Part shown: piece by piece, positions 1-46,072 of the stretch | Position numbering within the stretch: position 1 is the first letter of the stretch | Layout: every line of letters begins with the position of its first letter | Assembly (NCBI GenBank): GCA_030040775.1 | Contig: JASHTB010000122.1 | Coordinates: 1 to 46,072, forward strand | From: Thermoplasmata archaeon | GTDB taxonomy: Archaea > Thermoplasmatota > Thermoplasmata > Lutacidiplasmatales > UBA184 | DNA length: 46,072 nt | Direction of reading: 5' to 3' | Program-made: the position numbers and the translations under genes | Notes under the pieces: generated by a model | What the model was told of the DNA's origin: nothing | What the model saw: only the letters and a program-made list of their open reading frames with translations | The model's database searches: none

Positions 1-27
1 GCGGTCTCTCCCTCGCAACCAACCCCG

Positions 28-91
28 GAAAGGTCCTTCCAGATCGCCGCAAGGGGACAGCACCGTGTCCCGGGCGTGCGAAGGACCTTTC
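28..91. repeat. Nested inverted repeat (potential long hairpin)
   Basis: The 12-nt arms 28-39 GAAAGGTCCTTC and 80-91 GAAGGACCTTTC are exact reverse complements. They enclose an inner 6-bp stem (54-59 GGGACA / 66-71 TGTCCC). The repeat lies in a stretch with no convincing ORF. Confidence 0.7.
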
Positions 92-550
92 TCACCCTTT
101 TCGAGCGAGCGGTTTTCATCGTTCGCCGGGCGGTGAACGGCCGACTCCCGGCCGAGCGTTCTGTGCTCGAACCCGTGAACGGCCCCGTGTCGCCCCCACC
201 GTCCGTTCCGACGCCGAATCGCTCGATTCGCCCTCGGACCTCGACGGTTTTCGACACGAAGCCGCCGTCTGCCCCGGCCGGCCCGAGGTCCGCCTCTCCG
301 GAACGCTGCGTTCTCGGGGAGCCCGACCCCCCTCGGTCGACCCTTACCGCCTAGCGCGTGGCGTCGCCCCGAGCTCGGGAACCTCGGTGGCCGCCGTCCC
401 GTGAGCGTACGCTCGGCCGGACCGACCGAGGGTAGGCTCCCGGCGAGGGTGTTCGCCCGCGCCTGACGTCTTCCCGGCCCCTGGGCCGGATCCCCGCTCG
501 TCCGAGTCCTGCGGCGGTCCGGCCGCGGGAGCGGGCCCTCGGACGACGGT

Positions 551-575
551 GGCGGGATCCCTAGGGCATCCCGCC
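551..575. repeat. Near-perfect 25-nt palindrome
   Basis: GGCGGGAT (551-558) and ATCCCGCC (568-575) are reverse complements. The centre, CCCTAGGG (559-566), is itself a perfect palindrome. It sits about 65 nt upstream of the GTG at 640. Confidence 0.65.
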
Positions 576-639
576 GGCGCGCCGTCGAACTCTCCCTCGT
601 CGCGGCCCGCCGACGGGGAGGAGGAACTGTGCAACCAAC

Positions 640-960
640 GTGGAGACCGAAACGGACCAATCGAACCGAGTCGAACCCGTTCTCGACGAACCTGTTCCGG
701 ACCGCGACCGCTGGCCGGGTCGCCCCCTCGGCGCGCTTCGGCTGCCGATCGCCGGACCGTACCGTCCCTGGGCCCGGCTCTACCGATTACCGGACGGCCG
801 GCTCCTGTGGCGGGTCCGCCTCTGGGAGGTCGACCGCGCGGTCGCCCGCACCGTAGAGACCGAGGTCCTCCGCACGTTTGCGCGAGAGAATCGGCTCCCG
901 GCCCTTCTCGCCGCGATCGACGCACTGGTCGGCCGGGCTCGCGCCAGAGGCGAACCGTGA
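640..960 (+). CDS. Hypothetical small protein (106 aa) coupled to the downstream ATPase
   Basis: GTG start. The composition is balanced (W/Y/F/E/D present), unlike the R/S/P-rich alternative frames. Its TGA stop overlaps the GTG start of the next gene (GTGA at 957-960). GGAGGAGG at 617-624 lies upstream. I recognise no family. Confidence 0.5.
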   Translation: METETDQSNRVEPVLDEPVPDRDRWPGRPLGALRLPIAGPYRPWARLYRLPDGRLLWRVRLWEVDRAVARTVETEVLRTFARENRLPALLAAIDALVGRARARGEP

Positions 961-3527
961 GCGCCGCAGAGACGCTCACCGTGCGGTGCCACGGACCGAC
1001 CGCCCTGCGCCTGCGCTGGTACCGCTCGCTCGCCCAAGCTCTCGCCGCGACCGCTCCCCCCGCCGGCGTCCTCTTCGAGGCGACCGCCGAGAACCCGACC
1101 CCGGTCGCGACGGTGCGACCGCGCTCTCTCATCGAAACCGTGGCCGCTTCCCCCGGCGTTCGGGGTCTCGACCTCGAACGGTTTCCCGACGCCCCGCCGC
1201 TCGAGCCGCCACCGGGATGGAGCGGAGAGATCCGTCTTCTCGTACTGCCGTACCCGTTCGGGCCACCTCGCCCTCCGCCGTCCGTCCCGACGGACGCACC
1301 CGACCTCGCGCCGCTCGTCGGCCCTCGAGGGTGGGTCGGGTTCCAAACCGCCTGGGTTCGAGGAGCCCGCGGCGACGTCCGGGTCGCCCGCCGGTTCCGT
1401 CTTGCGACGCCGGACGAAACCGACCTCGACTGCCGGGTCGATGCCGTGTCGGTCGCCGTCGCCTTGGAGTGGGCGGGGGCGGTCGGAGGGGCGATGACGA
1501 CCCGACGCGCTCCTCGAGGGTCGCTGCGCGACTGGCGCCGCGGCGGGCTCGCCCGAGTTCCGCCGGACGCTTGGGTCGTTCCGAGCGGACGACCGCTCGA
1601 GCGGACCGCGGAGTACCTCTGGAGCGAGCGCGCGGAGTCGGCCGGGGCGGTCGCGGGCCACCGGATCGTCTTCGGAGCGTCCGGAGCGGGGAAGACGACG
1701 TTCCTGGCCCGGCACGCGGCCGACCAGGCGAATCGGGGTAGCGCGGTCGTCGTGCTCGACCTCCACGGTGACCTCGCGCCCCTCGCCTTCCGTTTCCTAG
1801 GGGCCACAGCCCGAGCAAGGGCGGTCGCGGTCGATGCCTCGTCCCCTCCCGTACCCGGAGTCGCTGCGCTCGCTCCGGGCCCGGTACCCGAGGACCGGTC
1901 CGCCGCCCACCTGGTCGCCGCGTTGAAACGCTTGAGCCCGGACGGGACCGACCTTCACTGGGGGTTCCGCCTCGAGCGAATCTTCGACTCGTTCGTCCGA
2001 ATCGTGCAGGAGTCGGACGGCTCGCTGGTCGACCTCTACGGGCTCCTCACAGACTCGTCGCTCCGCGAGGCCGCCCGCCTACGTACCCGGCGAAGCGACC
2101 TCGCCCGATTCCTTGAGGAGCTCGAACCGGTGCTCAAGCGCCAGCCCGACTTCCTCTGGTCGGCCGCGACGCGTCTTTCCAAGGTCGTCCTCGTTCCGGC
2201 GTTGCGCGAGCTCCTCGCCCCGTCCGACGGAGGGGTTCCGGTCGAGGAGATCCTCCTGGAAGGGCGCTCGCTGTTCGTGCGGATCCCGTTCGCGGTCTTG
2301 GGTCCGGAGGCGGCGTCGTTCGCGGGGACCCTCATCCTCGCCCGGCTCTACCTCGGACTGGCGGCCCGAAAGGAAGCGGGAAGCCCTCACCCGCCGATCC
2401 TGTTCGTCCTGGATGAGGTCCAGGGCCTCGCGCCTCGGCTCGTCGCCGAGCTCCTGACGGAGAGCCGCAAGTTCGGATTGCGCTCGCTCGTCGCGACGCA
2501 GTACCCCGACCGCCTCTCGAACGAGCTAAGGGGCGCGGCCGCGGGCTCGCTGACGGACGTCGTAGCGTTCCGTGTTCCGAGGCGCTCAGCCGGGTCGACC
2601 GGGGAGTGGGTCGGACTCACCCCGGAAGAGGCCGAGCGCTCCCTCCCGGGCCTTCCCGCCGGTCACGGCGTGCGATTCGACCCCGAGGCGGGGGTCGTCC
2701 GGGCGGTCCCTGCGGTCCCTCCGGGCCCGGACAACGGACTCGTCGATTGGGCGAACGCCTTGGTCACGACCCGAGAGGAGTTCGGACCCACCCCCGATCC
2801 TTCGGAACGGCTCCACGACGACCGTGACGTCGTCGACCGGATCCTCCTCGCGGTCCTCGCGGCCGAAGAGGAGGGCCGCCCGATCGCGGGAGACGGGGTC
2901 ATCGCGGCCGCGCTCGCCCTCCCCGGGGTGCCTTGGCCCGCCGATCGGCTCGCCGAAGGCTGGAATCGGGCGGTCCGTCACGGCTTCGTCCGCCCCTCCT
3001 CCCTCGGTTCCTCGCTCACCCCGGCCGGGGAACGGGTCCTGGGCCTCACGGCTCCGACCGCCGCGTCGAACGAGAGCGCCGAGCACCGGGGGCTCCTCCT
3101 CGCGGCGTTCCGAGTCTTCGCGCGTCGCGGCTACCGGATCGAGATCCTGCGCCAGGGCCGGTTCGACACCACTCTGCCCGATGCCGTCTTTCGCCAGATC
3201 CCCGAGCGCTCGGCCGCGACGCCGGCCGAACTCGGCGAAGCGGTCGACCGGGCACGTCGGGGCTGGGCCTGGCGTTTCTTCTCGGGGCGGGACGTCTTCA
3301 TCGAGGCGGAGGTCTCGGGGGCCCTGCGGCGAGAGCGGATCCGGCACGGATGGCGCAAGGCCCTCGCTCGAGGGGCGTTCGTTCTCTTCGTCGTCGGCGA
3401 CGCCGTTCGAGCCCGTCGCGTTCGGGCCGCGCTCGATGCGATGGGCGTGCCGCGCGGTCGGGCCCAGGTGTGGACGCTTCCGGTCGTTCGTCGTACTTCG
3501 AGCCCAGGGGGAGTTGCGAACGAGTAA
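957..3527 (+). CDS. Soluble FtsK/HerA-superfamily, TraG/TraD/VirD4-like P-loop ATPase with a C-terminal wHTH-like segment and restriction-endonuclease-like domain (856 aa)
   Basis: Walker A is HRIVFGASGAGKTT (nt 1674-1697), followed by VVVLDLHGDL and a long helical insert. Walker B is ILFVLDEVQ (nt 2397-2423), followed by RKFGLRSLVATQYPDRL. There is no N-terminal TM segment. The frame upstream of 957 is R/P-rich junk, so I chose GTG 957. Confidence 0.8.
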   Translation: MSAAETLTVRCHGPTALRLRWYRSLAQALAATAPPAGVLFEATAENPTPVATVRPRSLIETVAASPGVRGLDLERFPDAPPLEPPPGWSGEIRLLVLPYPFGPPRPPPSVPTDAPDLAPLVGPRGWVGFQTAWVRGARGDVRVARRFRLATPDETDLDCRVDAVSVAVALEWAGAVGGAMTTRRAPRGSLRDWRRGGLARVPPDAWVVPSGRPLERTAEYLWSERAESAGAVAGHRIVFGASGAGKTTFLARHAADQANRGSAVVVLDLHGDLAPLAFRFLGATARARAVAVDASSPPVPGVAALAPGPVPEDRSAAHLVAALKRLSPDGTDLHWGFRLERIFDSFVRIVQESDGSLVDLYGLLTDSSLREAARLRTRRSDLARFLEELEPVLKRQPDFLWSAATRLSKVVLVPALRELLAPSDGGVPVEEILLEGRSLFVRIPFAVLGPEAASFAGTLILARLYLGLAARKEAGSPHPPILFVLDEVQGLAPRLVAELLTESRKFGLRSLVATQYPDRLSNELRGAAAGSLTDVVAFRVPRRSAGSTGEWVGLTPEEAERSLPGLPAGHGVRFDPEAGVVRAVPAVPPGPDNGLVDWANALVTTREEFGPTPDPSERLHDDRDVVDRILLAVLAAEEEGRPIAGDGVIAAALALPGVPWPADRLAEGWNRAVRHGFVRPSSLGSSLTPAGERVLGLTAPTAASNESAEHRGLLLAAFRVFARRGYRIEILRQGRFDTTLPDAVFRQIPERSAATPAELGEAVDRARRGWAWRFFSGRDVFIEAEVSGALRRERIRHGWRKALARGAFVLFVVGDAVRARRVRAALDAMGVPRGRAQVWTLPVVRRTSSPGGVANE

Positions 3528-3552
3528 GAGCGGGGGCTCCTTGGTCGGGGAC

Positions 3553-4086
3553 GTGCGGCTCTTCGTCGCGATCGAGGTCGGCTCCCTTCCCGGGGGAAAT
3601 TCGGAAGCGCCCGAACACCTCACGCTCTCCTTCCTCGGCGACGTGCCGGACGAGCGGGTCGACCGGGTCTCTTCCGCCCTCGACCGGGCCACGCGAGGAG
3701 TCCCCCCGTTCGACTTGGTGCTCGAAGGGGTCGGTGCGTTTCCGTCGCGCGAGCGTCCCCGCGTCGTCTGGGTCGGAGCGACCCGAGGGGGTCAGGAGAC
3801 CTCGGCCCTCGCCGGACGAATCGCCTCGGCGCTCGCGGCCGAAGGGTTCTCCCCCGAGCGGGAGCGGTTCGTGCCCCACCTCACGCTCTTCCGGGTCCGC
3901 TCTCCCGAACAGCGTCGCCGGGCCGCGGCGCTCCTTTCGGGGGCGGAGACGCCACCCCCTCCGCGCGCGCTCCGGGTCTCGGAGGTCGTACTGAAGGAGA
4001 GCACGCTCACCGCACGCGGTGCGATCCATCGGACCCGGGCGGCGTTCCGGCTCGGCCGACCTGAAGCGCCGGCCGGTCCGAACTAG
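3553..4086 (+). CDS. thpR: 2H phosphoesterase: RNA 2',3'-cyclic phosphodiesterase / 2'-5' RNA ligase (ThpR/LigT family)
   Basis: The N-terminus VRLFVAIEV and two H-x-T-x motifs (HLTLSFLG, PHLTLFRV) fit the family. I chose GTG 3553; TTG 3541 is also possible. The gene starts about 25 nt after the ATPase stop. Confidence 0.85.
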   Translation: MRLFVAIEVGSLPGGNSEAPEHLTLSFLGDVPDERVDRVSSALDRATRGVPPFDLVLEGVGAFPSRERPRVVWVGATRGGQETSALAGRIASALAAEGFSPERERFVPHLTLFRVRSPEQRRRAAALLSGAETPPPPRALRVSEVVLKESTLTARGAIHRTRAAFRLGRPEAPAGPN

Positions 4087-4235
4087 CCTTCCGGTCACCG
4101 AGCCCGTTCTGCGAGGAGCCCGTCGACCCGCCACGTTCCACCCGCAGCACAAGGGGTTTCGAAATCCGATACGATTATGGTCGAGGAGCCCGCTCGCCCG
4201 CTGCCCTCGCCGTCCGGCGAGCACGCGGAGTCGCG

Positions 4236-7037
4236 GTGTCCGCTCCCCGCTTCCTCCGGTCCTGTCGTCCCGCGGCCCTCGGCCTGGTCGTGGCCCTCGC
4301 CGCCCTCGCCGTGCTCGGCGGGGCCTCCGCTTCGCCGCTCGGTCGGTCGGACCCCCTGCCGAACGCGGTCTCGGGCAACGGCCCGTGCCCTTCCCCCGGC
4401 GTACCGACAGAGATCTCGGGTACCGTGACCGTCGAAGGGGGACCCCTTCCCTCCACCTCGAACGACGGCGTGGCGGTCAGCGCCTCCTACTCCGTTCAGG
4501 TCGAGGTCCGGTACGTATCGAACGACTCGCTCGCGGAGGAGAACTGCACGCCGGAGCAGGAGTCGACGGTCACCAACGCGAGCGGAGGGTTCGCGCTCGC
4601 TCTCACGCTGCCACCGAACACCTGCAGCGCGGGCCCGAACGGGGAGGAGTGCACGTCGTACACCGGACCGTTCGGGCGGCTAGCGGTCGCCACGGAGAGC
4701 GTCCCGGCCGGCTACGGGCTCTCGGTCTCCGAAAGCGGCTCTTCGTTCGACCTCGTGTGGGTCGCCGACCTCGCCTTCCTCTCCATGACTCCCTCCTCTC
4801 CCCTCGCGACGATCGCGGGCGGAGGCTCCCTCGCGTACGTCGCCTCTCCCGAGATGGCGAACGGCTCCGCGAGCCCGCTCACCCCGACCTACTCCTGGTC
4901 GCTGAGCGGTCCGGGGTACCGCTTCTCGTCCTCCCCCGCCGGCGGTTCCGTTACGGTCGTCGCTCCCGCCGGCTGGTCCAACGGGACCCTCACGGTCAAC
5001 GCTACGGCGAGCGTCGACTCAGAGCCGTTCGTCGCCCCTAACGTCACGGTCGGTCTCGCGACCGTGCCCACCACGGTCACCGGAGGAGGCGTCAACCGAA
5101 CGACCGTCGACGCGGGGGGGACGGTCGCCCTGAGCGCGAACGCTACGGGGGCGGAGGGGTACGCCTACTCCCTCTCCGTCGCCTCCGGGCTTTCGCCCGA
5201 GTCGTACGCCACCGGTTGCACGACGACCCCGGTCTCTTCGTCCGAGGTCGACGTCCGTTGCGCGACCGACCTTCTCTTCCCGGATCCGGGGAACGGAACG
5301 GTCTCCGCCGCCGTATCGAACGGCCCCTCGTCGGCCGCGTGGGTCTCTTCTCTCCTCACGGTCGCCCCTCCTCCGGCGGTGAGCCTCGTGCCCTCCACAC
5401 CGGTCGGCTACGCAGGGAGACCGCTCCCGGTCGAGGTGCGGGCCGCGGCGGGGGTCGCTCCGTACGTCGACGCGTGCTTTGACCCGGGGTTCGGAGCCCC
5501 TCTCTGCCGTTCGGGCTCGGGAGCTATCTTCTCGTTCGCCCCGACCTACCCCGCTGTCGGGAACTACACGGCCCGGGCGTGGCTCGTCGATGCGACCGGG
5601 ACGAACCGCTCACTCTCCGCCGAGGTGCGGGTCGTCGCGCCGCTCGCGGTCGGCCCGCTCTCGGTGGGAGGTGCTCTCCTTTCGGCCGGCGTCTCGGTCG
5701 CACTCTCGGCGACGGTCGCGGGCGGAGCGTTCCCCGCCGAGGCGTGGTGGAACGCCTCGGACGAGGCGGGGCCGATCGCGACCGTCCCGGTAACGGGGGA
5801 CGGAGCTCTCGCGGTCGAGTTCCAGCCCCCGGCGGCCGGGCCCGCTCAACTCACGCTCACGGTCGTAGACGACCTCGGGTCGGTCGCCGAGGCGAACCTC
5901 ACCGTGCCGGTCGGCCCCGGACCGGTCGCCACCGTCGCCCCCGTGCCACCGGACTCGGGCGCCTCGGCGCTCGTCGGCCGGCCGGTGTCACTCGAGTGGA
6001 GGGCATTCGACGCGTTCGGGGAGGCGGTCCCGACGTTCAGCGCGCCGGTCGACCTCGTGGTCCAGAGCGCGTCGGGCCAGGCCGCCCTCTCTTGGGTGAA
6101 CCTCTCGACCCTGGGGGCGCTCTCCTCCTCGCCGGAAGGGTCGTTCGCGATCCCGGCCTCGGCGTGGGCGGACGGCGTCCTTCCGGTCACGTTCACCCCG
6201 GCCGAGTCGGGGTCGCTCACGGTCGCCCTCGAAGGGTCCGCCCTCCCCGGAGGGGCCGCCTCGGTATCGGTGAGCGCCGAGCCGGACCTCGACCACCTTC
6301 GCCTCTACGACCCGGTCGTCCAGAGGCCCGGCGGCGACACGAACCGGACGTTCTGGCACGTCTCCGACCGGTTCGGGGACCCGGTTCCGGGAGCGTTCGT
6401 CACGGTTCAGTTCGCACTCTCCGGCGGGGAGAGCGTGACCGTCCTACCGGTCGGGTGGTACGGTGGTGGAGGGACGGGCGTCTGGCTCAACTACTCCCTC
6501 CCTGCCGGGACCGTCGGGATCGTACGGATCCTCGACCTCGCGGGCGACGTCCTCTACGGTCCTGTTCGGCTTCCCTCCTTCCCTTCCCCCAGTGTTCCTG
6601 TCGTCCCCCTCACGGCGGCGAGCGGCTCGGGAGGGCTCGCGGCCGCGGTCGCCGGCATCTCCGTCCCCTACCTCGCTCGGCGTCGCGCGAAGCGGGCGCG
6701 TCCGAGGAGCGACGAGGAGGAGCTGCGCCGCTTCGCCGAAGGGCGCGCCGTGGCGACCGAGGTCGTCCGCTCGCTCGGTCCGGCCGACGCGCTCGCGATT
6801 CGAGCGGCGTGGGTCGGGGAGACGCCTGCGGCCGCCGAGTTCGAGGAGTGGCTCGCCTCCCTGGTCGCGGACGGGACGCTCACGGAAACGACCGGGCGGA
6901 CGGGCACGGTCGAGTACGTCCTCCCTCCGGAGGTCCCCGACGGGCCTCCCCGAGTGGTCGTGGACGCCGACGCGCTCGAGCGGGCAGTCGCCCGGCGCGA
7001 CGCGGCCGTGCGCGAGGAAGAGCCGGCGGCCCGTTAG
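4236..7037 (+). CDS. Large secreted/membrane-anchored surface glycoprotein-like protein (933 aa)
   Basis: GTG start with a signal-like segment RPAALGLVVALAALAVLGGASA. The S/T/G/A/V-rich body has more than a dozen N-x-S/T sequons. A hydrophobic segment GGLAAAVAGISVPYLA is followed by RRRAKRARPR and a charged tail of about 115 aa. Confidence 0.75.
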   Translation: MSAPRFLRSCRPAALGLVVALAALAVLGGASASPLGRSDPLPNAVSGNGPCPSPGVPTEISGTVTVEGGPLPSTSNDGVAVSASYSVQVEVRYVSNDSLAEENCTPEQESTVTNASGGFALALTLPPNTCSAGPNGEECTSYTGPFGRLAVATESVPAGYGLSVSESGSSFDLVWVADLAFLSMTPSSPLATIAGGGSLAYVASPEMANGSASPLTPTYSWSLSGPGYRFSSSPAGGSVTVVAPAGWSNGTLTVNATASVDSEPFVAPNVTVGLATVPTTVTGGGVNRTTVDAGGTVALSANATGAEGYAYSLSVASGLSPESYATGCTTTPVSSSEVDVRCATDLLFPDPGNGTVSAAVSNGPSSAAWVSSLLTVAPPPAVSLVPSTPVGYAGRPLPVEVRAAAGVAPYVDACFDPGFGAPLCRSGSGAIFSFAPTYPAVGNYTARAWLVDATGTNRSLSAEVRVVAPLAVGPLSVGGALLSAGVSVALSATVAGGAFPAEAWWNASDEAGPIATVPVTGDGALAVEFQPPAAGPAQLTLTVVDDLGSVAEANLTVPVGPGPVATVAPVPPDSGASALVGRPVSLEWRAFDAFGEAVPTFSAPVDLVVQSASGQAALSWVNLSTLGALSSSPEGSFAIPASAWADGVLPVTFTPAESGSLTVALEGSALPGGAASVSVSAEPDLDHLRLYDPVVQRPGGDTNRTFWHVSDRFGDPVPGAFVTVQFALSGGESVTVLPVGWYGGGGTGVWLNYSLPAGTVGIVRILDLAGDVLYGPVRLPSFPSPSVPVVPLTAASGSGGLAAAVAGISVPYLARRRAKRARPRSDEEELRRFAEGRAVATEVVRSLGPADALAIRAAWVGETPAAAEFEEWLASLVADGTLTETTGRTGTVEYVLPPEVPDGPPRVVVDADALERAVARRDAAVREEEPAAR

Positions 7038-8326
7038 GCCGGAGGGCGGCCGACCAGGTCGTAGTACCGGTAGGCCGCCTCACCGGCGGCAAAACAGTAC
7101 TTCAGGGTCGTGAAGCCGCTCTTGAGCTCCGCCGCTTGCCGAGCGACCTCCTCCGTCGGACGGCCGCGGTGGAGCAGGCCGTCGAACAGCTCGGCGATCC
7201 GCTCCATCTCCTTCGGCCCCATGCCGACCCGGGTCACCTCGGGGGTCCCGAGACGGACCCCACCCGGGCGCTTCGGGCTCTTGTCTCCGGGAAGGAGGTT
7301 CTTGTTCGCGATCACTCCGGCGTCCGCGAGCCGACGGGCGACCGCTTCCCCTCCCCCCTCCTTCTCGACCCGGACGGCGAGTGTGTGCGAGCGGGTGAAC
7401 CCGAGGTCCGCAGCGAGGACGTCGAAGCCGCGGTCGTGGAGCGCCTGGCCGAGCGCGCGGGCGTTCTCGATGATCCGGCGGGCGTACTCGCGCCCGAACT
7501 CGAGATGCTCGGCGAGGCTCACCGCGAGGGCGGCCATCTCGTTCAGGTGGTGGTTGCTCGTGACGCCGGGGAACGCCCCGGATTGGAGGCGTTTGACGAG
7601 CTCGGCGTCGTCGGTCTCGGCGAGAAGGATCCCGTGCTGGGGTCCCGGGAGCGTCTTGTGGGTCGACGCGCTGATCACGACGCACCCTTCGCGCAGCGGG
7701 TCCTGGAACTCCCCGCCGGCGATGAGGCCGAGCACGTGGGCCCCGTCGTACCAGCCGCGGGCCCCGACCTCCTCGAGCGTGGGCTTGAGCTCCTCGAGCG
7801 GCATCGGGAAGAGGAACAGGGAGAGGCCGAACAGGCAGAGCTTCGGGCGCACCGCCCGCAGGATCTCGCGCGTCCGCGCGACGTCGAGCGTCATCCGTTC
7901 GGCGTCCCACGCATAGTAGACCGGTTTCACCCCGCGAAGCCCGAAGGCGCCGAACGCGGCGCTCGAGATGTGCGCCCCGTCCGCGAGGCGGCTCGTCCCC
8001 ACGAGGTCCCCCGGCTCGGCGAGGGCCTTCAGCACGGCCAGGTTCGCGACCGTGCCCGAGATCGGGCGCACGTCCGCGAACGAGCAACGGAACAGTCGCC
8101 GCGCGAGGTCGAGGCAGAGGTTCTCGACCTCGTCGACCTGCTCGTTCCCCTCGTAGTACCGCTCCCCCGGAAGACCCTCCGCATAGCGGGAGTGGAAGTC
8201 GCTGATGAGCAGCTCCTTCGCGTACGGGCTCAGCAGGTTCTCGCTCGCGATGAGGGGGATCGACCGCTCGAAGCGGGCCGAGTGGCGCTCGACCAGGGCG
8301 CGGACCTCCGCGACCTTCCCGGCCAT
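7034..8326 (-). CDS. glyA: Serine hydroxymethyltransferase
   Basis: Motifs LIASENLLSPYAKELL, YYEGNEQVDEVE and SASTHKTLPGPQHG (PLP-lysine motif). ATG 8326 gives about 430 aa. The ORF extends to ATG 8431, adding a Gly/Ser-rich 35 aa, so the start is unresolved. Confidence 0.9.
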   Translation of the reverse strand: MAGKVAEVRALVERHSARFERSIPLIASENLLSPYAKELLISDFHSRYAEGLPGERYYEGNEQVDEVENLCLDLARRLFRCSFADVRPISGTVANLAVLKALAEPGDLVGTSRLADGAHISSAAFGAFGLRGVKPVYYAWDAERMTLDVARTREILRAVRPKLCLFGLSLFLFPMPLEELKPTLEEVGARGWYDGAHVLGLIAGGEFQDPLREGCVVISASTHKTLPGPQHGILLAETDDAELVKRLQSGAFPGVTSNHHLNEMAALAVSLAEHLEFGREYARRIIENARALGQALHDRGFDVLAADLGFTRSHTLAVRVEKEGGGEAVARRLADAGVIANKNLLPGDKSPKRPGGVRLGTPEVTRVGMGPKEMERIAELFDGLLHRGRPTEEVARQAAELKSGFTTLKYCFAAGEAAYRYYDLVGRPPA

Positions 8327-8465
8327 CTCCCCGGGGGACGGGGTGGCCGGGGCCCAGCCCGAGGCCCCCACCCCTCCGCTTCCACTGGAACCGCCGCGAC
8401 CCGACCCCATCGACCGCGCCCCTCCGGGCATCGCTCCCGGCCTCGCCCACGCACCCCCTCGAGGC

Positions 8466-8473
8466 CATATAGG
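8466..8473 (+). promoter_or_regulatory. TATA-like box for the thioesterase gene
   Basis: CATATAGG lies 24-31 nt upstream of ATG 8497 in otherwise GC-rich DNA. Being near-palindromic, it could also serve glyA if that gene starts at 8431. Confidence 0.45.
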
Positions 8474-8496
8474 GAGCGTGGCCGTCCGCGCTTTCC

Positions 8497-8961
8497 ATGC
8501 CGACTCCGCCCCAGTCTTCCGGGACCCGGGTACGTCCCTGGCCGGTAGAGCGCCGGTTCTACGTACCGTACCACGACATCGACGTCCAGGACCACTTGAA
8601 CCACGCCGCCTACTTTCCCTACATGGAGACGCTACGCTGCGACTACTACCTCCCCCTCCTCGGCTCGCACGACCCGACGAAACTCGACATCATCATCGCC
8701 GAGGCGAGCTGCCGGTACCTCGCCGAGGTCACCTACGGCTCGGAGCTCCTCGGAGAGGTCGCTCCGGCGTCTCCGCTCGGACGAACGAGCTTCACGCTAC
8801 TTTACCGGTTCACGATCGCGGGCACGGCCACGGTCTCGGCCCGCGGCCGGACGGTGCTCGTCTGCTACGACTACGAGAGGAGCGAAAAGAAACCGATACC
8901 GCCCGAGCGCCGCTCCCGGCTACAGCGGGACCTCGTTGACCCGGCGAGCGAAGGCTGGTAG
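8497..8961 (+). CDS. Hotdog-fold acyl-CoA thioesterase (4HBT/YbgC type)
   Basis: RRFYVPYHDIDVQDHLNHAAYFPYMETLRCDYY is a typical 4HBT N-terminal signature. 154 aa. Confidence 0.8.
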   Translation: MPTPPQSSGTRVRPWPVERRFYVPYHDIDVQDHLNHAAYFPYMETLRCDYYLPLLGSHDPTKLDIIIAEASCRYLAEVTYGSELLGEVAPASPLGRTSFTLLYRFTIAGTATVSARGRTVLVCYDYERSEKKPIPPERRSRLQRDLVDPASEGW

Positions 8962-9024
8962 GGATTTCCACTGGAAACAGGGGGGTGGGGGGGCCGCAGG
9001 GTGTATACCCCAGAGCCGGAACCC

Positions 9025-9318
9025 TCAGTACGCCGGGTGGATCGCGTCGTTTCGTGGGAGCGGGGGAGGCCACGGGATCGGCTCGATGAACGCCGGATCG
9101 TCGCGGACCGTCTCGACCCGGTAGAGGACCCCGGTCCCCTTGAGCGCCTCGCGAACCTGAAGGAGGCGTCGGTGGAACTCCTCTTCCGTCTGCCACTCGA
9201 ACGCGAGGTCGTGCGGTCCGATGATGAACGAGAGACCGGCCTCCTTCTTGAGACGCTTTGAGATCTCGAGCGGCGAGAGGCTCTCCGCGCTGAAGTATAG
9301 GTCGACGTAGCTGTGCAT
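9025..9318 (-). CDS. Hypothetical small protein (97 aa)
   Basis: ATG start and a protein-like composition (MHSYVDLYFSAESLSPLEISKRLKKEAGLSFIIGPHDLAFEWQTEEEF...). I recognise no family. Confidence 0.55.
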   Translation of the reverse strand: MHSYVDLYFSAESLSPLEISKRLKKEAGLSFIIGPHDLAFEWQTEEEFHRRLLQVREALKGTGVLYRVETVRDDPAFIEPIPWPPPLPRNDAIHPAY

Positions 9319-9411
9319 CGGCGCGAAAGTGTAGAGAGAAACGCGAGGACGGTCTACTTAAATCTGAGGCCCGGGACAGCGAGGTCAGCGCTCCGGTTTC
9401 GGTGGCGGCGT

Positions 9412-9722
9412 GCTAGGCCAGCAGGATTGCCGTTCGGACGGACCCCGCGGTGACCCCGGGTGCTCCTCAGCCCCGTCACCCCGCCAGCGTCGACGGGTCA
9501 CGGTAAGGCTGCTCCCGTCAGGACCTGACCCGTTGTCCGTGATGGATAACCGCTAGAGCGCTCCTCCGAGCGCCCGTCGCGGTGCCCGCGGCCCAGCGGA
9601 ACAGAGCGTCGACGGAACACCTCGAGACGTGGAATCCGCCCGAACGTCGCTCCTGCCTGTCACCCCCGCTAAGGACGGTTTCGGTGTGTAAGGGGACGCC
9701 CAACCCCCCGGTCTAGCCTAGC
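9412..9722 (-). ncRNA. Signal recognition particle RNA (archaeal 7S RNA), about 311 nt
   Basis: The minus strand reads GCUAGGCUAGACCGGGGGGUUGGGCGUCCCC... (archaeal Alu-domain 5-prime end). It contains GGUCAGGUCCUGACGGGAGCAGCC (conserved helix-8 SRP54-binding motif, plus-strand 9507-9530). It ends in CUGCUGGCCUAGC, which pairs with the 5-prime end for 7 bp. The ends are approximate. Confidence 0.85.
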
Positions 9723-9814
9723 GTACCGAAGACGACAGGACTGCTACATAGCCCTTCGTCTTTCGGGTGGAATATTCCCCCGGGCCGGCTTCCGCCGTCC
9801 GGGTCGCGTCCTGC

Positions 9815-10438
9815 TCACCGTCGCCCCCGGCCCTTCAGCCGTCCTGGAGGGCGGGCGCTCGCACGCCTCTTCGGAACGCTCACCCCGAGGTGCCCCAAGA
9901 GGCGGTGGTACTCGGTTCGGGTGACCCAGAAGACCCTGAGGTACTGTCGGAGATAGCCATCGGGAACGCCAAGCCGACGGGCCTCTCGAAGCGAGAACGC
10001 GTACCCTTCGATCTCCGTCGGTCGGTCGACGTACGGAACGGCGAGCCCGGGCCAGAGCTCGCGCCCGTCCTTTCGCTGGAGGATGTGGAGGAACTCGTGA
10101 AGGACGTCGAGATATACGTCGAGGACAGGGCTCTCCGTCAGGTGAGCGCGGGCGACGACGATCTCCTCCTCGGGGCTGGTGATCATCTCGAAGCCCGCCG
10201 CCCGGATCTCGGCGGGGACGGTTCGCGGGGCGAGGTACATGTAGCCCCGGCCGTCGTAGATCCGTGCGAAGCTCGTCCGGGCGACCTCCCGGTTGGTTTC
10301 GAGCACTCCCGGGTAGTCGCGGAAGGGAGGCACGTCGGTGAGCCCCCCGAACACGTCGAGCAAGGGATACTTTCCCGCGGGCTTCTCGCGGTCGAGCCGG
10401 AACGCGTCGGGGACCGGAAATCGGCCTCGACCTTCCAT
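9815..10438 (-). CDS. Putative zinc metallopeptidase (HExxH)
   Basis: The HEFLH motif is at plus-strand 10085-10099, with a downstream acidic EIEGY. I chose ATG 10438 because the upstream part of the ORF overlaps the preceding gene. Family unknown. Confidence 0.6.
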   Translation of the reverse strand: MEGRGRFPVPDAFRLDREKPAGKYPLLDVFGGLTDVPPFRDYPGVLETNREVARTSFARIYDGRGYMYLAPRTVPAEIRAAGFEMITSPEEEIVVARAHLTESPVLDVYLDVLHEFLHILQRKDGRELWPGLAVPYVDRPTEIEGYAFSLREARRLGVPDGYLRQYLRVFWVTRTEYHRLLGHLGVSVPKRRASARPPGRLKGRGRR

Positions 10439-10485
10439 CGCCCTCGGCCCCGAAACCTCCCTCCGGCGCGGTCGTCCGTCGCCCG

Positions 10486-10833
10486 TCAGACCTCGGCCGT
10501 CGAGCGAGGGAAGACGGCGGGCGAGAACCTGACGGCCCCGGCCGGGACCGTCCAGGAGAAGCACCGGTAGGTCAGTTGGCCGGCCTGCACGAGCGGGTCG
10601 GCCTCGGCGAACCGCTCTACCTCCTCCGGGCTCTCCCGGAAGATCGCGAGGCCCCGGGTCGCCGGGTCGGGCCCGCCGACGAACGGCCCGGCGGCGAGCA
10701 GGTGACCGTCCTCGTGCAGCTTGGCAAGGTGGGCGAGGTGCGCGTCCTGGAGCCGGTCCGCCTCGGGTCCCTCCGCGAAAGGAGCCTCCCGTCGCCGCAC
10801 GAGCAGGCCTACCGTGAACTCCTCGAAGCGCAT
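10486..10833 (-). CDS. YciI/YCII-related domain protein
   Basis: The pattern DAHLAHLAKLHEDGHLLAAGPF...GLAIFRESPEEVERFAEADPLVQAG is YCII-like. ATG 10833 fits the AT-rich box at 10858-10867. Confidence 0.7.
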   Translation of the reverse strand: MRFEEFTVGLLVRRREAPFAEGPEADRLQDAHLAHLAKLHEDGHLLAAGPFVGGPDPATRGLAIFRESPEEVERFAEADPLVQAGQLTYRCFSWTVPAGAVRFSPAVFPRSTAEV

Positions 10834-10857
10834 GCGCGCGCCGAGCCCCCGCCCTCT

Positions 10858-10867
10858 CAAAATGATT
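10858..10867 (-). promoter_or_regulatory. AT-rich TATA-like box for the YciI-like gene
   Basis: The minus strand reads AATCATTTTG, 25-34 nt upstream of ATG 10833. Confidence 0.4.
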
Positions 10868-10916
10868 CTCCTGTTCCCGCGACCGCCGGGGGCCTGTCGG
10901 CCGACTCGTCCACGGG

Positions 10917-13187
10917 CTAACGGATGTGCTCGAGGCTGAACGAGCCGAGGTTGAACGCGCGCTTGCTGAACGTGTATCCGACCCAGGCCCGGGCCTGCGC
11001 CTCGCCGAGGCCCCTGACCGCGAGGAACGTCTTCATCTGCTCGACCTTGAGGTTGAGCGACCCGTCGACCATGTGCTCGAGCGTCTCGAGGTCCGACTCC
11101 GAGTGCATCCCGCTTTCCAGGACGTAGTAGCCCACGGCCCCGTCGAGCTTGCGGCGACCGATGAACGGCTGAAGGAACCGGAACGAAGAGGCGGTGTCGA
11201 GCATCGCGGTGACGGTCGAGACCGACTCGAAGATGAGCCGATACGTCGGGAACTTCTCCTTGAGCTCCTCGCCGAAACCGGTGACGGTCTGGGCGAGCTG
11301 GTCGAGCACCCCCTTGTCGCTCGGCGAGAGCAGGCGGACGATCGGGCTCGACTGGGCCACCCCGACCTGGCGCGAGTAGAGGTCGACGTAGCGGACCATC
11401 GCCTTCTTCTCCGCCTCGGGAAAGCCGGGATACAGGGCCGCGAGGTCGTCCCGGACCTGCTGGTAGGTCTTGTCGGTCACGACCCAGATCGACGGGATCC
11501 CGGTCCGGAGCCCCTCGATGGAGAAGAGCCGGGCGAGCGTGTCCTTTCCGGTGTGGGACGGGCCGTTCAGGAGGACCTGGCTCCCGGGCGAAAACCCTCC
11601 GTACAGGAGGTCGTCCAGGCGCCGGATGCCACTCTTCACCTTCACCTCGGCCCCGGTCGCGGTCGCCTCCTCGCGCGCCTGGTGTGCCTCGGCCGCTCCC
11701 TCGCCGGCCGCGCTCATCGCTTCGAGGTCCGCGAGACGGGTCGCGATCTGGCTCTCGCGCGCTCGGAGCTCCGCCTCCTTCTGGGCGAGCTCGCGACGCA
11801 GCTCGTAGAGCCGACGCGTCTCGTCGGTCGCGATGCTCGTCCCGGTCGTCGCGACCTCGCGCCGGACCTCCTCGAGTCGGCGGGCCTCGATGTCGAGGGC
11901 CTGGCGCCGGGTCCCGAGCTGCTGCTCGGACTGGGCGAGGTCGCGCTCACGGACCTCGATCGGGCCCCGGCGGCGCTCGAGCTCCTCGGCGCTCAGACGG
12001 ATCTCCTCGAACCGGGAGCGAAGCTCGTTCTCGCGGGAGATGAGGTCCTTCTCCCGCTGGCTGACCTCGTCGAGCCGGCGGGTGAGCTCCTCGGCCAGCG
12101 GGGCGCGCTGCTGGGTGAGGAGCGCCTCGCGTTCCTTCGCGCGCTCCACTTCCCCGGCGAGGCTCCGCATGTCTCCCTCGAGCTGGACGATCCGACGGCG
12201 CAGTTCCGTCTCCCGCTCGACGTACTCGGCCTCGCGCCCCGTGAACTCCTCGCGCAGATGCTGCTCGAGCTCGCGCTGGGTCCTCTCGACGTCCTCGGAC
12301 CGGGACGTCGCCCGCTCCGCGCCGTTCGCCCCCGACGCACCGCCGGACCCCGGCGCCGACCGGGGCGCCCCCACCCCCTCGAGAGCGAGCATGCGGAGCT
12401 TGAGCTCGGCGATCTCATCCTCCTTGGCGCGGAGCGCGACCTCGCGCTCCTTGGCCTCCCGGGACCGGACGTACTTGATGACGGCGATCGAGCCACGCTT
12501 CACGTGCTCGACCTCGTCCTCGAGCGTCTTGCGCTTCGTGCGCTCGTCGTAGAGCTGCCGGTGGAGGTCCTGAACCTCCTGGATCATCGACGACGGGTCG
12601 AACTGGTCGGTCTTCACCCGGTCGAGGAGACCGGTGAGCCACCGAACGACGGTCTCCTCCCGCTCGAGGATCGGGGCGGGGGTGCCCTCTCCGGCCGGCC
12701 GGACGGCCGGCCCGGCCTCTGCGGAGACCGGAGCGGACGGCACGACCGGAGCCGTGGAGGCCGGCTCGCTAGAACGGATCCAATCCTCCATCGCGTGGTC
12801 GTCCCCTTCGACCCATTTCCTCAGCACGTCGGCCGACTCCTTCGGCGCGGCCGGCAGTTTGCGTCGCCGCGAGCGCTCCGGGCGACGGACCGTCCCGACC
12901 CATCGCTCGACGATGCGGTCGGAGTCGACGGTCGCTTCGGGCGCGGCCGCCTCGCCCGCCGAGGGCGTGACGCGATGAATCCGGGCGACCTCCTCGGCCG
13001 GGATCCCGGCGCGGTCGAGGTCGGCCGCCGAAGCCTCCCGGGCCGACTCGGGCGAGGTCAGGCCGGCTCCGAGCAGCCGTTCGGCCGTGTCGGGCCGCAC
13101 CCCGAGCGCGCGCGCGAGGTCGTCCGCGGTCCAGGAGTTCTGGGACCCCGGCCGGGCCGAAGAAGCGCCTGAGGTCGATCCGTCCAT
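10917..13187 (-). CDS. HhH + long coiled-coil + C-terminal KaiC/RecA-like (COG0467-type) domain protein (756 aa)
   Basis: The N-terminus has LGVRPDTAERLLGAGLTSPESAREASAADLDRAGIPAEEVARI (helix-hairpin-helix-like). About 300 aa of E/R/L-rich heptad-like sequence follows. The C-terminus has GIRRLDDLLYGGFSPGSQVLLNGPSHTGKDT (P-loop, plus-strand 11538-11564) and RLIFESVSTV. Confidence 0.8.
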   Translation of the reverse strand: MDGSTSGASSARPGSQNSWTADDLARALGVRPDTAERLLGAGLTSPESAREASAADLDRAGIPAEEVARIHRVTPSAGEAAAPEATVDSDRIVERWVGTVRRPERSRRRKLPAAPKESADVLRKWVEGDDHAMEDWIRSSEPASTAPVVPSAPVSAEAGPAVRPAGEGTPAPILEREETVVRWLTGLLDRVKTDQFDPSSMIQEVQDLHRQLYDERTKRKTLEDEVEHVKRGSIAVIKYVRSREAKEREVALRAKEDEIAELKLRMLALEGVGAPRSAPGSGGASGANGAERATSRSEDVERTQRELEQHLREEFTGREAEYVERETELRRRIVQLEGDMRSLAGEVERAKEREALLTQQRAPLAEELTRRLDEVSQREKDLISRENELRSRFEEIRLSAEELERRRGPIEVRERDLAQSEQQLGTRRQALDIEARRLEEVRREVATTGTSIATDETRRLYELRRELAQKEAELRARESQIATRLADLEAMSAAGEGAAEAHQAREEATATGAEVKVKSGIRRLDDLLYGGFSPGSQVLLNGPSHTGKDTLARLFSIEGLRTGIPSIWVVTDKTYQQVRDDLAALYPGFPEAEKKAMVRYVDLYSRQVGVAQSSPIVRLLSPSDKGVLDQLAQTVTGFGEELKEKFPTYRLIFESVSTVTAMLDTASSFRFLQPFIGRRKLDGAVGYYVLESGMHSESDLETLEHMVDGSLNLKVEQMKTFLAVRGLGEAQARAWVGYTFSKRAFNLGSFSLEHIR

Positions 13188-13280
13188 AGGGAGGGGGTGG
13201 TACTAGCGGCGCGAGGGGTCTTAAGCGCTGGGTCGGGGGCGCGCGCTCCCTCGGCCCCTCTCGGGCAGCCCGGGCGTGCG

Positions 13281-13288
13281 ATAAATAG
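13281..13288 (+). promoter_or_regulatory. TATA box for tyrS
   Basis: ATAAATAG lies 20-27 nt upstream of GTG 13308, implying a leaderless transcript. Confidence 0.55.
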
Positions 13289-13307
13289 CGCGGGCCCTCA
13301 CCGGGCC

Positions 13308-14369
13308 GTGGACGTCGCGGAGCGGGTCGCCCGAGTCACGCGGAACACCGAGGAGGTCGTCACCCTCGAAGAGCTCTCGGCCCTCTTCGCCCGCGAGAGC
13401 CGGCCCCGATCGTACATCGGGTTCGAGCCGTCCGGTCCGTTCACGGTCGCTCACCTGATCACGATCCGCAAGGTCCTCGACCTCGTGGACGCCGGGTGCG
13501 ACGTCACGGTGTTCCTGGCCGACTGGCACGCGTGGATCAACGACAAGCTCGGCGGCGACCTCGAGCGGATCCGGGCCGCGGGCCGCACCATGCAGGCGAC
13601 GTTCGAGGCGTACGGAGCCGGCCCCGAGCGCGTCCGGTTCCGATGGGCCCACGAGCTCGTCGCGTCGTCCGACTACTGGGCTCGGGTCGTCCGGGTCGCG
13701 AAGGCGACGAGCCTCGCCCGCAGCAAGCGGGCGATGTCGATCATGGGCCGGGGCGAGGAGGAGGTGAACCTCGACACCTCGCGCCTGTTCTACCCGGCGA
13801 TGCAGGCGGCCGACATCTTCGAGCTCCCGGTCGACCTCGCCTACGGCGGCATGGACCAGCGGCGCGCCCACGTGCTGGCGCGGGAGGTGGCCCACCACTA
13901 CGGCTGGCCGGTGCCGACCGCCATCCACACCCCGCTGCTCTCCTCTCTCACCGGAGGCGGCCGGATGGACCCGGTGGAAGGTCGACTGGAAGGCAAGATG
14001 TCGAAGTCGGACCCCCGCTCGGCGATCCCGATCCCGTCCTCGAGCGAGGAGGTCGCCGCGCGGATCGCCCGGGCGTTCTGCCCGGCGAAGCAGCTCGAGG
14101 GAAACCCGGTGATCGAGGCGGTCCAGTACATCGTCTTTCCGTGGGAGGGTCGGCTCTTGGTCGAGCGGGCCGCAAAGCACGGCGGACCGCTCGCGCTCTC
14201 CGACCCCGCGACGTTCACGAAGGCTTGGACGAAAGGGGAGCTCCATCCGCAGGACCTGAAGGAGGCGGTCACCGCCTCCCTCGACCGACTCCTCGAGCCG
14301 GCGCGGCGGTACTTCCGTGCGCATCCGGAGCTCTCGCCCGCCCCTGCGGACCCTCCCCGGACCTCGTGA
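13308..14369 (+). CDS. tyrS: Tyrosine--tRNA ligase, archaeal type
   Basis: SYIGFEPSG...VAHL, VFLADWHAWINDKLGGDLERI and GKMSKSDP (KMSKS) are present. By recollection it is collinear with Methanocaldococcus TyrRS (YPAMQAADI, GGMDQRRAHVLARE, EGNPV). GTG 13308 fits the TATA box. Confidence 0.9.
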   Translation: MDVAERVARVTRNTEEVVTLEELSALFARESRPRSYIGFEPSGPFTVAHLITIRKVLDLVDAGCDVTVFLADWHAWINDKLGGDLERIRAAGRTMQATFEAYGAGPERVRFRWAHELVASSDYWARVVRVAKATSLARSKRAMSIMGRGEEEVNLDTSRLFYPAMQAADIFELPVDLAYGGMDQRRAHVLAREVAHHYGWPVPTAIHTPLLSSLTGGGRMDPVEGRLEGKMSKSDPRSAIPIPSSSEEVAARIARAFCPAKQLEGNPVIEAVQYIVFPWEGRLLVERAAKHGGPLALSDPATFTKAWTKGELHPQDLKEAVTASLDRLLEPARRYFRAHPELSPAPADPPRTS

Positions 14370-14391
14370 GAACGGCTTGGCGCGCCGGCAT

Positions 14392-14400
14392 CCTTAAGTA
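14392..14400 (+). promoter_or_regulatory. TATA-like box for the L7Ae-S28e-L24e operon
   Basis: CCTTAAGTA lies about 75 nt upstream of ATG 14471, implying a leader of roughly 45 nt. GAGG at 14463-14466 serves as the SD. Confidence 0.4.
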
Positions 14401-14470
14401 TCTCGCGCCTTCCGACCGGCCCCACCCGTGAGCCGAGGACCCCCGCGGGGTTCCGCTGACGCGAGGAACC

Positions 14471-14842
14471 ATGGCGCGACCGATTTACGTACGGTTTGAG
14501 ACCCCGAGTGACGTTGCCGACAAGGCCCTGCAGCTCGTGCAGGTCGCGAGCGAGACCGGGAAGGTGCGCGTCGGCACGAACGAAGTGACGAAGTCGAGCG
14601 AGCGTGCTGAAGCCAAGCTCGTCGTGATGGCCGAGGACGTCGACCCGGTCGAGATCCTCGTCCACATCCCGATGCTCTGCGAGGAGAAGCGGATCCCCTA
14701 CCTCTATGTCCCGAAGAAGCAGCGGCTGGGACAGTCGGCCGGCCTCACGAAGTCGGCGGCCAGCGTGGCGGTCGTGGAGCCCGGCGAGGCGAAGGGCCTC
14801 CTGGACGAGCTCACGAGCACCTTTCCCACGCTGAAGAAGTAG
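14471..14842 (+). CDS. rpl7ae: 50S ribosomal protein L7Ae
   Basis: RVGTNEVTKSSERAEAKLVVMAEDVDPVEILVHIPMLCEEKRIPYLYVPKKQRLG is the classic L7Ae/L30e fold signature. Confidence 0.95.
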   Translation: MARPIYVRFETPSDVADKALQLVQVASETGKVRVGTNEVTKSSERAEAKLVVMAEDVDPVEILVHIPMLCEEKRIPYLYVPKKQRLGQSAGLTKSAASVAVVEPGEAKGLLDELTSTFPTLKK

Positions 14843-14875
14843 GTCGTCCGGCGGCGGAACGGTCGAGGTCGCACG

Positions 14876-15088
14876 ATGCCGGAGGAGAAAGGTTCGCCGG
14901 CCGAGGTCGTCGAGCTGGTCGGCCGGACCGGGATGGCCGGCGAGGCGACCCAGGTGAAGGTCCGGGTCCTCGCCGGGCGCGACCGGGGCAAGATCATCAC
15001 GCGGAACGTGGCAGGCCCGATCCGTCTCGGAGACGTCCTCATCCTGCGGGAGACGGCGCGCGAGGCCCGGAAGCTGTCGGTCCGCTAG
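14876..15088 (+). CDS. rps28e: 30S ribosomal protein S28e
   Basis: [63 protein letters not shown] lies about 9 nt upstream. Confidence 0.95.
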
Positions 15089-15100
15089 GGGCGCGCACCG

Positions 15101-15586
15101 ATGGTCGTCAAGCGTCAGTGCTCGTTCTGCGCGGCCGAGATCGAGCCGGGGACCGGCACGATGTTCGTCAAGCGGGACGGGACCGTCTTCCACTTCTGCT
15201 CCTCTTCCTGCCGCAAGCAGCAGCTCGAGCTCGGGCGCGTCGGCCACCGGTTCAAGTGGACCCGCGCGCACGCGCTCAAGATCGCGGCGGACCGCTCCTC
15301 CGCGGAGAGGCCCTCTGTCGCCGCCGCGCCCCGAGGACCGACGACCGCGAAGCAGCCGGCGCGCGCCCACGCTCCGTCGCGGGCCGGGGCGGCCGCCGGG
15401 GCGAAGGAGGCCACCGGGACGAAGGCGGCTGCCTCCGCCGAGGTAGCCGCGCCCGCTGCGACGCCTCCCTCTGAGCCGGCCGGACCTCCGGCCGAGGCTC
15501 CTGCTCCTTCGGAGGAGAAGCCGAAGCCGCGCGCCCGAACCCGGAAGAAAACGGCAAAGCCTCCTGAGAAGGCCGACAAGGAGTAG
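15101..15586 (+). CDS. rpl24e: 50S ribosomal protein L24e with a long low-complexity C-terminal extension
   Basis: CSFCAAEIEPGTGTMFVKRDGTVFHFCSSSCRKQ is the L24e zinc-ribbon core (about 60 aa). An A/P/K/E-rich tail of about 100 aa follows. Confidence 0.9.
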   Translation: MVVKRQCSFCAAEIEPGTGTMFVKRDGTVFHFCSSSCRKQQLELGRVGHRFKWTRAHALKIAADRSSAERPSVAAAPRGPTTAKQPARAHAPSRAGAAAGAKEATGTKAAASAEVAAPAATPPSEPAGPPAEAPAPSEEKPKPRARTRKKTAKPPEKADKE

Positions 15587-15634
15587 CGGCTACCATCGCC
15601 GGCCCATCCTCCAGCGTGCGCGTCCACGAGAATC

Positions 15635-15642
15635 GGTAAACC
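15635..15642 (+). promoter_or_regulatory. TATA-like box for the Cas4-like gene
   Basis: GGTAAACC lies 25-32 nt upstream of ATG 15667. The same GGTAAAC core occurs upstream of the gene at 36836. Confidence 0.4.
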
Positions 15643-15666
15643 TTCCCGCGGCCGGTTTCGGCCTCG

Positions 15667-15939
15667 ATGGCCGCGGACGACCGCTGGACCTCTCCCTCCG
15701 AGCTCGCGGACTATGCCTACTGCCCCCGGTCGCACTGGTACGGTAGGCGCCCACCGCCCGGGGGACCGAGCGGCGGGTCGACCGAACGCAGCCGGGCGGG
15801 GCTCCGATACCATCGACGGGTGCTGACCGCGGAACGCCACCGTTCGGAGCGGGGGACGGCCTATTGGGCCGGGGTCGTCGTGGGCGCGGTCCTCGTGCTC
15901 GTCGGGTTCGTATGGGTCCTTTCGTACTTTCGCTCCTAG
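15667..15939 (+). CDS. Cas4-like nuclease, N-terminal fragment (first Fe-S cysteine) with a C-terminal TM helix (90 aa)
   Basis: SELADYAYCPRSHWY matches the Cas4/DUF83 N-terminal Y-x-x-CPR-x-x-W/Y motif (Cys codon 15721-15723). The fragment ends with the hydrophobic YWAGVVVGAVLVLVGFVWVLSYF and then TAG at 15937-15939. Confidence 0.6.
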   Translation: MAADDRWTSPSELADYAYCPRSHWYGRRPPPGGPSGGSTERSRAGLRYHRRVLTAERHRSERGTAYWAGVVVGAVLVLVGFVWVLSYFRS

Positions 15940-16445
15940 GGTCCCCGCTGGGGGGAGTCGTCCTCCTCCTCGTGGGACTCTTCCTCGCCGGATGGGGCGC
16001 TCGTGCCCTCTCCGACCGCCGCCGGGACGGTCGGCTCGGGAAGCTCGTCGCGGTCGATGCCGGGTCCCCCGTCCTCCTGCGGTCGGACCGTTACCGCCTC
16101 CAGGGCCGTCCGGACGTCCTGCGCCGAACCTCCGACGGGACCGTGGTCCCGGTGGAGGTCAAGAGCCGCCGAAGCCCGCGGGGTGGGCCGAGCTATTCCC
16201 ACCTCGTCCAGGTGTGGGCGTACTGTCTGCTCGTCGAGGAAACGACCGGGCGCACCCCGCCGTTCGGCATCCTTCGCTACGCGGACGGAGAGTTCCGGGT
16301 CCGGTGGGACGACCCGGCCCGCAAGGAGCTCCTTGCGCTCCGCGAGGAGGTCGCCCGGCCGTACGACGGGCGCGCAAACCCGTCGCCCGAACGCTGTGCG
16401 CGGTGTCGGTGGGTCGAGGTCTGTGACGTCCGGGCCCGAGGCTAG
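15912..16445 (+). CDS. Cas4-like PD-(D/E)xK nuclease core with an N-terminal TM helix (177 aa)
   Basis: ATG 15912 overlaps the upstream ORF by 28 nt in the -1 frame. The TM helix is LLGSPLGGVVLLLVGLFLAGWGA. Nuclease motifs are GRPDVL...VVPVEVKS (D...E-x-K, EVK at 16155-16163), HLVQVWAYCLL (Q-x-x-x-Y) and C-terminal CARCRWVEVC (C-x2-C-x5-C, 16395-16424). Confidence 0.7.
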   Translation: MGPFVLSLLGSPLGGVVLLLVGLFLAGWGARALSDRRRDGRLGKLVAVDAGSPVLLRSDRYRLQGRPDVLRRTSDGTVVPVEVKSRRSPRGGPSYSHLVQVWAYCLLVEETTGRTPPFGILRYADGEFRVRWDDPARKELLALREEVARPYDGRANPSPERCARCRWVEVCDVRARG

Positions 16446-16453
16446 ACCCGGAA

Positions 16454-17257
16454 CTACCGAAGGCGGCTGAAGTACACGTCGGTACGGTACGCTAGCCGGA
16501 TCGTGCGGCGGCCCCGCGTGACGGGGTCGGTGGCGAGGAGCCGGCGCACCTTCTCCGAGACCGCCCGCCGCTCGGCGGCGGGAAGCACCGCGATCGTGCT
16601 CACCGAGAGGGTGCGCTCGACGAACATCGACGGGGTCCCCTCCTGGAAGTGACGGAAGGCTCGGTGCTCGAGCGGCCGGAATCCCGTCCCTTTCTCCGAA
16701 AACGCCCGGGCTAGCACGACGCGCCGGTACCGGCGTCCGGTCGCCTCGCGCCAGACGGGAGCTCCCCCGCGCTCGGCCGCGACGATCTCGGAGAGGCGTC
16801 GGGACCACCCGACCGACTCGTCGCGGGTGTTCCAGACGAGGCCGAGACCACCCCCGGGACGCAGCACGCGCCGGATCTCGCGCAGGGCCGGTCGGGGGCG
16901 GAACCAGTGGAACGCCTGAGCGCAGACGACCGCGTCCGCAAACCCCCTCGGGAGCGGGATCCGCTCGGCGGTCCCGTCGAGCACGGGCACGTCGGGGACC
17001 GTTCGCTCGAAGACGCGACGCATGCCGGCCATCGGCTCGACCGCGATGCGCGCCGCTCCGAGGGGCGCGAGCGCTCGCGTGAACTTCCCGGTCCCCGCGC
17101 CCAGGTCGACCACGGTCCGGCCCGGGCCGATTCTGAGCGCGCGACCGAGGCATCGGACGGCCTCGGCCGGATAGTCCGGGCGTCCTCGCTCGTACGTCTC
17201 CGCGGCCCGGTCAAATCCACGGGCGATCGGATGGGTCCGGGCCCGGCGCAAGGGCAT
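16454..17257 (-). CDS. Class I SAM-dependent methyltransferase
   Basis: VVDLGAGTGKFTRAL (motif I), AVVCAQAFHWF and LRPGGGLGLVW are present. Confidence 0.8.
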   Translation of the reverse strand: MPLRRARTHPIARGFDRAAETYERGRPDYPAEAVRCLGRALRIGPGRTVVDLGAGTGKFTRALAPLGAARIAVEPMAGMRRVFERTVPDVPVLDGTAERIPLPRGFADAVVCAQAFHWFRPRPALREIRRVLRPGGGLGLVWNTRDESVGWSRRLSEIVAAERGGAPVWREATGRRYRRVVLARAFSEKGTGFRPLEHRAFRHFQEGTPSMFVERTLSVSTIAVLPAAERRAVSEKVRRLLATDPVTRGRRTIRLAYRTDVYFSRLR

Positions 17258-17269
17258 GGCCGCTCGGGC

Positions 17270-17872
17270 CTACGCCTCCGGGAGCGGCGGGGAGCGGGGC
17301 GGCTCGGCCGGGGCCGACGCTAGCTCTTCGTGCGCCGAGCGGACCCCTACCGCGCGACCGAGGAGGAGGCCGACCGAGACGCCGAAGAGGAGGTCGATGA
17401 CGATCAGCACGAGGAGGAGGACGGTCGGGAGCGAGGTCGGCAGGAAGAACGAGGTCGTCGAGGCGAGGCCGAAGATGAACAGCTCGACGGTGAATCGCAC
17501 GACGAACAAGACGAGCGAGAGCACCGGCACGACCCACGGAAGCCGGTAGTACTCGCGCCCGTCCTCCCGACGCTCGAACCGAACGATCCGGCGCACGAAC
17601 GGAGTCGAGAGAACCGCGGCGGCGGCGACGACGGCGCCGTAGGGGAGCACCAGGGACTCGGCGTACATCCCCCACGCGGAGGTCGCGGCATAGATCGTGA
17701 TGAAGGCGAAGAGGACGAACAGGAGGACGTAGAGGCCTGAGTAGACGAAGAGCCGCGCGGCCGAGTACCGCATCCCCCGGACCATCCTGTACGTGCGGCG
17801 CGCAAGGAACAGGAAGACGATCGCGAGGACGACGAGCGTCGACTCGTCGCTCGGAGAGAGGGTCAGGGCCAT
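17270..17872 (-). CDS. Integral membrane protein of unknown function
   Basis: From ATG 17872 there are several hydrophobic helices (LVVLAIVFLFLA, LFVYSGLYVLLFVLFAFITIYA, VVPVLSLVLFVVRFTVELFIFG, TVLLLVLIVIDLLFGVSVGLLLG). The upstream part of the ORF is R/S/P-rich junk. Confidence 0.65.
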   Translation of the reverse strand: MALTLSPSDESTLVVLAIVFLFLARRTYRMVRGMRYSAARLFVYSGLYVLLFVLFAFITIYAATSAWGMYAESLVLPYGAVVAAAAVLSTPFVRRIVRFERREDGREYYRLPWVVPVLSLVLFVVRFTVELFIFGLASTTSFFLPTSLPTVLLLVLIVIDLLFGVSVGLLLGRAVGVRSAHEELASAPAEPPRSPPLPEA

Positions 17873-17898
17873 CGGGGTAGCGCGCGAAGCGGTCGGTC

Positions 17899-17908
17899 CT
17901 ACAAATGC
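17899..17908 (-). promoter_or_regulatory. TATA-like box for the membrane-protein gene
   Basis: The minus strand reads GCATTTGTAG, 27-36 nt upstream of ATG 17872. Confidence 0.4.
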
Positions 17909-17970
17909 TTCGACTCCGGGCGGAAACCAAGGGCACGGGTCCCGGACCGGTCGGTCGCCCGGTCGCGAAA

Positions 17971-17978
17971 CCTTTACC
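17971..17978 (+). promoter_or_regulatory. TATA-like box for ndk
   Basis: CCTTTACC is preceded by the purine-rich GCGAAA (BRE-like) and lies 25-32 nt upstream of ATG 18003. Confidence 0.45.
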
Positions 17979-18002
17979 CGCCAGCGCGGCTCGGCCGCCC
18001 CG

Positions 18003-18461
18003 ATGGTGGAAGGGAGCCTCGAACGCACGCTGTTCGTGGTGAAGCCGGACGGGGTGCGACGCGGGCTGGTCGGGGAGATCCTGGTCCGCCTGGAACGCAA
18101 GGGGCTCAAAATCCTCGCGATGAAGACGCTCCGGGTCGCTCCGGAGCTCGCCCAGCGGCACTACGCCGAGCACGAGGGCAAACCGTTCTACCCGGCGCTG
18201 ATGCAGCACATCACCTCCGGCCCCATCGTCGCGATGGTCCTCGAGGGGCGATCGGCGATCGCGGTCGCGCGACTTGTGATCGGGGCTACGAACCCCCAGC
18301 TCGCCGCGCCCGGCACGGTGCGCGGCGACCTCGCCTTGGGCCTCACGCCGAACCTCGTCCACGCCTCCGATTCCGCGGAGTCGGCCCAGCGGGAGATCGC
18401 CCTCTACTTCGAGCCGGAAGAGCTCCTCGAGTACTCGCGGGTCGGCGAGGAGTACTTCTAG
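18003..18461 (+). CDS. ndk: Nucleoside diphosphate kinase
   Basis: ERTLFVVKPDGVRRGLVGEI, GPIVAMVLEG, GTVRGD and NLVHASDS (active-site His) are present. Confidence 0.95.
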   Translation: MVEGSLERTLFVVKPDGVRRGLVGEILVRLERKGLKILAMKTLRVAPELAQRHYAEHEGKPFYPALMQHITSGPIVAMVLEGRSAIAVARLVIGATNPQLAAPGTVRGDLALGLTPNLVHASDSAESAQREIALYFEPEELLEYSRVGEEYF

Positions 18462-18465
18462 GCCG

Positions 18466-19035
18466 ATGGGCTCGACGGTCGACGACGCCGTCCGGGCGCT
18501 CGCGGCCGGTCGACTCGTCGTCTATCCGACCGACACCGTGCTCGGCCTGGGAGCCCGGGCCTCCGACCGCGCCGCGGTCGGCCGGCTCGAGCAGGCGAAG
18601 GGGCGGCCGAGCGGGCAGCCGATCTCGGTCGCCGTAAGCTCGCTAGCCGAGGTCGAGGCCTTCGCGGACGTTTCGGCGCGCGCCCGTCGCTTTCTTCGAA
18701 CCCACCTTCCGGGCCCGTACACCGTCCTCGTCCGCCCGTCTCCGCTCGCCCGAGCGCGGCTCGTCCCGCGCGTCTTCGCCTCGAGCGGGACCGTCGGGCT
18801 CAGGCTCCCCGACCACCCGGTCGCCCGCGAGCTCTCGCGCCGCGTCGGACCCCTGACGGCGACGAGCGCGAACTACCACGGCGCGCGCCCCTGCCGGACC
18901 GTCCCAGAGGCCCGCCGGGTCTTCGGCTCCCGGGTCGCTGTCTACCTCTCGGAAGGGTCGGCGGGCTCGGGCGTACCCTCGACCCTCGTCGACCTCGTCC
19001 GGGAAGAGCCGCACGCGATCCCTCGGAGAAGGTGA
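18466..19035 (+). CDS. tsaC: L-threonylcarbamoyladenylate synthase, short YrdC/TsaC type
   Basis: LVVYPTDTVLGLGARASD, KGRPSGQPISVAV and LTATSANYHG are present. At 189 aa it lacks a Sua5 C-domain. Confidence 0.85.
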   Translation: MGSTVDDAVRALAAGRLVVYPTDTVLGLGARASDRAAVGRLEQAKGRPSGQPISVAVSSLAEVEAFADVSARARRFLRTHLPGPYTVLVRPSPLARARLVPRVFASSGTVGLRLPDHPVARELSRRVGPLTATSANYHGARPCRTVPEARRVFGSRVAVYLSEGSAGSGVPSTLVDLVREEPHAIPRRR

Positions 19036-19934
19036 CCGTGGCACGCTACCCGGAGGACCTCGACCGATGGCGGCGCGCCGGACGGATCGCGGCGGAGGCG
19101 CGCGAGCTCGGCCTGCGCCGGGTCGTTCCGGGCGCCCGTCGGCGGGACGTCGCCGAGGCGATCGAGGCCCGCATCCGCGACGCGGGGGCCGAGCCGGCGT
19201 TCCCCGCGAACCTCTCTCGGAACAACGAGGCCGCCCACTACACCCCGTCGCCGGACGACGAGGCGGTCTTCGTCGAGGGGGACCTGGTCAAGGTCGACGT
19301 CGGGGCCCACCTGGACGGGGCGATCGCCGACACCGCCGACACGGTCGAGGTCGGGGGGTCGCGCCGGTGGGAGAACCTCGTCCGCGCGGCCCGGGAGGGT
19401 CTGCGCGAGGGGATCGCGCACGTTCGTCCGGGAGCCCCGGTCGACGAGGTCAGTCGCGCCGTCGCCTCCGCAATACGGGCTCGGGGGTTGAAACCGATCT
19501 CGGACCTCACGGGGCACTCGATCGAGCGCTACCTGCTCCACGCGGGCAAGGCGGTCCCGAACGTGCCGGGCGCGAGCGCCGCCACGTTCGAGGAAGGGGA
19601 GGTGGTCGCGATCGAGCCGTTCGCCACCAACGGCGAGGGACGGATCGCGAACGGGCCGTTCGGAAACATCGCGCGGTTCCGGCGCGACCCCGGCCCGAGC
19701 GACCCCGGGGTCGCCGAACTGTTCGCCCGGTTCCGAACGCTTCCGTTCGCCGTCCGCTGGGTGGCCCGGCCCGAGGAGCAAGCGGCGCTCCGCCGGGCGC
19801 GGCGGGTCCTGCAGACGTACCCGGTCTTCCTCGAGCGCGGCCACGGATTCGTCGCGCAGGCGGAGCACACGGTCCTCGTCGGGCCGTCCGGAGCGGAGGT
19901 TCTCTCCGCGCTCCCGGCGTCCGCCCTCGCCTAG
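19032..19934 (+). CDS. map: Methionine aminopeptidase, type 2 (archaeal)
   Basis: AFPANLSRNNEAAHYTP, DLVKVDVGAHLDGAIADTA, GHSIERYLLHAGK, IEPFATNG and AEHTVLV are present. The GTG start overlaps the tsaC stop (GTGA). Confidence 0.9.
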   Translation: MTVARYPEDLDRWRRAGRIAAEARELGLRRVVPGARRRDVAEAIEARIRDAGAEPAFPANLSRNNEAAHYTPSPDDEAVFVEGDLVKVDVGAHLDGAIADTADTVEVGGSRRWENLVRAAREGLREGIAHVRPGAPVDEVSRAVASAIRARGLKPISDLTGHSIERYLLHAGKAVPNVPGASAATFEEGEVVAIEPFATNGEGRIANGPFGNIARFRRDPGPSDPGVAELFARFRTLPFAVRWVARPEEQAALRRARRVLQTYPVFLERGHGFVAQAEHTVLVGPSGAEVLSALPASALA

Positions 19935-19935
19935 C

Positions 19936-21081
19936 CTAGCGTCGCGGGTTCTCCCGTTCGCTCCGCGCGATCGCGGCGCCCTTCACCATCGACTCGAGCT
20001 TCGCCCGGGCGACCGCGAGAGAGCGGGTGCGGAGCCCACAGTCCGGGTTCACCCAGATCCGGTGGGGGTCGCCGAGGTACTCGCTCGCTCGACCGATCCG
20101 GGAGGCGACGACCTCGGGGGACTCGACCTGGTCGCGGTGTACGTCGAGCACGCCGAGGCCGACCTCGCGCGTGTCGCCGTACTCGCGCAGCGCCTTCAGG
20201 ACCTCGTAGCCGTCGTGCCCGTCCGAGTCGCGGTTCGCGAACTCCCACGCCCACTGGCGACATCGCTTCGCCTCGAGAAGCTTCGGCAGGAGGTCCCGGT
20301 AGTTCGAGTAGCAGATGTGCATCGTGAACTCCGCATCGAGCCCTTCGGTGGCCGCGTTGAACCCCTCCACCACGAGGTCCGCCTCGTCCGGGTGCGTGCC
20401 CGCCGCCGGCTCGTCGACCTGGACCACCCGACAGCCGTGGTCGATCAGGGCCTGGATCGTCGGGCGGAGCGCGCGGCGGGCAAGGTCGACCACGAACTCT
20501 CGCTGGGCCGCCCGTCGCGCTCCCCGGCCCTTCCAGCCCTTCTGCCGGGAGAGGTAGTACTCGTTGTACGACCAGTCGGCGAGCGTGTACGGTCCCGTGA
20601 TCGGCAGCTTCGGCTCGGCCTTCGCGTGGTGACGCACGAAGTCGAACTCCTCGATGTGGTACGGCCTGTCGAGCCGGACCTCATCGACGACCGCCGCCTT
20701 GAGGTAGTACTTGTTGTCGAACGAGCGGACGTGGCCCTGGAAGCGGAAGCCGCGCATCTGGCGAATCGGGTACTCGTACATCTAGATCCGTCGGGCCTCG
20801 CCGTCGTAGACGCGGTCGAGGCCGAGGCTCTCGAAGAACCGGAGCGCGAACAGGGCGCCGAGGTCGCGCACCCGCTCCGGGTCGACCTCCCGCGGCCGGC
20901 CGCCGAGGAGGGCGTCCCGCGCTCCGGGAATCTCCGAGGCGAAGCGGGTCGCCTCGTCCCACTGGAGGAACTCCGCCTTGGCCGCGCTGTCCAGCGGTTC
21001 GTTCCGCTGGCCCAGGAGCTGCCAGCGCGGCTTCGCCAGGCTTCCGATCTCCTGCGTCGGGAACAGAGGATGCGTCGTCAC
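19936..21081 (-). pseudogene. metE: Cobalamin-independent methionine synthase catalytic-domain homologue (MetE C-domain type) interrupted by an in-frame TAG at 20782-20784
   Basis: The GTG at 21081 overlaps the upstream stop. The sequence runs ...LDRVYDGEARRI-TAG-MYEYPIRQMRGF..., then MHICYSNY and VNPDCGLRTRS (Zn-ligand His/Cys motifs). The two ORFs (21081-20785 and 20781-19936) share one frame. It could instead be a sequencing error or two separate polypeptides. Confidence 0.6.
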
Positions 21082-22049
21082 GAGCGTGCCTCCTCGCCGA
21101 GCGCCTGCCGGACCGCGGGCAGAACGTGCAGCTTGCGGGTCGCCGGCTCCCACGGCAGCAGGTCGAGCGGACCTCCCGGCCCGAGCCAGACGACCGAGGG
21201 CCGTCGCCGCTCGTAGGCGATCCGGACGACCCGGGCGACCTCGGCCGGGTCCTCGCCGAGCGTGGTGCGGGGGTCGACGACCCCGAGCCCTAGGCCGGTG
21301 CGCCTGGGGGCGGGGGGAAGCTGCTCGACCTCGGTGTCGGCGAGGTCGACGCCGACCGCTCCGACCGGCAGACGGTCGAGGAGCGGGAAGACGGGGTTCG
21401 CGTCGGCCCCGTACGTCCAGACGATCGACGTCCCTCCGTCCAGCGCGGCTTTGATCGCCTCGTAGCCGGCCGTGACGGCCGCGGCCCGCGGACCCTCGGG
21501 AGGGCGGACGACCAGGAGGGGCTCCGAGAAGACGAACGTTCGGTAGCCGGACCGGCGCAGGTCGCGGACCTCCTCCGCGAGCGTCCGGCCGAGGCGATGG
21601 ACCACGGCCTCGTCGGTCTCGCCCGAGCGGTTGTCGAGCACCCCGGCGAAGGTGTACGGCCCCGGGAGCAGGATGCGTCCGCTCTCCGGCTCGCCGCGGA
21701 GCGCCGGAGGAAGGCGGGAGGCGAACGCTCCGGGGGTGCGTCCCGGCGGAGCGAGCAGGATCGGTTGGCGGAAGAACGTGTTCGTCTCGAGCCAGCGGGT
21801 CAGGGGGCCGACCGAGAACCCTTCCCACGTCTCGGCGAACGGTCGGAAGAGGTCGGGCCAGCGCAGGTATCCGCCCGTGACCGAGTCGAAGCCGAGCCGG
21901 CGCTCGAGCGCCACGACGTCCCGCTCGGTCGCGGCGAACAGCTCCTCCACCGCTTCGCTCGTCGTGCGGCCCCGGTCGAGGTCGCGGGTCGCGCTCACGA
22001 GCGCCTCCGGACGGGGGCAGGGACCGGTGAGCCCGGTGCGCACGATCAT
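21078..22049 (-). CDS. MetE N-terminal-domain-like protein (non-catalytic partner of the split methionine synthase)
   Basis: This 323-aa protein looks collinear with the Meth_synt_1-type barrel (RWPDLFRPF, TNTFFRQP, LPGPYTF) and lacks the H-x-C / PDCG zinc motifs. It is translationally coupled to the downstream gene. Confidence 0.65.
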   Translation of the reverse strand: MIVRTGLTGPCPRPEALVSATRDLDRGRTTSEAVEELFAATERDVVALERRLGFDSVTGGYLRWPDLFRPFAETWEGFSVGPLTRWLETNTFFRQPILLAPPGRTPGAFASRLPPALRGEPESGRILLPGPYTFAGVLDNRSGETDEAVVHRLGRTLAEEVRDLRRSGYRTFVFSEPLLVVRPPEGPRAAAVTAGYEAIKAALDGGTSIVWTYGADANPVFPLLDRLPVGAVGVDLADTEVEQLPPAPRRTGLGLGVVDPRTTLGEDPAEVARVVRIAYERRRPSVVWLGPGGPLDLLPWEPATRKLHVLPAVRQALGEEARS

Positions 22050-22072
22050 CGCGCGAGCACCCCGGGACCGAC

Positions 22073-22080
22073 CCTTAAGG
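22073..22080 (-). promoter_or_regulatory. TATA-like box for the MetE-like pair
   Basis: The palindromic CCTTAAGG lies 24-31 nt upstream of ATG 22049. Confidence 0.45.
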
Positions 22081-22145
22081 CTGGCGACCCGGTGGCGTCG
22101 TGCGACGCGTGAAACCGCGTTGCGTCGGGGACAACCGGCGAGCCG

Positions 22146-23225
22146 TCACTCCTCGAGATTCGACCGGACGATCCGCTCGAAGTCGGCCGGCTGGGGCGGC
22201 CAACCCTCGCTCATGTAACGGACGAACGCCTCGCGCGACGGCTGGAGGAGCGCGTCGTTCGTCGCGCGCTCGAAGCCGAGGGTCGAGACGTACCGGTCGG
22301 GCAGGGCGTGTCTCGGTCCGAAGTGCGCGGGATAGACCTCGGTCTCGGCGGGAAGGCGCAGGAGCTTCTCCGTAAGGCTCTCCCAGAGGAGGTCGGGCGA
22401 CCCGTCCCCGAGGTCGGTACGTCCGCAGCTTCCGAGGAGGAGGGTGTCGCCGGTGAAGGCGCGGTCACCGACCAGGAGGGTGAGGTGGTCGCGGGTGTGG
22501 CCGGGGGTCTCGAGCACGCGGACCTCCTCGGAACCGAACCGGACCGCTTCGCCGTCCGTGAGGGTTCGGTGGGGGTACTGCGCCGGAGAGCGGTGCGAAA
22601 GGTAGATCGGTGCGCCGGTCGCCGCGTGCAGGCGGGCGTGGCCGGCGAGGTGGTCGGCGTGCGTGTGGGTCTCCACGATCGCGGCGAGGTGCCAGGACCC
22701 CTCCTCGAGCAGCGAGCGGTACGGGGCGTCGTCCCTACCGGGGTCGACGATCACCGCGGACCTCTCATCGAGGTCTCCGATGACGTAGGTGAGGCAACCC
22801 TCGGGCCGCGGTAGCTGGCAGAGGAAGAGCCGGCTTTTCGGGTCGTCGACGGGGTAGCGCGGCACGCTCGGGTCGGCGACGCGGGCGTACTCGTCGAGGC
22901 CACCCTCGAGCGCTGCGACCCCTTCGAAGCCCTGACGGGTTAGGTAGTCGGCTGCGGCGCGGGCCCGGTAGCCCAGGTGGTCGTAGACGATGACGGGCCG
23001 GTCGCGGGGGAACGAGGCCACCTCGGTCGGAAGCCGCTCGAGCGGAACGTGTCGGTCGTGCGGCAGGTGCACGATCGCCCGTTCGGTAGCGGACCGGACG
23101 TCCACGAGGTAGGGAGGGGGGTCGGAGGAGAGGAGGACGAAGAGCTCTCGGGGAGCGACGAGCGCGACGGCTCCGGCCCGGGGCGGTCGAACGAACGGGT
23201 GCGGGAGCGCCGAGTCGAGGGCCAT
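22146..23225 (-). CDS. Rhodanese-homology domain fused to an MBL-fold hydrolase (persulfide dioxygenase / glyoxalase II-like)
   Basis: The N-terminus has LVDVRSATERAIVHLPHDRHVPL...PVIVYDHLGYRARAAADYL, a rhodanese fold with Asp at the active-site Cys position. The C-terminus has ETHTHADHLAGH (H-x-H-x-D-H). ATG 23225 fits the TATA box. Confidence 0.8.
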   Translation of the reverse strand: MALDSALPHPFVRPPRAGAVALVAPRELFVLLSSDPPPYLVDVRSATERAIVHLPHDRHVPLERLPTEVASFPRDRPVIVYDHLGYRARAAADYLTRQGFEGVAALEGGLDEYARVADPSVPRYPVDDPKSRLFLCQLPRPEGCLTYVIGDLDERSAVIVDPGRDDAPYRSLLEEGSWHLAAIVETHTHADHLAGHARLHAATGAPIYLSHRSPAQYPHRTLTDGEAVRFGSEEVRVLETPGHTRDHLTLLVGDRAFTGDTLLLGSCGRTDLGDGSPDLLWESLTEKLLRLPAETEVYPAHFGPRHALPDRYVSTLGFERATNDALLQPSREAFVRYMSEGWPPQPADFERIVRSNLEE

Positions 23226-23253
23226 CCTCTCCTCCCTCGAACGTCGGCCCACC

Positions 23254-23261
23254 CTATTTAG
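23254..23261 (-). promoter_or_regulatory. TATA box for the rhodanese-MBL gene
   Basis: The minus strand reads CTAAATAG, 29-36 nt upstream of ATG 23225. Confidence 0.5.
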
Positions 23262-23350
23262 CCACGTCCTCAGACGCCGGTTCCGTACCCGGGTGGGACC
23301 GGAGTCCGAGGCCGACAGTTGCCGAACCCCCCGAACGTCTCCGCCAAAGC

Positions 23351-23358
23351 GTTAATAC
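23351..23358 (+). promoter_or_regulatory. TATA-like box for the malic enzyme gene
   Basis: GTTAATAC is preceded by CCAAAGC and lies 27-34 nt upstream of ATG 23385. Confidence 0.5.
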
Positions 23359-23384
23359 CCCATCGTCCGGTCGATACCGTGTCC

Positions 23385-24821
23385 ATGGCGGAGGGCTCGG
23401 TGGCATCGATCCCCCCAGAACGCGAGGGGCGGCGCCGGACGAGGACCCGCGACCCTGTCTCCGAGAAGTCGGTGGACCAGACCGACGCGCTCGGAAAGCG
23501 ATCGGTCGAGCTCTCGGCGTACTACCAGGGAAAGATCGAGACCGTGCCCAAGGTCCCGGTCCGTTCGCTCTCCGACTTCGCGCTGTGGTACACTCCGGGG
23601 GTCGCCGAGGTCTCGCGCGCGATCCACGAGGACCCCGACCTAGCCTTCTCCCTCACGGGTCGATGGAACACGGTGGCGATCGTCACCGACGGCTCTCGGG
23701 TCCTCGGGCTCGGCGAGATCGGCCCCCGCGCCGCCCTTCCGGTGATGGAAGGGAAGGCGCTCCTGTTCAAGTTCCTCGGAGGGGTCGACGCGCTGCCGAT
23801 CCCGATCCAGGTGAACTCCCCGGACCAGTTCATCGCCACCGTGGAAGCGATCGCTCCGGCGTTCGGGGGGATCAACCTCGAGGACATCGCCTCGCCGAAG
23901 TGCTTCGGGATCCTCGAGGAGCTCCAGCGACGGCTCGAGGTCCCCGTCTGGCACGACGACCAGCTCGGGACCGCCGCCGCGACGGTGGCGGGGCTCTTGA
24001 ACGCGCTCGCGCTGACCCACCGTTCGGTCCGGGACGTCCGCACGGTGCTTCTCGGGGCCGGTGCGGCGAACCTCGTGACCGCACGGCTTCTCCTCGCCCT
24101 CGGGCACGACCCGAAGCGCCTGACCCTGGTCGACCAGAAGGGGATCCTGCACGCCGAGCGCGACGACATGGACGAGCTGATGCTGAGGAATCCGTGGAAG
24201 TACCGCGCGGCCCTGAAGACGAACGGGGGCGGACGCACGGGAAACCTCGGGGACGCGCTCCGGGGCGCGGACGTGTTGCTCGCCGCGTCCACGCCGAGCC
24301 CGGACACGGTGCGGCCGGACCACATCGAGGCGATGGCCCCCGAGCCGATCGTCTTCGCGCTCGCGAACCCGGTCCCCGAGATCTGGCCCGACGTCGCGAA
24401 GCGGGCCGGCGCGGCGATCGTCGCGACGGGTCGCAGTGACTTCCCGAACCAGGTCAACAACTCGCTCGTCTTCCCGGCGGTGTTTCGGGGGATCCTGGAC
24501 GCGCGGGCGCGCTCCATCCCCGACGAGGTCGTCCTCGCGGCCGCGCGGGAGCTCGCGCGCGGCGCCACTCGGAGGGGCCTCTCGGCCCAGCACCTCCTTC
24601 CGACGATGGAGGAGCCCGAGGTGTTCCCCGAGGTCGCGGCCGCGGCGGGAGACACCGCGGTCCGCCTGGGCGTCGCCCGCCGCAAGCTCTCCCACGACGA
24701 GTTCCTCGAAAGGGCGCGCGCGATGATGGGGCGGTCGACCCGTCTGGTCCGAGCGCTCACGAGGGCCCGGATCAACCCACCGATGCCGCGACCCGGCCGC
24801 CGGGGGAGGAGGACCGAATGA
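23385..24821 (+). CDS. NAD(P)-dependent malic enzyme (short prokaryotic form)
   Basis: LSAYYQGKIE, LWYTPGVAEVSRAI, AIVTDGSRVLGLGEIGP, LPVMEGKALLFK, GINLEDI and LLGAGAANL are present. Confidence 0.9.
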   Translation: MAEGSVASIPPEREGRRRTRTRDPVSEKSVDQTDALGKRSVELSAYYQGKIETVPKVPVRSLSDFALWYTPGVAEVSRAIHEDPDLAFSLTGRWNTVAIVTDGSRVLGLGEIGPRAALPVMEGKALLFKFLGGVDALPIPIQVNSPDQFIATVEAIAPAFGGINLEDIASPKCFGILEELQRRLEVPVWHDDQLGTAAATVAGLLNALALTHRSVRDVRTVLLGAGAANLVTARLLLALGHDPKRLTLVDQKGILHAERDDMDELMLRNPWKYRAALKTNGGGRTGNLGDALRGADVLLAASTPSPDTVRPDHIEAMAPEPIVFALANPVPEIWPDVAKRAGAAIVATGRSDFPNQVNNSLVFPAVFRGILDARARSIPDEVVLAAARELARGATRRGLSAQHLLPTMEEPEVFPEVAAAAGDTAVRLGVARRKLSHDEFLERARAMMGRSTRLVRALTRARINPPMPRPGRRGRRTE

Positions 24822-25354
24822 GCGTGGGGAACGATTCGGGGCCCCACCCGGTCTCGACGGCCGAGGGTCCCTCGGTCCCGATCCACCTAAGGCCCGCGAC
24901 CGAGGCCGACGTGCCGGTGCTCGTCCCGCTCCTCTTGCGCCTGAAGCGACTCAACGAGGAGTTCGACCCGCTGCTCAAGGTCCGCGAAGACGCCGACGAG
25001 CAGGCGCGGAACCTTCTGAAGGCGAACCTCTCCGACCCGAAGTCGGTCGTCCTCTCCGCCGAAGGGGTCGGGGCCGACAAGGACAAGGTCGTCGGCTTCG
25101 TCCGGGCGGTCGTTCGGGAGCGGCCGTTCTATCACCCCGAGTTCGAGGGCGTGATCCTCGACATCTACCTCCTGCCGCTCTACCGTCGCCGTCGCGTCGG
25201 AGAGTACCTCCTCCACGAGGTCTCCGCCGCGCTCAAGGCGAAAGGCGCGGGGGTCGTCACCGCCGAGTTCCCGGCGCAGAACGAGATCGCCGTCCGCTTC
25301 TATGCGAAGCGCGGCTTCCGGCCGATCACAGCGATCCACGCCCGGTCGCTCTAG
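24818..25354 (+). CDS. GNAT family N-acetyltransferase
   Basis: IHLRPATEADVPVL and LLPLYRRRRVGEYLLHEV...FYAKRGFRP are present. The ATG overlaps the malic enzyme stop (ATGA). Confidence 0.8.
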   Translation: MSVGNDSGPHPVSTAEGPSVPIHLRPATEADVPVLVPLLLRLKRLNEEFDPLLKVREDADEQARNLLKANLSDPKSVVLSAEGVGADKDKVVGFVRAVVRERPFYHPEFEGVILDIYLLPLYRRRRVGEYLLHEVSAALKAKGAGVVTAEFPAQNEIAVRFYAKRGFRPITAIHARSL

Positions 25355-25416
25355 TTCGCTCGGCTCCGTCGGCAACCGTTATCGCGCGGTCCCGGGTCGA
25401 GACCGCCGGTACGGGC

Positions 25417-26085
25417 ATGGAGGGCGAGTGGGTCGAGTGGCATCGGGGGTACGAAGGGGACCGCCCTCTCGTCGGGCGCCTCGCGGTCGTGCAGGAGGCG
25501 ATCCGAACCTTCCTCGACGGGAGCCCTCCGGGACGGGTGCGCGTCGTCAGCCTCTGTGCCGGGGACGGCCGGGACCTCCTCGGTGTCCTCGAGGACCATC
25601 CGCGCCGGGCGGACGTGCGGGCCCGCCTCGTCGAGCTCGACTCGACGCTCGCCGCAGCCGCGCGCGCACGGGCCGGAGGAGCCAGCCTCGCCGGGGTCGA
25701 GGTCGCCACCGGGGACGCCTCCACCACCTCGGCCCTCGAGGGGGCGGTGCCGGCCGACCTCGTGCTCCTCTGTGGCATCTTCGGCAACATCGCGGACGCG
25801 GACGTTCACCGGACGGTCGACCACCTCGCCGAGCTCTGCGCGCCCCGCGCGACGGTCGTCTGGACCCGCGGGCGGTTCGCGCCGGACCTTACGCCGACGA
25901 TCCGGGCCTGGTTCCGTGACGCGGGGTTCGAAGAGGTCGCGTTTATTCCGGTCCCTGAGACGACCGCTTCGGTCGGCGTGCACCGGCTCACGGGGAAGCC
26001 CCGGCCGTTCCGGCCCGGCGTGACGCTCTTCACCTTCCTGCCGAAGGAAGAGCGCCCGAGCCAGCGGGCAAGGCCGACCGCCTAG
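25417..26085 (+). CDS. Putative SAM-dependent methyltransferase
   Basis: VRVVSLCAGDGRDLLGVL (motif I-like), LVELD and DLVLLCGIFGNI are present. Confidence 0.65.
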   Translation: MEGEWVEWHRGYEGDRPLVGRLAVVQEAIRTFLDGSPPGRVRVVSLCAGDGRDLLGVLEDHPRRADVRARLVELDSTLAAAARARAGGASLAGVEVATGDASTTSALEGAVPADLVLLCGIFGNIADADVHRTVDHLAELCAPRATVVWTRGRFAPDLTPTIRAWFRDAGFEEVAFIPVPETTASVGVHRLTGKPRPFRPGVTLFTFLPKEERPSQRARPTA

Positions 26086-26190
26086 CGGGGCTGAGCGGCT
26101 TCGCCGGTCACTTCCCGGGGCCACTCGGCGAGGCACGACCCGGGGAAGTTCCGAATTCCGACGACCCGATTCGCCCCGGTCGAGGGCTCC

Positions 26191-26910
26191 TCATCGAGAG
26201 GGGCGCTCCTCCCCCGCGTCGGCGAGCTCCTCCTCGAGGAGGTCGAGGTACTTCCGTAACCGGCGCACGGCGCCGGGGGCGGGTCGTATCTTGAGGTCGA
26301 AGTCGTCCGTGCGCATCGCCTTCCACGGCAGCGAACCCGAAGCCGTCGAGGGTACCGGCTTCGCCGCTCGGCTCGCCGTTCGAGGCGACGCGGACGCAGG
26401 GGAGGGCCGTTCTTGGCTCTCGGGCGGAATCTCTTCCCGGTCCGGAGGGACGAGCCCCGTGTAGGTTAGGTACTCGACAACGACCGCGATCGCGCCTCCG
26501 GCCTCCGTGGTTGAGGTTCCCGCCTCCCGGGCCAAGGCGTCCGCGAGTTGGGCCGTTCGGGCATTCGGGTTGGATTGGAAGAAAGCGACCGCCGCCCGGG
26601 CGAACCAACCCTTCGCGATCAGGGAGCGCAGGACCTTGCGTCCGCGTTGCTCGTCGGACGCCTGGGTATTGAGGAACTGCATCGCGACCGGGGTCGGCTT
26701 GAACTTCCCGGGTGCCTCCTCGACCAGGAAGCCGAGGTCGCTCAGGAACTCGGCGTTCCGCGACGCGGCTCCGGTGGGCAGCCCCCCGCCCTCGACCGAC
26801 CCCGCCTCGACGGACTCGGCGCCGTTCCGGCTCACCGCCATGAACCGACGGAGGATGTCGAAGTGGACCGCGAGAGGGAACTCCTCCGAGGGAAGGGGGC
26901 GGGTCGTCAT
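26191..26910 (-). CDS. Hypothetical protein (239 aa), possibly two wHTH-like segments
   Basis: ATG start and a protein-like composition. LPTGAASRNAEFLSDLGFLV and RTAQLADALAREAGTS...VVEYLTYTGLV resemble recognition-helix/wing segments. I recognise no family. Confidence 0.55.
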   Translation of the reverse strand: MTTRPLPSEEFPLAVHFDILRRFMAVSRNGAESVEAGSVEGGGLPTGAASRNAEFLSDLGFLVEEAPGKFKPTPVAMQFLNTQASDEQRGRKVLRSLIAKGWFARAAVAFFQSNPNARTAQLADALAREAGTSTTEAGGAIAVVVEYLTYTGLVPPDREEIPPESQERPSPASASPRTASRAAKPVPSTASGSLPWKAMRTDDFDLKIRPAPGAVRRLRKYLDLLEEELADAGEERPSR

Positions 26911-27036
26911 CGTTCACGGTTCCCCGCCGGGCGCTCGCCTCCGCGGCAGGGGAACTCGATTCCCTAGCGCCTTGGCCGCGTATTAACCCGCCCGCCTCGG
27001 CGTCTTCCCCTTCGCCGGAGAGAGCGGACCCGCGAA

Positions 27037-27044
27037 CGTTAAGC
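27037..27044 (+). promoter_or_regulatory. TATA-like box for purC
   Basis: CGTTAAGC is preceded by GCGAA and lies 24-31 nt upstream of ATG 27068. Confidence 0.45.
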
Positions 27045-27067
27045 GAAGTCTCCCTCCTCGCAGGCCG

Positions 27068-28027
27068 ATGCCGAAGACGAGCGCAGTACCGGTGGCTCCC
27101 TCTCCGAAATACCTACGGCGGGGGAAGGTCAAGGAGGTCTACGAGGTCTCTCCGACCGAGCTCGAGTTCCGGTTCACGAACGACATCTCCGTCTTCGATA
27201 AGCACATCCCGAGCGAGATCCCGCACAAAGGCGAGACGCTCGCGCGCACCGCAGCCCACTGGTTCGAGGCGTGCGGCCGGATCGGGGTTCCGCACCACTT
27301 CCTCGGCCTCTCGGGCCCGACGGCGATGCGGGTGAAACGGGTCCGCGTCGTCCCGAAGCCACGGAGCCTCGGCCCCCACCCGAAAGACTACCTCGTCCCG
27401 CTCGAGCTGATCGTCCGCTACTATCTTGCGGGGTCGATGTGGGACCGCGTGAAGGCGGGCAAGGTCACCGCGCAGGACCTCGGCTTCCCCGCCGGGAAGA
27501 AGCTCGAGTACGCGCTTCCGCTGCCCGAGCCCCACTTCGAGGTCACCACCAAGCTCGAGCCGGTCGACCGGCTCCTCTCGACCTCGGAGGCGCTCGAGCT
27601 CTCCGCGCTCGACCGAAGCGAACTCGACGCGATCCGCGAGACGATCCTCAAGGTCGACCGGGCGATGCAGGAGGAGATCGGGCACCGCGGGTTGATCCAC
27701 GTCGACGGGAAGAAGGAGTTCGGCGTCGACGCCGAGGGCACGCTCCTGATCGTCGACACGTTCGGAACGGCGGACGAGGACCGGTTCTGGGACAAGGACG
27801 CGTTCGAGCGGGGTCGTCAGGTCGACTTCTCGAAGGAGTTCGTCCGACAGCACTACCGGCAGACCGGCTACTACGACCGCCTCCTGAAGGCGCGCGCCGA
27901 CCACGCCGAGGAACCGCCGATCCCTGCGCTCCCTCCGCTGCTCGTGGACGAGGTGAGCCGGCTCTACACGACCGTCTTCGAACGCCTGACCGGAGAGCCG
28001 TTCTCGCCGCTCGAGCAGGCCGCCTAG
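27068..28027 (+). CDS. purC: Phosphoribosylaminoimidazole-succinocarboxamide (SAICAR) synthase
   Basis: [35 protein letters not shown] and [11 protein letters not shown] are present. Confidence 0.9.
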
Positions 28028-28067
28028 CGAAGGCCCACCGTTCACCGTTTCGGACCCCCTCCCCTAC

Positions 28068-28075
28068 GCTTATCT
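28068..28075 (+). promoter_or_regulatory. TATA-like box for radA
   Basis: GCTTATCT lies 24-31 nt upstream of GTG 28099. Confidence 0.45.
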
Positions 28076-28098
28076 CCCCTCGACCCGGTTCGCACTCC

Positions 28099-29097
28099 GT
28101 GCCGTCCAAGAGCGCGTCCCGCCCGTCCAGTGACGAGGAGACGGAGGCCGAGCCGAAGGGCGAGGTCGGTCTCGAAGACCTCCCCGGGGTCGGACCGACC
28201 ATCGCCGAGAAGCTCCGCGAGAGCGGCTACACCGACCTGATGGAGCTCGCGGTCGCCTCGCCCGGCGACGTCGCGGAGGCCGCCGAGATCGGACTCGCGA
28301 TCGCGCAGAAGATCATCGGAGAGGCCCGCCGCAAGGCCGACGTCGGGGGCTTCGAGAGCGGCACGATCCTCCTCGAGCGGCGGAAGAAGCTCGGCCGGGT
28401 GACGACGAACTCGAAGGCGCTTGACGAGCTCCTGGGCGGCGGGGTCGAGACCCAGGCGATCACGGAGTTCTCGGGCGAGTTCGGCACGGGAAAGACCCAG
28501 CTCGCGCATCAGATCGCGGTCGACATCCAGATGCCGCCGGCGCAGGGCGGCCTCTCGGGCGAGGTCGTCTACATCGACACGGAGAGCACGTTCCGCCCCG
28601 AGCGGGTCGTCGACATGGCGAAGGGGCTCGGGCTCGACCCCGAAACCGCGCTCGGCCGGATCCACGTCGCGCGCGCGTTCAACTCGAACCACCAGATGCT
28701 CCTCGTCCAGAAGGCTCAGGAGCTCGCCCGCGAGAAGCCGATCCGCCTCCTCGTGGTCGATTCGCTCACCGCCCACTTCCGCTCGGAGTACGTCGGCCGC
28801 GGGGAGCTCGCCCCCCGCCAGCAGCAGCTGAACCGGCACCTCCACGAGCTGCTGCGCTTCTCCGACACGTACAACGCGGCGATCGTCGTCACGAACCAGG
28901 TGTCGGCGCGCCCGGACGTCCTCTTCGGCGACCCGACCCGGCCGATCGGCGGCAACATCGTCGCCCACGCGGCGACGTACCGGGTCTATCTGCGGAAATC
29001 GAAGCCGCCGCGCCGGATCGCCCGTCTCATCGACTCGCCGAACCTCCCCGAGGGCGAGGCGGTCTTCTCGCTCACGACGGAGGGGATCCGCGACTAG
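28099..29097 (+). CDS. radA: DNA repair and recombination protein RadA
   Basis: The HhH region is [20 protein letters not shown]. Walker A is [13 protein letters not shown] and Walker B is [19 protein letters not shown] and [13 protein letters not shown] are also present. I chose GTG 28099 because the upstream part of the long ORF is junk overlapping purC. Confidence 0.95.
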
Positions 29098-29758
29098 CCG
29101 CCACGGCGCCCCCGACCCGGCGCAGCGCGGTCGCCTTCACGTAGAGGGTCACGGGGACCCCCGGCTTGAGTCCGAGCTCGCGAAGCGGCTCCTCCGTGAC
29201 CGCGACCTTGAGGCGGGTCCCCGAGCACCGGACGAGGAGCGTCACCCCGAGCGCCTTCGGGGCCCGCCGCACCGCCTCGACCGTCGCGGAGAGGACGTTG
29301 CGTGCGCTCGAGGGAAAGCGTCGGCGCGCGATCACGACCGCCTCGGGGTCGAGGAGGAGGGAGACCGGCGCCCCGTCCTCGGCGTCGAAAGCGACCCGCA
29401 GGCGGAGGGAACGCCCCACCCGGACCTCAGGCATCGGCGTCCGATGGTACACACCGTGCAACAGGTTGGGGAGGTCGAGCGGCGTCACCGGTCGGGCGTT
29501 GAGGAGCTCGACCGAATCGAACCCTCCGTGCACGATCCGGTCGCCGAGGACGGTCAGGACCGTCCCCCCGTGTTCCCGGCCCCCGCGGACGCTCTGGACG
29601 ACCGGCCCGCCGAACGCCCGGCCTAGCCGGGCGATTCGGTAGACCGCCCGGTCCCGAGAGATCCCGACTTCGCGGCTCGCGCGGACGACCGAGCGCTCCC
29701 GCGCCACGGCCTGGAGCAGCGCGACGTCCGTGCTCGTCACCGCCTTGCCGCGATCCAT
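29072..29758 (-). CDS. ModE-like transcriptional regulator (N-terminal HTH + TOBE-like domain)
   Basis: [32 protein letters not shown] is the [13 protein letters not shown]...[19 protein letters not shown]...[10 protein letters not shown] is TOBE-like. The gene lies next to a Mo/W-type ABC operon, and its 3-prime end overlaps radA by 26 nt. Confidence 0.7.
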
Positions 29759-29774
29759 TCCGGGTCACCCTGCG

Positions 29775-30800
29775 CTAGGCGTCGAGCGTCCCGAGAGAGC
29801 GGAGGCTCTTCTCCTCTACGTCGAACCGGACCCGGTCCCCGCGGGACGGGAGGCGTCCGTCCGCCCCCGGTTCGAGGCGGAGCGCGACCGAGAGCCCGCC
29901 CACCGACGCCGCGACGGCGAGGCCCTCGGGAGTGGGCCGGGCGGCTCGCACCGTCCCCTCCCAGGCACCCGAGGTCGCCGGGGCCGCGTGGACGAACGGA
30001 CGGGCGAAGGCGATCCCGCCCGGTCCGGTCCGTGCGGCGAGCCAGGCGGCGAAGGGGCCCGCCACCGGGGCGACCAGCGCGGCCCGTTCGTAGACGTTCT
30101 CGTACCCGACGAACCGCGCCGTGAACGGGTCGATCGGACGGGCGAGGAGCTCGCCCGGGGCCCCGGAGAATTCGGGGACCCCCCGGCGCAGCACGAGGAA
30201 CTCGTCGGCGGTCGAGAACGCGAGGGCGGGGTCGTGGGTCACGAGCACGACCGGCACCCGGGCCACCTCCCGCAGCTCTTCGAAGACCTCTCCCAGGGCG
30301 TGCCGGGCCTCGACGTCGAGCGCCTGCCACGGCTCGTCCCAGAGGACGAGCTCGGGCTCCGCGGCGAGGGCGCGCGCGAGGGCTACTCGCTCGGCCTCCC
30401 CGCCGCTGAGGCGGGCCGGATACCGGTGAGCGAGCTCGGTAAGCCCGAACCGATCGAGCATCTCCCGGGCCCGAGCCCGTGCGTCGAGCCGGGCCCGCAT
30501 CTCGAGGGGATAGCTCACGTTCCGTTCGACCGTGCGGTGCGGGAAGAGGCCGAGCCCCTGGGGTACGTAGCCGAGCCGGCGGGCCTCGGGGGGCCGGTCG
30601 GTCAGGTCGGTGTGGTCCCGCACGATCCGTCCGGCATCCGCCGGCAGAAAGCCGGCGAGCGTGCGCAGGAGCGTCGTCTTTCCGGCGCCGGAGTTTCCGA
30701 GCACGGCGACGACCTGGCCGGGCGCGAGGGCGAGATCGACCGGGCCGAGGCGGAACCCGTCGAGATGCGAGGCGACCCCCTCCACCGACCAGTGGCTCAT
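29775..30800 (-). CDS. ABC transporter ATP-binding protein (molybdate/tungstate/sulfate type) with a C-terminal TOBE-like region
   Basis: Walker A is GNSGAGKTTLLRTLAG, the signature is LSGGEAERVALARAL, and Walker B is LVLWDEP. The ATG at 30800 overlaps the permease stop (ATGA). Confidence 0.85.
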   Translation of the reverse strand: MSHWSVEGVASHLDGFRLGPVDLALAPGQVVAVLGNSGAGKTTLLRTLAGFLPADAGRIVRDHTDLTDRPPEARRLGYVPQGLGLFPHRTVERNVSYPLEMRARLDARARAREMLDRFGLTELAHRYPARLSGGEAERVALARALAAEPELVLWDEPWQALDVEARHALGEVFEELREVARVPVVLVTHDPALAFSTADEFLVLRRGVPEFSGAPGELLARPIDPFTARFVGYENVYERAALVAPVAGPFAAWLAARTGPGGIAFARPFVHAAPATSGAWEGTVRAARPTPEGLAVAASVGGLSVALRLEPGADGRLPSRGDRVRFDVEEKSLRSLGTLDA

Positions 30801-31678
30801 GGCACGAGCTCCCCCCGGCGCCACGGAACCCATCCCGACCGTTCGCCGAGCCGGACGGCTAGGAACAGCGCGAAGGCGATTAGGAGGAAGACCGAACTGA
30901 CCGCGGCCGCGTCGCGGAGGTTCCCGGTCTGGAAGATGTTGTAGACGAGGACGCTGATCGTCGAGGTCACGGGACCCGTGTACGGCCCGCCCGGGTAGAC
31001 CGTGTAGGCAAGGATCAGGATCCCGCCGATCTCGCTCACGGCTCGGGCCCACGTGAGGAGGAGCCCCGTGACGATCCCGCGGAGGGCAAGGGGGAAGCTG
31101 ACGGTGAGGAACGCGTTCACCGGCCCCGCGCCGAGCGAGCGGGCCGCCTCCACCGTGCGGGCGTCGACTGCCTGGAACGAGAGCTGCGAGGCGAGGACCG
31201 TGTAGGGCACGCTCACGACGATCATCACGAGCACGACGCCCCAGATCGTGTCGTAGACGGGAAAGCCGACCGCGTTCGCGAAGCGATAGAGCGGGGTACC
31301 CGGGATCGCGAGCACCAGGAAGAGCCCGAGGCCGACCAGGAGGTGCGGCACGGCGATCGGCAGGGCGACCGCCGACTCGACCACGCTGCGGCCGGGGAAC
31401 CGCCGGCGGGCGAGGAGGTAGCCGAACGGGATCGCGAAGACGACGGCGGCGAGAACCGTCAGGCCCGAGGCGTAGAGCGTGAGCCCGATGGCGGTCGTGA
31501 CGACCGGATTCGAGGCGGCGGCGAGGAGCTCGGACGGTGGCGCGTAGGTGAAGAGTGCATAGACCGGGAGGAGCAGAAGAAGGAGGAGCGACCCCGATAG
31601 CACGAGATGGAGGGCAAGCCACGGCGTCCCGCGATGGGCCCGCCGCCGGGGGGGAGGGGCCTTCCCCTCCCCGCTCAT
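30797..31678 (-). CDS. ABC transporter permease (ModB/WtpB/CysT type)
   Basis: There are multiple TM helices and an EAA-loop-like EAARSLGAGPVNAFLTVSFPLALRG. Confidence 0.8.
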   Translation of the reverse strand: MSGEGKAPPPRRRAHRGTPWLALHLVLSGSLLLLLLLPVYALFTYAPPSELLAAASNPVVTTAIGLTLYASGLTVLAAVVFAIPFGYLLARRRFPGRSVVESAVALPIAVPHLLVGLGLFLVLAIPGTPLYRFANAVGFPVYDTIWGVVLVMIVVSVPYTVLASQLSFQAVDARTVEAARSLGAGPVNAFLTVSFPLALRGIVTGLLLTWARAVSEIGGILILAYTVYPGGPYTGPVTSTISVLVYNIFQTGNLRDAAAVSSVFLLIAFALFLAVRLGERSGWVPWRRGELVP

Positions 31679-32772
31679 GAGACGAACGGACTAGCCCAGG
31701 CCGGGAGCGCCGTCACGTCGGGCGCCACGACCGGCGGGACGGTCCCCGGCCCATACGCCCAACCGGGGAAGATCGGCCACCATCCCTTGGCGGTGAGAAT
31801 GGCGCTCCCTTGCGGGGAGAGGAGGAGGTGGACGAACGCGGCCCCGAGTCCGGGGTTCGGCGCGTTCAGGGGAACGGTCACCGTGAACAGGATGGGAGCC
31901 GGATGGACGGTCACGAGCGAACCGGACGACCCGACGATCTGCGTACCGGGAAGCGCCGCGTACTGACTGAGCGCCCCGCTGGTGTTCGCGCCGAGACCGA
32001 CCGTCGTGTTGAGCAGGACGTAGTGGAGGTCGTTGTCGATGGCGACCGGCAGGTAGGTGATCACGGCGGGAACGACCCCGGTCTCGATGAGCGTCGCGGC
32101 CTGGGACTCGTGCTCGAGAATCGTCGTGTACTTGTTCGGGGACGCGTAGGTACCGGGGGCGCCGCTGTAGAACGTGCTGTAGAGCGAGGAGATCCCAGCC
32201 TGGTAGAGCTCCCCCTGGAGCATCATGCTGAAGATCTCGTTGTAGCCGTTCGGGTCGGTCGAGGCGTTCCAGATCCCGAGCCGCGAGGTCGACGTGTTGA
32301 GGGCGACCTCGGTCTGGAGCTTCTCTCCCCAGTTCATCGCGTTGATCCCCGCGAACTGCGGGACGCTCGGGTTGTAGATCAGGACCTCTTGGGTCTGCGC
32401 GAAGACGACTCCGTAGTTCGCGTACGTCGGCTCGAGGTACTGCGGGACGAGCCGGAAGTCAGCGAGCGCGGCGACGTCCGCCTTCGCCCCGAGTGAGGTG
32501 ATCGCGGTCGTGATGTCGAGCGACCCCTCGTAGGTCTGGGCGGCCGCCGGGGCGGTGATTCCCGGGGTCTCATTCACGAGCTCACTCGCGACCGGAGGGA
32601 ACGTGTCGGTCAGCGTGCCGGCGGCGAGGACGGAGAGCGTCGTGTTCTCGGCCGAGCTCGGCGTCGCAGCCGGGGTCCCGCGGTACTCGTACCCCGCGTA
32701 GAAGCCGAGCCCGCCGATGCCGGCAGCGACCACGATGACGATGACGATCCAGACCGGGGTGGTGGCGGCCAT
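31675..32772 (-). CDS. Membrane-anchored substrate-binding protein of the ABC transporter (WtpA/ModA-like by context)
   Basis: The N-terminal anchor is VWIVIVIVVAAGIGGLGFYAG, followed by LSVLAAGTL...YEGSLDIT.... ATG 32772 is preferred over 32793 because of the TATA-like box at 32795-32803. Substrate is not determinable by eye. Confidence 0.65.
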   Translation of the reverse strand: MAATTPVWIVIVIVVAAGIGGLGFYAGYEYRGTPAATPSSAENTTLSVLAAGTLTDTFPPVASELVNETPGITAPAAAQTYEGSLDITTAITSLGAKADVAALADFRLVPQYLEPTYANYGVVFAQTQEVLIYNPSVPQFAGINAMNWGEKLQTEVALNTSTSRLGIWNASTDPNGYNEIFSMMLQGELYQAGISSLYSTFYSGAPGTYASPNKYTTILEHESQAATLIETGVVPAVITYLPVAIDNDLHYVLLNTTVGLGANTSGALSQYAALPGTQIVGSSGSLVTVHPAPILFTVTVPLNAPNPGLGAAFVHLLLSPQGSAILTAKGWWPIFPGWAYGPGTVPPVVAPDVTALPAWASPFVS

Positions 32773-32794
32773 CGATGTGGGAAAAACCCTCATC

Positions 32795-32803
32795 GGATAA
32801 GGG
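32795..32803 (-). promoter_or_regulatory. TATA-like box for the ABC transporter operon
   Basis: The minus strand reads CCCTTATCC, 23-31 nt upstream of ATG 32772. Confidence 0.4.
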
Positions 32804-32826
32804 TTACGAACGCGCCGAGGACCCCT

Positions 32827-33213
32827 TCAGAGGTCCCGGAACCGTTCCGGCGGGAAGTATAACCGGTAGACCCTCCCGACGATCGACCGGAGCGGCACCG
32901 GCCCGAACTTCCGGCTGTCCCGGGCGAAGTCGACCGCGTCACCCCGGACATCCGCCGTGCCGCTTCCGGGGTCCACGGCCGCGACCCGCTTGACGAGCCA
33001 GCGCCCCGGGGCCGCGGGGTCCACGAGAACGATGACGTCCCCGACGACCGGGGGACGGTGCCGGTAGGCCGACCGGTCGACCCAGAGTCGGTCCCCCGGT
33101 CGAAGGGTCGGGACCATGCTGGCGTCGGCGACCCGGACCCGTTGCCGCCGCCAGAACGCCCATCGCGGCGGGGGACCGACGGGAGCGGGGTTGGGGGTCG
33201 GGGTCGCCGGCAT
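32827..33213 (-). CDS. sodX: S26-family signal-peptidase-like protease, NiSOD maturation protease type
   Basis: ADASMVPTLRPGDRLWV carries the catalytic Ser motif, LVKRVAAV the Lys motif, and RGDAVDFARDSRKFGPV the GD...DSR box. It is divergent from sodN. Confidence 0.8.
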   Translation of the reverse strand: MPATPTPNPAPVGPPPRWAFWRRQRVRVADASMVPTLRPGDRLWVDRSAYRHRPPVVGDVIVLVDPAAPGRWLVKRVAAVDPGSGTADVRGDAVDFARDSRKFGPVPLRSIVGRVYRLYFPPERFRDL

Positions 33214-33221
33214 CTTTATTC
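33214..33221 (+). promoter_or_regulatory. TATA-like box for sodN, abutting the sodX start codon
   Basis: CTTTATTC lies 23-30 nt upstream of ATG 33244. The whole sodX-sodN intergenic space is only 30 nt. Confidence 0.45.
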
Positions 33222-33243
33222 GCCCGACCGGGCTCGCCCGACC

Positions 33244-33777
33244 ATGTCCGCCCGCTCGCCGTCACTCCGCTGGATCGAACGCCTCGCCGACCTCGTGCAT
33301 CCGCCGCGCACCGTCTACGCGCACTGCGACATCCCCTGCGGTATTTACGACCCGCACGAGGCGCAGATCGCGGCGCTGACGGTCGTGCGCATGGACCAGC
33401 TGATCTCGGAGCTCGCCCACCCGGCGCCCGACGCGAAGCTCGAGGAGCGGGCGACGTACGTGTCGAAGATGGCCCGGTACACCGCGGTCAAGGAGCAGCA
33501 CTCCGAGCGCGTCAAGCAGGAGGTCCGGGTCATCTGGGGCGACTACTTCACGCCCGACCACGCGAAGCAGTTCCCCCAGACCCACGACCTCGTCTGGCGG
33601 ATCATGAAGCAGGCGTCCAAGACCCGCCAGGGCATCGCCCTGACGGACGCCCAGGAGCTCGTGAAGCTCGTGCAGGAGTTCGCGGAGGTCTTCTGGCAGA
33701 CGAAGGGAGCGAAGACCCGGCGTCAGCCGTCGCTCCAGAAGTCCGGGGGCGAGCTCGTCCTTCCGGTCCCGGCATAG
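33244..33777 (+). CDS. sodN: Nickel-containing superoxide dismutase precursor
   Basis: HCDIPCGIYDP is the Ni-hook, preceded by a 26-aa leader ending in YA. Downstream, VIWGDYFTPDHAKQFPQTHDLVWR and EVFWQTKGA are collinear with Streptomyces NiSOD as I recall it. Confidence 0.9.
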   Translation: MSARSPSLRWIERLADLVHPPRTVYAHCDIPCGIYDPHEAQIAALTVVRMDQLISELAHPAPDAKLEERATYVSKMARYTAVKEQHSERVKQEVRVIWGDYFTPDHAKQFPQTHDLVWRIMKQASKTRQGIALTDAQELVKLVQEFAEVFWQTKGAKTRRQPSLQKSGGELVLPVPA

Positions 33778-33800
33778 GTCGGGGCGGCCCCGCCCCTGCG

Positions 33801-35330
33801 ATGACGGACCCGGTCTCCCTCGACGGTCGGTCGCTCTCGCTCGAACAGTTCCTCTCGGTCGTCCGGTCGGACGCCCGGGTCTCGCTCGCCGCCGAGGCGC
33901 GAGGGCACGTAGCGAAAGGCCGCGCGGCTGTTGAGCGCGCGGTCGCCACCGAACGCCCGGTCTACGGGGTGACGACGGGGTTCGGTGCGTTCTCCCACCA
34001 TCTCATCCCCAGGGCGAAGGCGCGGGAGTTGCAGGCGTCGGTCATCCGCAGCCACTCGAGCGGAACAGGCCCGGCGCTCCCCGAAGACCTGGTGCGCGGC
34101 CTCGTCCTCCTGAGGCTCAATTCGCTCGCCCGGGGGCTCTCGGGGGTACGTCCGGAGGTCCTCGACCGGCTCGTTGAGCTCCTCAACCGCCGCCTCGTCC
34201 CGTACGTTCCCGAGCAGGGCTCGGTCGGCGCCTCGGGCGACCTCGCGCCGCTCGCGCATCTCGCCTCGGCCCTCACCGGGGAAGGCGCCTACGTCGTGCG
34301 CGACGGCCCGGAGGTCGAGCCGGCCCGGGTGGTTCTCGCTCGGGAGAAGATCGACCCCCTTGAGCCCGCGGAGAAGGAAGGCGTGGCGCTGCTCAACGGG
34401 ACCGCGCTCATGGCTTCCTACCTCGCGCTCGGGGTCGCCGACGGCCGGCTCCTCCTCGACGCCGCGCTGGTCGCGGCCGCCCTCTCCTACGACGCCCTCG
34501 AGGGGAACCCCGAGTCGCTGGACGACCGTCTCGGGGAGGTCCGGAACTCTTCCGACCAGCGGGCGGTCGCGGCGACCTTGCGCGCGCTCCTCGCGGGGAG
34601 CGACCTCGCCCGTTCGCGTCCCGAATGGTCCGGGCAGGACCCGTACACCCTGCGTTGCCTGCCGCAGGTCCTCGGAGCCACGCGCCTCGCACTGGGCTTC
34701 GCGGAGGGGGTCGCCCGGAACGAGCTGAACGCGGTCACGGACAACCCGATCGTGTTCGAGCCGGAAGACTTCGTGAGCGGGGGGAACTTCCACGGCCAAC
34801 CGCTCGCGTTCGCGCTCGACTCGCTCGCGATCGCCGTGCAGTACGTCGCGGGGTTCTCCGAGCGTCGGGTCGCTCGACTCGTCCATCCGGCGCTGAACCG
34901 GGGTCTCCCTGCCTTCCTCGCTCCCGAGCCCGCGGTGAGCTCGGGGTTCATGGTCCCGCAGTACCTCGCGGCCGCGCTCGTCAACGAGAACGAGACGCTC
35001 GTCCACCCGGCGAGCACGTCGAGCCTCCCCACGTCCGCCGATCAGGAGGACTTCAACTCGATGGGAGCGTGGGCCGGCGCGAAGCTCTCCCGGGTTCTCG
35101 CCAACACCCGCCGGGTCGTCGCGGTCGAGTGGATGGTCGCCGGCCAGGCGCTCGAGCTGCGTCGGCCGCGTTCGGGCGGCCGGGGTTCCCGGACGGCCCT
35201 GAAGGCGCTGCGGGACCTGGTCGCCCCGTGGACGGCCGACCGAAGCCCGTCCGCCGACATCGAGCGAGTGGCCGCGGCGATCGCCGACGGCTCGCTCGTG
35301 CGCGCGGTGCGCGCCTCCGTCGCCTTCTAG
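33801..35330 (+). CDS. hutH: Histidine ammonia-lyase (aromatic amino acid lyase family)
   Basis: YGVTTGFG and GSVGASGDLAPLAHL (Ala-Ser-Gly MIO triad) are present. The Ser-His in VIRSHSSG at the substrate-selectivity position favours HAL over TAL/PAL. Confidence 0.85.
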   Translation: MTDPVSLDGRSLSLEQFLSVVRSDARVSLAAEARGHVAKGRAAVERAVATERPVYGVTTGFGAFSHHLIPRAKARELQASVIRSHSSGTGPALPEDLVRGLVLLRLNSLARGLSGVRPEVLDRLVELLNRRLVPYVPEQGSVGASGDLAPLAHLASALTGEGAYVVRDGPEVEPARVVLAREKIDPLEPAEKEGVALLNGTALMASYLALGVADGRLLLDAALVAAALSYDALEGNPESLDDRLGEVRNSSDQRAVAATLRALLAGSDLARSRPEWSGQDPYTLRCLPQVLGATRLALGFAEGVARNELNAVTDNPIVFEPEDFVSGGNFHGQPLAFALDSLAIAVQYVAGFSERRVARLVHPALNRGLPAFLAPEPAVSSGFMVPQYLAAALVNENETLVHPASTSSLPTSADQEDFNSMGAWAGAKLSRVLANTRRVVAVEWMVAGQALELRRPRSGGRGSRTALKALRDLVAPWTADRSPSADIERVAAAIADGSLVRAVRASVAF

Positions 35331-36145
35331 GCGCGGAGGACCGGAGGCGCGATCGACGCGTTCGGTCCCTCGTGCGACTTCGGGAACCGGACCGATTGCC
35401 CGCAGGTCGGGCAGGTGTACTCGCTCACGCTCTTGTGGCGAAGCGGGGTCCGGCATTTCGGACACGGGATTGGCCTCGACGTCACGTAGGCCGCGAACAT
35501 CTCTTGCGCACGACGGTCGGTGAGCGAGACCGCCGGTGTCGGCGTTTCGGGTGCCTGTCCGGTCGGGGTCGGTGTCGGGGCGACGGCAGGCTCGGGCTCC
35601 TCGGTCGTCGGGCTCGCCGAACGCGGGGTCGCGAGGCGGCCGCACTCCGGACAGACGGCGAGGTTGTTCGACCCGGCCGACAGGAGGGGTACGTGACAAT
35701 GGGGGCAGAGCGTCTTGAGACCCGAGCTCGTATAGACGGGCGGCGGCGCACGGGGCGTGCGCGACGGGACGAGCGGGGACGCCGGGCCGGCTCGTTCGGA
35801 CGAAGCCCCCGGCGACTCTTGGGAAGCCGTCGGGTCGGACCACCGGACGACCCGACGCGCCGGCTCGTAGACGAGCGGCGTGCCCGGCCTCGCGAGCTCG
35901 TGGGAGAGGAGCTTCTCGACCTTATGGCCCCGCCAGGAGAGCGCGGCGGCGAGGCCGGGAACGCTGGTCGTGCCTAGCGAGCGGACCGTCGAGCGGAGTC
36001 GCTCGAGGTCCTGCGGCGACGGGCCGAAGAGGCTGACCATCCTGCTCGCGTCGCGCGCGACGAGGGAAGAACCTATCGCTCGACCGGCACCGAAAAGGGA
36101 AGGCACCGGTGGAGCGGCCCCTGGTCTCTTGGACGGTGCCACCAA
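35327..36145 (-). CDS. Hypothetical protein with an N-terminal wHTH-like region and two zinc ribbons
   Basis: CPHCHVPLLSAGSNNLAVCPECG and CPKCRTPLRHKSVSEYTCPTCG are present. The start is uncertain (TTG 36145 or ATG 36040). The stop shares CTAG with hutH. Confidence 0.55.
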   Translation of the reverse strand: MVAPSKRPGAAPPVPSLFGAGRAIGSSLVARDASRMVSLFGPSPQDLERLRSTVRSLGTTSVPGLAAALSWRGHKVEKLLSHELARPGTPLVYEPARRVVRWSDPTASQESPGASSERAGPASPLVPSRTPRAPPPVYTSSGLKTLCPHCHVPLLSAGSNNLAVCPECGRLATPRSASPTTEEPEPAVAPTPTPTGQAPETPTPAVSLTDRRAQEMFAAYVTSRPIPCPKCRTPLRHKSVSEYTCPTCGQSVRFPKSHEGPNASIAPPVLRA

Positions 36146-36194
36146 GAGACGCTGCCACCGGTGCCCGAGGCCAACTACCGAGAAACCCCAACGG

Positions 36195-36204
36195 ACTATA
36201 TAGT
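36195..36204. promoter_or_regulatory. Perfect 10-nt palindromic TATA-like element in a divergent intergenic region
   Basis: ACTATATAGT is its own reverse complement. It is the only strongly AT-rich element between the Zn-ribbon gene (-) and the receiver gene (+). Confidence 0.4.
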
Positions 36205-36302
36205 TATCCTACCCCCCTGGAATGCGGGCGATGGGGCTGTTTTAGCCATCGATCGGCCGGGATACGCACAAGTTCGATTAGGAAGGAGCGCACATAGCGA
36301 CG

Positions 36303-36806
36303 ATGAGGGGTTGCGCCCCCAGGAAAGCTCGGTCCGTGGTCTCCGCCTCCAACCTGCTCGACGGGACCCTCGCGGCGACGGGACCCTCGAGCCGCGGTCC
36401 GGCCATCGTCTGCGGGTCGAACGAGGAGACCCGCCTCCTGCTCCACGGTCTTCTGCGACTGCATCGACACCCGGTGGCGCACGAGGCCGCGCGTCTCAGC
36501 GAGCTCGACCCTCTTCCGCCGACCGCGTCTCCTACGTTGCTCGTCTTCGACGCGGAGACCGAGAAAGGGGACTGGGCGGACGACCTCGCTCAGGTGCTGC
36601 GCCGACATCCCGAGCTTCGCGCGGTAGTGGTCTTACCGCGCGACCCGGGTCAGGCGGAGGAGAAGGCCCGGGCCGCCGGGGCGCGGGCGACCTTACGCCG
36701 GCCGTTCGCGATCCGTGAGTTCGTCTCGGCCCTTGAGCGCGTCCAGGAGGGCGGAACCCCGCCGCCGCCCCCGGCGGATTCGGCCAAGGCCGACTCCGCC
36801 CGCTAG
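36303..36806 (+). CDS. CheY-like receiver-domain protein with degenerate active-site residues
   Basis: The pattern AIVCGSNEETRLLLHGLL...LLVFDAE...AVVVLPRD...GARATLRRPFAIREF follows the receiver beta-alpha layout. However, the DD pocket reads SN/EE, the T/S position reads P, and KPF reads RPF. Confidence 0.55.
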   Translation: MRGCAPRKARSVVSASNLLDGTLAATGPSSRGPAIVCGSNEETRLLLHGLLRLHRHPVAHEAARLSELDPLPPTASPTLLVFDAETEKGDWADDLAQVLRRHPELRAVVVLPRDPGQAEEKARAAGARATLRRPFAIREFVSALERVQEGGTPPPPPADSAKADSAR

Positions 36807-36807
36807 G

Positions 36808-36815
36808 GGTAAACT
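36808..36815 (+). promoter_or_regulatory. TATA-like box for the FAD-oxidase gene
   Basis: GGTAAACT lies 21-28 nt upstream of GTG 36836. Confidence 0.4.
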
Positions 36816-36835
36816 CCCTCGGGCCTCCCTTCGCC

Positions 36836-38332
36836 GTGGTGCCCTCGGTCGCCGCGTCGCTCCGAGAGGTCGTTCGCGGCTCGGTCCAGAGCGACCCGCG
36901 GGCACTTGAGCCGTTTCGGAGCGACCGTTCGCATCTGGTCGGCACCCCCTCGGCAGCAGTGGCCCCGCTGGACTCGGAGGACGTCGTCGCCCTCGTTCGG
37001 TGGGCGCGGCGCCACCGGGTCGGGCTCGTCCCTCGGGGAGGAGGGACCTCGCTCGACGGGGAGTCGTCGCCGCTCGACGGGAGCGTGGTGGTCGACTTCA
37101 CGGGCTGGAACTCCGTGCTCGAGGTCAGCCCGGACGAGCTCTGGGCGCGGGTCGGCCCGGGCATCGTCAACCTCGACCTCCAACGCATCCTGAGACCTCA
37201 CGGCGTGTTCTTTCCTCCGAATCCGGGCTCTTGGACGAGCGCCACTATCGGTGGGAACGTCGGGACGAACGCCTCGGGCCCCCGTTCGTTCCGCTACGGT
37301 CCGACGCGTCACTGGGTCCGGGCCGTCGAGGCCGTCCTCGGGACGGGCGAGCGCGTACGGCTCGGGAGCCTGGTCGCGAAACGGTCGGTCGGGCCGGACC
37401 TCCTCTCGCTCATCGTAGGGAGCGAGGGGACTCTCGCGGTCGTGACGGAGGTCACCGTGCGTCTGGCCCCGGTTCCAGCACGCCGGGAAGGCCTGGTCTT
37501 CCCCTTACCCGAGGGTCTTTCCCTGGGGGCGGTCGCCGTCCGATTACGCTCGACCGCGGAGACCGGCCTCTCGGCCGTGGAGTACCTCGACCGAGCGTCG
37601 GCCGAGACGCTCGCCGACCGTCGAGCGGTCGATTGGCCGACGGACTCCGCGCTCCTACTGCTCGAGGTCGAGGCGGCCGGAGAAGCCGAGGCGGCCCGCC
37701 GACGCGAGCGGCTCTTCGAGGTCGCGCGCTCGTGCGGGGTCTTAGGCCAGCCGGTCGTGGTGGCCGACGCGGATGCGCTTTGGACCCAGCGGGGCGAAAG
37801 CTCGGTCGCCCTCGACGAGCGAACCGGTCAGCGGATACGGGAGGACGTCGCCGTCCCGCTCGGGCGGATCGACGAGCTCCTCGCTCGGCTCGAGGGAATC
37901 GCCCGGGAGGCCCGGATCCCGTACTTTCTCTTCGGCCACCTCGGTGAGGGGAGTTTCCACCCGAACTACGCGTGCGACCCGGCGGGCCCCGTCGGGGACC
38001 GGGTTCGCCGTGCGGTCCTGAACGCCGCGCTTTCGCTCGGGGGAACGGTGAGCAGCGAGCACGGGATCGGCCGACTCAAGAGAGAGTTCCTCTCGCAGGA
38101 GCTCGGAGGAGTCGCGGTCGACCTCCTGGAGGAGGTGAAGCGTCGGTGCGACCCGGACGGGATCCTCAATCCCGGGAAGCTCTACCCACGGACGCGTCGG
38201 AAAGAAGGCGGACGACCTTCTCGGTCGCCTTCGGGATCGGCAGGCGGGCGAGCTCGCCCGCGGTCACCCAGCGACGGCCCGGCCGACGCCTTGGCTCACC
38301 GCGCCCGGCGAAGACATGGAGCTCCACCGTGA
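36836..38332 (+). CDS. FAD-linked oxidase (GlcD / D-lactate dehydrogenase family)
   Basis: VGLVPRGGGTSLDGES (FAD-binding PCMH type), GSEGTLAVVTEVTVRL and SEHGIGRLKREF...DPDGILNPGKLY are present. About 49 extra C-terminal residues run antisense into mutY. Confidence 0.85.
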   Translation: MVPSVAASLREVVRGSVQSDPRALEPFRSDRSHLVGTPSAAVAPLDSEDVVALVRWARRHRVGLVPRGGGTSLDGESSPLDGSVVVDFTGWNSVLEVSPDELWARVGPGIVNLDLQRILRPHGVFFPPNPGSWTSATIGGNVGTNASGPRSFRYGPTRHWVRAVEAVLGTGERVRLGSLVAKRSVGPDLLSLIVGSEGTLAVVTEVTVRLAPVPARREGLVFPLPEGLSLGAVAVRLRSTAETGLSAVEYLDRASAETLADRRAVDWPTDSALLLLEVEAAGEAEAARRRERLFEVARSCGVLGQPVVVADADALWTQRGESSVALDERTGQRIREDVAVPLGRIDELLARLEGIAREARIPYFLFGHLGEGSFHPNYACDPAGPVGDRVRRAVLNAALSLGGTVSSEHGIGRLKREFLSQELGGVAVDLLEEVKRRCDPDGILNPGKLYPRTRRKEGGRPSRSPSGSAGGRARPRSPSDGPADALAHRARRRHGAPP

Positions 38333-39275
38333 AGTGGCTGTAGGCGTGCCGCACGACACCGACCGGGGAGAGGCGGACGCTCCGCAGACCGGTCTCCTCC
38401 TTAAGTTCCCGCAGCGCCGCTTCCCGAGCTGATTCCCGTTTCGCGATCTTCCCCCCCGGAAACTCCCAAAGGCCTCCGAGGAGGCCCGTCGTCGGCCGCC
38501 GCTGGACGAACCAGCGGTTCTGTCGGTTCCTGAGGACCACGACCGACGCGCGGACGTGGGGACGTCGACGGGGCGCCGGCCGGCGGGGGAGGACCGCGGG
38601 GTCATCCAGTTCCGTGTAGGCTCGGCAGGCGAACGAGACCGGGCAGGCCTTGCAGCGCGGGTCGGCGGGGAGGCAGACCGTCTCCCCGAGCTCCATGATC
38701 GCCTCGGCGAACGGACCGGCCGGCCGCTTCCCTAGCGCCTCGGAGAGCGCCTGCTCGAGACGGGCGTGAACGCTTCTTCGGCGGACGTCCCCCTCCTCCC
38801 GGGTCCATCGAGCGGCGACCCTGAGCCCGTTCGCCTCGAGGGGGATCGCCCGCGCGCCGAAGGCAAGGGCGGCGATTGCGCGGGCGCTGTAACGTCCAAC
38901 GCCGGGGAGCTTTTCGAGTTCGCCTACCGTTCTCGGCAGCCGGCCGCCGGACTTCGCGACGAGCTCGCGGGCGGCCGTATGGAGATGGCGCGCCCGAGCG
39001 TAGTAGCCCGCTCCCTGCCAGACCTTGAGCACGCGCTCGAGCGGAGCTTCCGCGAGAGAGACGACCGTGGGAAACTCGCGGAGGAACCGCTCGTAGTACG
39101 GGGCCGCCTGCGCGACGCGGGTCTGCTGGAGGAGGACCTCGGCGACCCAGATGTGGTACGGGTCCCGGTCCGTTCGCCAGGGGAGCGGACGGCGTTGGCG
39201 GGCGAACCAATCGACGAGCGTCGGAACGAGTGTCGGCGGTAATGACGACGCCGGTCGGTTCGAGCGGTTCGGCAC
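38166..39275 (-). CDS. mutY: A/G-specific adenine DNA glycosylase MutY with a NUDIX-like C-terminal domain
   Basis: PYHIWVAEVLLQQTRV and LPGVGRYSARAIAALAF (HhH-GPD) are present. CLPADPRCKACPVSFAC is the C-x6-C-x2-C-x5-C Fe-S loop. GGLWEFPGGKI...ALRELKEETGL is the NUDIX-like part. Confidence 0.9.
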   Translation of the reverse strand: MPNRSNRPASSLPPTLVPTLVDWFARQRRPLPWRTDRDPYHIWVAEVLLQQTRVAQAAPYYERFLREFPTVVSLAEAPLERVLKVWQGAGYYARARHLHTAARELVAKSGGRLPRTVGELEKLPGVGRYSARAIAALAFGARAIPLEANGLRVAARWTREEGDVRRRSVHARLEQALSEALGKRPAGPFAEAIMELGETVCLPADPRCKACPVSFACRAYTELDDPAVLPRRPAPRRRPHVRASVVVLRNRQNRWFVQRRPTTGLLGGLWEFPGGKIAKRESAREAALRELKEETGLRSVRLSPVGVVRHAYSHFTVELHVFAGRGEPRRRPGRRWVTAGELARLPIPKATEKVVRLLSDASVGRASRD

Positions 39276-39303
39276 GGAGGTTCCCGTGCGCGAGGAGGCC
39301 TAG

Positions 39304-39311
39304 CTTTAAAG
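39304..39311. promoter_or_regulatory. Palindromic TATA box shared by divergent mutY and thioredoxin genes
   Basis: CTTTAAAG is its own reverse complement. It lies 29-36 nt from the mutY GTG (39275) and 36-43 nt from the trx GTG (39347). Confidence 0.45.
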
Positions 39312-39346
39312 CACAGGGGGAAAACGGAGCCGCCCGGGGGTCCGGC

Positions 39347-39694
39347 GTGGGGGTCGCTTTCGCTCCAGTCCGGGTCACCGACGCGACGTTCGACCAGGTC
39401 GTGGTCCGTTCGCCGCTCCCGGTGGTCCTCGATTTCACGGCCTCCTGGTGCGTCCCGTGCCGGGGCCTGCGTCCGACCCTCGAAGATCTCTCGCAGAAGC
39501 TCGCCGGGCGCGTGACGTTCGCGACCGCGGACGTCGACGATGCCGCCGGGGTGACCCGTTCTTACGGCATCCTCGCGCTGCCGACCTATCTCTTTCTTGA
39601 AAACGGTCGGGAGAAAGGTCGGGCGGTCGGCCCGCTGGACGCGGTCGCGTTCCGTTGGAACCTGCGCCGGCACTTCGTCGCCGCGCGGCGTTAG
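39347..39694 (+). CDS. trxA: Thioredoxin
   Basis: VVLDFTASWCVPCRGLRP carries a CVPC active site, and GILALPTYLFLENG is also present. I chose GTG 39347, but the start is uncertain. Confidence 0.8.
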   Translation: MGVAFAPVRVTDATFDQVVVRSPLPVVLDFTASWCVPCRGLRPTLEDLSQKLAGRVTFATADVDDAAGVTRSYGILALPTYLFLENGREKGRAVGPLDAVAFRWNLRRHFVAARR

Positions 39695-40137
39695 ACCTCG
39701 AGCTCGTAGTGGACGACGCCGCGGTACCGCTGGAAGCCGAAGCTCTCGTAGAGTCTTCGCGCGACGGAGTTCGTCTCGTCGGTATCGACGAAGAGCTGGC
39801 GGATCCCGCGGGCCTGCGCGTCCCCTACGAACCGCTCGATGAGCCGTCGTGCGAGCCCCCGGCCCCGGAACTCGGCCTTCACGTGGAGTTCCTGGAGGTA
39901 AGCGAACCGCTGGAGCCCAGGTCGGAAGTAGGGACTCTGGCCCTCGAACCAGTAGAGGAAGCCGGCGTACTCGCTGTCCACCTCGGCGATCAGGAGCCCG
40001 TCGATCGGAATTCGAGCCAAGCGCTCCGCGCTTCCGAACGGGTCCCACGGAGTGTCCTCGTGGGCGTAGTGCTCGGCGACCCGCTCGAGGTCGGCCGGCG
40101 TTCCGGCCCGCACGGTTTCGGCGACCGTTGCACTCAT
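39691..40137 (-). CDS. GNAT family N-acetyltransferase
   Basis: LQELHVKAEFRGRGLARRLIERF...NSVARRLYESFGF is present. I preferred ATG 40137; the ORF extends to GTG 40203. Confidence 0.75.
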   Translation of the reverse strand: MSATVAETVRAGTPADLERVAEHYAHEDTPWDPFGSAERLARIPIDGLLIAEVDSEYAGFLYWFEGQSPYFRPGLQRFAYLQELHVKAEFRGRGLARRLIERFVGDAQARGIRQLFVDTDETNSVARRLYESFGFQRYRGVVHYELEV

Positions 40138-40263
40138 CGGCTGCTTCCCGGACTCCGAGGACCCAAGGCCCGCCCGGATGACCCGACCCACGCTACTCTG
40201 CACGGTGTATTTCTCCTCCTTGGTAACGTGAGCGAATCGGCTCGAACGAACCGTTGCCCTGGA

Positions 40264-40272
40264 CCTTTATCC
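40264..40272 (+). promoter_or_regulatory. TATA-like box for the HAD hydrolase gene
   Basis: CCTTTATCC lies 24-32 nt upstream of ATG 40296. Confidence 0.45.
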
Positions 40273-40295
40273 TCCTCCCTCCTCGGGCCCTCGTG

Positions 40296-40991
40296 ATGCC
40301 CGTCCGAGTCGTCTTCTTCGACTGGGGCGGCACCCTCAACCGAACCTGGAGTGACGACGGTCGCCCTCCGGCGGAGTTCTGGCAGGCGATCTTGGCCCGG
40401 CACAGGGTCCGCTTGGATCCGGTCGCCGTCCGCCACGCGCTCGAGGAGACCGACCGCGAACTCGATGCTCGGATCTACGAGTACCTCGGAAGAACACCGG
40501 AGTTCTGGCACCTTTACGACGACCGCGTTCTCGACCGGCTCGGGCTCCGCGACGAACGCGAGGTCCTCGCCCCGGCGCTCGAGCGTTCCTTTCGGGAGGC
40601 CGCGCGTGGCGAGCTTTATCCGGACAGCGTCCCGACGCTCACCGAGCTTCGAGGCCGTGGACTGACGCTCGGGATCATATCGAACAACAACGACGAGCTC
40701 CTCGAGGTTCTCCGATACCATCGTCTTCATCGATTCTTCGAGACCGTGACGTACTCCCAGGAGGTCGGAGCGGAGAAGCCGGACCGCCGGGTGTTCGACC
40801 TCGCGCTGACCCGCGCGCACTGTACCCCCCACGAGGCGGTCTACGTCGGGAACTCGTGGGAGGCGGACTATCTCGGGGCACGAGGGGTGGGGATGCGCGC
40901 GATCTGGCTGAACCGCCTGCGCGTGCCGCCGCCCGCCCCGTGCGAGTCCGTGAGCGAACTTCGCGAGGTTACGGCGCTGCTCTCGCGCTGA
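40296..40991 (+). CDS. HAD-superfamily hydrolase
   Basis: VVFFDWGGTL is motif I, LGIISNN is motif II, and VYVGNSWEADYLGARGVG is motif IV. Confidence 0.8.
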   Translation: MPVRVVFFDWGGTLNRTWSDDGRPPAEFWQAILARHRVRLDPVAVRHALEETDRELDARIYEYLGRTPEFWHLYDDRVLDRLGLRDEREVLAPALERSFREAARGELYPDSVPTLTELRGRGLTLGIISNNNDELLEVLRYHRLHRFFETVTYSQEVGAEKPDRRVFDLALTRAHCTPHEAVYVGNSWEADYLGARGVGMRAIWLNRLRVPPPAPCESVSELREVTALLSR

Positions 40992-41004
40992 CCCAAGGCT
41001 CACC

Positions 41005-41025
41005 GCGCTTCGCGCGGCGAAGCGC
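41005..41025. terminator. Perfect 9-bp hairpin between convergent genes
   Basis: The stem is GCGCTTCGC (41005-41013) and GCGAAGCGC (41017-41025), with loop GCG. It lies between the HAD stop (40991) and the purH stop (41038). A terminator function is inferred only from position. Confidence 0.35.
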
Positions 41026-41037
41026 CGCTCCACGCTG

Positions 41038-42606
41038 TCAGTGGCGAAAGACCCGCCAACCGGTGAGGTACATCGCGATCTTGGCCTGTTCTGCGGTCGC
41101 GATCACTTCGGGGTCGCGCAGGCTCCCGCCCGGCTGGACGATCGCTCGGACCCCCGCCTTCGCCGCCACCTCGACCCCGTCGGAGAACGGAAAGAAGGCG
41201 TCCGAGGCGAGCACCGCTCCGCGGGCGCGTTCGCCCGCGACCTCGCAGGCGAGCTCCACCGCCTTCACTCGCGTCGGTTGGCCCGAGCCGACCCCGACCG
41301 TTTCGGACCCCTGGGACAGCACGATCGCGTTCGACTTCGCGTGGCGCACGACCTTCCAGGCGAACTCGAGCGAGGCGAGCTCCTCCGCGCTCGCCCCCCT
41401 CGAGGTCACCAGGCGAAGCTCGGAGGGGAGAAGCGCCCTTCGGTCGGACTCCTGGACGAGGAGCCGGCCGAGGGCGCTCTTCGCGTCCCAGCGGGATTGC
41501 TCGCGAGACGGGGGAGCGGTGCGGACGAGCTTGATCTTCGGCCGGTGTCCGAGCGGCTCGAGCGACGCGGGTTCGAACTCGGGCGCGACCAGGAGGTCGA
41601 CGAAGACCCCCTTGAGGGCCGCCGGGTCGGCCGGACCGAACGAGCGGTTGACCGCGACCACGCAGCCGTAGCGGGCGACCGGGTCGGTCGCGATGGCACG
41701 CTCGAGGGCCTTCGCGAGCGTCGGGGCCGAGGCGACCCCACAGGGCGTCGCGTGCTTCACCACGGCCGCCGCGGGCTCGGAGAACTCCGCGACGAGACCG
41801 AGGGCGGTGTCGAGGTCGAGCAGGTTCGTGAACGAGAGGGTCTCGCCCTTCACGACCGCGAACGGGGCCGGTGTGAACCCCGCTCCCGCCGGGCTCACCG
41901 CCGCATACGTCGCCGCACTCTGGTGCGGGTTCTCCCCGTAGCGAAGCTTGAGCGGCTCTCGGCGAAAGACGATCTCTTCCGGGAACTTCTCCGCCCGGCC
42001 GGTGCGTAGGCCGAGGCCGCGGGCGATCGCCGCGTCGTACTCGGTGCACCGCTCGAACGCTCGGACCGCGAGGCGCTGCCGGGTCGCGGCCGAGACGGTG
42101 CCTCCGTTCCCCCGCAGCTCCTCCAATAGCGGGGAGTACTCGGCCGGCTCGGTCACGACCGTCACCCACTCGTGGTTCTTCGCCGCGGCCCGCACGAGCG
42201 TGACCCCCCCGATGTCGATGTACTCCTCCCGGTCCCGTGCGTCGGGGTGCTCGGCCAGGTGCTTCTCGAACGGGTAGAAGTTCACGACCACGAGGTCGAA
42301 CGGAAGGAGCCGCCGCTCAGAGAGCTCTCGAAGACCGGCCTCGGTCCGGGGGGCAAGAACGCCGCCGAGAACCCCGGGATGCAGGGTCTTGACCCGGCCT
42401 CCGAACCACGCGGCGACCCCGGTGAGCTCTTCGACCGGCCGGACCGCGACCTGGCCCTCCACGAGCAGTCGGCGGGTGCCGCTGGTCGCCCAGAGCTCGA
42501 CGCCGAGAGCCGACAGGCCGCGCGCGAGGCCGGGGAGCCCGGATTTATCGTCGACCGAGAGCAGCGCCCGCTCTATCCGGGTCGACGAACCCTCGCTGGA
42601 CGCCAC
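41038..42606 (-). CDS. purH: Bifunctional AICAR transformylase / IMP cyclohydrolase
   Basis: RALLSVDDKSGL...ELWATSGT (MGS-like IMPCH domain), VKTLHPGVLGG, LVVVNFYPF, AAKNH and the C-terminal FFPFSDGV...GGSLRD are present. Confidence 0.95.
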   Translation of the reverse strand: MASSEGSSTRIERALLSVDDKSGLPGLARGLSALGVELWATSGTRRLLVEGQVAVRPVEELTGVAAWFGGRVKTLHPGVLGGVLAPRTEAGLRELSERRLLPFDLVVVNFYPFEKHLAEHPDARDREEYIDIGGVTLVRAAAKNHEWVTVVTEPAEYSPLLEELRGNGGTVSAATRQRLAVRAFERCTEYDAAIARGLGLRTGRAEKFPEEIVFRREPLKLRYGENPHQSAATYAAVSPAGAGFTPAPFAVVKGETLSFTNLLDLDTALGLVAEFSEPAAAVVKHATPCGVASAPTLAKALERAIATDPVARYGCVVAVNRSFGPADPAALKGVFVDLLVAPEFEPASLEPLGHRPKIKLVRTAPPSREQSRWDAKSALGRLLVQESDRRALLPSELRLVTSRGASAEELASLEFAWKVVRHAKSNAIVLSQGSETVGVGSGQPTRVKAVELACEVAGERARGAVLASDAFFPFSDGVEVAAKAGVRAIVQPGGSLRDPEVIATAEQAKIAMYLTGWRVFRH

Positions 42607-42908
42607 GCGCCCGTACCCCCGACCGGGAGGGAGGGGGAGAGATAAGATTCGCGGAGCCCGGGAACGGAAACTTTCGAGAGAACCCGTCGCCGCTCAGGGG
42701 GCGAGAGACCATACGCATAAATACGGCGGTCCGGCCTAGTTGTTTCTCACCTACGAGGTCGATGTCTCGCGAACACGTCCCGCCCTCGTCCGTGGTGAGG
42801 GGGGCCCGCCGAATTCGCGTCGCGCGAAACCCCATGGCGCGGCCGGTCCGCCTCGGGATTCACGGTGCATGGGAGCGAGGTGTGAACGCTTCGCATCGGC
42901 CGAACGGG

Positions 42909-44546
42909 ATGGCCCCCGTCCACCGTCCGCGGCGCTGGCGTCGGGGGGGCCGTCGGGCGCAGGTAGCACCGGTCGCGACGATTCTGGGACTCCTGTTGGT
43001 CGTGACGTTTATCGCGAACTACCTGACGACGACCCTGCCCGGACAGATGTCGGCGAACGACCTCAACCACGAGACCCAGGTCGAGAACCAAATCGGAACT
43101 CTATCGGCCCTTCTCACGGCGGTGTCGCTCAGAGATATTCAGGGCGCCGAGGTCTCCCAGACGATCACCCTGGGAACGAGTGCGACCCCGCCCTTTGCCG
43201 GCTCGGACTCCTCCACGCTGTCCCGGGGAAACATGAGCGGCCGGTTCACGGTTAACTTCCCCGAGCTGCAGCCTCTTGCGTACAATCCTCCGAATGCTGG
43301 ACCGGAGACCGGTGACACGCACTACGGTACCTGTGCCCCTGGACCACCGGCCACCAGCGTCACCTGCTCGAGCCCCTATGTTATCCTGTGGAATTACACG
43401 GGGGCCCTAGCGAATCAGGCTTCGTACATGTTCTCAATTTCCGGGTCGGGCCTGGTCCAAGTCCACATCATCGCGAACGGCTCCACCATCCAGATTACCG
43501 GGAGCTCGACCGCGACGATCAACCTCCTCGTGGAGGGGAACAACAACGGGATTACGGTCGTCACCTCGAGCGTTCCCGAGAACATCACGATCATCGGGAA
43601 CGGCAACACGCTCACATTCACCGGGAGTGCCAGCGGTCCCGAGAAGGTCCTGATCGTCGGGAACTCCGACACGGTCTCGAACCCCTCCGTCAGCTCGTCC
43701 ACGGAGATCGTGTCGTTCTACGGGTCGTACGATGCGTTCAATCCGGGGACCGTGTCGAGTTCCACCTACTCGGTTTACTTCAACGGGTTCAATCCCTCAT
43801 CCCCCACGGCGACGTGTCCGGTCGATAATCTCTCCCAGTCGGACTCGGTCCGAGCGCCGGTCGGTTCCTCTTCGACGCTGAAGGTCAACTACAACAACAC
43901 CGTCTACACGGGAAGCGGCACGGGGACGAACGGAACGGGAGTCCAGTGGGGGATCACCTACAAGATCCCGTCGCCCTTGAACTCGTGCCCGTTCTACTCC
44001 CAGCTCACCCAGACCGTCGCGAACACCGGCATGAGCGGGGCCTCGCTCCTTCTCTACGCGGCGAACACGTACGCCGCCGCGGCCGACATCGCCTACGACC
44101 AGGGAGCGGTCGTGTTCGCGGAACCCGGTGGATTACCGATCCTGGTCGACCCTCCGAAGATCTCGTTCGCGAACGGTTCCCTCTCTGTCTGGGTGCCGTC
44201 GTTCCAAACGCTTCAAGGCTTCGTACCGGCGGAAGCGGGCACCGGCGCGGCGGCCGTGTACGCCCGTCTCCTCTCGCTGAACTCGATCTCCCTTCCCACC
44301 GGCAACTTCTCCGTCCCGAGCGGGTCGACGGTCACGCTCACGGTCGTCACGCCGTTCCCCGCCGCATGGATCGCGTTCTTCAACTCGATCCACAGCCTCT
44401 ATGGTCTCGCCACCTGCTCGGGGGTGAGGAGCGTCTGCTCGGCCAACTTCCAGCCGGGCGGTCCGGCCGCCACCGTGTCGATCGCGATTCCGGGCGTGAG
44501 CTCAATCACGGTCAGGTACGCGACGTTCTCGGTCTCGTTCGACTAG
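42909..44546 (+). CDS. Large surface protein with an archaeal type IV pilin-like (class III) signal peptide
   Basis: MAPVHRPRRWRRGGRRA-QVAPVATILGLLLVVTFIANYL is a basic leader followed by a hydrophobic helix, resembling the archaeal pilin N-terminal domain. The N/S/T/Y-rich body has about ten N-x-S/T sequons. The ORF extends upstream to 42762, and the start was chosen to give a short leader. Confidence 0.65.
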   Translation: MAPVHRPRRWRRGGRRAQVAPVATILGLLLVVTFIANYLTTTLPGQMSANDLNHETQVENQIGTLSALLTAVSLRDIQGAEVSQTITLGTSATPPFAGSDSSTLSRGNMSGRFTVNFPELQPLAYNPPNAGPETGDTHYGTCAPGPPATSVTCSSPYVILWNYTGALANQASYMFSISGSGLVQVHIIANGSTIQITGSSTATINLLVEGNNNGITVVTSSVPENITIIGNGNTLTFTGSASGPEKVLIVGNSDTVSNPSVSSSTEIVSFYGSYDAFNPGTVSSSTYSVYFNGFNPSSPTATCPVDNLSQSDSVRAPVGSSSTLKVNYNNTVYTGSGTGTNGTGVQWGITYKIPSPLNSCPFYSQLTQTVANTGMSGASLLLYAANTYAAAADIAYDQGAVVFAEPGGLPILVDPPKISFANGSLSVWVPSFQTLQGFVPAEAGTGAAAVYARLLSLNSISLPTGNFSVPSGSTVTLTVVTPFPAAWIAFFNSIHSLYGLATCSGVRSVCSANFQPGGPAATVSIAIPGVSSITVRYATFSVSFD

Positions 44547-44908
44547 GTCGACCGACGCGCCGCGTTTCCCTCTCGCTTCCGTAGCCAGGCCTTGGCGCCG
44601 ACCAGTGTGCCCCACGTGCGTCGGGTCGTCGCCCGTGACCTCTCCCCCGGCGGGCCGGGCTCGGCGAACGCAGCCCGGACCGCCGCGGTCTCGAGGTGAC
44701 CGACCTCGATGACCGCCCGTCGCCCGTCGGTGCGGATCAATCGAAACTCAAGCCGTTCGAGCCCCGAGCGGTCGAGGTGTTCCCTGAGAAGGTTCTCCCA
44801 CTCGCGAGAGGAAGACGGAAACGGTTCCCCCACCACCTCGAGACCGAGGTAGCGGGGACGTGCCGAGCGGTGCCTACCGGACGAGGTCGATGACTTCCTC
44901 GGACTCAC
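44543..44908 (-). CDS. rnp2: RNase P protein component 2 (Pop5/Rpp14 family)
   Basis: RPRYLGLEVVGEP..., GRRAVIEVGHLETAAVRAA and TTRRTWGTLVGAKAWL follow the Pop5 pattern. The GTG start at 44908 overlaps the ftsZ 3-prime end by 35 nt. Confidence 0.7.
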   Translation of the reverse strand: MSPRKSSTSSGRHRSARPRYLGLEVVGEPFPSSSREWENLLREHLDRSGLERLEFRLIRTDGRRAVIEVGHLETAAVRAAFAEPGPPGERSRATTRRTWGTLVGAKAWLRKREGNAARRST

Positions 44909-46007
44909 CGGCCGCGTAGCCTCCCTTCTGGCCGAGGAGGCTCTGCGCGCGGACCCCCGTGATGATCAGGAGCACCTTGATCGTGTTCTCGATCTCGGGG
45001 GAGTTCTCGACGGAGCAGCCCCAGATGATGCGGGCCCGCTTCGAGATCTTGCTGCCGACCAGCGCCGCGGCCTTCTCCGCCTCGCTCACCGTCATGGTCG
45101 GTCCGCCGATGACGCGGACGAGCGCACCGGTGGCGTCCTTGAGCTCGACCGAACCGAGGAGCGGCGAGGTGAGCGCTTCCGTGACCGCCTCGGTGACGCG
45201 GTCGGTGGCGCTCTCGCTCTCGCCGAGGCCGATGAGCGCGACCCCTCCGTCCTTCATGACGGTCAGGATGTCGGCGTAGTCGAGGTTGACGAGACCGGGC
45301 TTCGTCACGATCTCGGTGATCCCCTTGATCGCCGTCATCAGGACCGCGTCCGCGAGCTTGAACGCGGAGTCGAGCGGCATGCGGGGGACGAGCTCGAGGA
45401 GCTTGTCGTTCTGGATGACGATCGTCGTGTCGCAGACCCGACGCAGGCGTTCGAGGCCGTCTCGGGCCTGCTCCATGCGGGCCGCGCCCTCTCCGGCGAA
45501 CGGCAGCGTGACCACGCCCATCGTGAGCGCGCCCGCCTCCTTCGCGATGCGGGCGACCAGGTGGGCGGAGCCGGTACCGGTCCCGCCTCCCATCCCCGCG
45601 GTCACGAACACGATGTGCGAGCCCAGGACGAACTGGCGGAGTTCCTCTTCGTTCTCCCGCGCTGCCTCCTCCCCGATCTCGGGGCGGGCGCCGGCGCCGA
45701 GCCCCTTCGTGGCCCGGCGGCCGATCAGGATCTTCCTCGGAGCGTGGATCGTGAGAAGGTGCTTCGCGTCGGTGTTGATGGCGCACATCTCGGCGCCCTG
45801 AATTCCCTCCTCCACGCAGCGGTTGATCGTGTTCGAGCCGCCGCCGCCGCAGCCGATGATGCGGATGTTGACCTTGAGCGTCTCCGCGAGCTTTGCGAGC
45901 TCCGCGTCGTCGGGGTTCGCAAAGGCGGGCGCGGCCGGCTTCTTCTCTTCGACCAGGGCCTGGTTCTCCTGGTGCTTCGCGATCGCTTCCTGGATGATGG
46001 ACTTCAT
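44874..46007 (-). CDS. ftsZ: Cell division protein FtsZ
   Basis: IIGCGGGGSNTINR, VTAGMGGGTGTGSAHLVA (tubulin GGGTGTG signature) and TLPFAGEG are present. GAGG SD lies about 8 nt upstream of ATG 46007. Confidence 0.95.
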   Translation of the reverse strand: MKSIIQEAIAKHQENQALVEEKKPAAPAFANPDDAELAKLAETLKVNIRIIGCGGGGSNTINRCVEEGIQGAEMCAINTDAKHLLTIHAPRKILIGRRATKGLGAGARPEIGEEAARENEEELRQFVLGSHIVFVTAGMGGGTGTGSAHLVARIAKEAGALTMGVVTLPFAGEGAARMEQARDGLERLRRVCDTTIVIQNDKLLELVPRMPLDSAFKLADAVLMTAIKGITEIVTKPGLVNLDYADILTVMKDGGVALIGLGESESATDRVTEAVTEALTSPLLGSVELKDATGALVRVIGGPTMTVSEAEKAAALVGSKISKRARIIWGCSVENSPEIENTIKVLLIITGVRAQSLLGQKGGYAAGESEEVIDLVR

Positions 46008-46072
46008 CGGTGCTTCCTCGCTTCCGTTTGTCAGACGAGCGTCATACGCTCCGAGGTAGCACTCTTGAGGTT

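What the first reader, a model, noticed from the sequence alone, without database searches (positions are those of the whole stretch)
640..3527. Small ORF coupled to a soluble TraG/VirD4-HerA-type ATPase with wHTH and nuclease-like tail: candidate uncharacterised DNA-processing or defence module
The GTG at 957 overlaps the TGA of the 106-aa ORF (GTGA), so the two genes look translationally coupled. The 856-aa product has the motif order of type IV coupling proteins and HerA/FtsK pumps: HRIVFGASGAGKTT, VVVLDLHGDL, a long helical insert, ILFVLDEVQ, then RKFGLRSLVATQYPDRL. It has no N-terminal membrane anchor. Instead there is a soluble N-domain of about 235 aa, and the ATPase is followed by a helix-rich wHTH-like segment and a restriction-endonuclease-like tail. 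No relaxase, VirB4, integrase or other conjugation gene is visible in the window, and downstream neighbours are housekeeping. A small partner plus a translocase-type ATPase plus a putative nuclease effector is typical of ATPase-nuclease conflict systems. I cannot match this one to a named system.
Basis: partly seen in the sequence, partly recalled or inferred. Interest (0 to 1): 0.7.

Follow-up and report, generated by a model that had tools for sequence, protein, structure and literature searches.

The report
Chromosomal coupling-protein-like ATPase operon in archaea
A soil archaeon (Thermoplasmata) carries, as a stably inherited chromosomal operon, a small protein, a soluble relative of the ATPases that feed DNA into conjugation machines (fused to a DNA-binding and a nuclease-like domain) and an RNA/DNA-end phosphoesterase; nobody has characterised it, and sister lineages attach a DNA methylase to it, hinting at a restriction-like role.

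Summary
The 106-aa ORF (640-960) and the 856-aa ORF (957-3527) are real genes joined by a GTGA overlap. The large protein is a soluble TraG/VirD4/TrwB-type ATPase with a new N-domain, a wHTH-like segment and a C-terminal domain with a nuclease-like motif (H, PD, ExE, K).

The context is not what a defence island looks like. The window is a 70.6% GC Thermoplasmata chromosome. More than 80 species-level MAGs carry the order small ORF, ATPase, LigT, then a large secreted protein, SHMT and SRP RNA. ATPase divergence tracks SHMT divergence. No relative was found in IMG/VR.

The small-protein core is present in about 71% of informative loci. Where it is lost, a mini-ORF usually still overlaps the ATPase start.

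In a sister tier, the ATPase is followed by an N6/N4 DNA methyltransferase in 4 of 7 lineages, from two unrelated MTase genes, and then by LigT. Distant relatives with the same C-domain motif sit in a haloarchaeal megaplasmid cluster that encodes a pilin and is typed MPF_T.

Best reading: a coupling-protein-derived DNA translocase with a nuclease-like domain, fixed in the chromosome and probably doing methylation-linked, restriction-like DNA surveillance. A housekeeping repair role is the main rival. It is uncharacterised, and I rate it a new variant of a known kind.

The parts
640..960 (+). Small partner gene (106 aa). Variable N-terminal ~30 residues, then a conserved ~75-residue core (G.LRLPIAGPYRPWARLYR.PDGRLLW.VRLWE...LR.FAR.NRLP).
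   Evidence: ORF. 121 homologues. Alignment invariants G31 R34 P36 P40 P43 A45 R60 W62 L77 F80. Found upstream of the ATPase in 55/83 loci and in sister-tier loci. No Pfam, NCBIfam, PHROG or PADLOC family.
957..960 (+). GTGA stop/start overlap between the small ORF and the ATPase gene.
   Evidence: Sequence. The same 4-nt overlap occurs in 28/55 loci and a 14-nt overlap in 12/55. An ATGA/GTGA overlap is kept by a 28-58-codon mini-ORF in 15 of 18 loci that lack the small-protein core.
957..3527 (+). 856-aa soluble TraG/VirD4/TrwB-type ATPase with accessory domains (stop TAA 3525-3527).
   Evidence: Translation. More than 300 homologues of about 850 aa. AlphaFold model with mean pLDDT 81.5. Foldseek to TrwB: E 3e-9, TM (target) 0.55-0.60.
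957..1640 (+). N-terminal soluble alpha/beta domain (residues 1-228), with no recognisable family.
   Evidence: pLDDT mostly 80-95. Invariants R18 R54 P55 P84 Q130 W133 R146 W172 W193 W206. No Pfam, PDB or PHROG sequence hit. Diverges beyond profile recognition in the sister tier, where matches start at about residue 235.
1653..2726 (+). P-loop ATPase core (residues 233-590). Walker A at 1674-1697, all-alpha insert at about 1962-2258, Walker B at 2397-2423, RKFG...ATQ at 2466-2501.
   Evidence: Pfam TrwB_AAD_bind 26.2 bits (cut-off 20.5). PADLOC mad8 E 1.2e-12. Fold matches to TrwB, DotL (T4CC), DndH-C, HerA and Cag-beta. Invariant G240 G243 G245 K246 D486 E487 R504 K505 T514 Q515.
2889..3041 (+). 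Winged-helix-like segment (residues ~645-695), preceded by a long helical linker (594-640).
   Evidence: Secondary structure H-H-H-beta-beta in both models. Sub-significant Foldseek matches to the wHTH domains of CggR, PcaR, AphA and SSo2273.
3063..3476 (+). C-terminal alpha/beta domain (residues ~703-840) with the motif E706/E709-H710-R711 ... Q733-G-R ... P741-D742 ... E783-x-E785 ... K801. PD-(D/E)xK-like, of the D...ExE variant.
   Evidence: Residues invariant in 26 orthologues. H710, Q733, D742, G777, E783, E785 and K801 are also invariant in sister-tier and distant relatives. Topology alpha-beta-beta-(insert)-beta-alpha-beta-alpha-beta. Only weak, nuclease-enriched BFVD matches. No Pfam, PDB or Hjc match.
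3541..4086 (+). LigT / 2H-phosphoesterase gene. Probable third gene of the operon, 13 nt after the ATPase stop (spacer GAGCGGGGGCTCC).
   Evidence: Pfam LigT_PEase 2.8e-27 and 2_5_RNA_ligase2 3.4e-17. Spacer sequence. Directly downstream of the ATPase in 77/83 loci and in 5/7 sister-tier lineages, with a 4-nt overlap in two of them.

Best explanation
This is a three-gene chromosomal operon: small protein, ATPase fusion, LigT. It encodes a soluble, probably ring-forming NTP-driven DNA translocase of the type IV coupling protein (TraG/VirD4/TrwB) lineage.

Proposed mechanism (inferred): the motor is tethered to a winged-helix DNA-binding module and to a C-terminal PD-(D/E)xK-like domain of the D...ExE type. 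The enzyme would bind DNA through the wHTH, translocate on it using ATP, and nick or cut it with the C-domain. The co-translated small protein would act as a dispensable adaptor or regulator of the N-domain or motor. LigT would process nucleic-acid ends or a nucleotide product.

Proposed origin (inferred): the module was captured from an archaeal plasmid DNA-transfer apparatus and became a fixed, vertically inherited gene of a soil Thermoplasmata lineage (TMEG/Lutacidiplasmatales-like).

Proposed role (my commitment): methylation-linked, restriction-like surveillance of DNA. Two unrelated N6/N4 DNA methyltransferase genes have been recruited immediately downstream of the ATPase in sister lineages. 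In the window's own clade no methyltransferase is linked. There it would work with an unlinked methylase or independently of modification.

Shown:
- gene structure and the stop/start overlap
- ATPase family and fold
- conservation of the catalytic-looking residues
- synteny and vertical inheritance
- LigT and methyltransferase linkage
- plasmid relatives

Inferred: hexamer formation, DNA as the substrate, nuclease activity, the role of the small protein and of LigT, and the restriction-like role.
For: - ATPase identity: Pfam TrwB_AAD_bind is above its cut-off. Foldseek top hits are TrwB (E 3e-9, TM 0.55-0.60 over ~410 columns, so the all-alpha insert is included), then the L. pneumophila T4CC, DndH C-domain, HerA and Cag-beta. 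Walker A/B and RK.G...Q are invariant.
- Outgroup: proteins from the 1.84-billion-protein search carry TrwB_AAD_bind plus TraG-D_C.
- C-domain: H710, Q733, D742, E783, E785 and K801 are invariant from the window down to 19%-identical relatives. The topology fits alpha-beta-beta-beta-alpha-beta. Weak BFVD matches are enriched in nucleases.
- Operon: the stop/start overlap with the upstream ORF is kept even where the ORF's core is deleted. LigT is adjacent in 77/83 loci and in 5/7 sister lineages with different flanks.
- Methylase link: PF01555 genes lie directly downstream of the ATPase in 4/7 sister-tier lineages. Three are orthologous (63-68% identity) and one is unrelated (26%).
- Defence-type ATPase similarity: PADLOC mad8 E 1.2e-12. 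Mad8 belongs to a methylation-associated defence system (bioRxiv 10.1101/2023.03.30.534895).
- Fast evolution: dN is about 4x that of SHMT, and GC3 is lower than in the neighbours (0.80 against 0.87-0.93).
- Plasmid origin: the haloarchaeal megaplasmid pNATPE02 carries two T4CP-like genes in a cluster that also encodes a pilin, and PLSDB types the plasmid MPF_T. One of the two has the same wHTH plus DH..Q.G..PDA..IEAE..K module. Another distant relative lies about 3.6 kb from a tyrosine recombinase gene.
Against: - No methyltransferase is linked to the ATPase in any of the 83 main-clade loci or in the 46-kb window.
- Order-wide vertical inheritance at a fixed site next to housekeeping genes is unusual for restriction or defence systems (Mantel r 0.63, p~0.001).
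- No relatives were found in IMG/VR.
- The nuclease fold is not supported by any significant sequence or structure match.
- ExE in place of ExK could also mean a non-catalytic DNA-binding remnant.
- LigT acts on RNA-type 2',3'-cyclic phosphate ends in characterised members (own knowledge). That does not fit a simple DNA restriction scheme.
- Nothing here tests oligomeric state, substrate or activity.
Confidence: 0.4

Rival explanations
1. Housekeeping DNA-maintenance motor. The same translocase-nuclease fusion serves the cell's own chromosome: processing of repair or recombination intermediates (HerA-NurA-like), stalled forks, or chromosome resolution and segregation (FtsK-like, with the wHTH playing the part of a gamma domain). 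LigT would be an end-healing partner. The methyltransferases in sister lineages would mark strands or sites, as Dam does for MutH.
For: - Vertical inheritance and fixed synteny across more than 80 species-level genomes.
- ATPase distances correlate with SHMT distances.
- Strong conservation of all motifs.
- Operon with a nucleic-acid end-processing enzyme.
- An HhH-GPD glycosylase gene lies immediately downstream of LigT in the called-gene tables of the loci examined that way.
- No mobile-element genes in the window. None in IMG/VR.
Against: - The family is confined to one Thermoplasmata lineage plus a sister tier, with more distant relatives on plasmids or near integrases. A core maintenance function would be expected to be broader.
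- It evolves about 4x faster than SHMT.
- The partner protein core was lost in 3-4 clades.
- Two independent methyltransferase recruitments are more typical of restriction-modification logic.
- It is closer to TrwB and defence-type ATPases than to FtsK. FtsK is only a marginal partial match (E ~1e-2).
Confidence: 0.3
2. Relic or working part of a conjugative or DNA-transfer system. The ATPase would be a bona fide coupling protein that feeds DNA to a chromosomally encoded transfer or uptake apparatus (Ced/Ted-like or plasmid-like). The C-domain would serve as the missing archaeal 'relaxase'.
For: - Best structural and profile matches are coupling proteins.
- NCBI names one orthologue 'type IV secretory system conjugative DNA transfer family protein'.
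- Distant relatives sit in a pilin-encoding cluster on an MPF_T-typed haloarchaeal plasmid.
- Weak Walker-A-only hits to CedD and CedB.
Against: - No transmembrane anchor.
- No VirB4, pilin, relaxase or integrase in the window or in the conserved neighbourhood.
- TraG-D_C and T4SS-DNA_transf are not detected in the window protein.
- CedD/CedB scores are far below cut-off (19 against 600-700 bits).
Confidence: 0.1
3. RNA-directed module. The motor and C-domain would act on RNA (repair, surveillance or degradation). LigT would heal or hydrolyse 2',3'-cyclic phosphate ends, or degrade 2'-5'-linked or cyclic nucleotide signals.
For: The tight and phylogenetically deep coupling with LigT, including 4-nt overlaps. 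LigT_PEase domains are intact.
Against: - All characterised relatives of the motor (TrwB, HerA, DndH, FtsK) act on DNA (own knowledge; matches).
- The recruited methyltransferases match Pfam's N6_N4_Mtase 'DNA methylase' family.
- wHTH modules usually bind dsDNA.
Confidence: 0.1

Closest known systems
Type IV coupling proteins (TrwB of R388, VirD4, TraG/TraD; Pfam TrwB_AAD_bind PF10412)
   Same: P-loop nucleotide-binding domain with an inserted all-alpha domain. Walker A/B and RK.G...Q motifs. Best Foldseek matches (E 3e-9, TM 0.55-0.60) and the only Pfam hit above its cut-off.
   Different: No N-terminal membrane anchor. Extra 228-aa N-domain, wHTH and nuclease-like C-domain. No T4SS or relaxase context. 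Chromosomal and vertically inherited. TraG-D_C and T4SS-DNA_transf not detected.
Haloarchaeal megaplasmid T4CP-like proteins (e.g. the 1019-aa product of NATPE_RS19960 on Natrinema pellirubrum pNATPE02; metagenomic P0351, P0376, P0360)
   Same: Same ATPase subfamily and the same downstream wHTH plus C-domain motif (H...Q.G...PD...ExE...K).
   Different: About 19-23% identity. Longer (1019-1378 aa) with other N- or C-extensions. On a plasmid in a pilin-encoding cluster typed MPF_T, or a few kb from an integrase. No small-protein homologue, LigT or SHMT synteny.
Defence-associated HerA/TraG-like ATPases: Mad8 of MADS, the DndH C-domain (DndFGH), SIR2-HerA, DUF4297-HerA, TdpAB
   Same: ATPase domain similarity (PADLOC mad8 E 1.2e-12; 7es4 E 2e-7; HerA complexes E 1e-7 to 1e-5). 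An ATPase paired with a nuclease-type effector. Methyltransferase linkage in sister lineages recalls MADS, R-M and Dnd logic.
   Different: None of the partner genes (mad1-7, dndF/G, SIR2, DUF4297, TdpB) is present. Effector and DNA-binding modules are fused in one chain. Fixed core-genome location rather than a variable island.
HerA-NurA and FtsK
   Same: Same superfamily of ring translocases. A motor combined with a nuclease (HerA-NurA) or with a C-terminal wHTH (FtsK gamma).
   Different: DUF87 and HerA_C score below Pfam cut-offs. FtsK is only a marginal partial structural match. No HAS barrel or NurA partner seen. The wHTH is followed by a further domain.
BamHI-type PD-(D/E)xK nucleases (catalytic D94, E111, E113; own knowledge)
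   Same: The D...ExE arrangement instead of D...ExK, on an alpha-beta-beta-beta-alpha-beta core.
   Different: No detectable sequence or significant structural similarity to any restriction enzyme. Activity untested.

Membership tests
Type IV coupling protein (VirD4/TraG/TrwB) | P-loop NBD with Walker A/B and an inserted all-alpha domain, matching family profiles | tested here: met
   TrwB_AAD_bind 26.2 bits against a 20.5 cut-off. TrwB is the top Foldseek hit with TM 0.55-0.60 over ~410 columns. Motifs are invariant.
Type IV coupling protein (VirD4/TraG/TrwB) | N-terminal transmembrane anchor | tested here: not met
   Maximum KD19 of 1.53, located in the ATPase core. The N-terminus is a folded soluble domain.
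Type IV coupling protein (VirD4/TraG/TrwB) | Encoded with relaxase and T4SS (VirB4, pilin) genes on a conjugative element | tested here: not met
   None in the window or in the conserved neighbourhoods. Such a context is seen only for distant haloarchaeal relatives.
Type IV coupling protein (VirD4/TraG/TrwB) | TraG-D_C / T4SS-DNA_transf profile match | tested here: not met
   Not reported for the window protein at E<=1. Present in outgroup proteins.
HerA helicase (HerA-NurA) | DUF87/HerA_C profile match above cut-off, HAS-barrel N-domain, NurA partner | tested here: not met
   DUF87 18.9 (<23.2) and HerA_C 17.9 (<22), Walker A region only. NCBIfam HerA_antiphage 14.8 against 800. No NurA-like neighbour.
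FtsK/SpoIIIE | FtsK_SpoIIIE motor profile and C-terminal gamma wHTH | tested here: not met
   No Pfam FtsK_SpoIIIE hit. The FtsK motor is only a partial match at E ~1e-2. The wHTH is not terminal.
MADS (methylation-associated defence system) | Multi-gene operon mad1-8 including methylase, specificity subunit and kinase | tested here: not met
   Only the mad8 model matches (E 1.2e-12, ATPase region). Neighbours are LigT, a secreted protein and SHMT. System definition from bioRxiv 10.1101/2023.03.30.534895.
DndFGH / phosphorothioate-sensing restriction | DndH-type ATPase together with dndF and dndG (and usually dndA-E) | tested here: not met
   Fold similarity to the DndH C-domain only (7es4, E 2e-7). 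No additional genes in the operon.
PD-(D/E)xK nuclease superfamily | alpha-beta-beta-beta-alpha-beta core carrying D ... (D/E)xK (or a variant) acidic/lysine triad | tested here: inconclusive
   Predicted topology and invariant E/H, PD742, E783xE785 and K801 fit.
Restriction-modification-like system | Cognate DNA methyltransferase genetically linked to the nuclease/motor | tested here: not met
   No MTase next to the ATPase in the window or in 83 main-clade loci. Met in 4/7 sister-tier lineages.
Ced/Ted archaeal DNA import systems | CedB/CedD-type ATPase above NCBIfam cut-off, with membrane CedA-type partners | tested here: not met
   CedD 18.8 bits against 600; CedB 13.1 against 700. The small partner has no hydrophobic segment.

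The most novel reading that the evidence does not exclude
A conjugative coupling-protein lineage that carries its own wHTH and nuclease module was domesticated as a core chromosomal operon of an entire archaeal order. On this reading the C-domain could be the long-missing DNA-processing activity of archaeal plasmid transfer. In the chromosome the operon would work as a new single-chain translocase-nuclease system that reads DNA methylation, with a translationally coupled small regulator and a 2H phosphoesterase. That would make it a previously unrecognised type of restriction-like or chromosome-surveillance machine.
Probability: 0.3. Interest if true: 0.75.

Novelty: new variant of a known kind. 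Interest (0 to 1): 0.55.

Why it matters
The finding would matter in three ways.
- Coupling-protein ATPases are known as membrane-anchored gatekeepers of conjugation. A soluble version fused to DNA-binding and nuclease-like domains, kept for a long evolutionary time in the core genome of uncultured soil archaea, would show how plasmid machinery is converted into a cellular DNA-handling enzyme.
- The shared C-domain in haloarchaeal plasmid T4CP-like proteins is a concrete candidate for the unidentified DNA-processing step of archaeal plasmid transfer.
- The repeated recruitment of DNA methyltransferases gives a testable hypothesis for a new restriction-like system.

The claim is limited. Function is inferred only from sequence, predicted structure and gene context.

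Tried and rejected
- Sequence-profile identification of the small protein, the N-domain and the C-domain: Pfam, NCBIfam, PHROGs, PADLOC and PDB searches with single sequences and alignments gave nothing usable.
- Foldseek of the isolated C-terminal 254 residues against PDB: no hit below E 0.01. The top hits (wHTH plus Rossmann O-methyltransferases) reflect domain arrangement, not homology.
- MADS, Dnd, HerA-NurA, FtsK and Ced memberships were considered and rejected (see the membership table).
- Integrated conjugative element or provirus: rejected. The flanks are housekeeping, synteny is conserved and IMG/VR gave no hits.
- 'The small ORF is a high-GC artefact': rejected by 121 homologues and conserved adjacency.
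- 'LigT adjacency is just neutral synteny': judged unlikely, because it persists in sister lineages with different flanks and with 4-nt overlaps.
- The upstream ~313-aa genes of two distant relatives share no similarity with each other (BLASTP) and have no Pfam family. They were not compared with the small protein.
- dN/dS values (0.4-0.6) were computed, but dS is saturated or biased at 70% GC. Only relative dN is used.
- Rfam (gathering and E-value modes) gave no identity for the conserved upstream RNA.
- The third homologous-protein search was left unused.

Full report
**1. Observation**

The window is 70.6% GC. It carries an archaeal SRP RNA at 9411-9723.

The 106-aa ORF at 640-960 starts with GTG. 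The GTG at 957-959 overlaps the TGA at 958-960.

Starting at 957 gives an 856-aa protein. That N-terminus coincides with those of more than 100 full-length homologues of 50-73% identity and about 98% coverage.

All quoted motifs are present, and their key residues are invariant in a 26-sequence alignment:
- Walker A: G240, G243, G245, K246
- Walker B: D486, E487
- Downstream motif: R504, K505, G507, T514, Q515

There is no transmembrane segment. The maximum 19-residue hydropathy is 1.53, and it lies inside the ATPase core.

**2. What the proteins are**

*ATPase core.* Pfam places it in TrwB_AAD_bind at 26.2 bits against a 20.5 cut-off. HerA/DUF87 and generic AAA families fall below their cut-offs. 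NCBIfam gives only Walker-A-level hits to TraD, CedD, VirB4 and HerA, far below cut-off. PADLOC gives mad8 at E 1.2e-12 over residues 234-524.

An AlphaFold model built on 26 homologues has mean pLDDT 81.5. Its best PDB matches are:
- TrwB, E 3e-9, TM (target) 0.55-0.60 over ~410 columns, which covers both the nucleotide-binding and the all-alpha domain
- the Legionella coupling complex
- the DndH C-domain
- defence and repair HerA proteins, TdpAB and Cag-beta

FtsK is only a marginal partial match.

*Accessory domains.* The N-domain (1-228), the C-terminal region (592-845) and the small protein have no Pfam, PHROG, NCBIfam, PADLOC or PDB sequence relatives.

*C-terminal region.* A separate model of the last 254 residues has pLDDT 83.6. 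It shows a helical linker, an H-H-H-beta-beta unit and an alpha/beta domain. Foldseek finds nothing significant. The wHTH domains of CggR, PcaR, AphA and SSo2273 appear at E 0.3-0.8. In the viral library many weak hits are annotated as nucleases, restriction endonucleases or VRR-NUC.

*Nuclease-like motif.* The alpha/beta domain carries E706/E709-H710-R711, Q733-G-R, P741-D742, E783-x-E785 and K801. All are invariant among orthologues. D...ExE is the arrangement of the BamHI active site (own knowledge). The motif is therefore compatible with an active PD-(D/E)xK variant, but this is not demonstrated.

**3. Distribution and context**

*Main clade.* A scan of one genome per GTDB species found 125 relatives. 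The 80 loci kept are nearly all named Thermoplasmata archaeon. They come from soil, peat and acid-sulfate-soil MAGs, including UBA184, UBA61 and a 'Ca. Lutacidiplasmatales' MAG.

Across these loci the gene order is the same: small ORF, ATPase, LigT, often an HhH-GPD gene on the other strand, a ~930-aa secreted protein, SHMT on the minus strand, then SRP RNA. LigT follows the ATPase in 77 of 83 loci.

Pairwise ATPase distances correlate with SHMT distances (r 0.63, Mantel p~0.001). This indicates vertical co-inheritance. The ATPase changes about four times faster at non-synonymous sites: dN is 0.35 against 0.09, and LigT is at 0.37.

The roughly 30 other ORFs of the window that I scanned are housekeeping or metabolic. 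Examples are Trp/Tyr-tRNA synthetase, Sua5, MetE, malic enzyme, PurC, PurH, histidine ammonia-lyase, a MutY-like glycosylase and FtsZ. No relative exists in 2.9 million IMG/VR contigs.

Taken together, these results argue against the picture of a mobile conflict island.

*The small ORF.* It has 121 homologues. A profile finds it immediately upstream of the ATPase in 55 of 83 loci. Among unique loci with enough upstream sequence, about 50 of 70 have it. The 20 that lack it fall into three or four clades on an ATPase tree.

The stop/start overlap is 4 nt in 28 loci and 14 nt in 12 loci. I tested 18 of the 'absent' loci. In 15 of them a 28-58-codon mini-ORF keeps the N-terminal (E/Q)P(V/I/L)P stretch and still ends in ATGA/GTGA on the ATPase start codon.

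The coupling to an upstream ORF is therefore more conserved than the small protein's core. The core behaves as a dispensable accessory.

*Wider family.* A profile search of 1.84 billion representatives gave 153 proteins below 1e-30. They fall into three groups.
- About 100 clusters are full-length orthologues.
- A sister tier (P0312-P0317, P0322; the one tier member that carries a source name is called 'Euryarchaeota archaeon') matches from residue ~235 onward.
- A few distant proteins (P0360, P0376, P0351) share ATPase, wHTH and C-domain.

H710, Q733, D742, G777, E783, E785 and K801 are invariant across all three groups.

*Sister-tier context.* I looked up seven sister-tier lineages.
- An N6_N4 DNA methyltransferase (PF01555; 2.3e-43 for the one rescored) lies directly downstream of the ATPase in four.
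- LigT is adjacent in five, with a 4-nt overlap to the ATPase in two.
- The flanking genes differ from those of the main clade.

Three of the methyltransferases are orthologous at 63-68% identity. The fourth is unrelated at 26%. A methylase was therefore recruited to this position at least twice. Small-protein homologues are present in three of these lineages. None of the 83 main-clade loci, and not the window, has a linked methylase.

*Plasmid relatives.* The only PLSDB matches of note are haloarchaeal megaplasmid genes annotated 'type IV secretory system conjugative DNA transfer family protein'.

On pNATPE02 two such genes sit in a cluster that also encodes a pilin. PLSDB types the plasmid MPF_T. 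The second gene has the wHTH and the DH..Q.G..PDA..IEAE..K module (hhalign E 3e-4). Another distant relative lies about 3.6 kb from a tyrosine recombinase gene.

**4. Mechanism**

*Shown:*
- an intact TrwB-like ATPase with an all-alpha insert
- a conserved catalytic-looking C-domain that travels with this ATPase subfamily from plasmids to chromosomes
- an operon structure with translational overlap
- persistent LigT linkage
- repeated methyltransferase recruitment in sister lineages
- vertical, positionally fixed inheritance in the window's lineage

*Inferred:*
- The protein forms a ring and translocates DNA.
- The wHTH provides DNA recognition.
- The C-domain nicks or cuts.
- The small protein modulates loading or activity.
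- LigT processes ends or a nucleotide product.

*My commitment.* I read this as a coupling-protein-derived translocase-nuclease that performs methylation-linked, restriction-like DNA surveillance and has become fixed in the chromosome (confidence about 0.4).

*Rivals:*
- The main rival is a housekeeping repair, recombination or segregation motor (about 0.3). It explains the vertical inheritance better. It explains the narrow distribution, the fast evolution and the double methylase recruitment less well.
- A working conjugation or uptake role is unlikely (about 0.1). There is no anchor and no apparatus genes.
- An RNA-directed role suggested by LigT is also unlikely (about 0.1). The methylases match Pfam's DNA methylase family, and the motor's relatives act on DNA.

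**5. Comparison and novelty**

It works like a T4CP/HerA-type motor joined to an effector. Membership fails in several named families:
- Canonical coupling protein: no anchor, no T4SS or relaxase context, no TraG-D_C.
- HerA-NurA, FtsK, MADS, DndFGH and Ced: defining features were tested and not met.

PD-(D/E)xK membership is inconclusive. In the papers I checked, the Lutacidiplasmatales genome paper (PMC9287336) does not mention HerA, TraG, conjugation or secretion, and one broader keyword search turned up nothing relevant. Databases call the protein 'hypothetical', 'ATP-binding protein' or, generically, a T4SS DNA-transfer family protein.

I rate it a new variant of a known kind: a soluble, domesticated coupling-protein-like ATPase with a fused wHTH and nuclease-like domain, in an operon with a small partner and LigT. 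Interest is 0.55. The architecture and its history are unusual and testable, but function rests on inference.

Noticed in passing
window ~14-95 (+); also e.g. L057:6596-6688, L021:5897-5993: A conserved ~85-nt structured RNA candidate lies upstream of the operon. Its 5' side is close to window position 1. RNAalifold on 21 loci gives a three-stem hairpin of 22 pairs, 11 of them with compensatory changes. The invariant loops include GCACCG and ATCGCC / GGCGTGCG. In other loci a conserved CGTTTC...TCAAATA (BRE/TATA-like) element sits ~30 nt upstream. There is no Rfam or tRNA match. Its distance to the small ORF varies from 300 to 3000 nt, so it is a syntenic neighbour and not part of the module.
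   Followed up: partly
window 672-682 (inside the small ORF, codons ~11-15): The DNA/peptide motif C(C/G)AACC(C/G)GTTC, followed by CCGAAC in the loci inspected by eye, encodes E/Q-P-V/I/L-P. It is conserved near the 5' end of the small ORF. It is retained 54-132 nt upstream of the ATPase start in most of the clades that have lost the small-protein core. I could not tell whether it is a peptide feature or a cis-regulatory site.
   Followed up: partly
window 957-3527 versus its neighbours: The ATPase and the small ORF have lower third-position GC (0.80 and 0.78) than the flanking housekeeping genes (0.86-0.93). This fits lower expression or an old foreign origin.
   Followed up: no
window 4236-7037 (+): A 933-aa protein with an N-terminal signal-like hydrophobic segment, many N-x-S/T sequons and a C-terminal hydrophobic stretch followed by basic residues. 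It looks like a surface or S-layer-type glycoprotein, has no Pfam family (hydropathy), is syntenic in most loci and evolves fast (dN 0.54).
   Followed up: no
window 10917-13187 (-): A 756-aa protein with a C-terminal KaiC/DUF7504 ATPase domain and a coiled-coil-like N-terminal part. A protein with the same KaiC/DUF7504 domains lies at the corresponding position in L003.
   Followed up: no
L003:5900-6690 (between the upstream RNA and the small ORF): A nucleotidyltransferase/HepT-like toxin-antitoxin pair is inserted upstream of the operon in one lineage. The region between the conserved RNA and the small ORF seems to be a variable insertion spot.
   Followed up: no
L098 (Natrinema pellirubrum pNATPE02, 33734-52363): A haloarchaeal plasmid cluster containing a pilin gene, several hypothetical genes and two tandem T4CP-like ATPase genes (1085 and 1019 aa). 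No relaxase is annotated in the stretch shown. The second ATPase carries the wHTH plus nuclease-like module.
   Followed up: partly
window 9411-9723 (-): Archaeal SRP RNA (142 bits). It establishes the archaeal origin of the window and is syntenic in related loci.
   Followed up: yes

Follow-up and report, generated by a model that had tools for sequence, protein, structure and literature searches.

Why would the parts of one nuclease be laid out over two overlapping reading frames, each of which also encodes a membrane helix? A short locus in a peat archaeon of the Thermoplasmata raises this question, at positions 15,667 to 16,445 of the 46 kb stretch of DNA analysed here (the window). Both genes are small, and each specifies half of a Cas4-type nuclease together with one membrane helix. 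A first-pass annotation had recognised that the hallmarks of the Cas4/DUF83 family are divided between the two frames and had offered two explanations: a frameshift, real or artefactual, that interrupts a single protein with a transmembrane hairpin, or a 4Fe-4S cluster assembled from two membrane-anchored polypeptides. The extents of both frames, the -1 frame of the second relative to the first, the ATG at 15912 and the 28-nt overlap were all borne out on the window sequence, and every motif that had been named could be located. The elements are as follows:

15667..15939, + strand: ORF1 (subunit A), ATG 15667 to TAG 15939, 90 aa; Cas4-like N-terminal helical module and predicted C-terminal tail-anchor helix
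15712..15741, + strand: YAYCPRSHWY motif, ORF1 residues 16-25; in Cas4-family proteins the position of C19 is the first ligand of the Fe-S cluster
15799..15813, + strand: G45...H49 motif of ORF1, equivalent to the Cas4 motif whose His binds metal (His62 in SSO0001)
15862..15924, + strand: TM1, predicted hydrophobic helix closing ORF1, about residues 66-86, with only ~4 residues after it
15912..15939, + strand: overlap of ORF1 and ORF2, 28 nt, from the ORF2 ATG at 15912 to the ORF1 TAG at 15937-15939; a junction of the translational-coupling type
15912..16445, + strand: ORF2 (subunit B), ATG 15912 to TAG 16445, 177 aa; predicted N-terminal membrane helix, PD-(D/E)XK core and three C-terminal cluster cysteines
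15936..16001, + strand: TM2, predicted hydrophobic helix near the start of ORF2 (about residues 9-30); the R/K-rich RALSDRRRD comes next
16113..16163, + strand: D68 ... E82-V-K84 of ORF2, catalytic; RecB motifs II and III
16209..16223, + strand: Q100-V-W-A-Y104 of ORF2, the Q-x3-Y motif, followed by the invariant C105
16395..16424, + strand: C162-x2-C165-x5-C171 of ORF2, the three predicted C-terminal Fe-S cluster ligands, invariant in all alignments

ORF2 is present as a called gene (P0001) in the protein collection. An upstream TTG start (15864) was considered and rejected, since the Arg-rich extension that it would add is unconserved and homologues begin where ATG 15912 sits. Scans of the locus for sigma-70 promoters and intrinsic terminators returned nothing, such models being uninformative for an archaeon.

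Do the two halves together amount to a Cas4-type nuclease? ORF2 alone scores above threshold against the Pfam families PDDEXK_1 (PF12705; 36.8 bits, cut-off 22) and Cas_Cas4 (PF01930; 29.2 bits, cut-off 22.7), the latter match being confined to model positions 53-158, i.e. the C-terminal two thirds. Against the NCBIfam equivalog TIGR00372 it reaches 56.7 bits, below the cut-off of 65, and PADLOC returned generic Cas4 and DruK nuclease matches only. The catalytic residues D68, E82 and K84 are invariant in 77 split homologues, 16 unsplit relatives and 13 bacterial relatives; Q100, Y104, C105, C162, C165 and C171 are likewise invariant in the 77 homologues (alignment A3). When ORF1 and ORF2 were joined without both hydrophobic helices, the product matched the Cas4 protein SSO0001 (4IC1) with E = 8e-4, and the Cas4 match of the pair is far above chance. 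Indeed, the His/Asp/Glu-x-Lys/Gln-x3-Tyr motif set is complete, but it is spread over two polypeptides, and so is the set of four cysteines (one N-terminal, then C-x2-C-x5-C), of which C19 lies in ORF1 and the rest in ORF2.

ORF1 by itself had no match in Pfam, NCBIfam (TIGR00372 included) or PADLOC, which would suit a reading in which it is the vestige of a decaying gene, or a small membrane protein of unrelated origin, and ORF2 alone is an N-terminally anchored nuclease with three cysteines. The same reading is favoured by bacterial ORF2-like loci: of the 80 whose upstream DNA was long enough, roughly 17 have no adjacent ORF1 homologue, so that the core subunit may sometimes act alone or with a partner encoded elsewhere. 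It is also favoured by the solo-Cas4 of M. mazei, whose cluster was reported to be dispensable for activity (PMC13621843), a result that counts against the two-subunit nuclease which we prefer. However, ORF1 is retained in 84 of 85 related Thermoplasmata loci, with divergence down to ~30% identity, and besides M1 its invariant residues among 77 homologues (alignment A2) are exactly the functional ones of Cas4, namely C19, P20, R21, G45 and H49. The ORF1 profile built from these homologues matches the N-terminal Cys/His region of the Cas4 protein Pcal_0546 (4R5Q residues 54-114, E = 2.7e-4), where C19-P20-R21 align to the YCPR motif and G45...H49 to the G..H motif. Unsplit relatives keep these residues without exception in their N-terminal module, the first cluster cysteine included (C16 of alignment A6), and a similar ORF1-like gene precedes the ORF2-like gene in 51 of the 80 bacterial loci. 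In Cas4, the histidine of this motif (His62 of SSO0001) has a metal-binding role (PMC12501428 and PMC13621843); as H49 is its counterpart, ORF1 would supply part of the active site. We consider the reading of ORF1 as a remnant or an unrelated protein very improbable.

Does the likeness to Cas4 imply a role in CRISPR adaptation? The best family matches are Cas4 models, and relatives are labelled 'CRISPR-associated exonuclease Cas4' in the source databases, so one has to weigh an ordinary adaptation Cas4, a partner of Cas1-Cas2 in prespacer trimming, that is incidentally membrane-bound. Yet ORF2 falls below the TIGR00372 equivalog cut-off, and the surroundings differ from those of CRISPR-associated Cas4 proteins: Tandem Repeats Finder detected no CRISPR array in the 46 kb, and no cas genes were present among the tested window neighbours or in the contexts read of related split and unsplit genes, all of which are housekeeping. 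The earlier remark that neither an array nor cas genes lie nearby thus held. A conserved ribosomal-protein/NDK cluster surrounds the pair, with L7Ae, S28e, L24e, NDK, Sua5 and MAP as neighbours, and archaeal and bacterial profiles found no viral relatives in the viral contigs of IMG/VR. CRISPR adaptation is an unlikely role for the pair, and an adaptation Cas4 of the ordinary kind a very improbable description of it.

Is the split between the two frames genuine? Of 85 related Thermoplasmata loci, 84 have an ORF1 immediately before ORF2, with ORF2 shifted to the -1 frame. In the 77 non-redundant loci with assignable starts, from which the junction statistics were drawn, ORF2 has its own start codon without exception (41 ATG, 31 GTG, 5 TTG), and a Shine-Dalgarno-like 5-mer lies upstream of it in 34 loci, against a background of 9% and thus enriched ~5-fold. 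The overlaps measure 4 (16 loci, as ATGA or GTGA), 7, 10, 13, 16, 19 (25 loci), 22 (17 loci) or 28 nt. No fused protein occurs among the listed close homologues, which comprise 56 ORF1-type clusters, all of 83-95 aa, and, out of 555 ORF2-homologous clusters, the best 120, of 159-190 aa. ORF1 and ORF2 are two real genes, and their split is conserved.

The -1 relation in all 84 loci, and the finding that, ahead of the ORF1 stop, more than 100 nt are usually open in both frames, might point to programmed -1 frameshifting or another form of recoding that yields a fused protein with a transmembrane hairpin, possibly beside the separate products. A constant -1 frame is, however, what coupled overlaps of 4, 7 and up to 28 nt inherited from one ancestor would be expected to show. 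A slippery heptamer X_XXY_YYZ was absent from the last 60 nt of ORF1 in all 77 loci, the junction sequence is unconserved, with 16 loci overlapping by ATGA or GTGA only, and in one locus (L066) the ORF2 frame opens just 4 nt ahead of the ORF1 stop. Together with the conserved ORF2 start codon, the enriched Shine-Dalgarno-like motif and the bacterial pairs, which use all three frame relations with gaps from -11 to about +40 nt, this makes recoding very unlikely. An assembly artefact, i.e. a 1-nt indel in the contig that breaks one real gene of ~260 codons, is refuted for practical purposes: two frames one base apart, a single-chain architecture known in relatives and one long-read genome (OY970259.1) that reads as a single 256-codon frame speak for it, but contigs from four independent DNA runs of two studies (peat metagenomes with 8-48x word depth, compared as assembled contigs rather than as raw read pile-ups) are identical over 15600-16500 without gaps, the split is common to the 84 of 85 loci over different species, studies and platforms, and the listed ORF1 and ORF2 clusters are all short. 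The long-read genome was rejected as a natural fusion; its single frame (locus L051) arises after a G6 run and leaves TM1 out of frame, so that it is likely this sequence that carries the error.

The indel that had been suspected at the junction is therefore absent from the independent assemblies, and the frameshift explanation fails for the window both as an assembly error and as a recoding site, although it was right in one respect: proteins with the hairpin in a single chain exist as relatives. The alternative of two membrane-anchored polypeptides gains support from the reproducible split, its presence in 84 of 85 loci, the separate start of ORF2 and the lack of fused clusters among those listed.

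What do the unsplit relatives look like? At the point where the split forms carry their insertion, they contain 2, 4 or 8 membrane helices, nearly all counts being even. A protein of Methermicoccus shengliensis (WP_052353351.1) is a single chain of 266 aa with 2 TM helices; single-chain relatives from Thermoplasmatota have ~331 aa and 4 TM helices, and larger forms ~543-559 aa and 8 TM helices. Pfam PDDEXK_1 covers the unsplit relatives end to end, and several exceed the TIGR00372 cut-off, with 75-99 bits. The 16 that we aligned share the window pair's invariant residues in both modules, along with the insertion point and the predicted architecture. They differ in being single polypeptides, in their gene contexts (three were read), which are unlike that of the window, and in the C-terminal region before the cysteines, which reads H-R-N-H in unsplit relatives and P-Y-D-G-R-A in the split form. 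Similar split pairs occur in Chloroflexota, the bacterial loci having variable frames and gaps. The search for homologues with two TM helices in one frame, which the first-pass annotation had proposed, thus found such proteins, and the homologues differ from ordinary soluble Cas4 proteins. The existence of single-chain relatives with a hairpin offers an explanation for the origin of the split form, and the window pair is part of a family of membrane-embedded Cas4-like enzymes that is large and, it appears, so far undescribed.

We assigned the membrane helices from hydropathy, charge bias and AlphaFold helices. The best 19-residue Kyte-Doolittle mean was at least 1.6 in 76 of 77 ORF1 C-termini and in 75 of 77 ORF2 N-termini; the best 19-mer of TM1 in the window reaches 2.56, and the medians of the soluble parts are -0.2 and 0.7. 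The two hydrophobic segments that had been proposed as TM helices thus behave as such by hydropathy and charge, and they are kept in nearly all homologues. A glycine is nearly invariant in each helix across the 77 homologues, G73 in TM1 and G22 in TM2. In ORF1 the median number of K/R is 3 before TM1 and 1 after it, with a median tail of 2 residues past the helix; in ORF2 it is 0 before TM2 and 4 after it. From this charge distribution, the conserved hydropathy and the near-always even helix counts of the unsplit relatives, we infer that both soluble halves lie on the same side of the membrane, in the cytoplasm. ORF1 accordingly has the make-up of a predicted tail-anchored protein, with a single TM helix at its extreme C-terminus and an N-terminal domain that would be cytoplasmic.

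The predicted fold is Cas4-like. AlphaFold2 modelled the concatenated window protein with pLDDT 89.9 and pTM 0.84 (helices 40-90 and 102-132), and AlphaFold modelled a natural single-chain relative with pLDDT 92.9 (helices 39-84 and 88-119); both models combine a Cas4 core and a long helical hairpin. As the window model is an artificial single chain whose N-terminal alignment depth comes from unsplit relatives only, its high confidence speaks to compatibility rather than to heterodimer formation. The best Foldseek matches were Fe-S nucleases of the RecB family (AdnAB, SSO0001, type I-C Cas4, Cas4-Cas1, Dna2 and ACE1), with probability 1.0 to 4IC1, 8D3L, 7MI5, AdnAB and Dna2.

How does the pair compare with known systems? 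It shares the RecB-type motifs, the one plus three cysteines and the predicted core fold with the Cas4/DUF83 family (PF01930, TIGR00372), as represented by SSO0001 (4IC1), Pcal_0546 (4R5Q) and the type I-C and I-G Cas4 of Cas4-Cas1-Cas2 complexes (8D3L, 7MI4/7MI5). The Cas4 proteins known so far are soluble single chains of ~160-220 aa, whereas in the window a membrane hairpin separates the N-terminal module from the core, and a cut between its two helices yields two genes, each with a predicted membrane helix. Solo-Cas4 proteins (Hudaiberdiev et al. 2017, PMC5704561; M. mazei, PMC12501428) are likewise nucleases of the Cas4 family located away from cas operons; those described are soluble, that of M. 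mazei being a decamer in solution (PMC12501428), unlike the membrane-anchored window pair. The Fe-S nuclease domains of AddB/AdnAB, Dna2, EXO5, MGME1 and ACE1 belong to the same structural class (Foldseek probability 1.0), but they are soluble, none is membrane-anchored or split inside the nuclease fold, and in AddB/AdnAB and Dna2 the nuclease is a domain fused to helicase modules. In the phylogenomic survey of Cas4 (PMC5704561) the words 'Thermoplasmata' and 'split' are absent and 'membrane' occurs solely in an unrelated gene name, and literature searches on Cas4 in connection with membranes and transmembrane segments turned up no account of proteins of this kind. The novelty claimed earlier for a membrane-tethered Cas4-like nuclease thus holds as far as the searchable literature goes, but databases already contain thousands of these proteins, labelled simply Cas4.

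Based on these findings, we propose, with a probability of about 75%, that ORF1 and ORF2 are separately translated genes for a two-subunit, membrane-anchored, solo-Cas4-like Fe-S DNA nuclease of the Cas4/RecB family; for this pair, topology, heterodimer assembly, cluster binding and nuclease activity are deduced from conserved features and models. Subunit A would be tail-anchored, its N-terminal helices with C19 and H49 facing the cytoplasm and its single C-terminal helix spanning the membrane. Subunit B would have a short external tail, one membrane helix and a cytoplasmic D-ExK-QxxxY core with the C-x2-C-x5-C motif. TM1 and TM2, each with its conserved central glycine, may pair as an antiparallel hairpin and so unite both halves. 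The Fe-S cluster would then be ligated by one cysteine of subunit A and three of subunit B, and the Mn/Mg site would be composed of the histidine from A and Asp, Glu and Lys from B. Neither subunit would be active alone, as cluster and active site would be completed only in the heterodimer. The pair probably derives from a single-chain Cas4-like protein with a membrane hairpin between N-terminal module and core, cut between TM1 and TM2.

The weakest step is the biological role, which we can only guess from context. Given the housekeeping neighbours, the vertical conservation and the lack of cas genes and of viral copies in the material searched, the pair most likely acts constitutively on DNA ends at the inner surface of the cytoplasmic membrane, processing or degrading them; candidate substrates would be incoming or membrane-attached linear DNA, or repair intermediates.

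Fe-S nucleases of the Cas4, AddB and Dna2 types are treated as soluble, and the function of Cas4 outside CRISPR systems (solo-Cas4) is an open question. The locus described here represents a well-conserved, membrane-tied form in two subunits, in which the cluster and the catalytic metal site would each span the subunit interface. It offers a natural split-enzyme system for testing the roles of the Cas4 cluster and of the N-terminal module, and the cultivated Methermicoccus shengliensis, which carries the single-chain form, makes experiments feasible. There is also a lesson for annotation: the partner gene of 87-90 aa often goes uncalled or is named 'hypothetical', and the core gene is labelled 'CRISPR-associated Cas4' where no cas genes adjoin.

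The pair also hints that some solo-Cas4 proteins may work at the membrane. More tentatively, and as a reading that is less probable than not, we speculate that Cas4-like nucleases of this membrane-embedded kind make up a large branch of Cas4 in Archaea and Bacteria that has been overlooked, comprising two-gene splits as well as single chains of 2, 4 or 8 helices. Their membrane domain would then do more than anchor the enzyme: the hairpin would direct assembly or act as a gate, so that cluster and active site are reconstituted nowhere but at the membrane. If so, the nuclease would survey or process DNA that crosses or is attached to the cytoplasmic membrane, and would provide a constitutive, CRISPR-independent barrier or a function in DNA uptake or repair.

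The genome of an archaeon of the class Thermoplasmata from peat (window G+C about 71%) divides the motifs of a Cas4-like Fe-S nuclease between two genes, ORF1 and ORF2, which lie on the same strand and overlap by 28 nt.

ATG 15667 to TAG 15939, + strand: ORF1, 90 aa
ATG 15912 to TAG 16445, + strand: ORF2, 177 aa, in the -1 frame relative to ORF1

The ORF1 protein reads MAADDRWTSPSELADYAYCPRSHWY...RAGLRYHRRVL...AYWAGVVVGAVLVLVGFVWVLSYFRS. ORF2 begins MGPFVLSLLGSPLGGVVLLLVGLFLAGWGARALSDRRRD... and carries, in order, GRPD(68), PVE(82)VK(84), Q(100)VWAY(104)C and C(162)ARC(165)RWVEVC(171); all motifs that the first-pass annotation had assigned to the two frames were found where it placed them. ORF2 passes the Pfam thresholds of both PDDEXK_1 and Cas_Cas4, the latter match covering only model positions 53-158 of 160, and the N-terminal third absent from it is the part that ORF1 supplies. 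Searched as a profile of 77 homologues, ORF1 matches the Cas4 protein Pcal_0546 over residues 54-114 (PDB 4R5Q, E = 2.7e-4), with YCPR aligned on YCPR and G..H on G..H, and ORF1 and ORF2 joined without their two hydrophobic helices match Cas4 SSO0001 (4IC1).

Is the split real? Three independent lines of evidence show that it is: independent assemblies agree, the protein collection has only short forms, and the arrangement is common to related genomes. Over 15600-16500, Logan contigs of four separate peat DNA runs from two studies were identical to the window, with 0 substitutions and 0 gaps at a word depth of 8-48. In the protein collection, the joined query found 555 related clusters, the best 120 of which were all 159-190 aa long and thus ORF2 alone, while the 56 ORF1-related clusters were all 83-95 aa long; no fused close relative was found among the clusters listed for the joined and ORF1 queries. 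With one genome scanned per species, an ORF2 relative was detected in 489 genomes, the best 80 being nearly all Thermoplasmata MAGs. Of 85 loci, drawn from these best 80 and six further ones, 84 have an ORF1 homologue immediately ahead of an ORF2 that lies in the -1 frame. A separate ORF2 start codon is present at each of 77 non-redundant loci (41 ATG, 31 GTG, 5 TTG) and overlaps the ORF1 stop by 4, 7, 10, 13, 16, 19, 22 or 28 nt; the four-base ATGA/GTGA overlap, classic for translationally coupled genes, occurs at 16 of these loci. An assembly indel, which the first-pass annotation had considered, is contradicted by the four gap-free runs and the 84 split loci, and these together with the separate ORF2 starts support its alternative of two polypeptides.

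The single exception is L051, a locus on the long-read chromosome OY970259.1 with one frame of 256 codons. There, six consecutive G at about 2863-2868 (within 2840-2940) move ORF1 into the ORF2 frame, so that TM1, the hydrophobic helix at the ORF1 C-terminus, is translated in the wrong frame; once the frame is corrected, the usual ORF1 ending in TGA reappears. We therefore regard this fusion as spurious, and the frame change in the public assembly is probably a homopolymer error.

A fused product could also arise by recoding through -1 frameshifting, which we consider unlikely. The final 60 nt of ORF1 are free of an X_XXY_YYZ slippery heptamer at all 77 loci, the loci share no conserved junction sequence, and at the related locus L066 the ORF2 frame is open only from 4 nt before the ORF1 stop. 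Moreover, a strong Shine-Dalgarno-like 5-mer precedes the ORF2 start (-16 to -4) at 34 of 77 loci versus 9% of control positions, and bacterial relatives of the gene pair show all three frame relations as well as small gaps.

The functional residues are distributed over both polypeptides. M1, C19, P20, R21, G45 and H49 are invariant in the 77-homologue ORF1 alignment, a family with a mean column identity of only 48%, and D68, E82, K84, H97, Q100, Y104, C105, C162, C165 and C171 are invariant across the ORF2 family. The Mn2+ ligands in Cas4 SSO0001 are His62, Asp99, Glu113 and a backbone carbonyl; its cluster is held by four cysteines, one of them N-terminal and three C-terminal (PMC12501428, PMC13621843). 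Based on this ligand pattern and on conservation, we infer that ORF1 and ORF2 would both contribute residues to the Fe-S cluster and also to the metal site.

Each polypeptide is, in addition, predicted to be anchored in the membrane, as the first-pass annotation had proposed with one helix per ORF. In 76 of 77 ORF1 homologues, a 19-residue window averages at least 1.6 on the Kyte-Doolittle scale; it is C-terminal and followed by a median of two residues. Such a window is also present in 75 of 77 ORF2 homologues, where it starts at about residue 8 (TM2). The soluble parts have far lower hydropathy. Lys/Arg residues lie on the predicted cytoplasm-facing side in both proteins (medians of 3 before and 1 after TM1, and of 0 before and 4 after TM2). 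Under the positive-inside rule, this bias suggests an N-in/C-out topology for ORF1, i.e. a tail-anchored protein, and N-out/C-in for ORF2. Both soluble halves would thus be cytoplasmic and TM1 and TM2 could pair antiparallel; a nearly invariant central glycine in each helix (G73 in ORF1, G22 in ORF2) would be compatible with close helix packing.

We modelled ORF1 and ORF2 of the window as one artificial chain, aligned with ORF2-type proteins and with unsplit relatives, i.e. single-chain Cas4-like proteins with membrane helices between the N-terminal module and the nuclease core. The prediction is of high confidence (mean pLDDT 89.9, pTM 0.84). Its two short helices at the N-terminus precede an unbroken helix, 40-90, extending from the G..H motif across TM1; then come a short turn, helix 102-132 formed by TM2 and its cytoplasmic continuation, and the beta-sheet core. 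The natural single chain of Methermicoccus follows the same plan (helices 39-84 and 88-119, pLDDT 92.9). Foldseek matched the window model to Fe-S RecB-family nucleases with probability 1.0 (AdnAB, SSO0001, type I-C Cas4, Cas4-Cas1, Dna2, ACE1, MGME1, EXO5), at modest TM-scores because the hairpin protrudes.

How widespread is a membrane-embedded Cas4? In an exhaustive search with the ORF2-family profile, 1380 representative clusters matched at E <= 1e-3 (568 of these at E <= 1e-10), most of them proteins of about 175 aa whose hydrophobic helix is N-terminal. A subset are longer single chains, in which the Y-C-P and G..H motifs are followed by two, four or more hydrophobic helices and then the core. 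Sixteen such unsplit relatives share C16, G41, H45, D137, E150, K152, Q167, Y171 and three C-terminal Cys, the same invariant set as ORF1/ORF2, and several are covered end to end by Pfam PDDEXK_1.

Unsplit relatives by a crude count of helices between N-terminal module and core, all proteins fetched
2 helices: 9 proteins, 243-301 aa
4 helices: 97 proteins, about 331 aa
8 helices: 9 proteins, 543-559 aa

Even counts are required by a same-side topology; the 18 proteins with odd counts mostly equal an even class in length. Alternate helices of the unsplit relatives (P0209, P0236, P0238, P0248, P0318, P0331-P0446) repeat the motif ..L.WL..A..FLY.., which suggests repeated duplication of a helical hairpin within the nuclease gene. 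A profile of the unsplit form retrieved 1861 clusters at E <= 1e-5, with the source name 'CRISPR-associated protein Cas4' in Thermoplasmata, Thermoplasmatota and Candidatus Natronoplasma. Among the two-helix members is WP_052353351.1, from a methanogen in culture, Methermicoccus shengliensis. Given such single-chain relatives with the same invariants, the window's clade looks like a two-helix form cut between its helices.

Split pairs also occur in Bacteria. At two loci, L088 (GCA_020630175.1) and L089, the end of a 79-80-aa gene lies 3 nt ahead of an ORF2-like gene of 172-177 aa.

L088, 2758-3519: split pair, ORF1-type gene at 2758-2997
L089, 2755-3534: split pair

The small gene encodes ...YxFC(K/A)(R/K)xWW..., G..AHE and a C-terminal hydrophobic helix, and the conserved neighbourhood is SSB - DUF3467 - 215-aa protein - ORF1 - ORF2 - NAD kinase - RecN; one similar cluster stems from Chloroflexota. 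Among the best 80 bacterial loci of a metagenome scan, 51 had a same-strand ORF1-type gene, about 12 had too little upstream DNA and about 17 seemingly lacked one. ORF2-like genes with an N-terminal helix and core stand without a nearby same-strand ORF1-type gene, despite sufficient upstream DNA, at L098, L099, L102, L106, L128, L137, L144, L146, L152, L164, L166 and others. The partner of the roughly 17 may be encoded elsewhere, or they may function without it.

In several public contigs, the annotation pipelines left the intact small ORF1 gene uncalled (L001:3756-4019, L006:2759-3022, L088:2758-2997); where called, ORF1 is usually a 'hypothetical protein' and ORF2 a 'CRISPR-associated exonuclease Cas4'. 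ORF2 scores 56.7 bits against the TIGR00372 equivalog, below its 65-bit cut-off. By sequence, motifs and predicted fold the pair belongs to the Cas4/RecB Fe-S nuclease family, but unlike described Cas4 it is not one soluble chain and has no CRISPR association; the characterised M. mazei solo-Cas4, in contrast, is a soluble decamer (PMC12501428). In a Cas4 phylogenomics survey (PMC5704561) the words 'Thermoplasmata' and 'split' are absent and the one mention of 'membrane' belongs to the name of an unrelated gene. Full-text searches found no description of transmembrane Cas4-like proteins in the searchable literature. Within a large membrane-embedded branch of the Cas4 family that has gone unremarked, ORF1/ORF2 is a member that is both split and membrane-anchored.

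The gene order around the pair is kept in relatives, and at the related locus L005 L24e and NDK are its immediate neighbours on either side.

Left of the pair: KaiC-like ATPase (- strand); Tyr/Trp-tRNA synthetase; L7Ae, S28e, L24e
Right of the pair: methyltransferase (- strand); membrane protein (- strand); NDK, Sua5/YrdC, methionine aminopeptidase

The L24e gene (15101-15586, + strand) encodes 161 aa, with the Pfam L24e domain only at residues 5-56 and an Ala/Pro/Lys-rich low-complexity tail that includes an 18-nt tandem repeat at 15391-15433; its counterparts at homologous loci are also long (139-156 aa). The 755-aa protein at 10917-13187 (- strand) joins a C-terminal KaiC-like ATPase/DUF7504 domain to a long N-terminal region without family match, and its gene adjoins the tRNA synthetase gene in related loci too. 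The 46-kb window has no CRISPR array, in line with the first-pass annotation, and the neighbours tested are housekeeping genes. Around those split and unsplit relatives whose context was examined, cas genes are likewise absent, and profile scans found no relatives in IMG/VR viral contigs. The pattern is that of a vertically inherited housekeeping gene, a 'solo-Cas4', rather than of a defence-island or adaptation gene. From this conserved context and the lack of cas, CRISPR and viral relatives, we therefore tentatively propose that ORF1/ORF2 may act as a constitutive nuclease on DNA ends at the inner membrane face.
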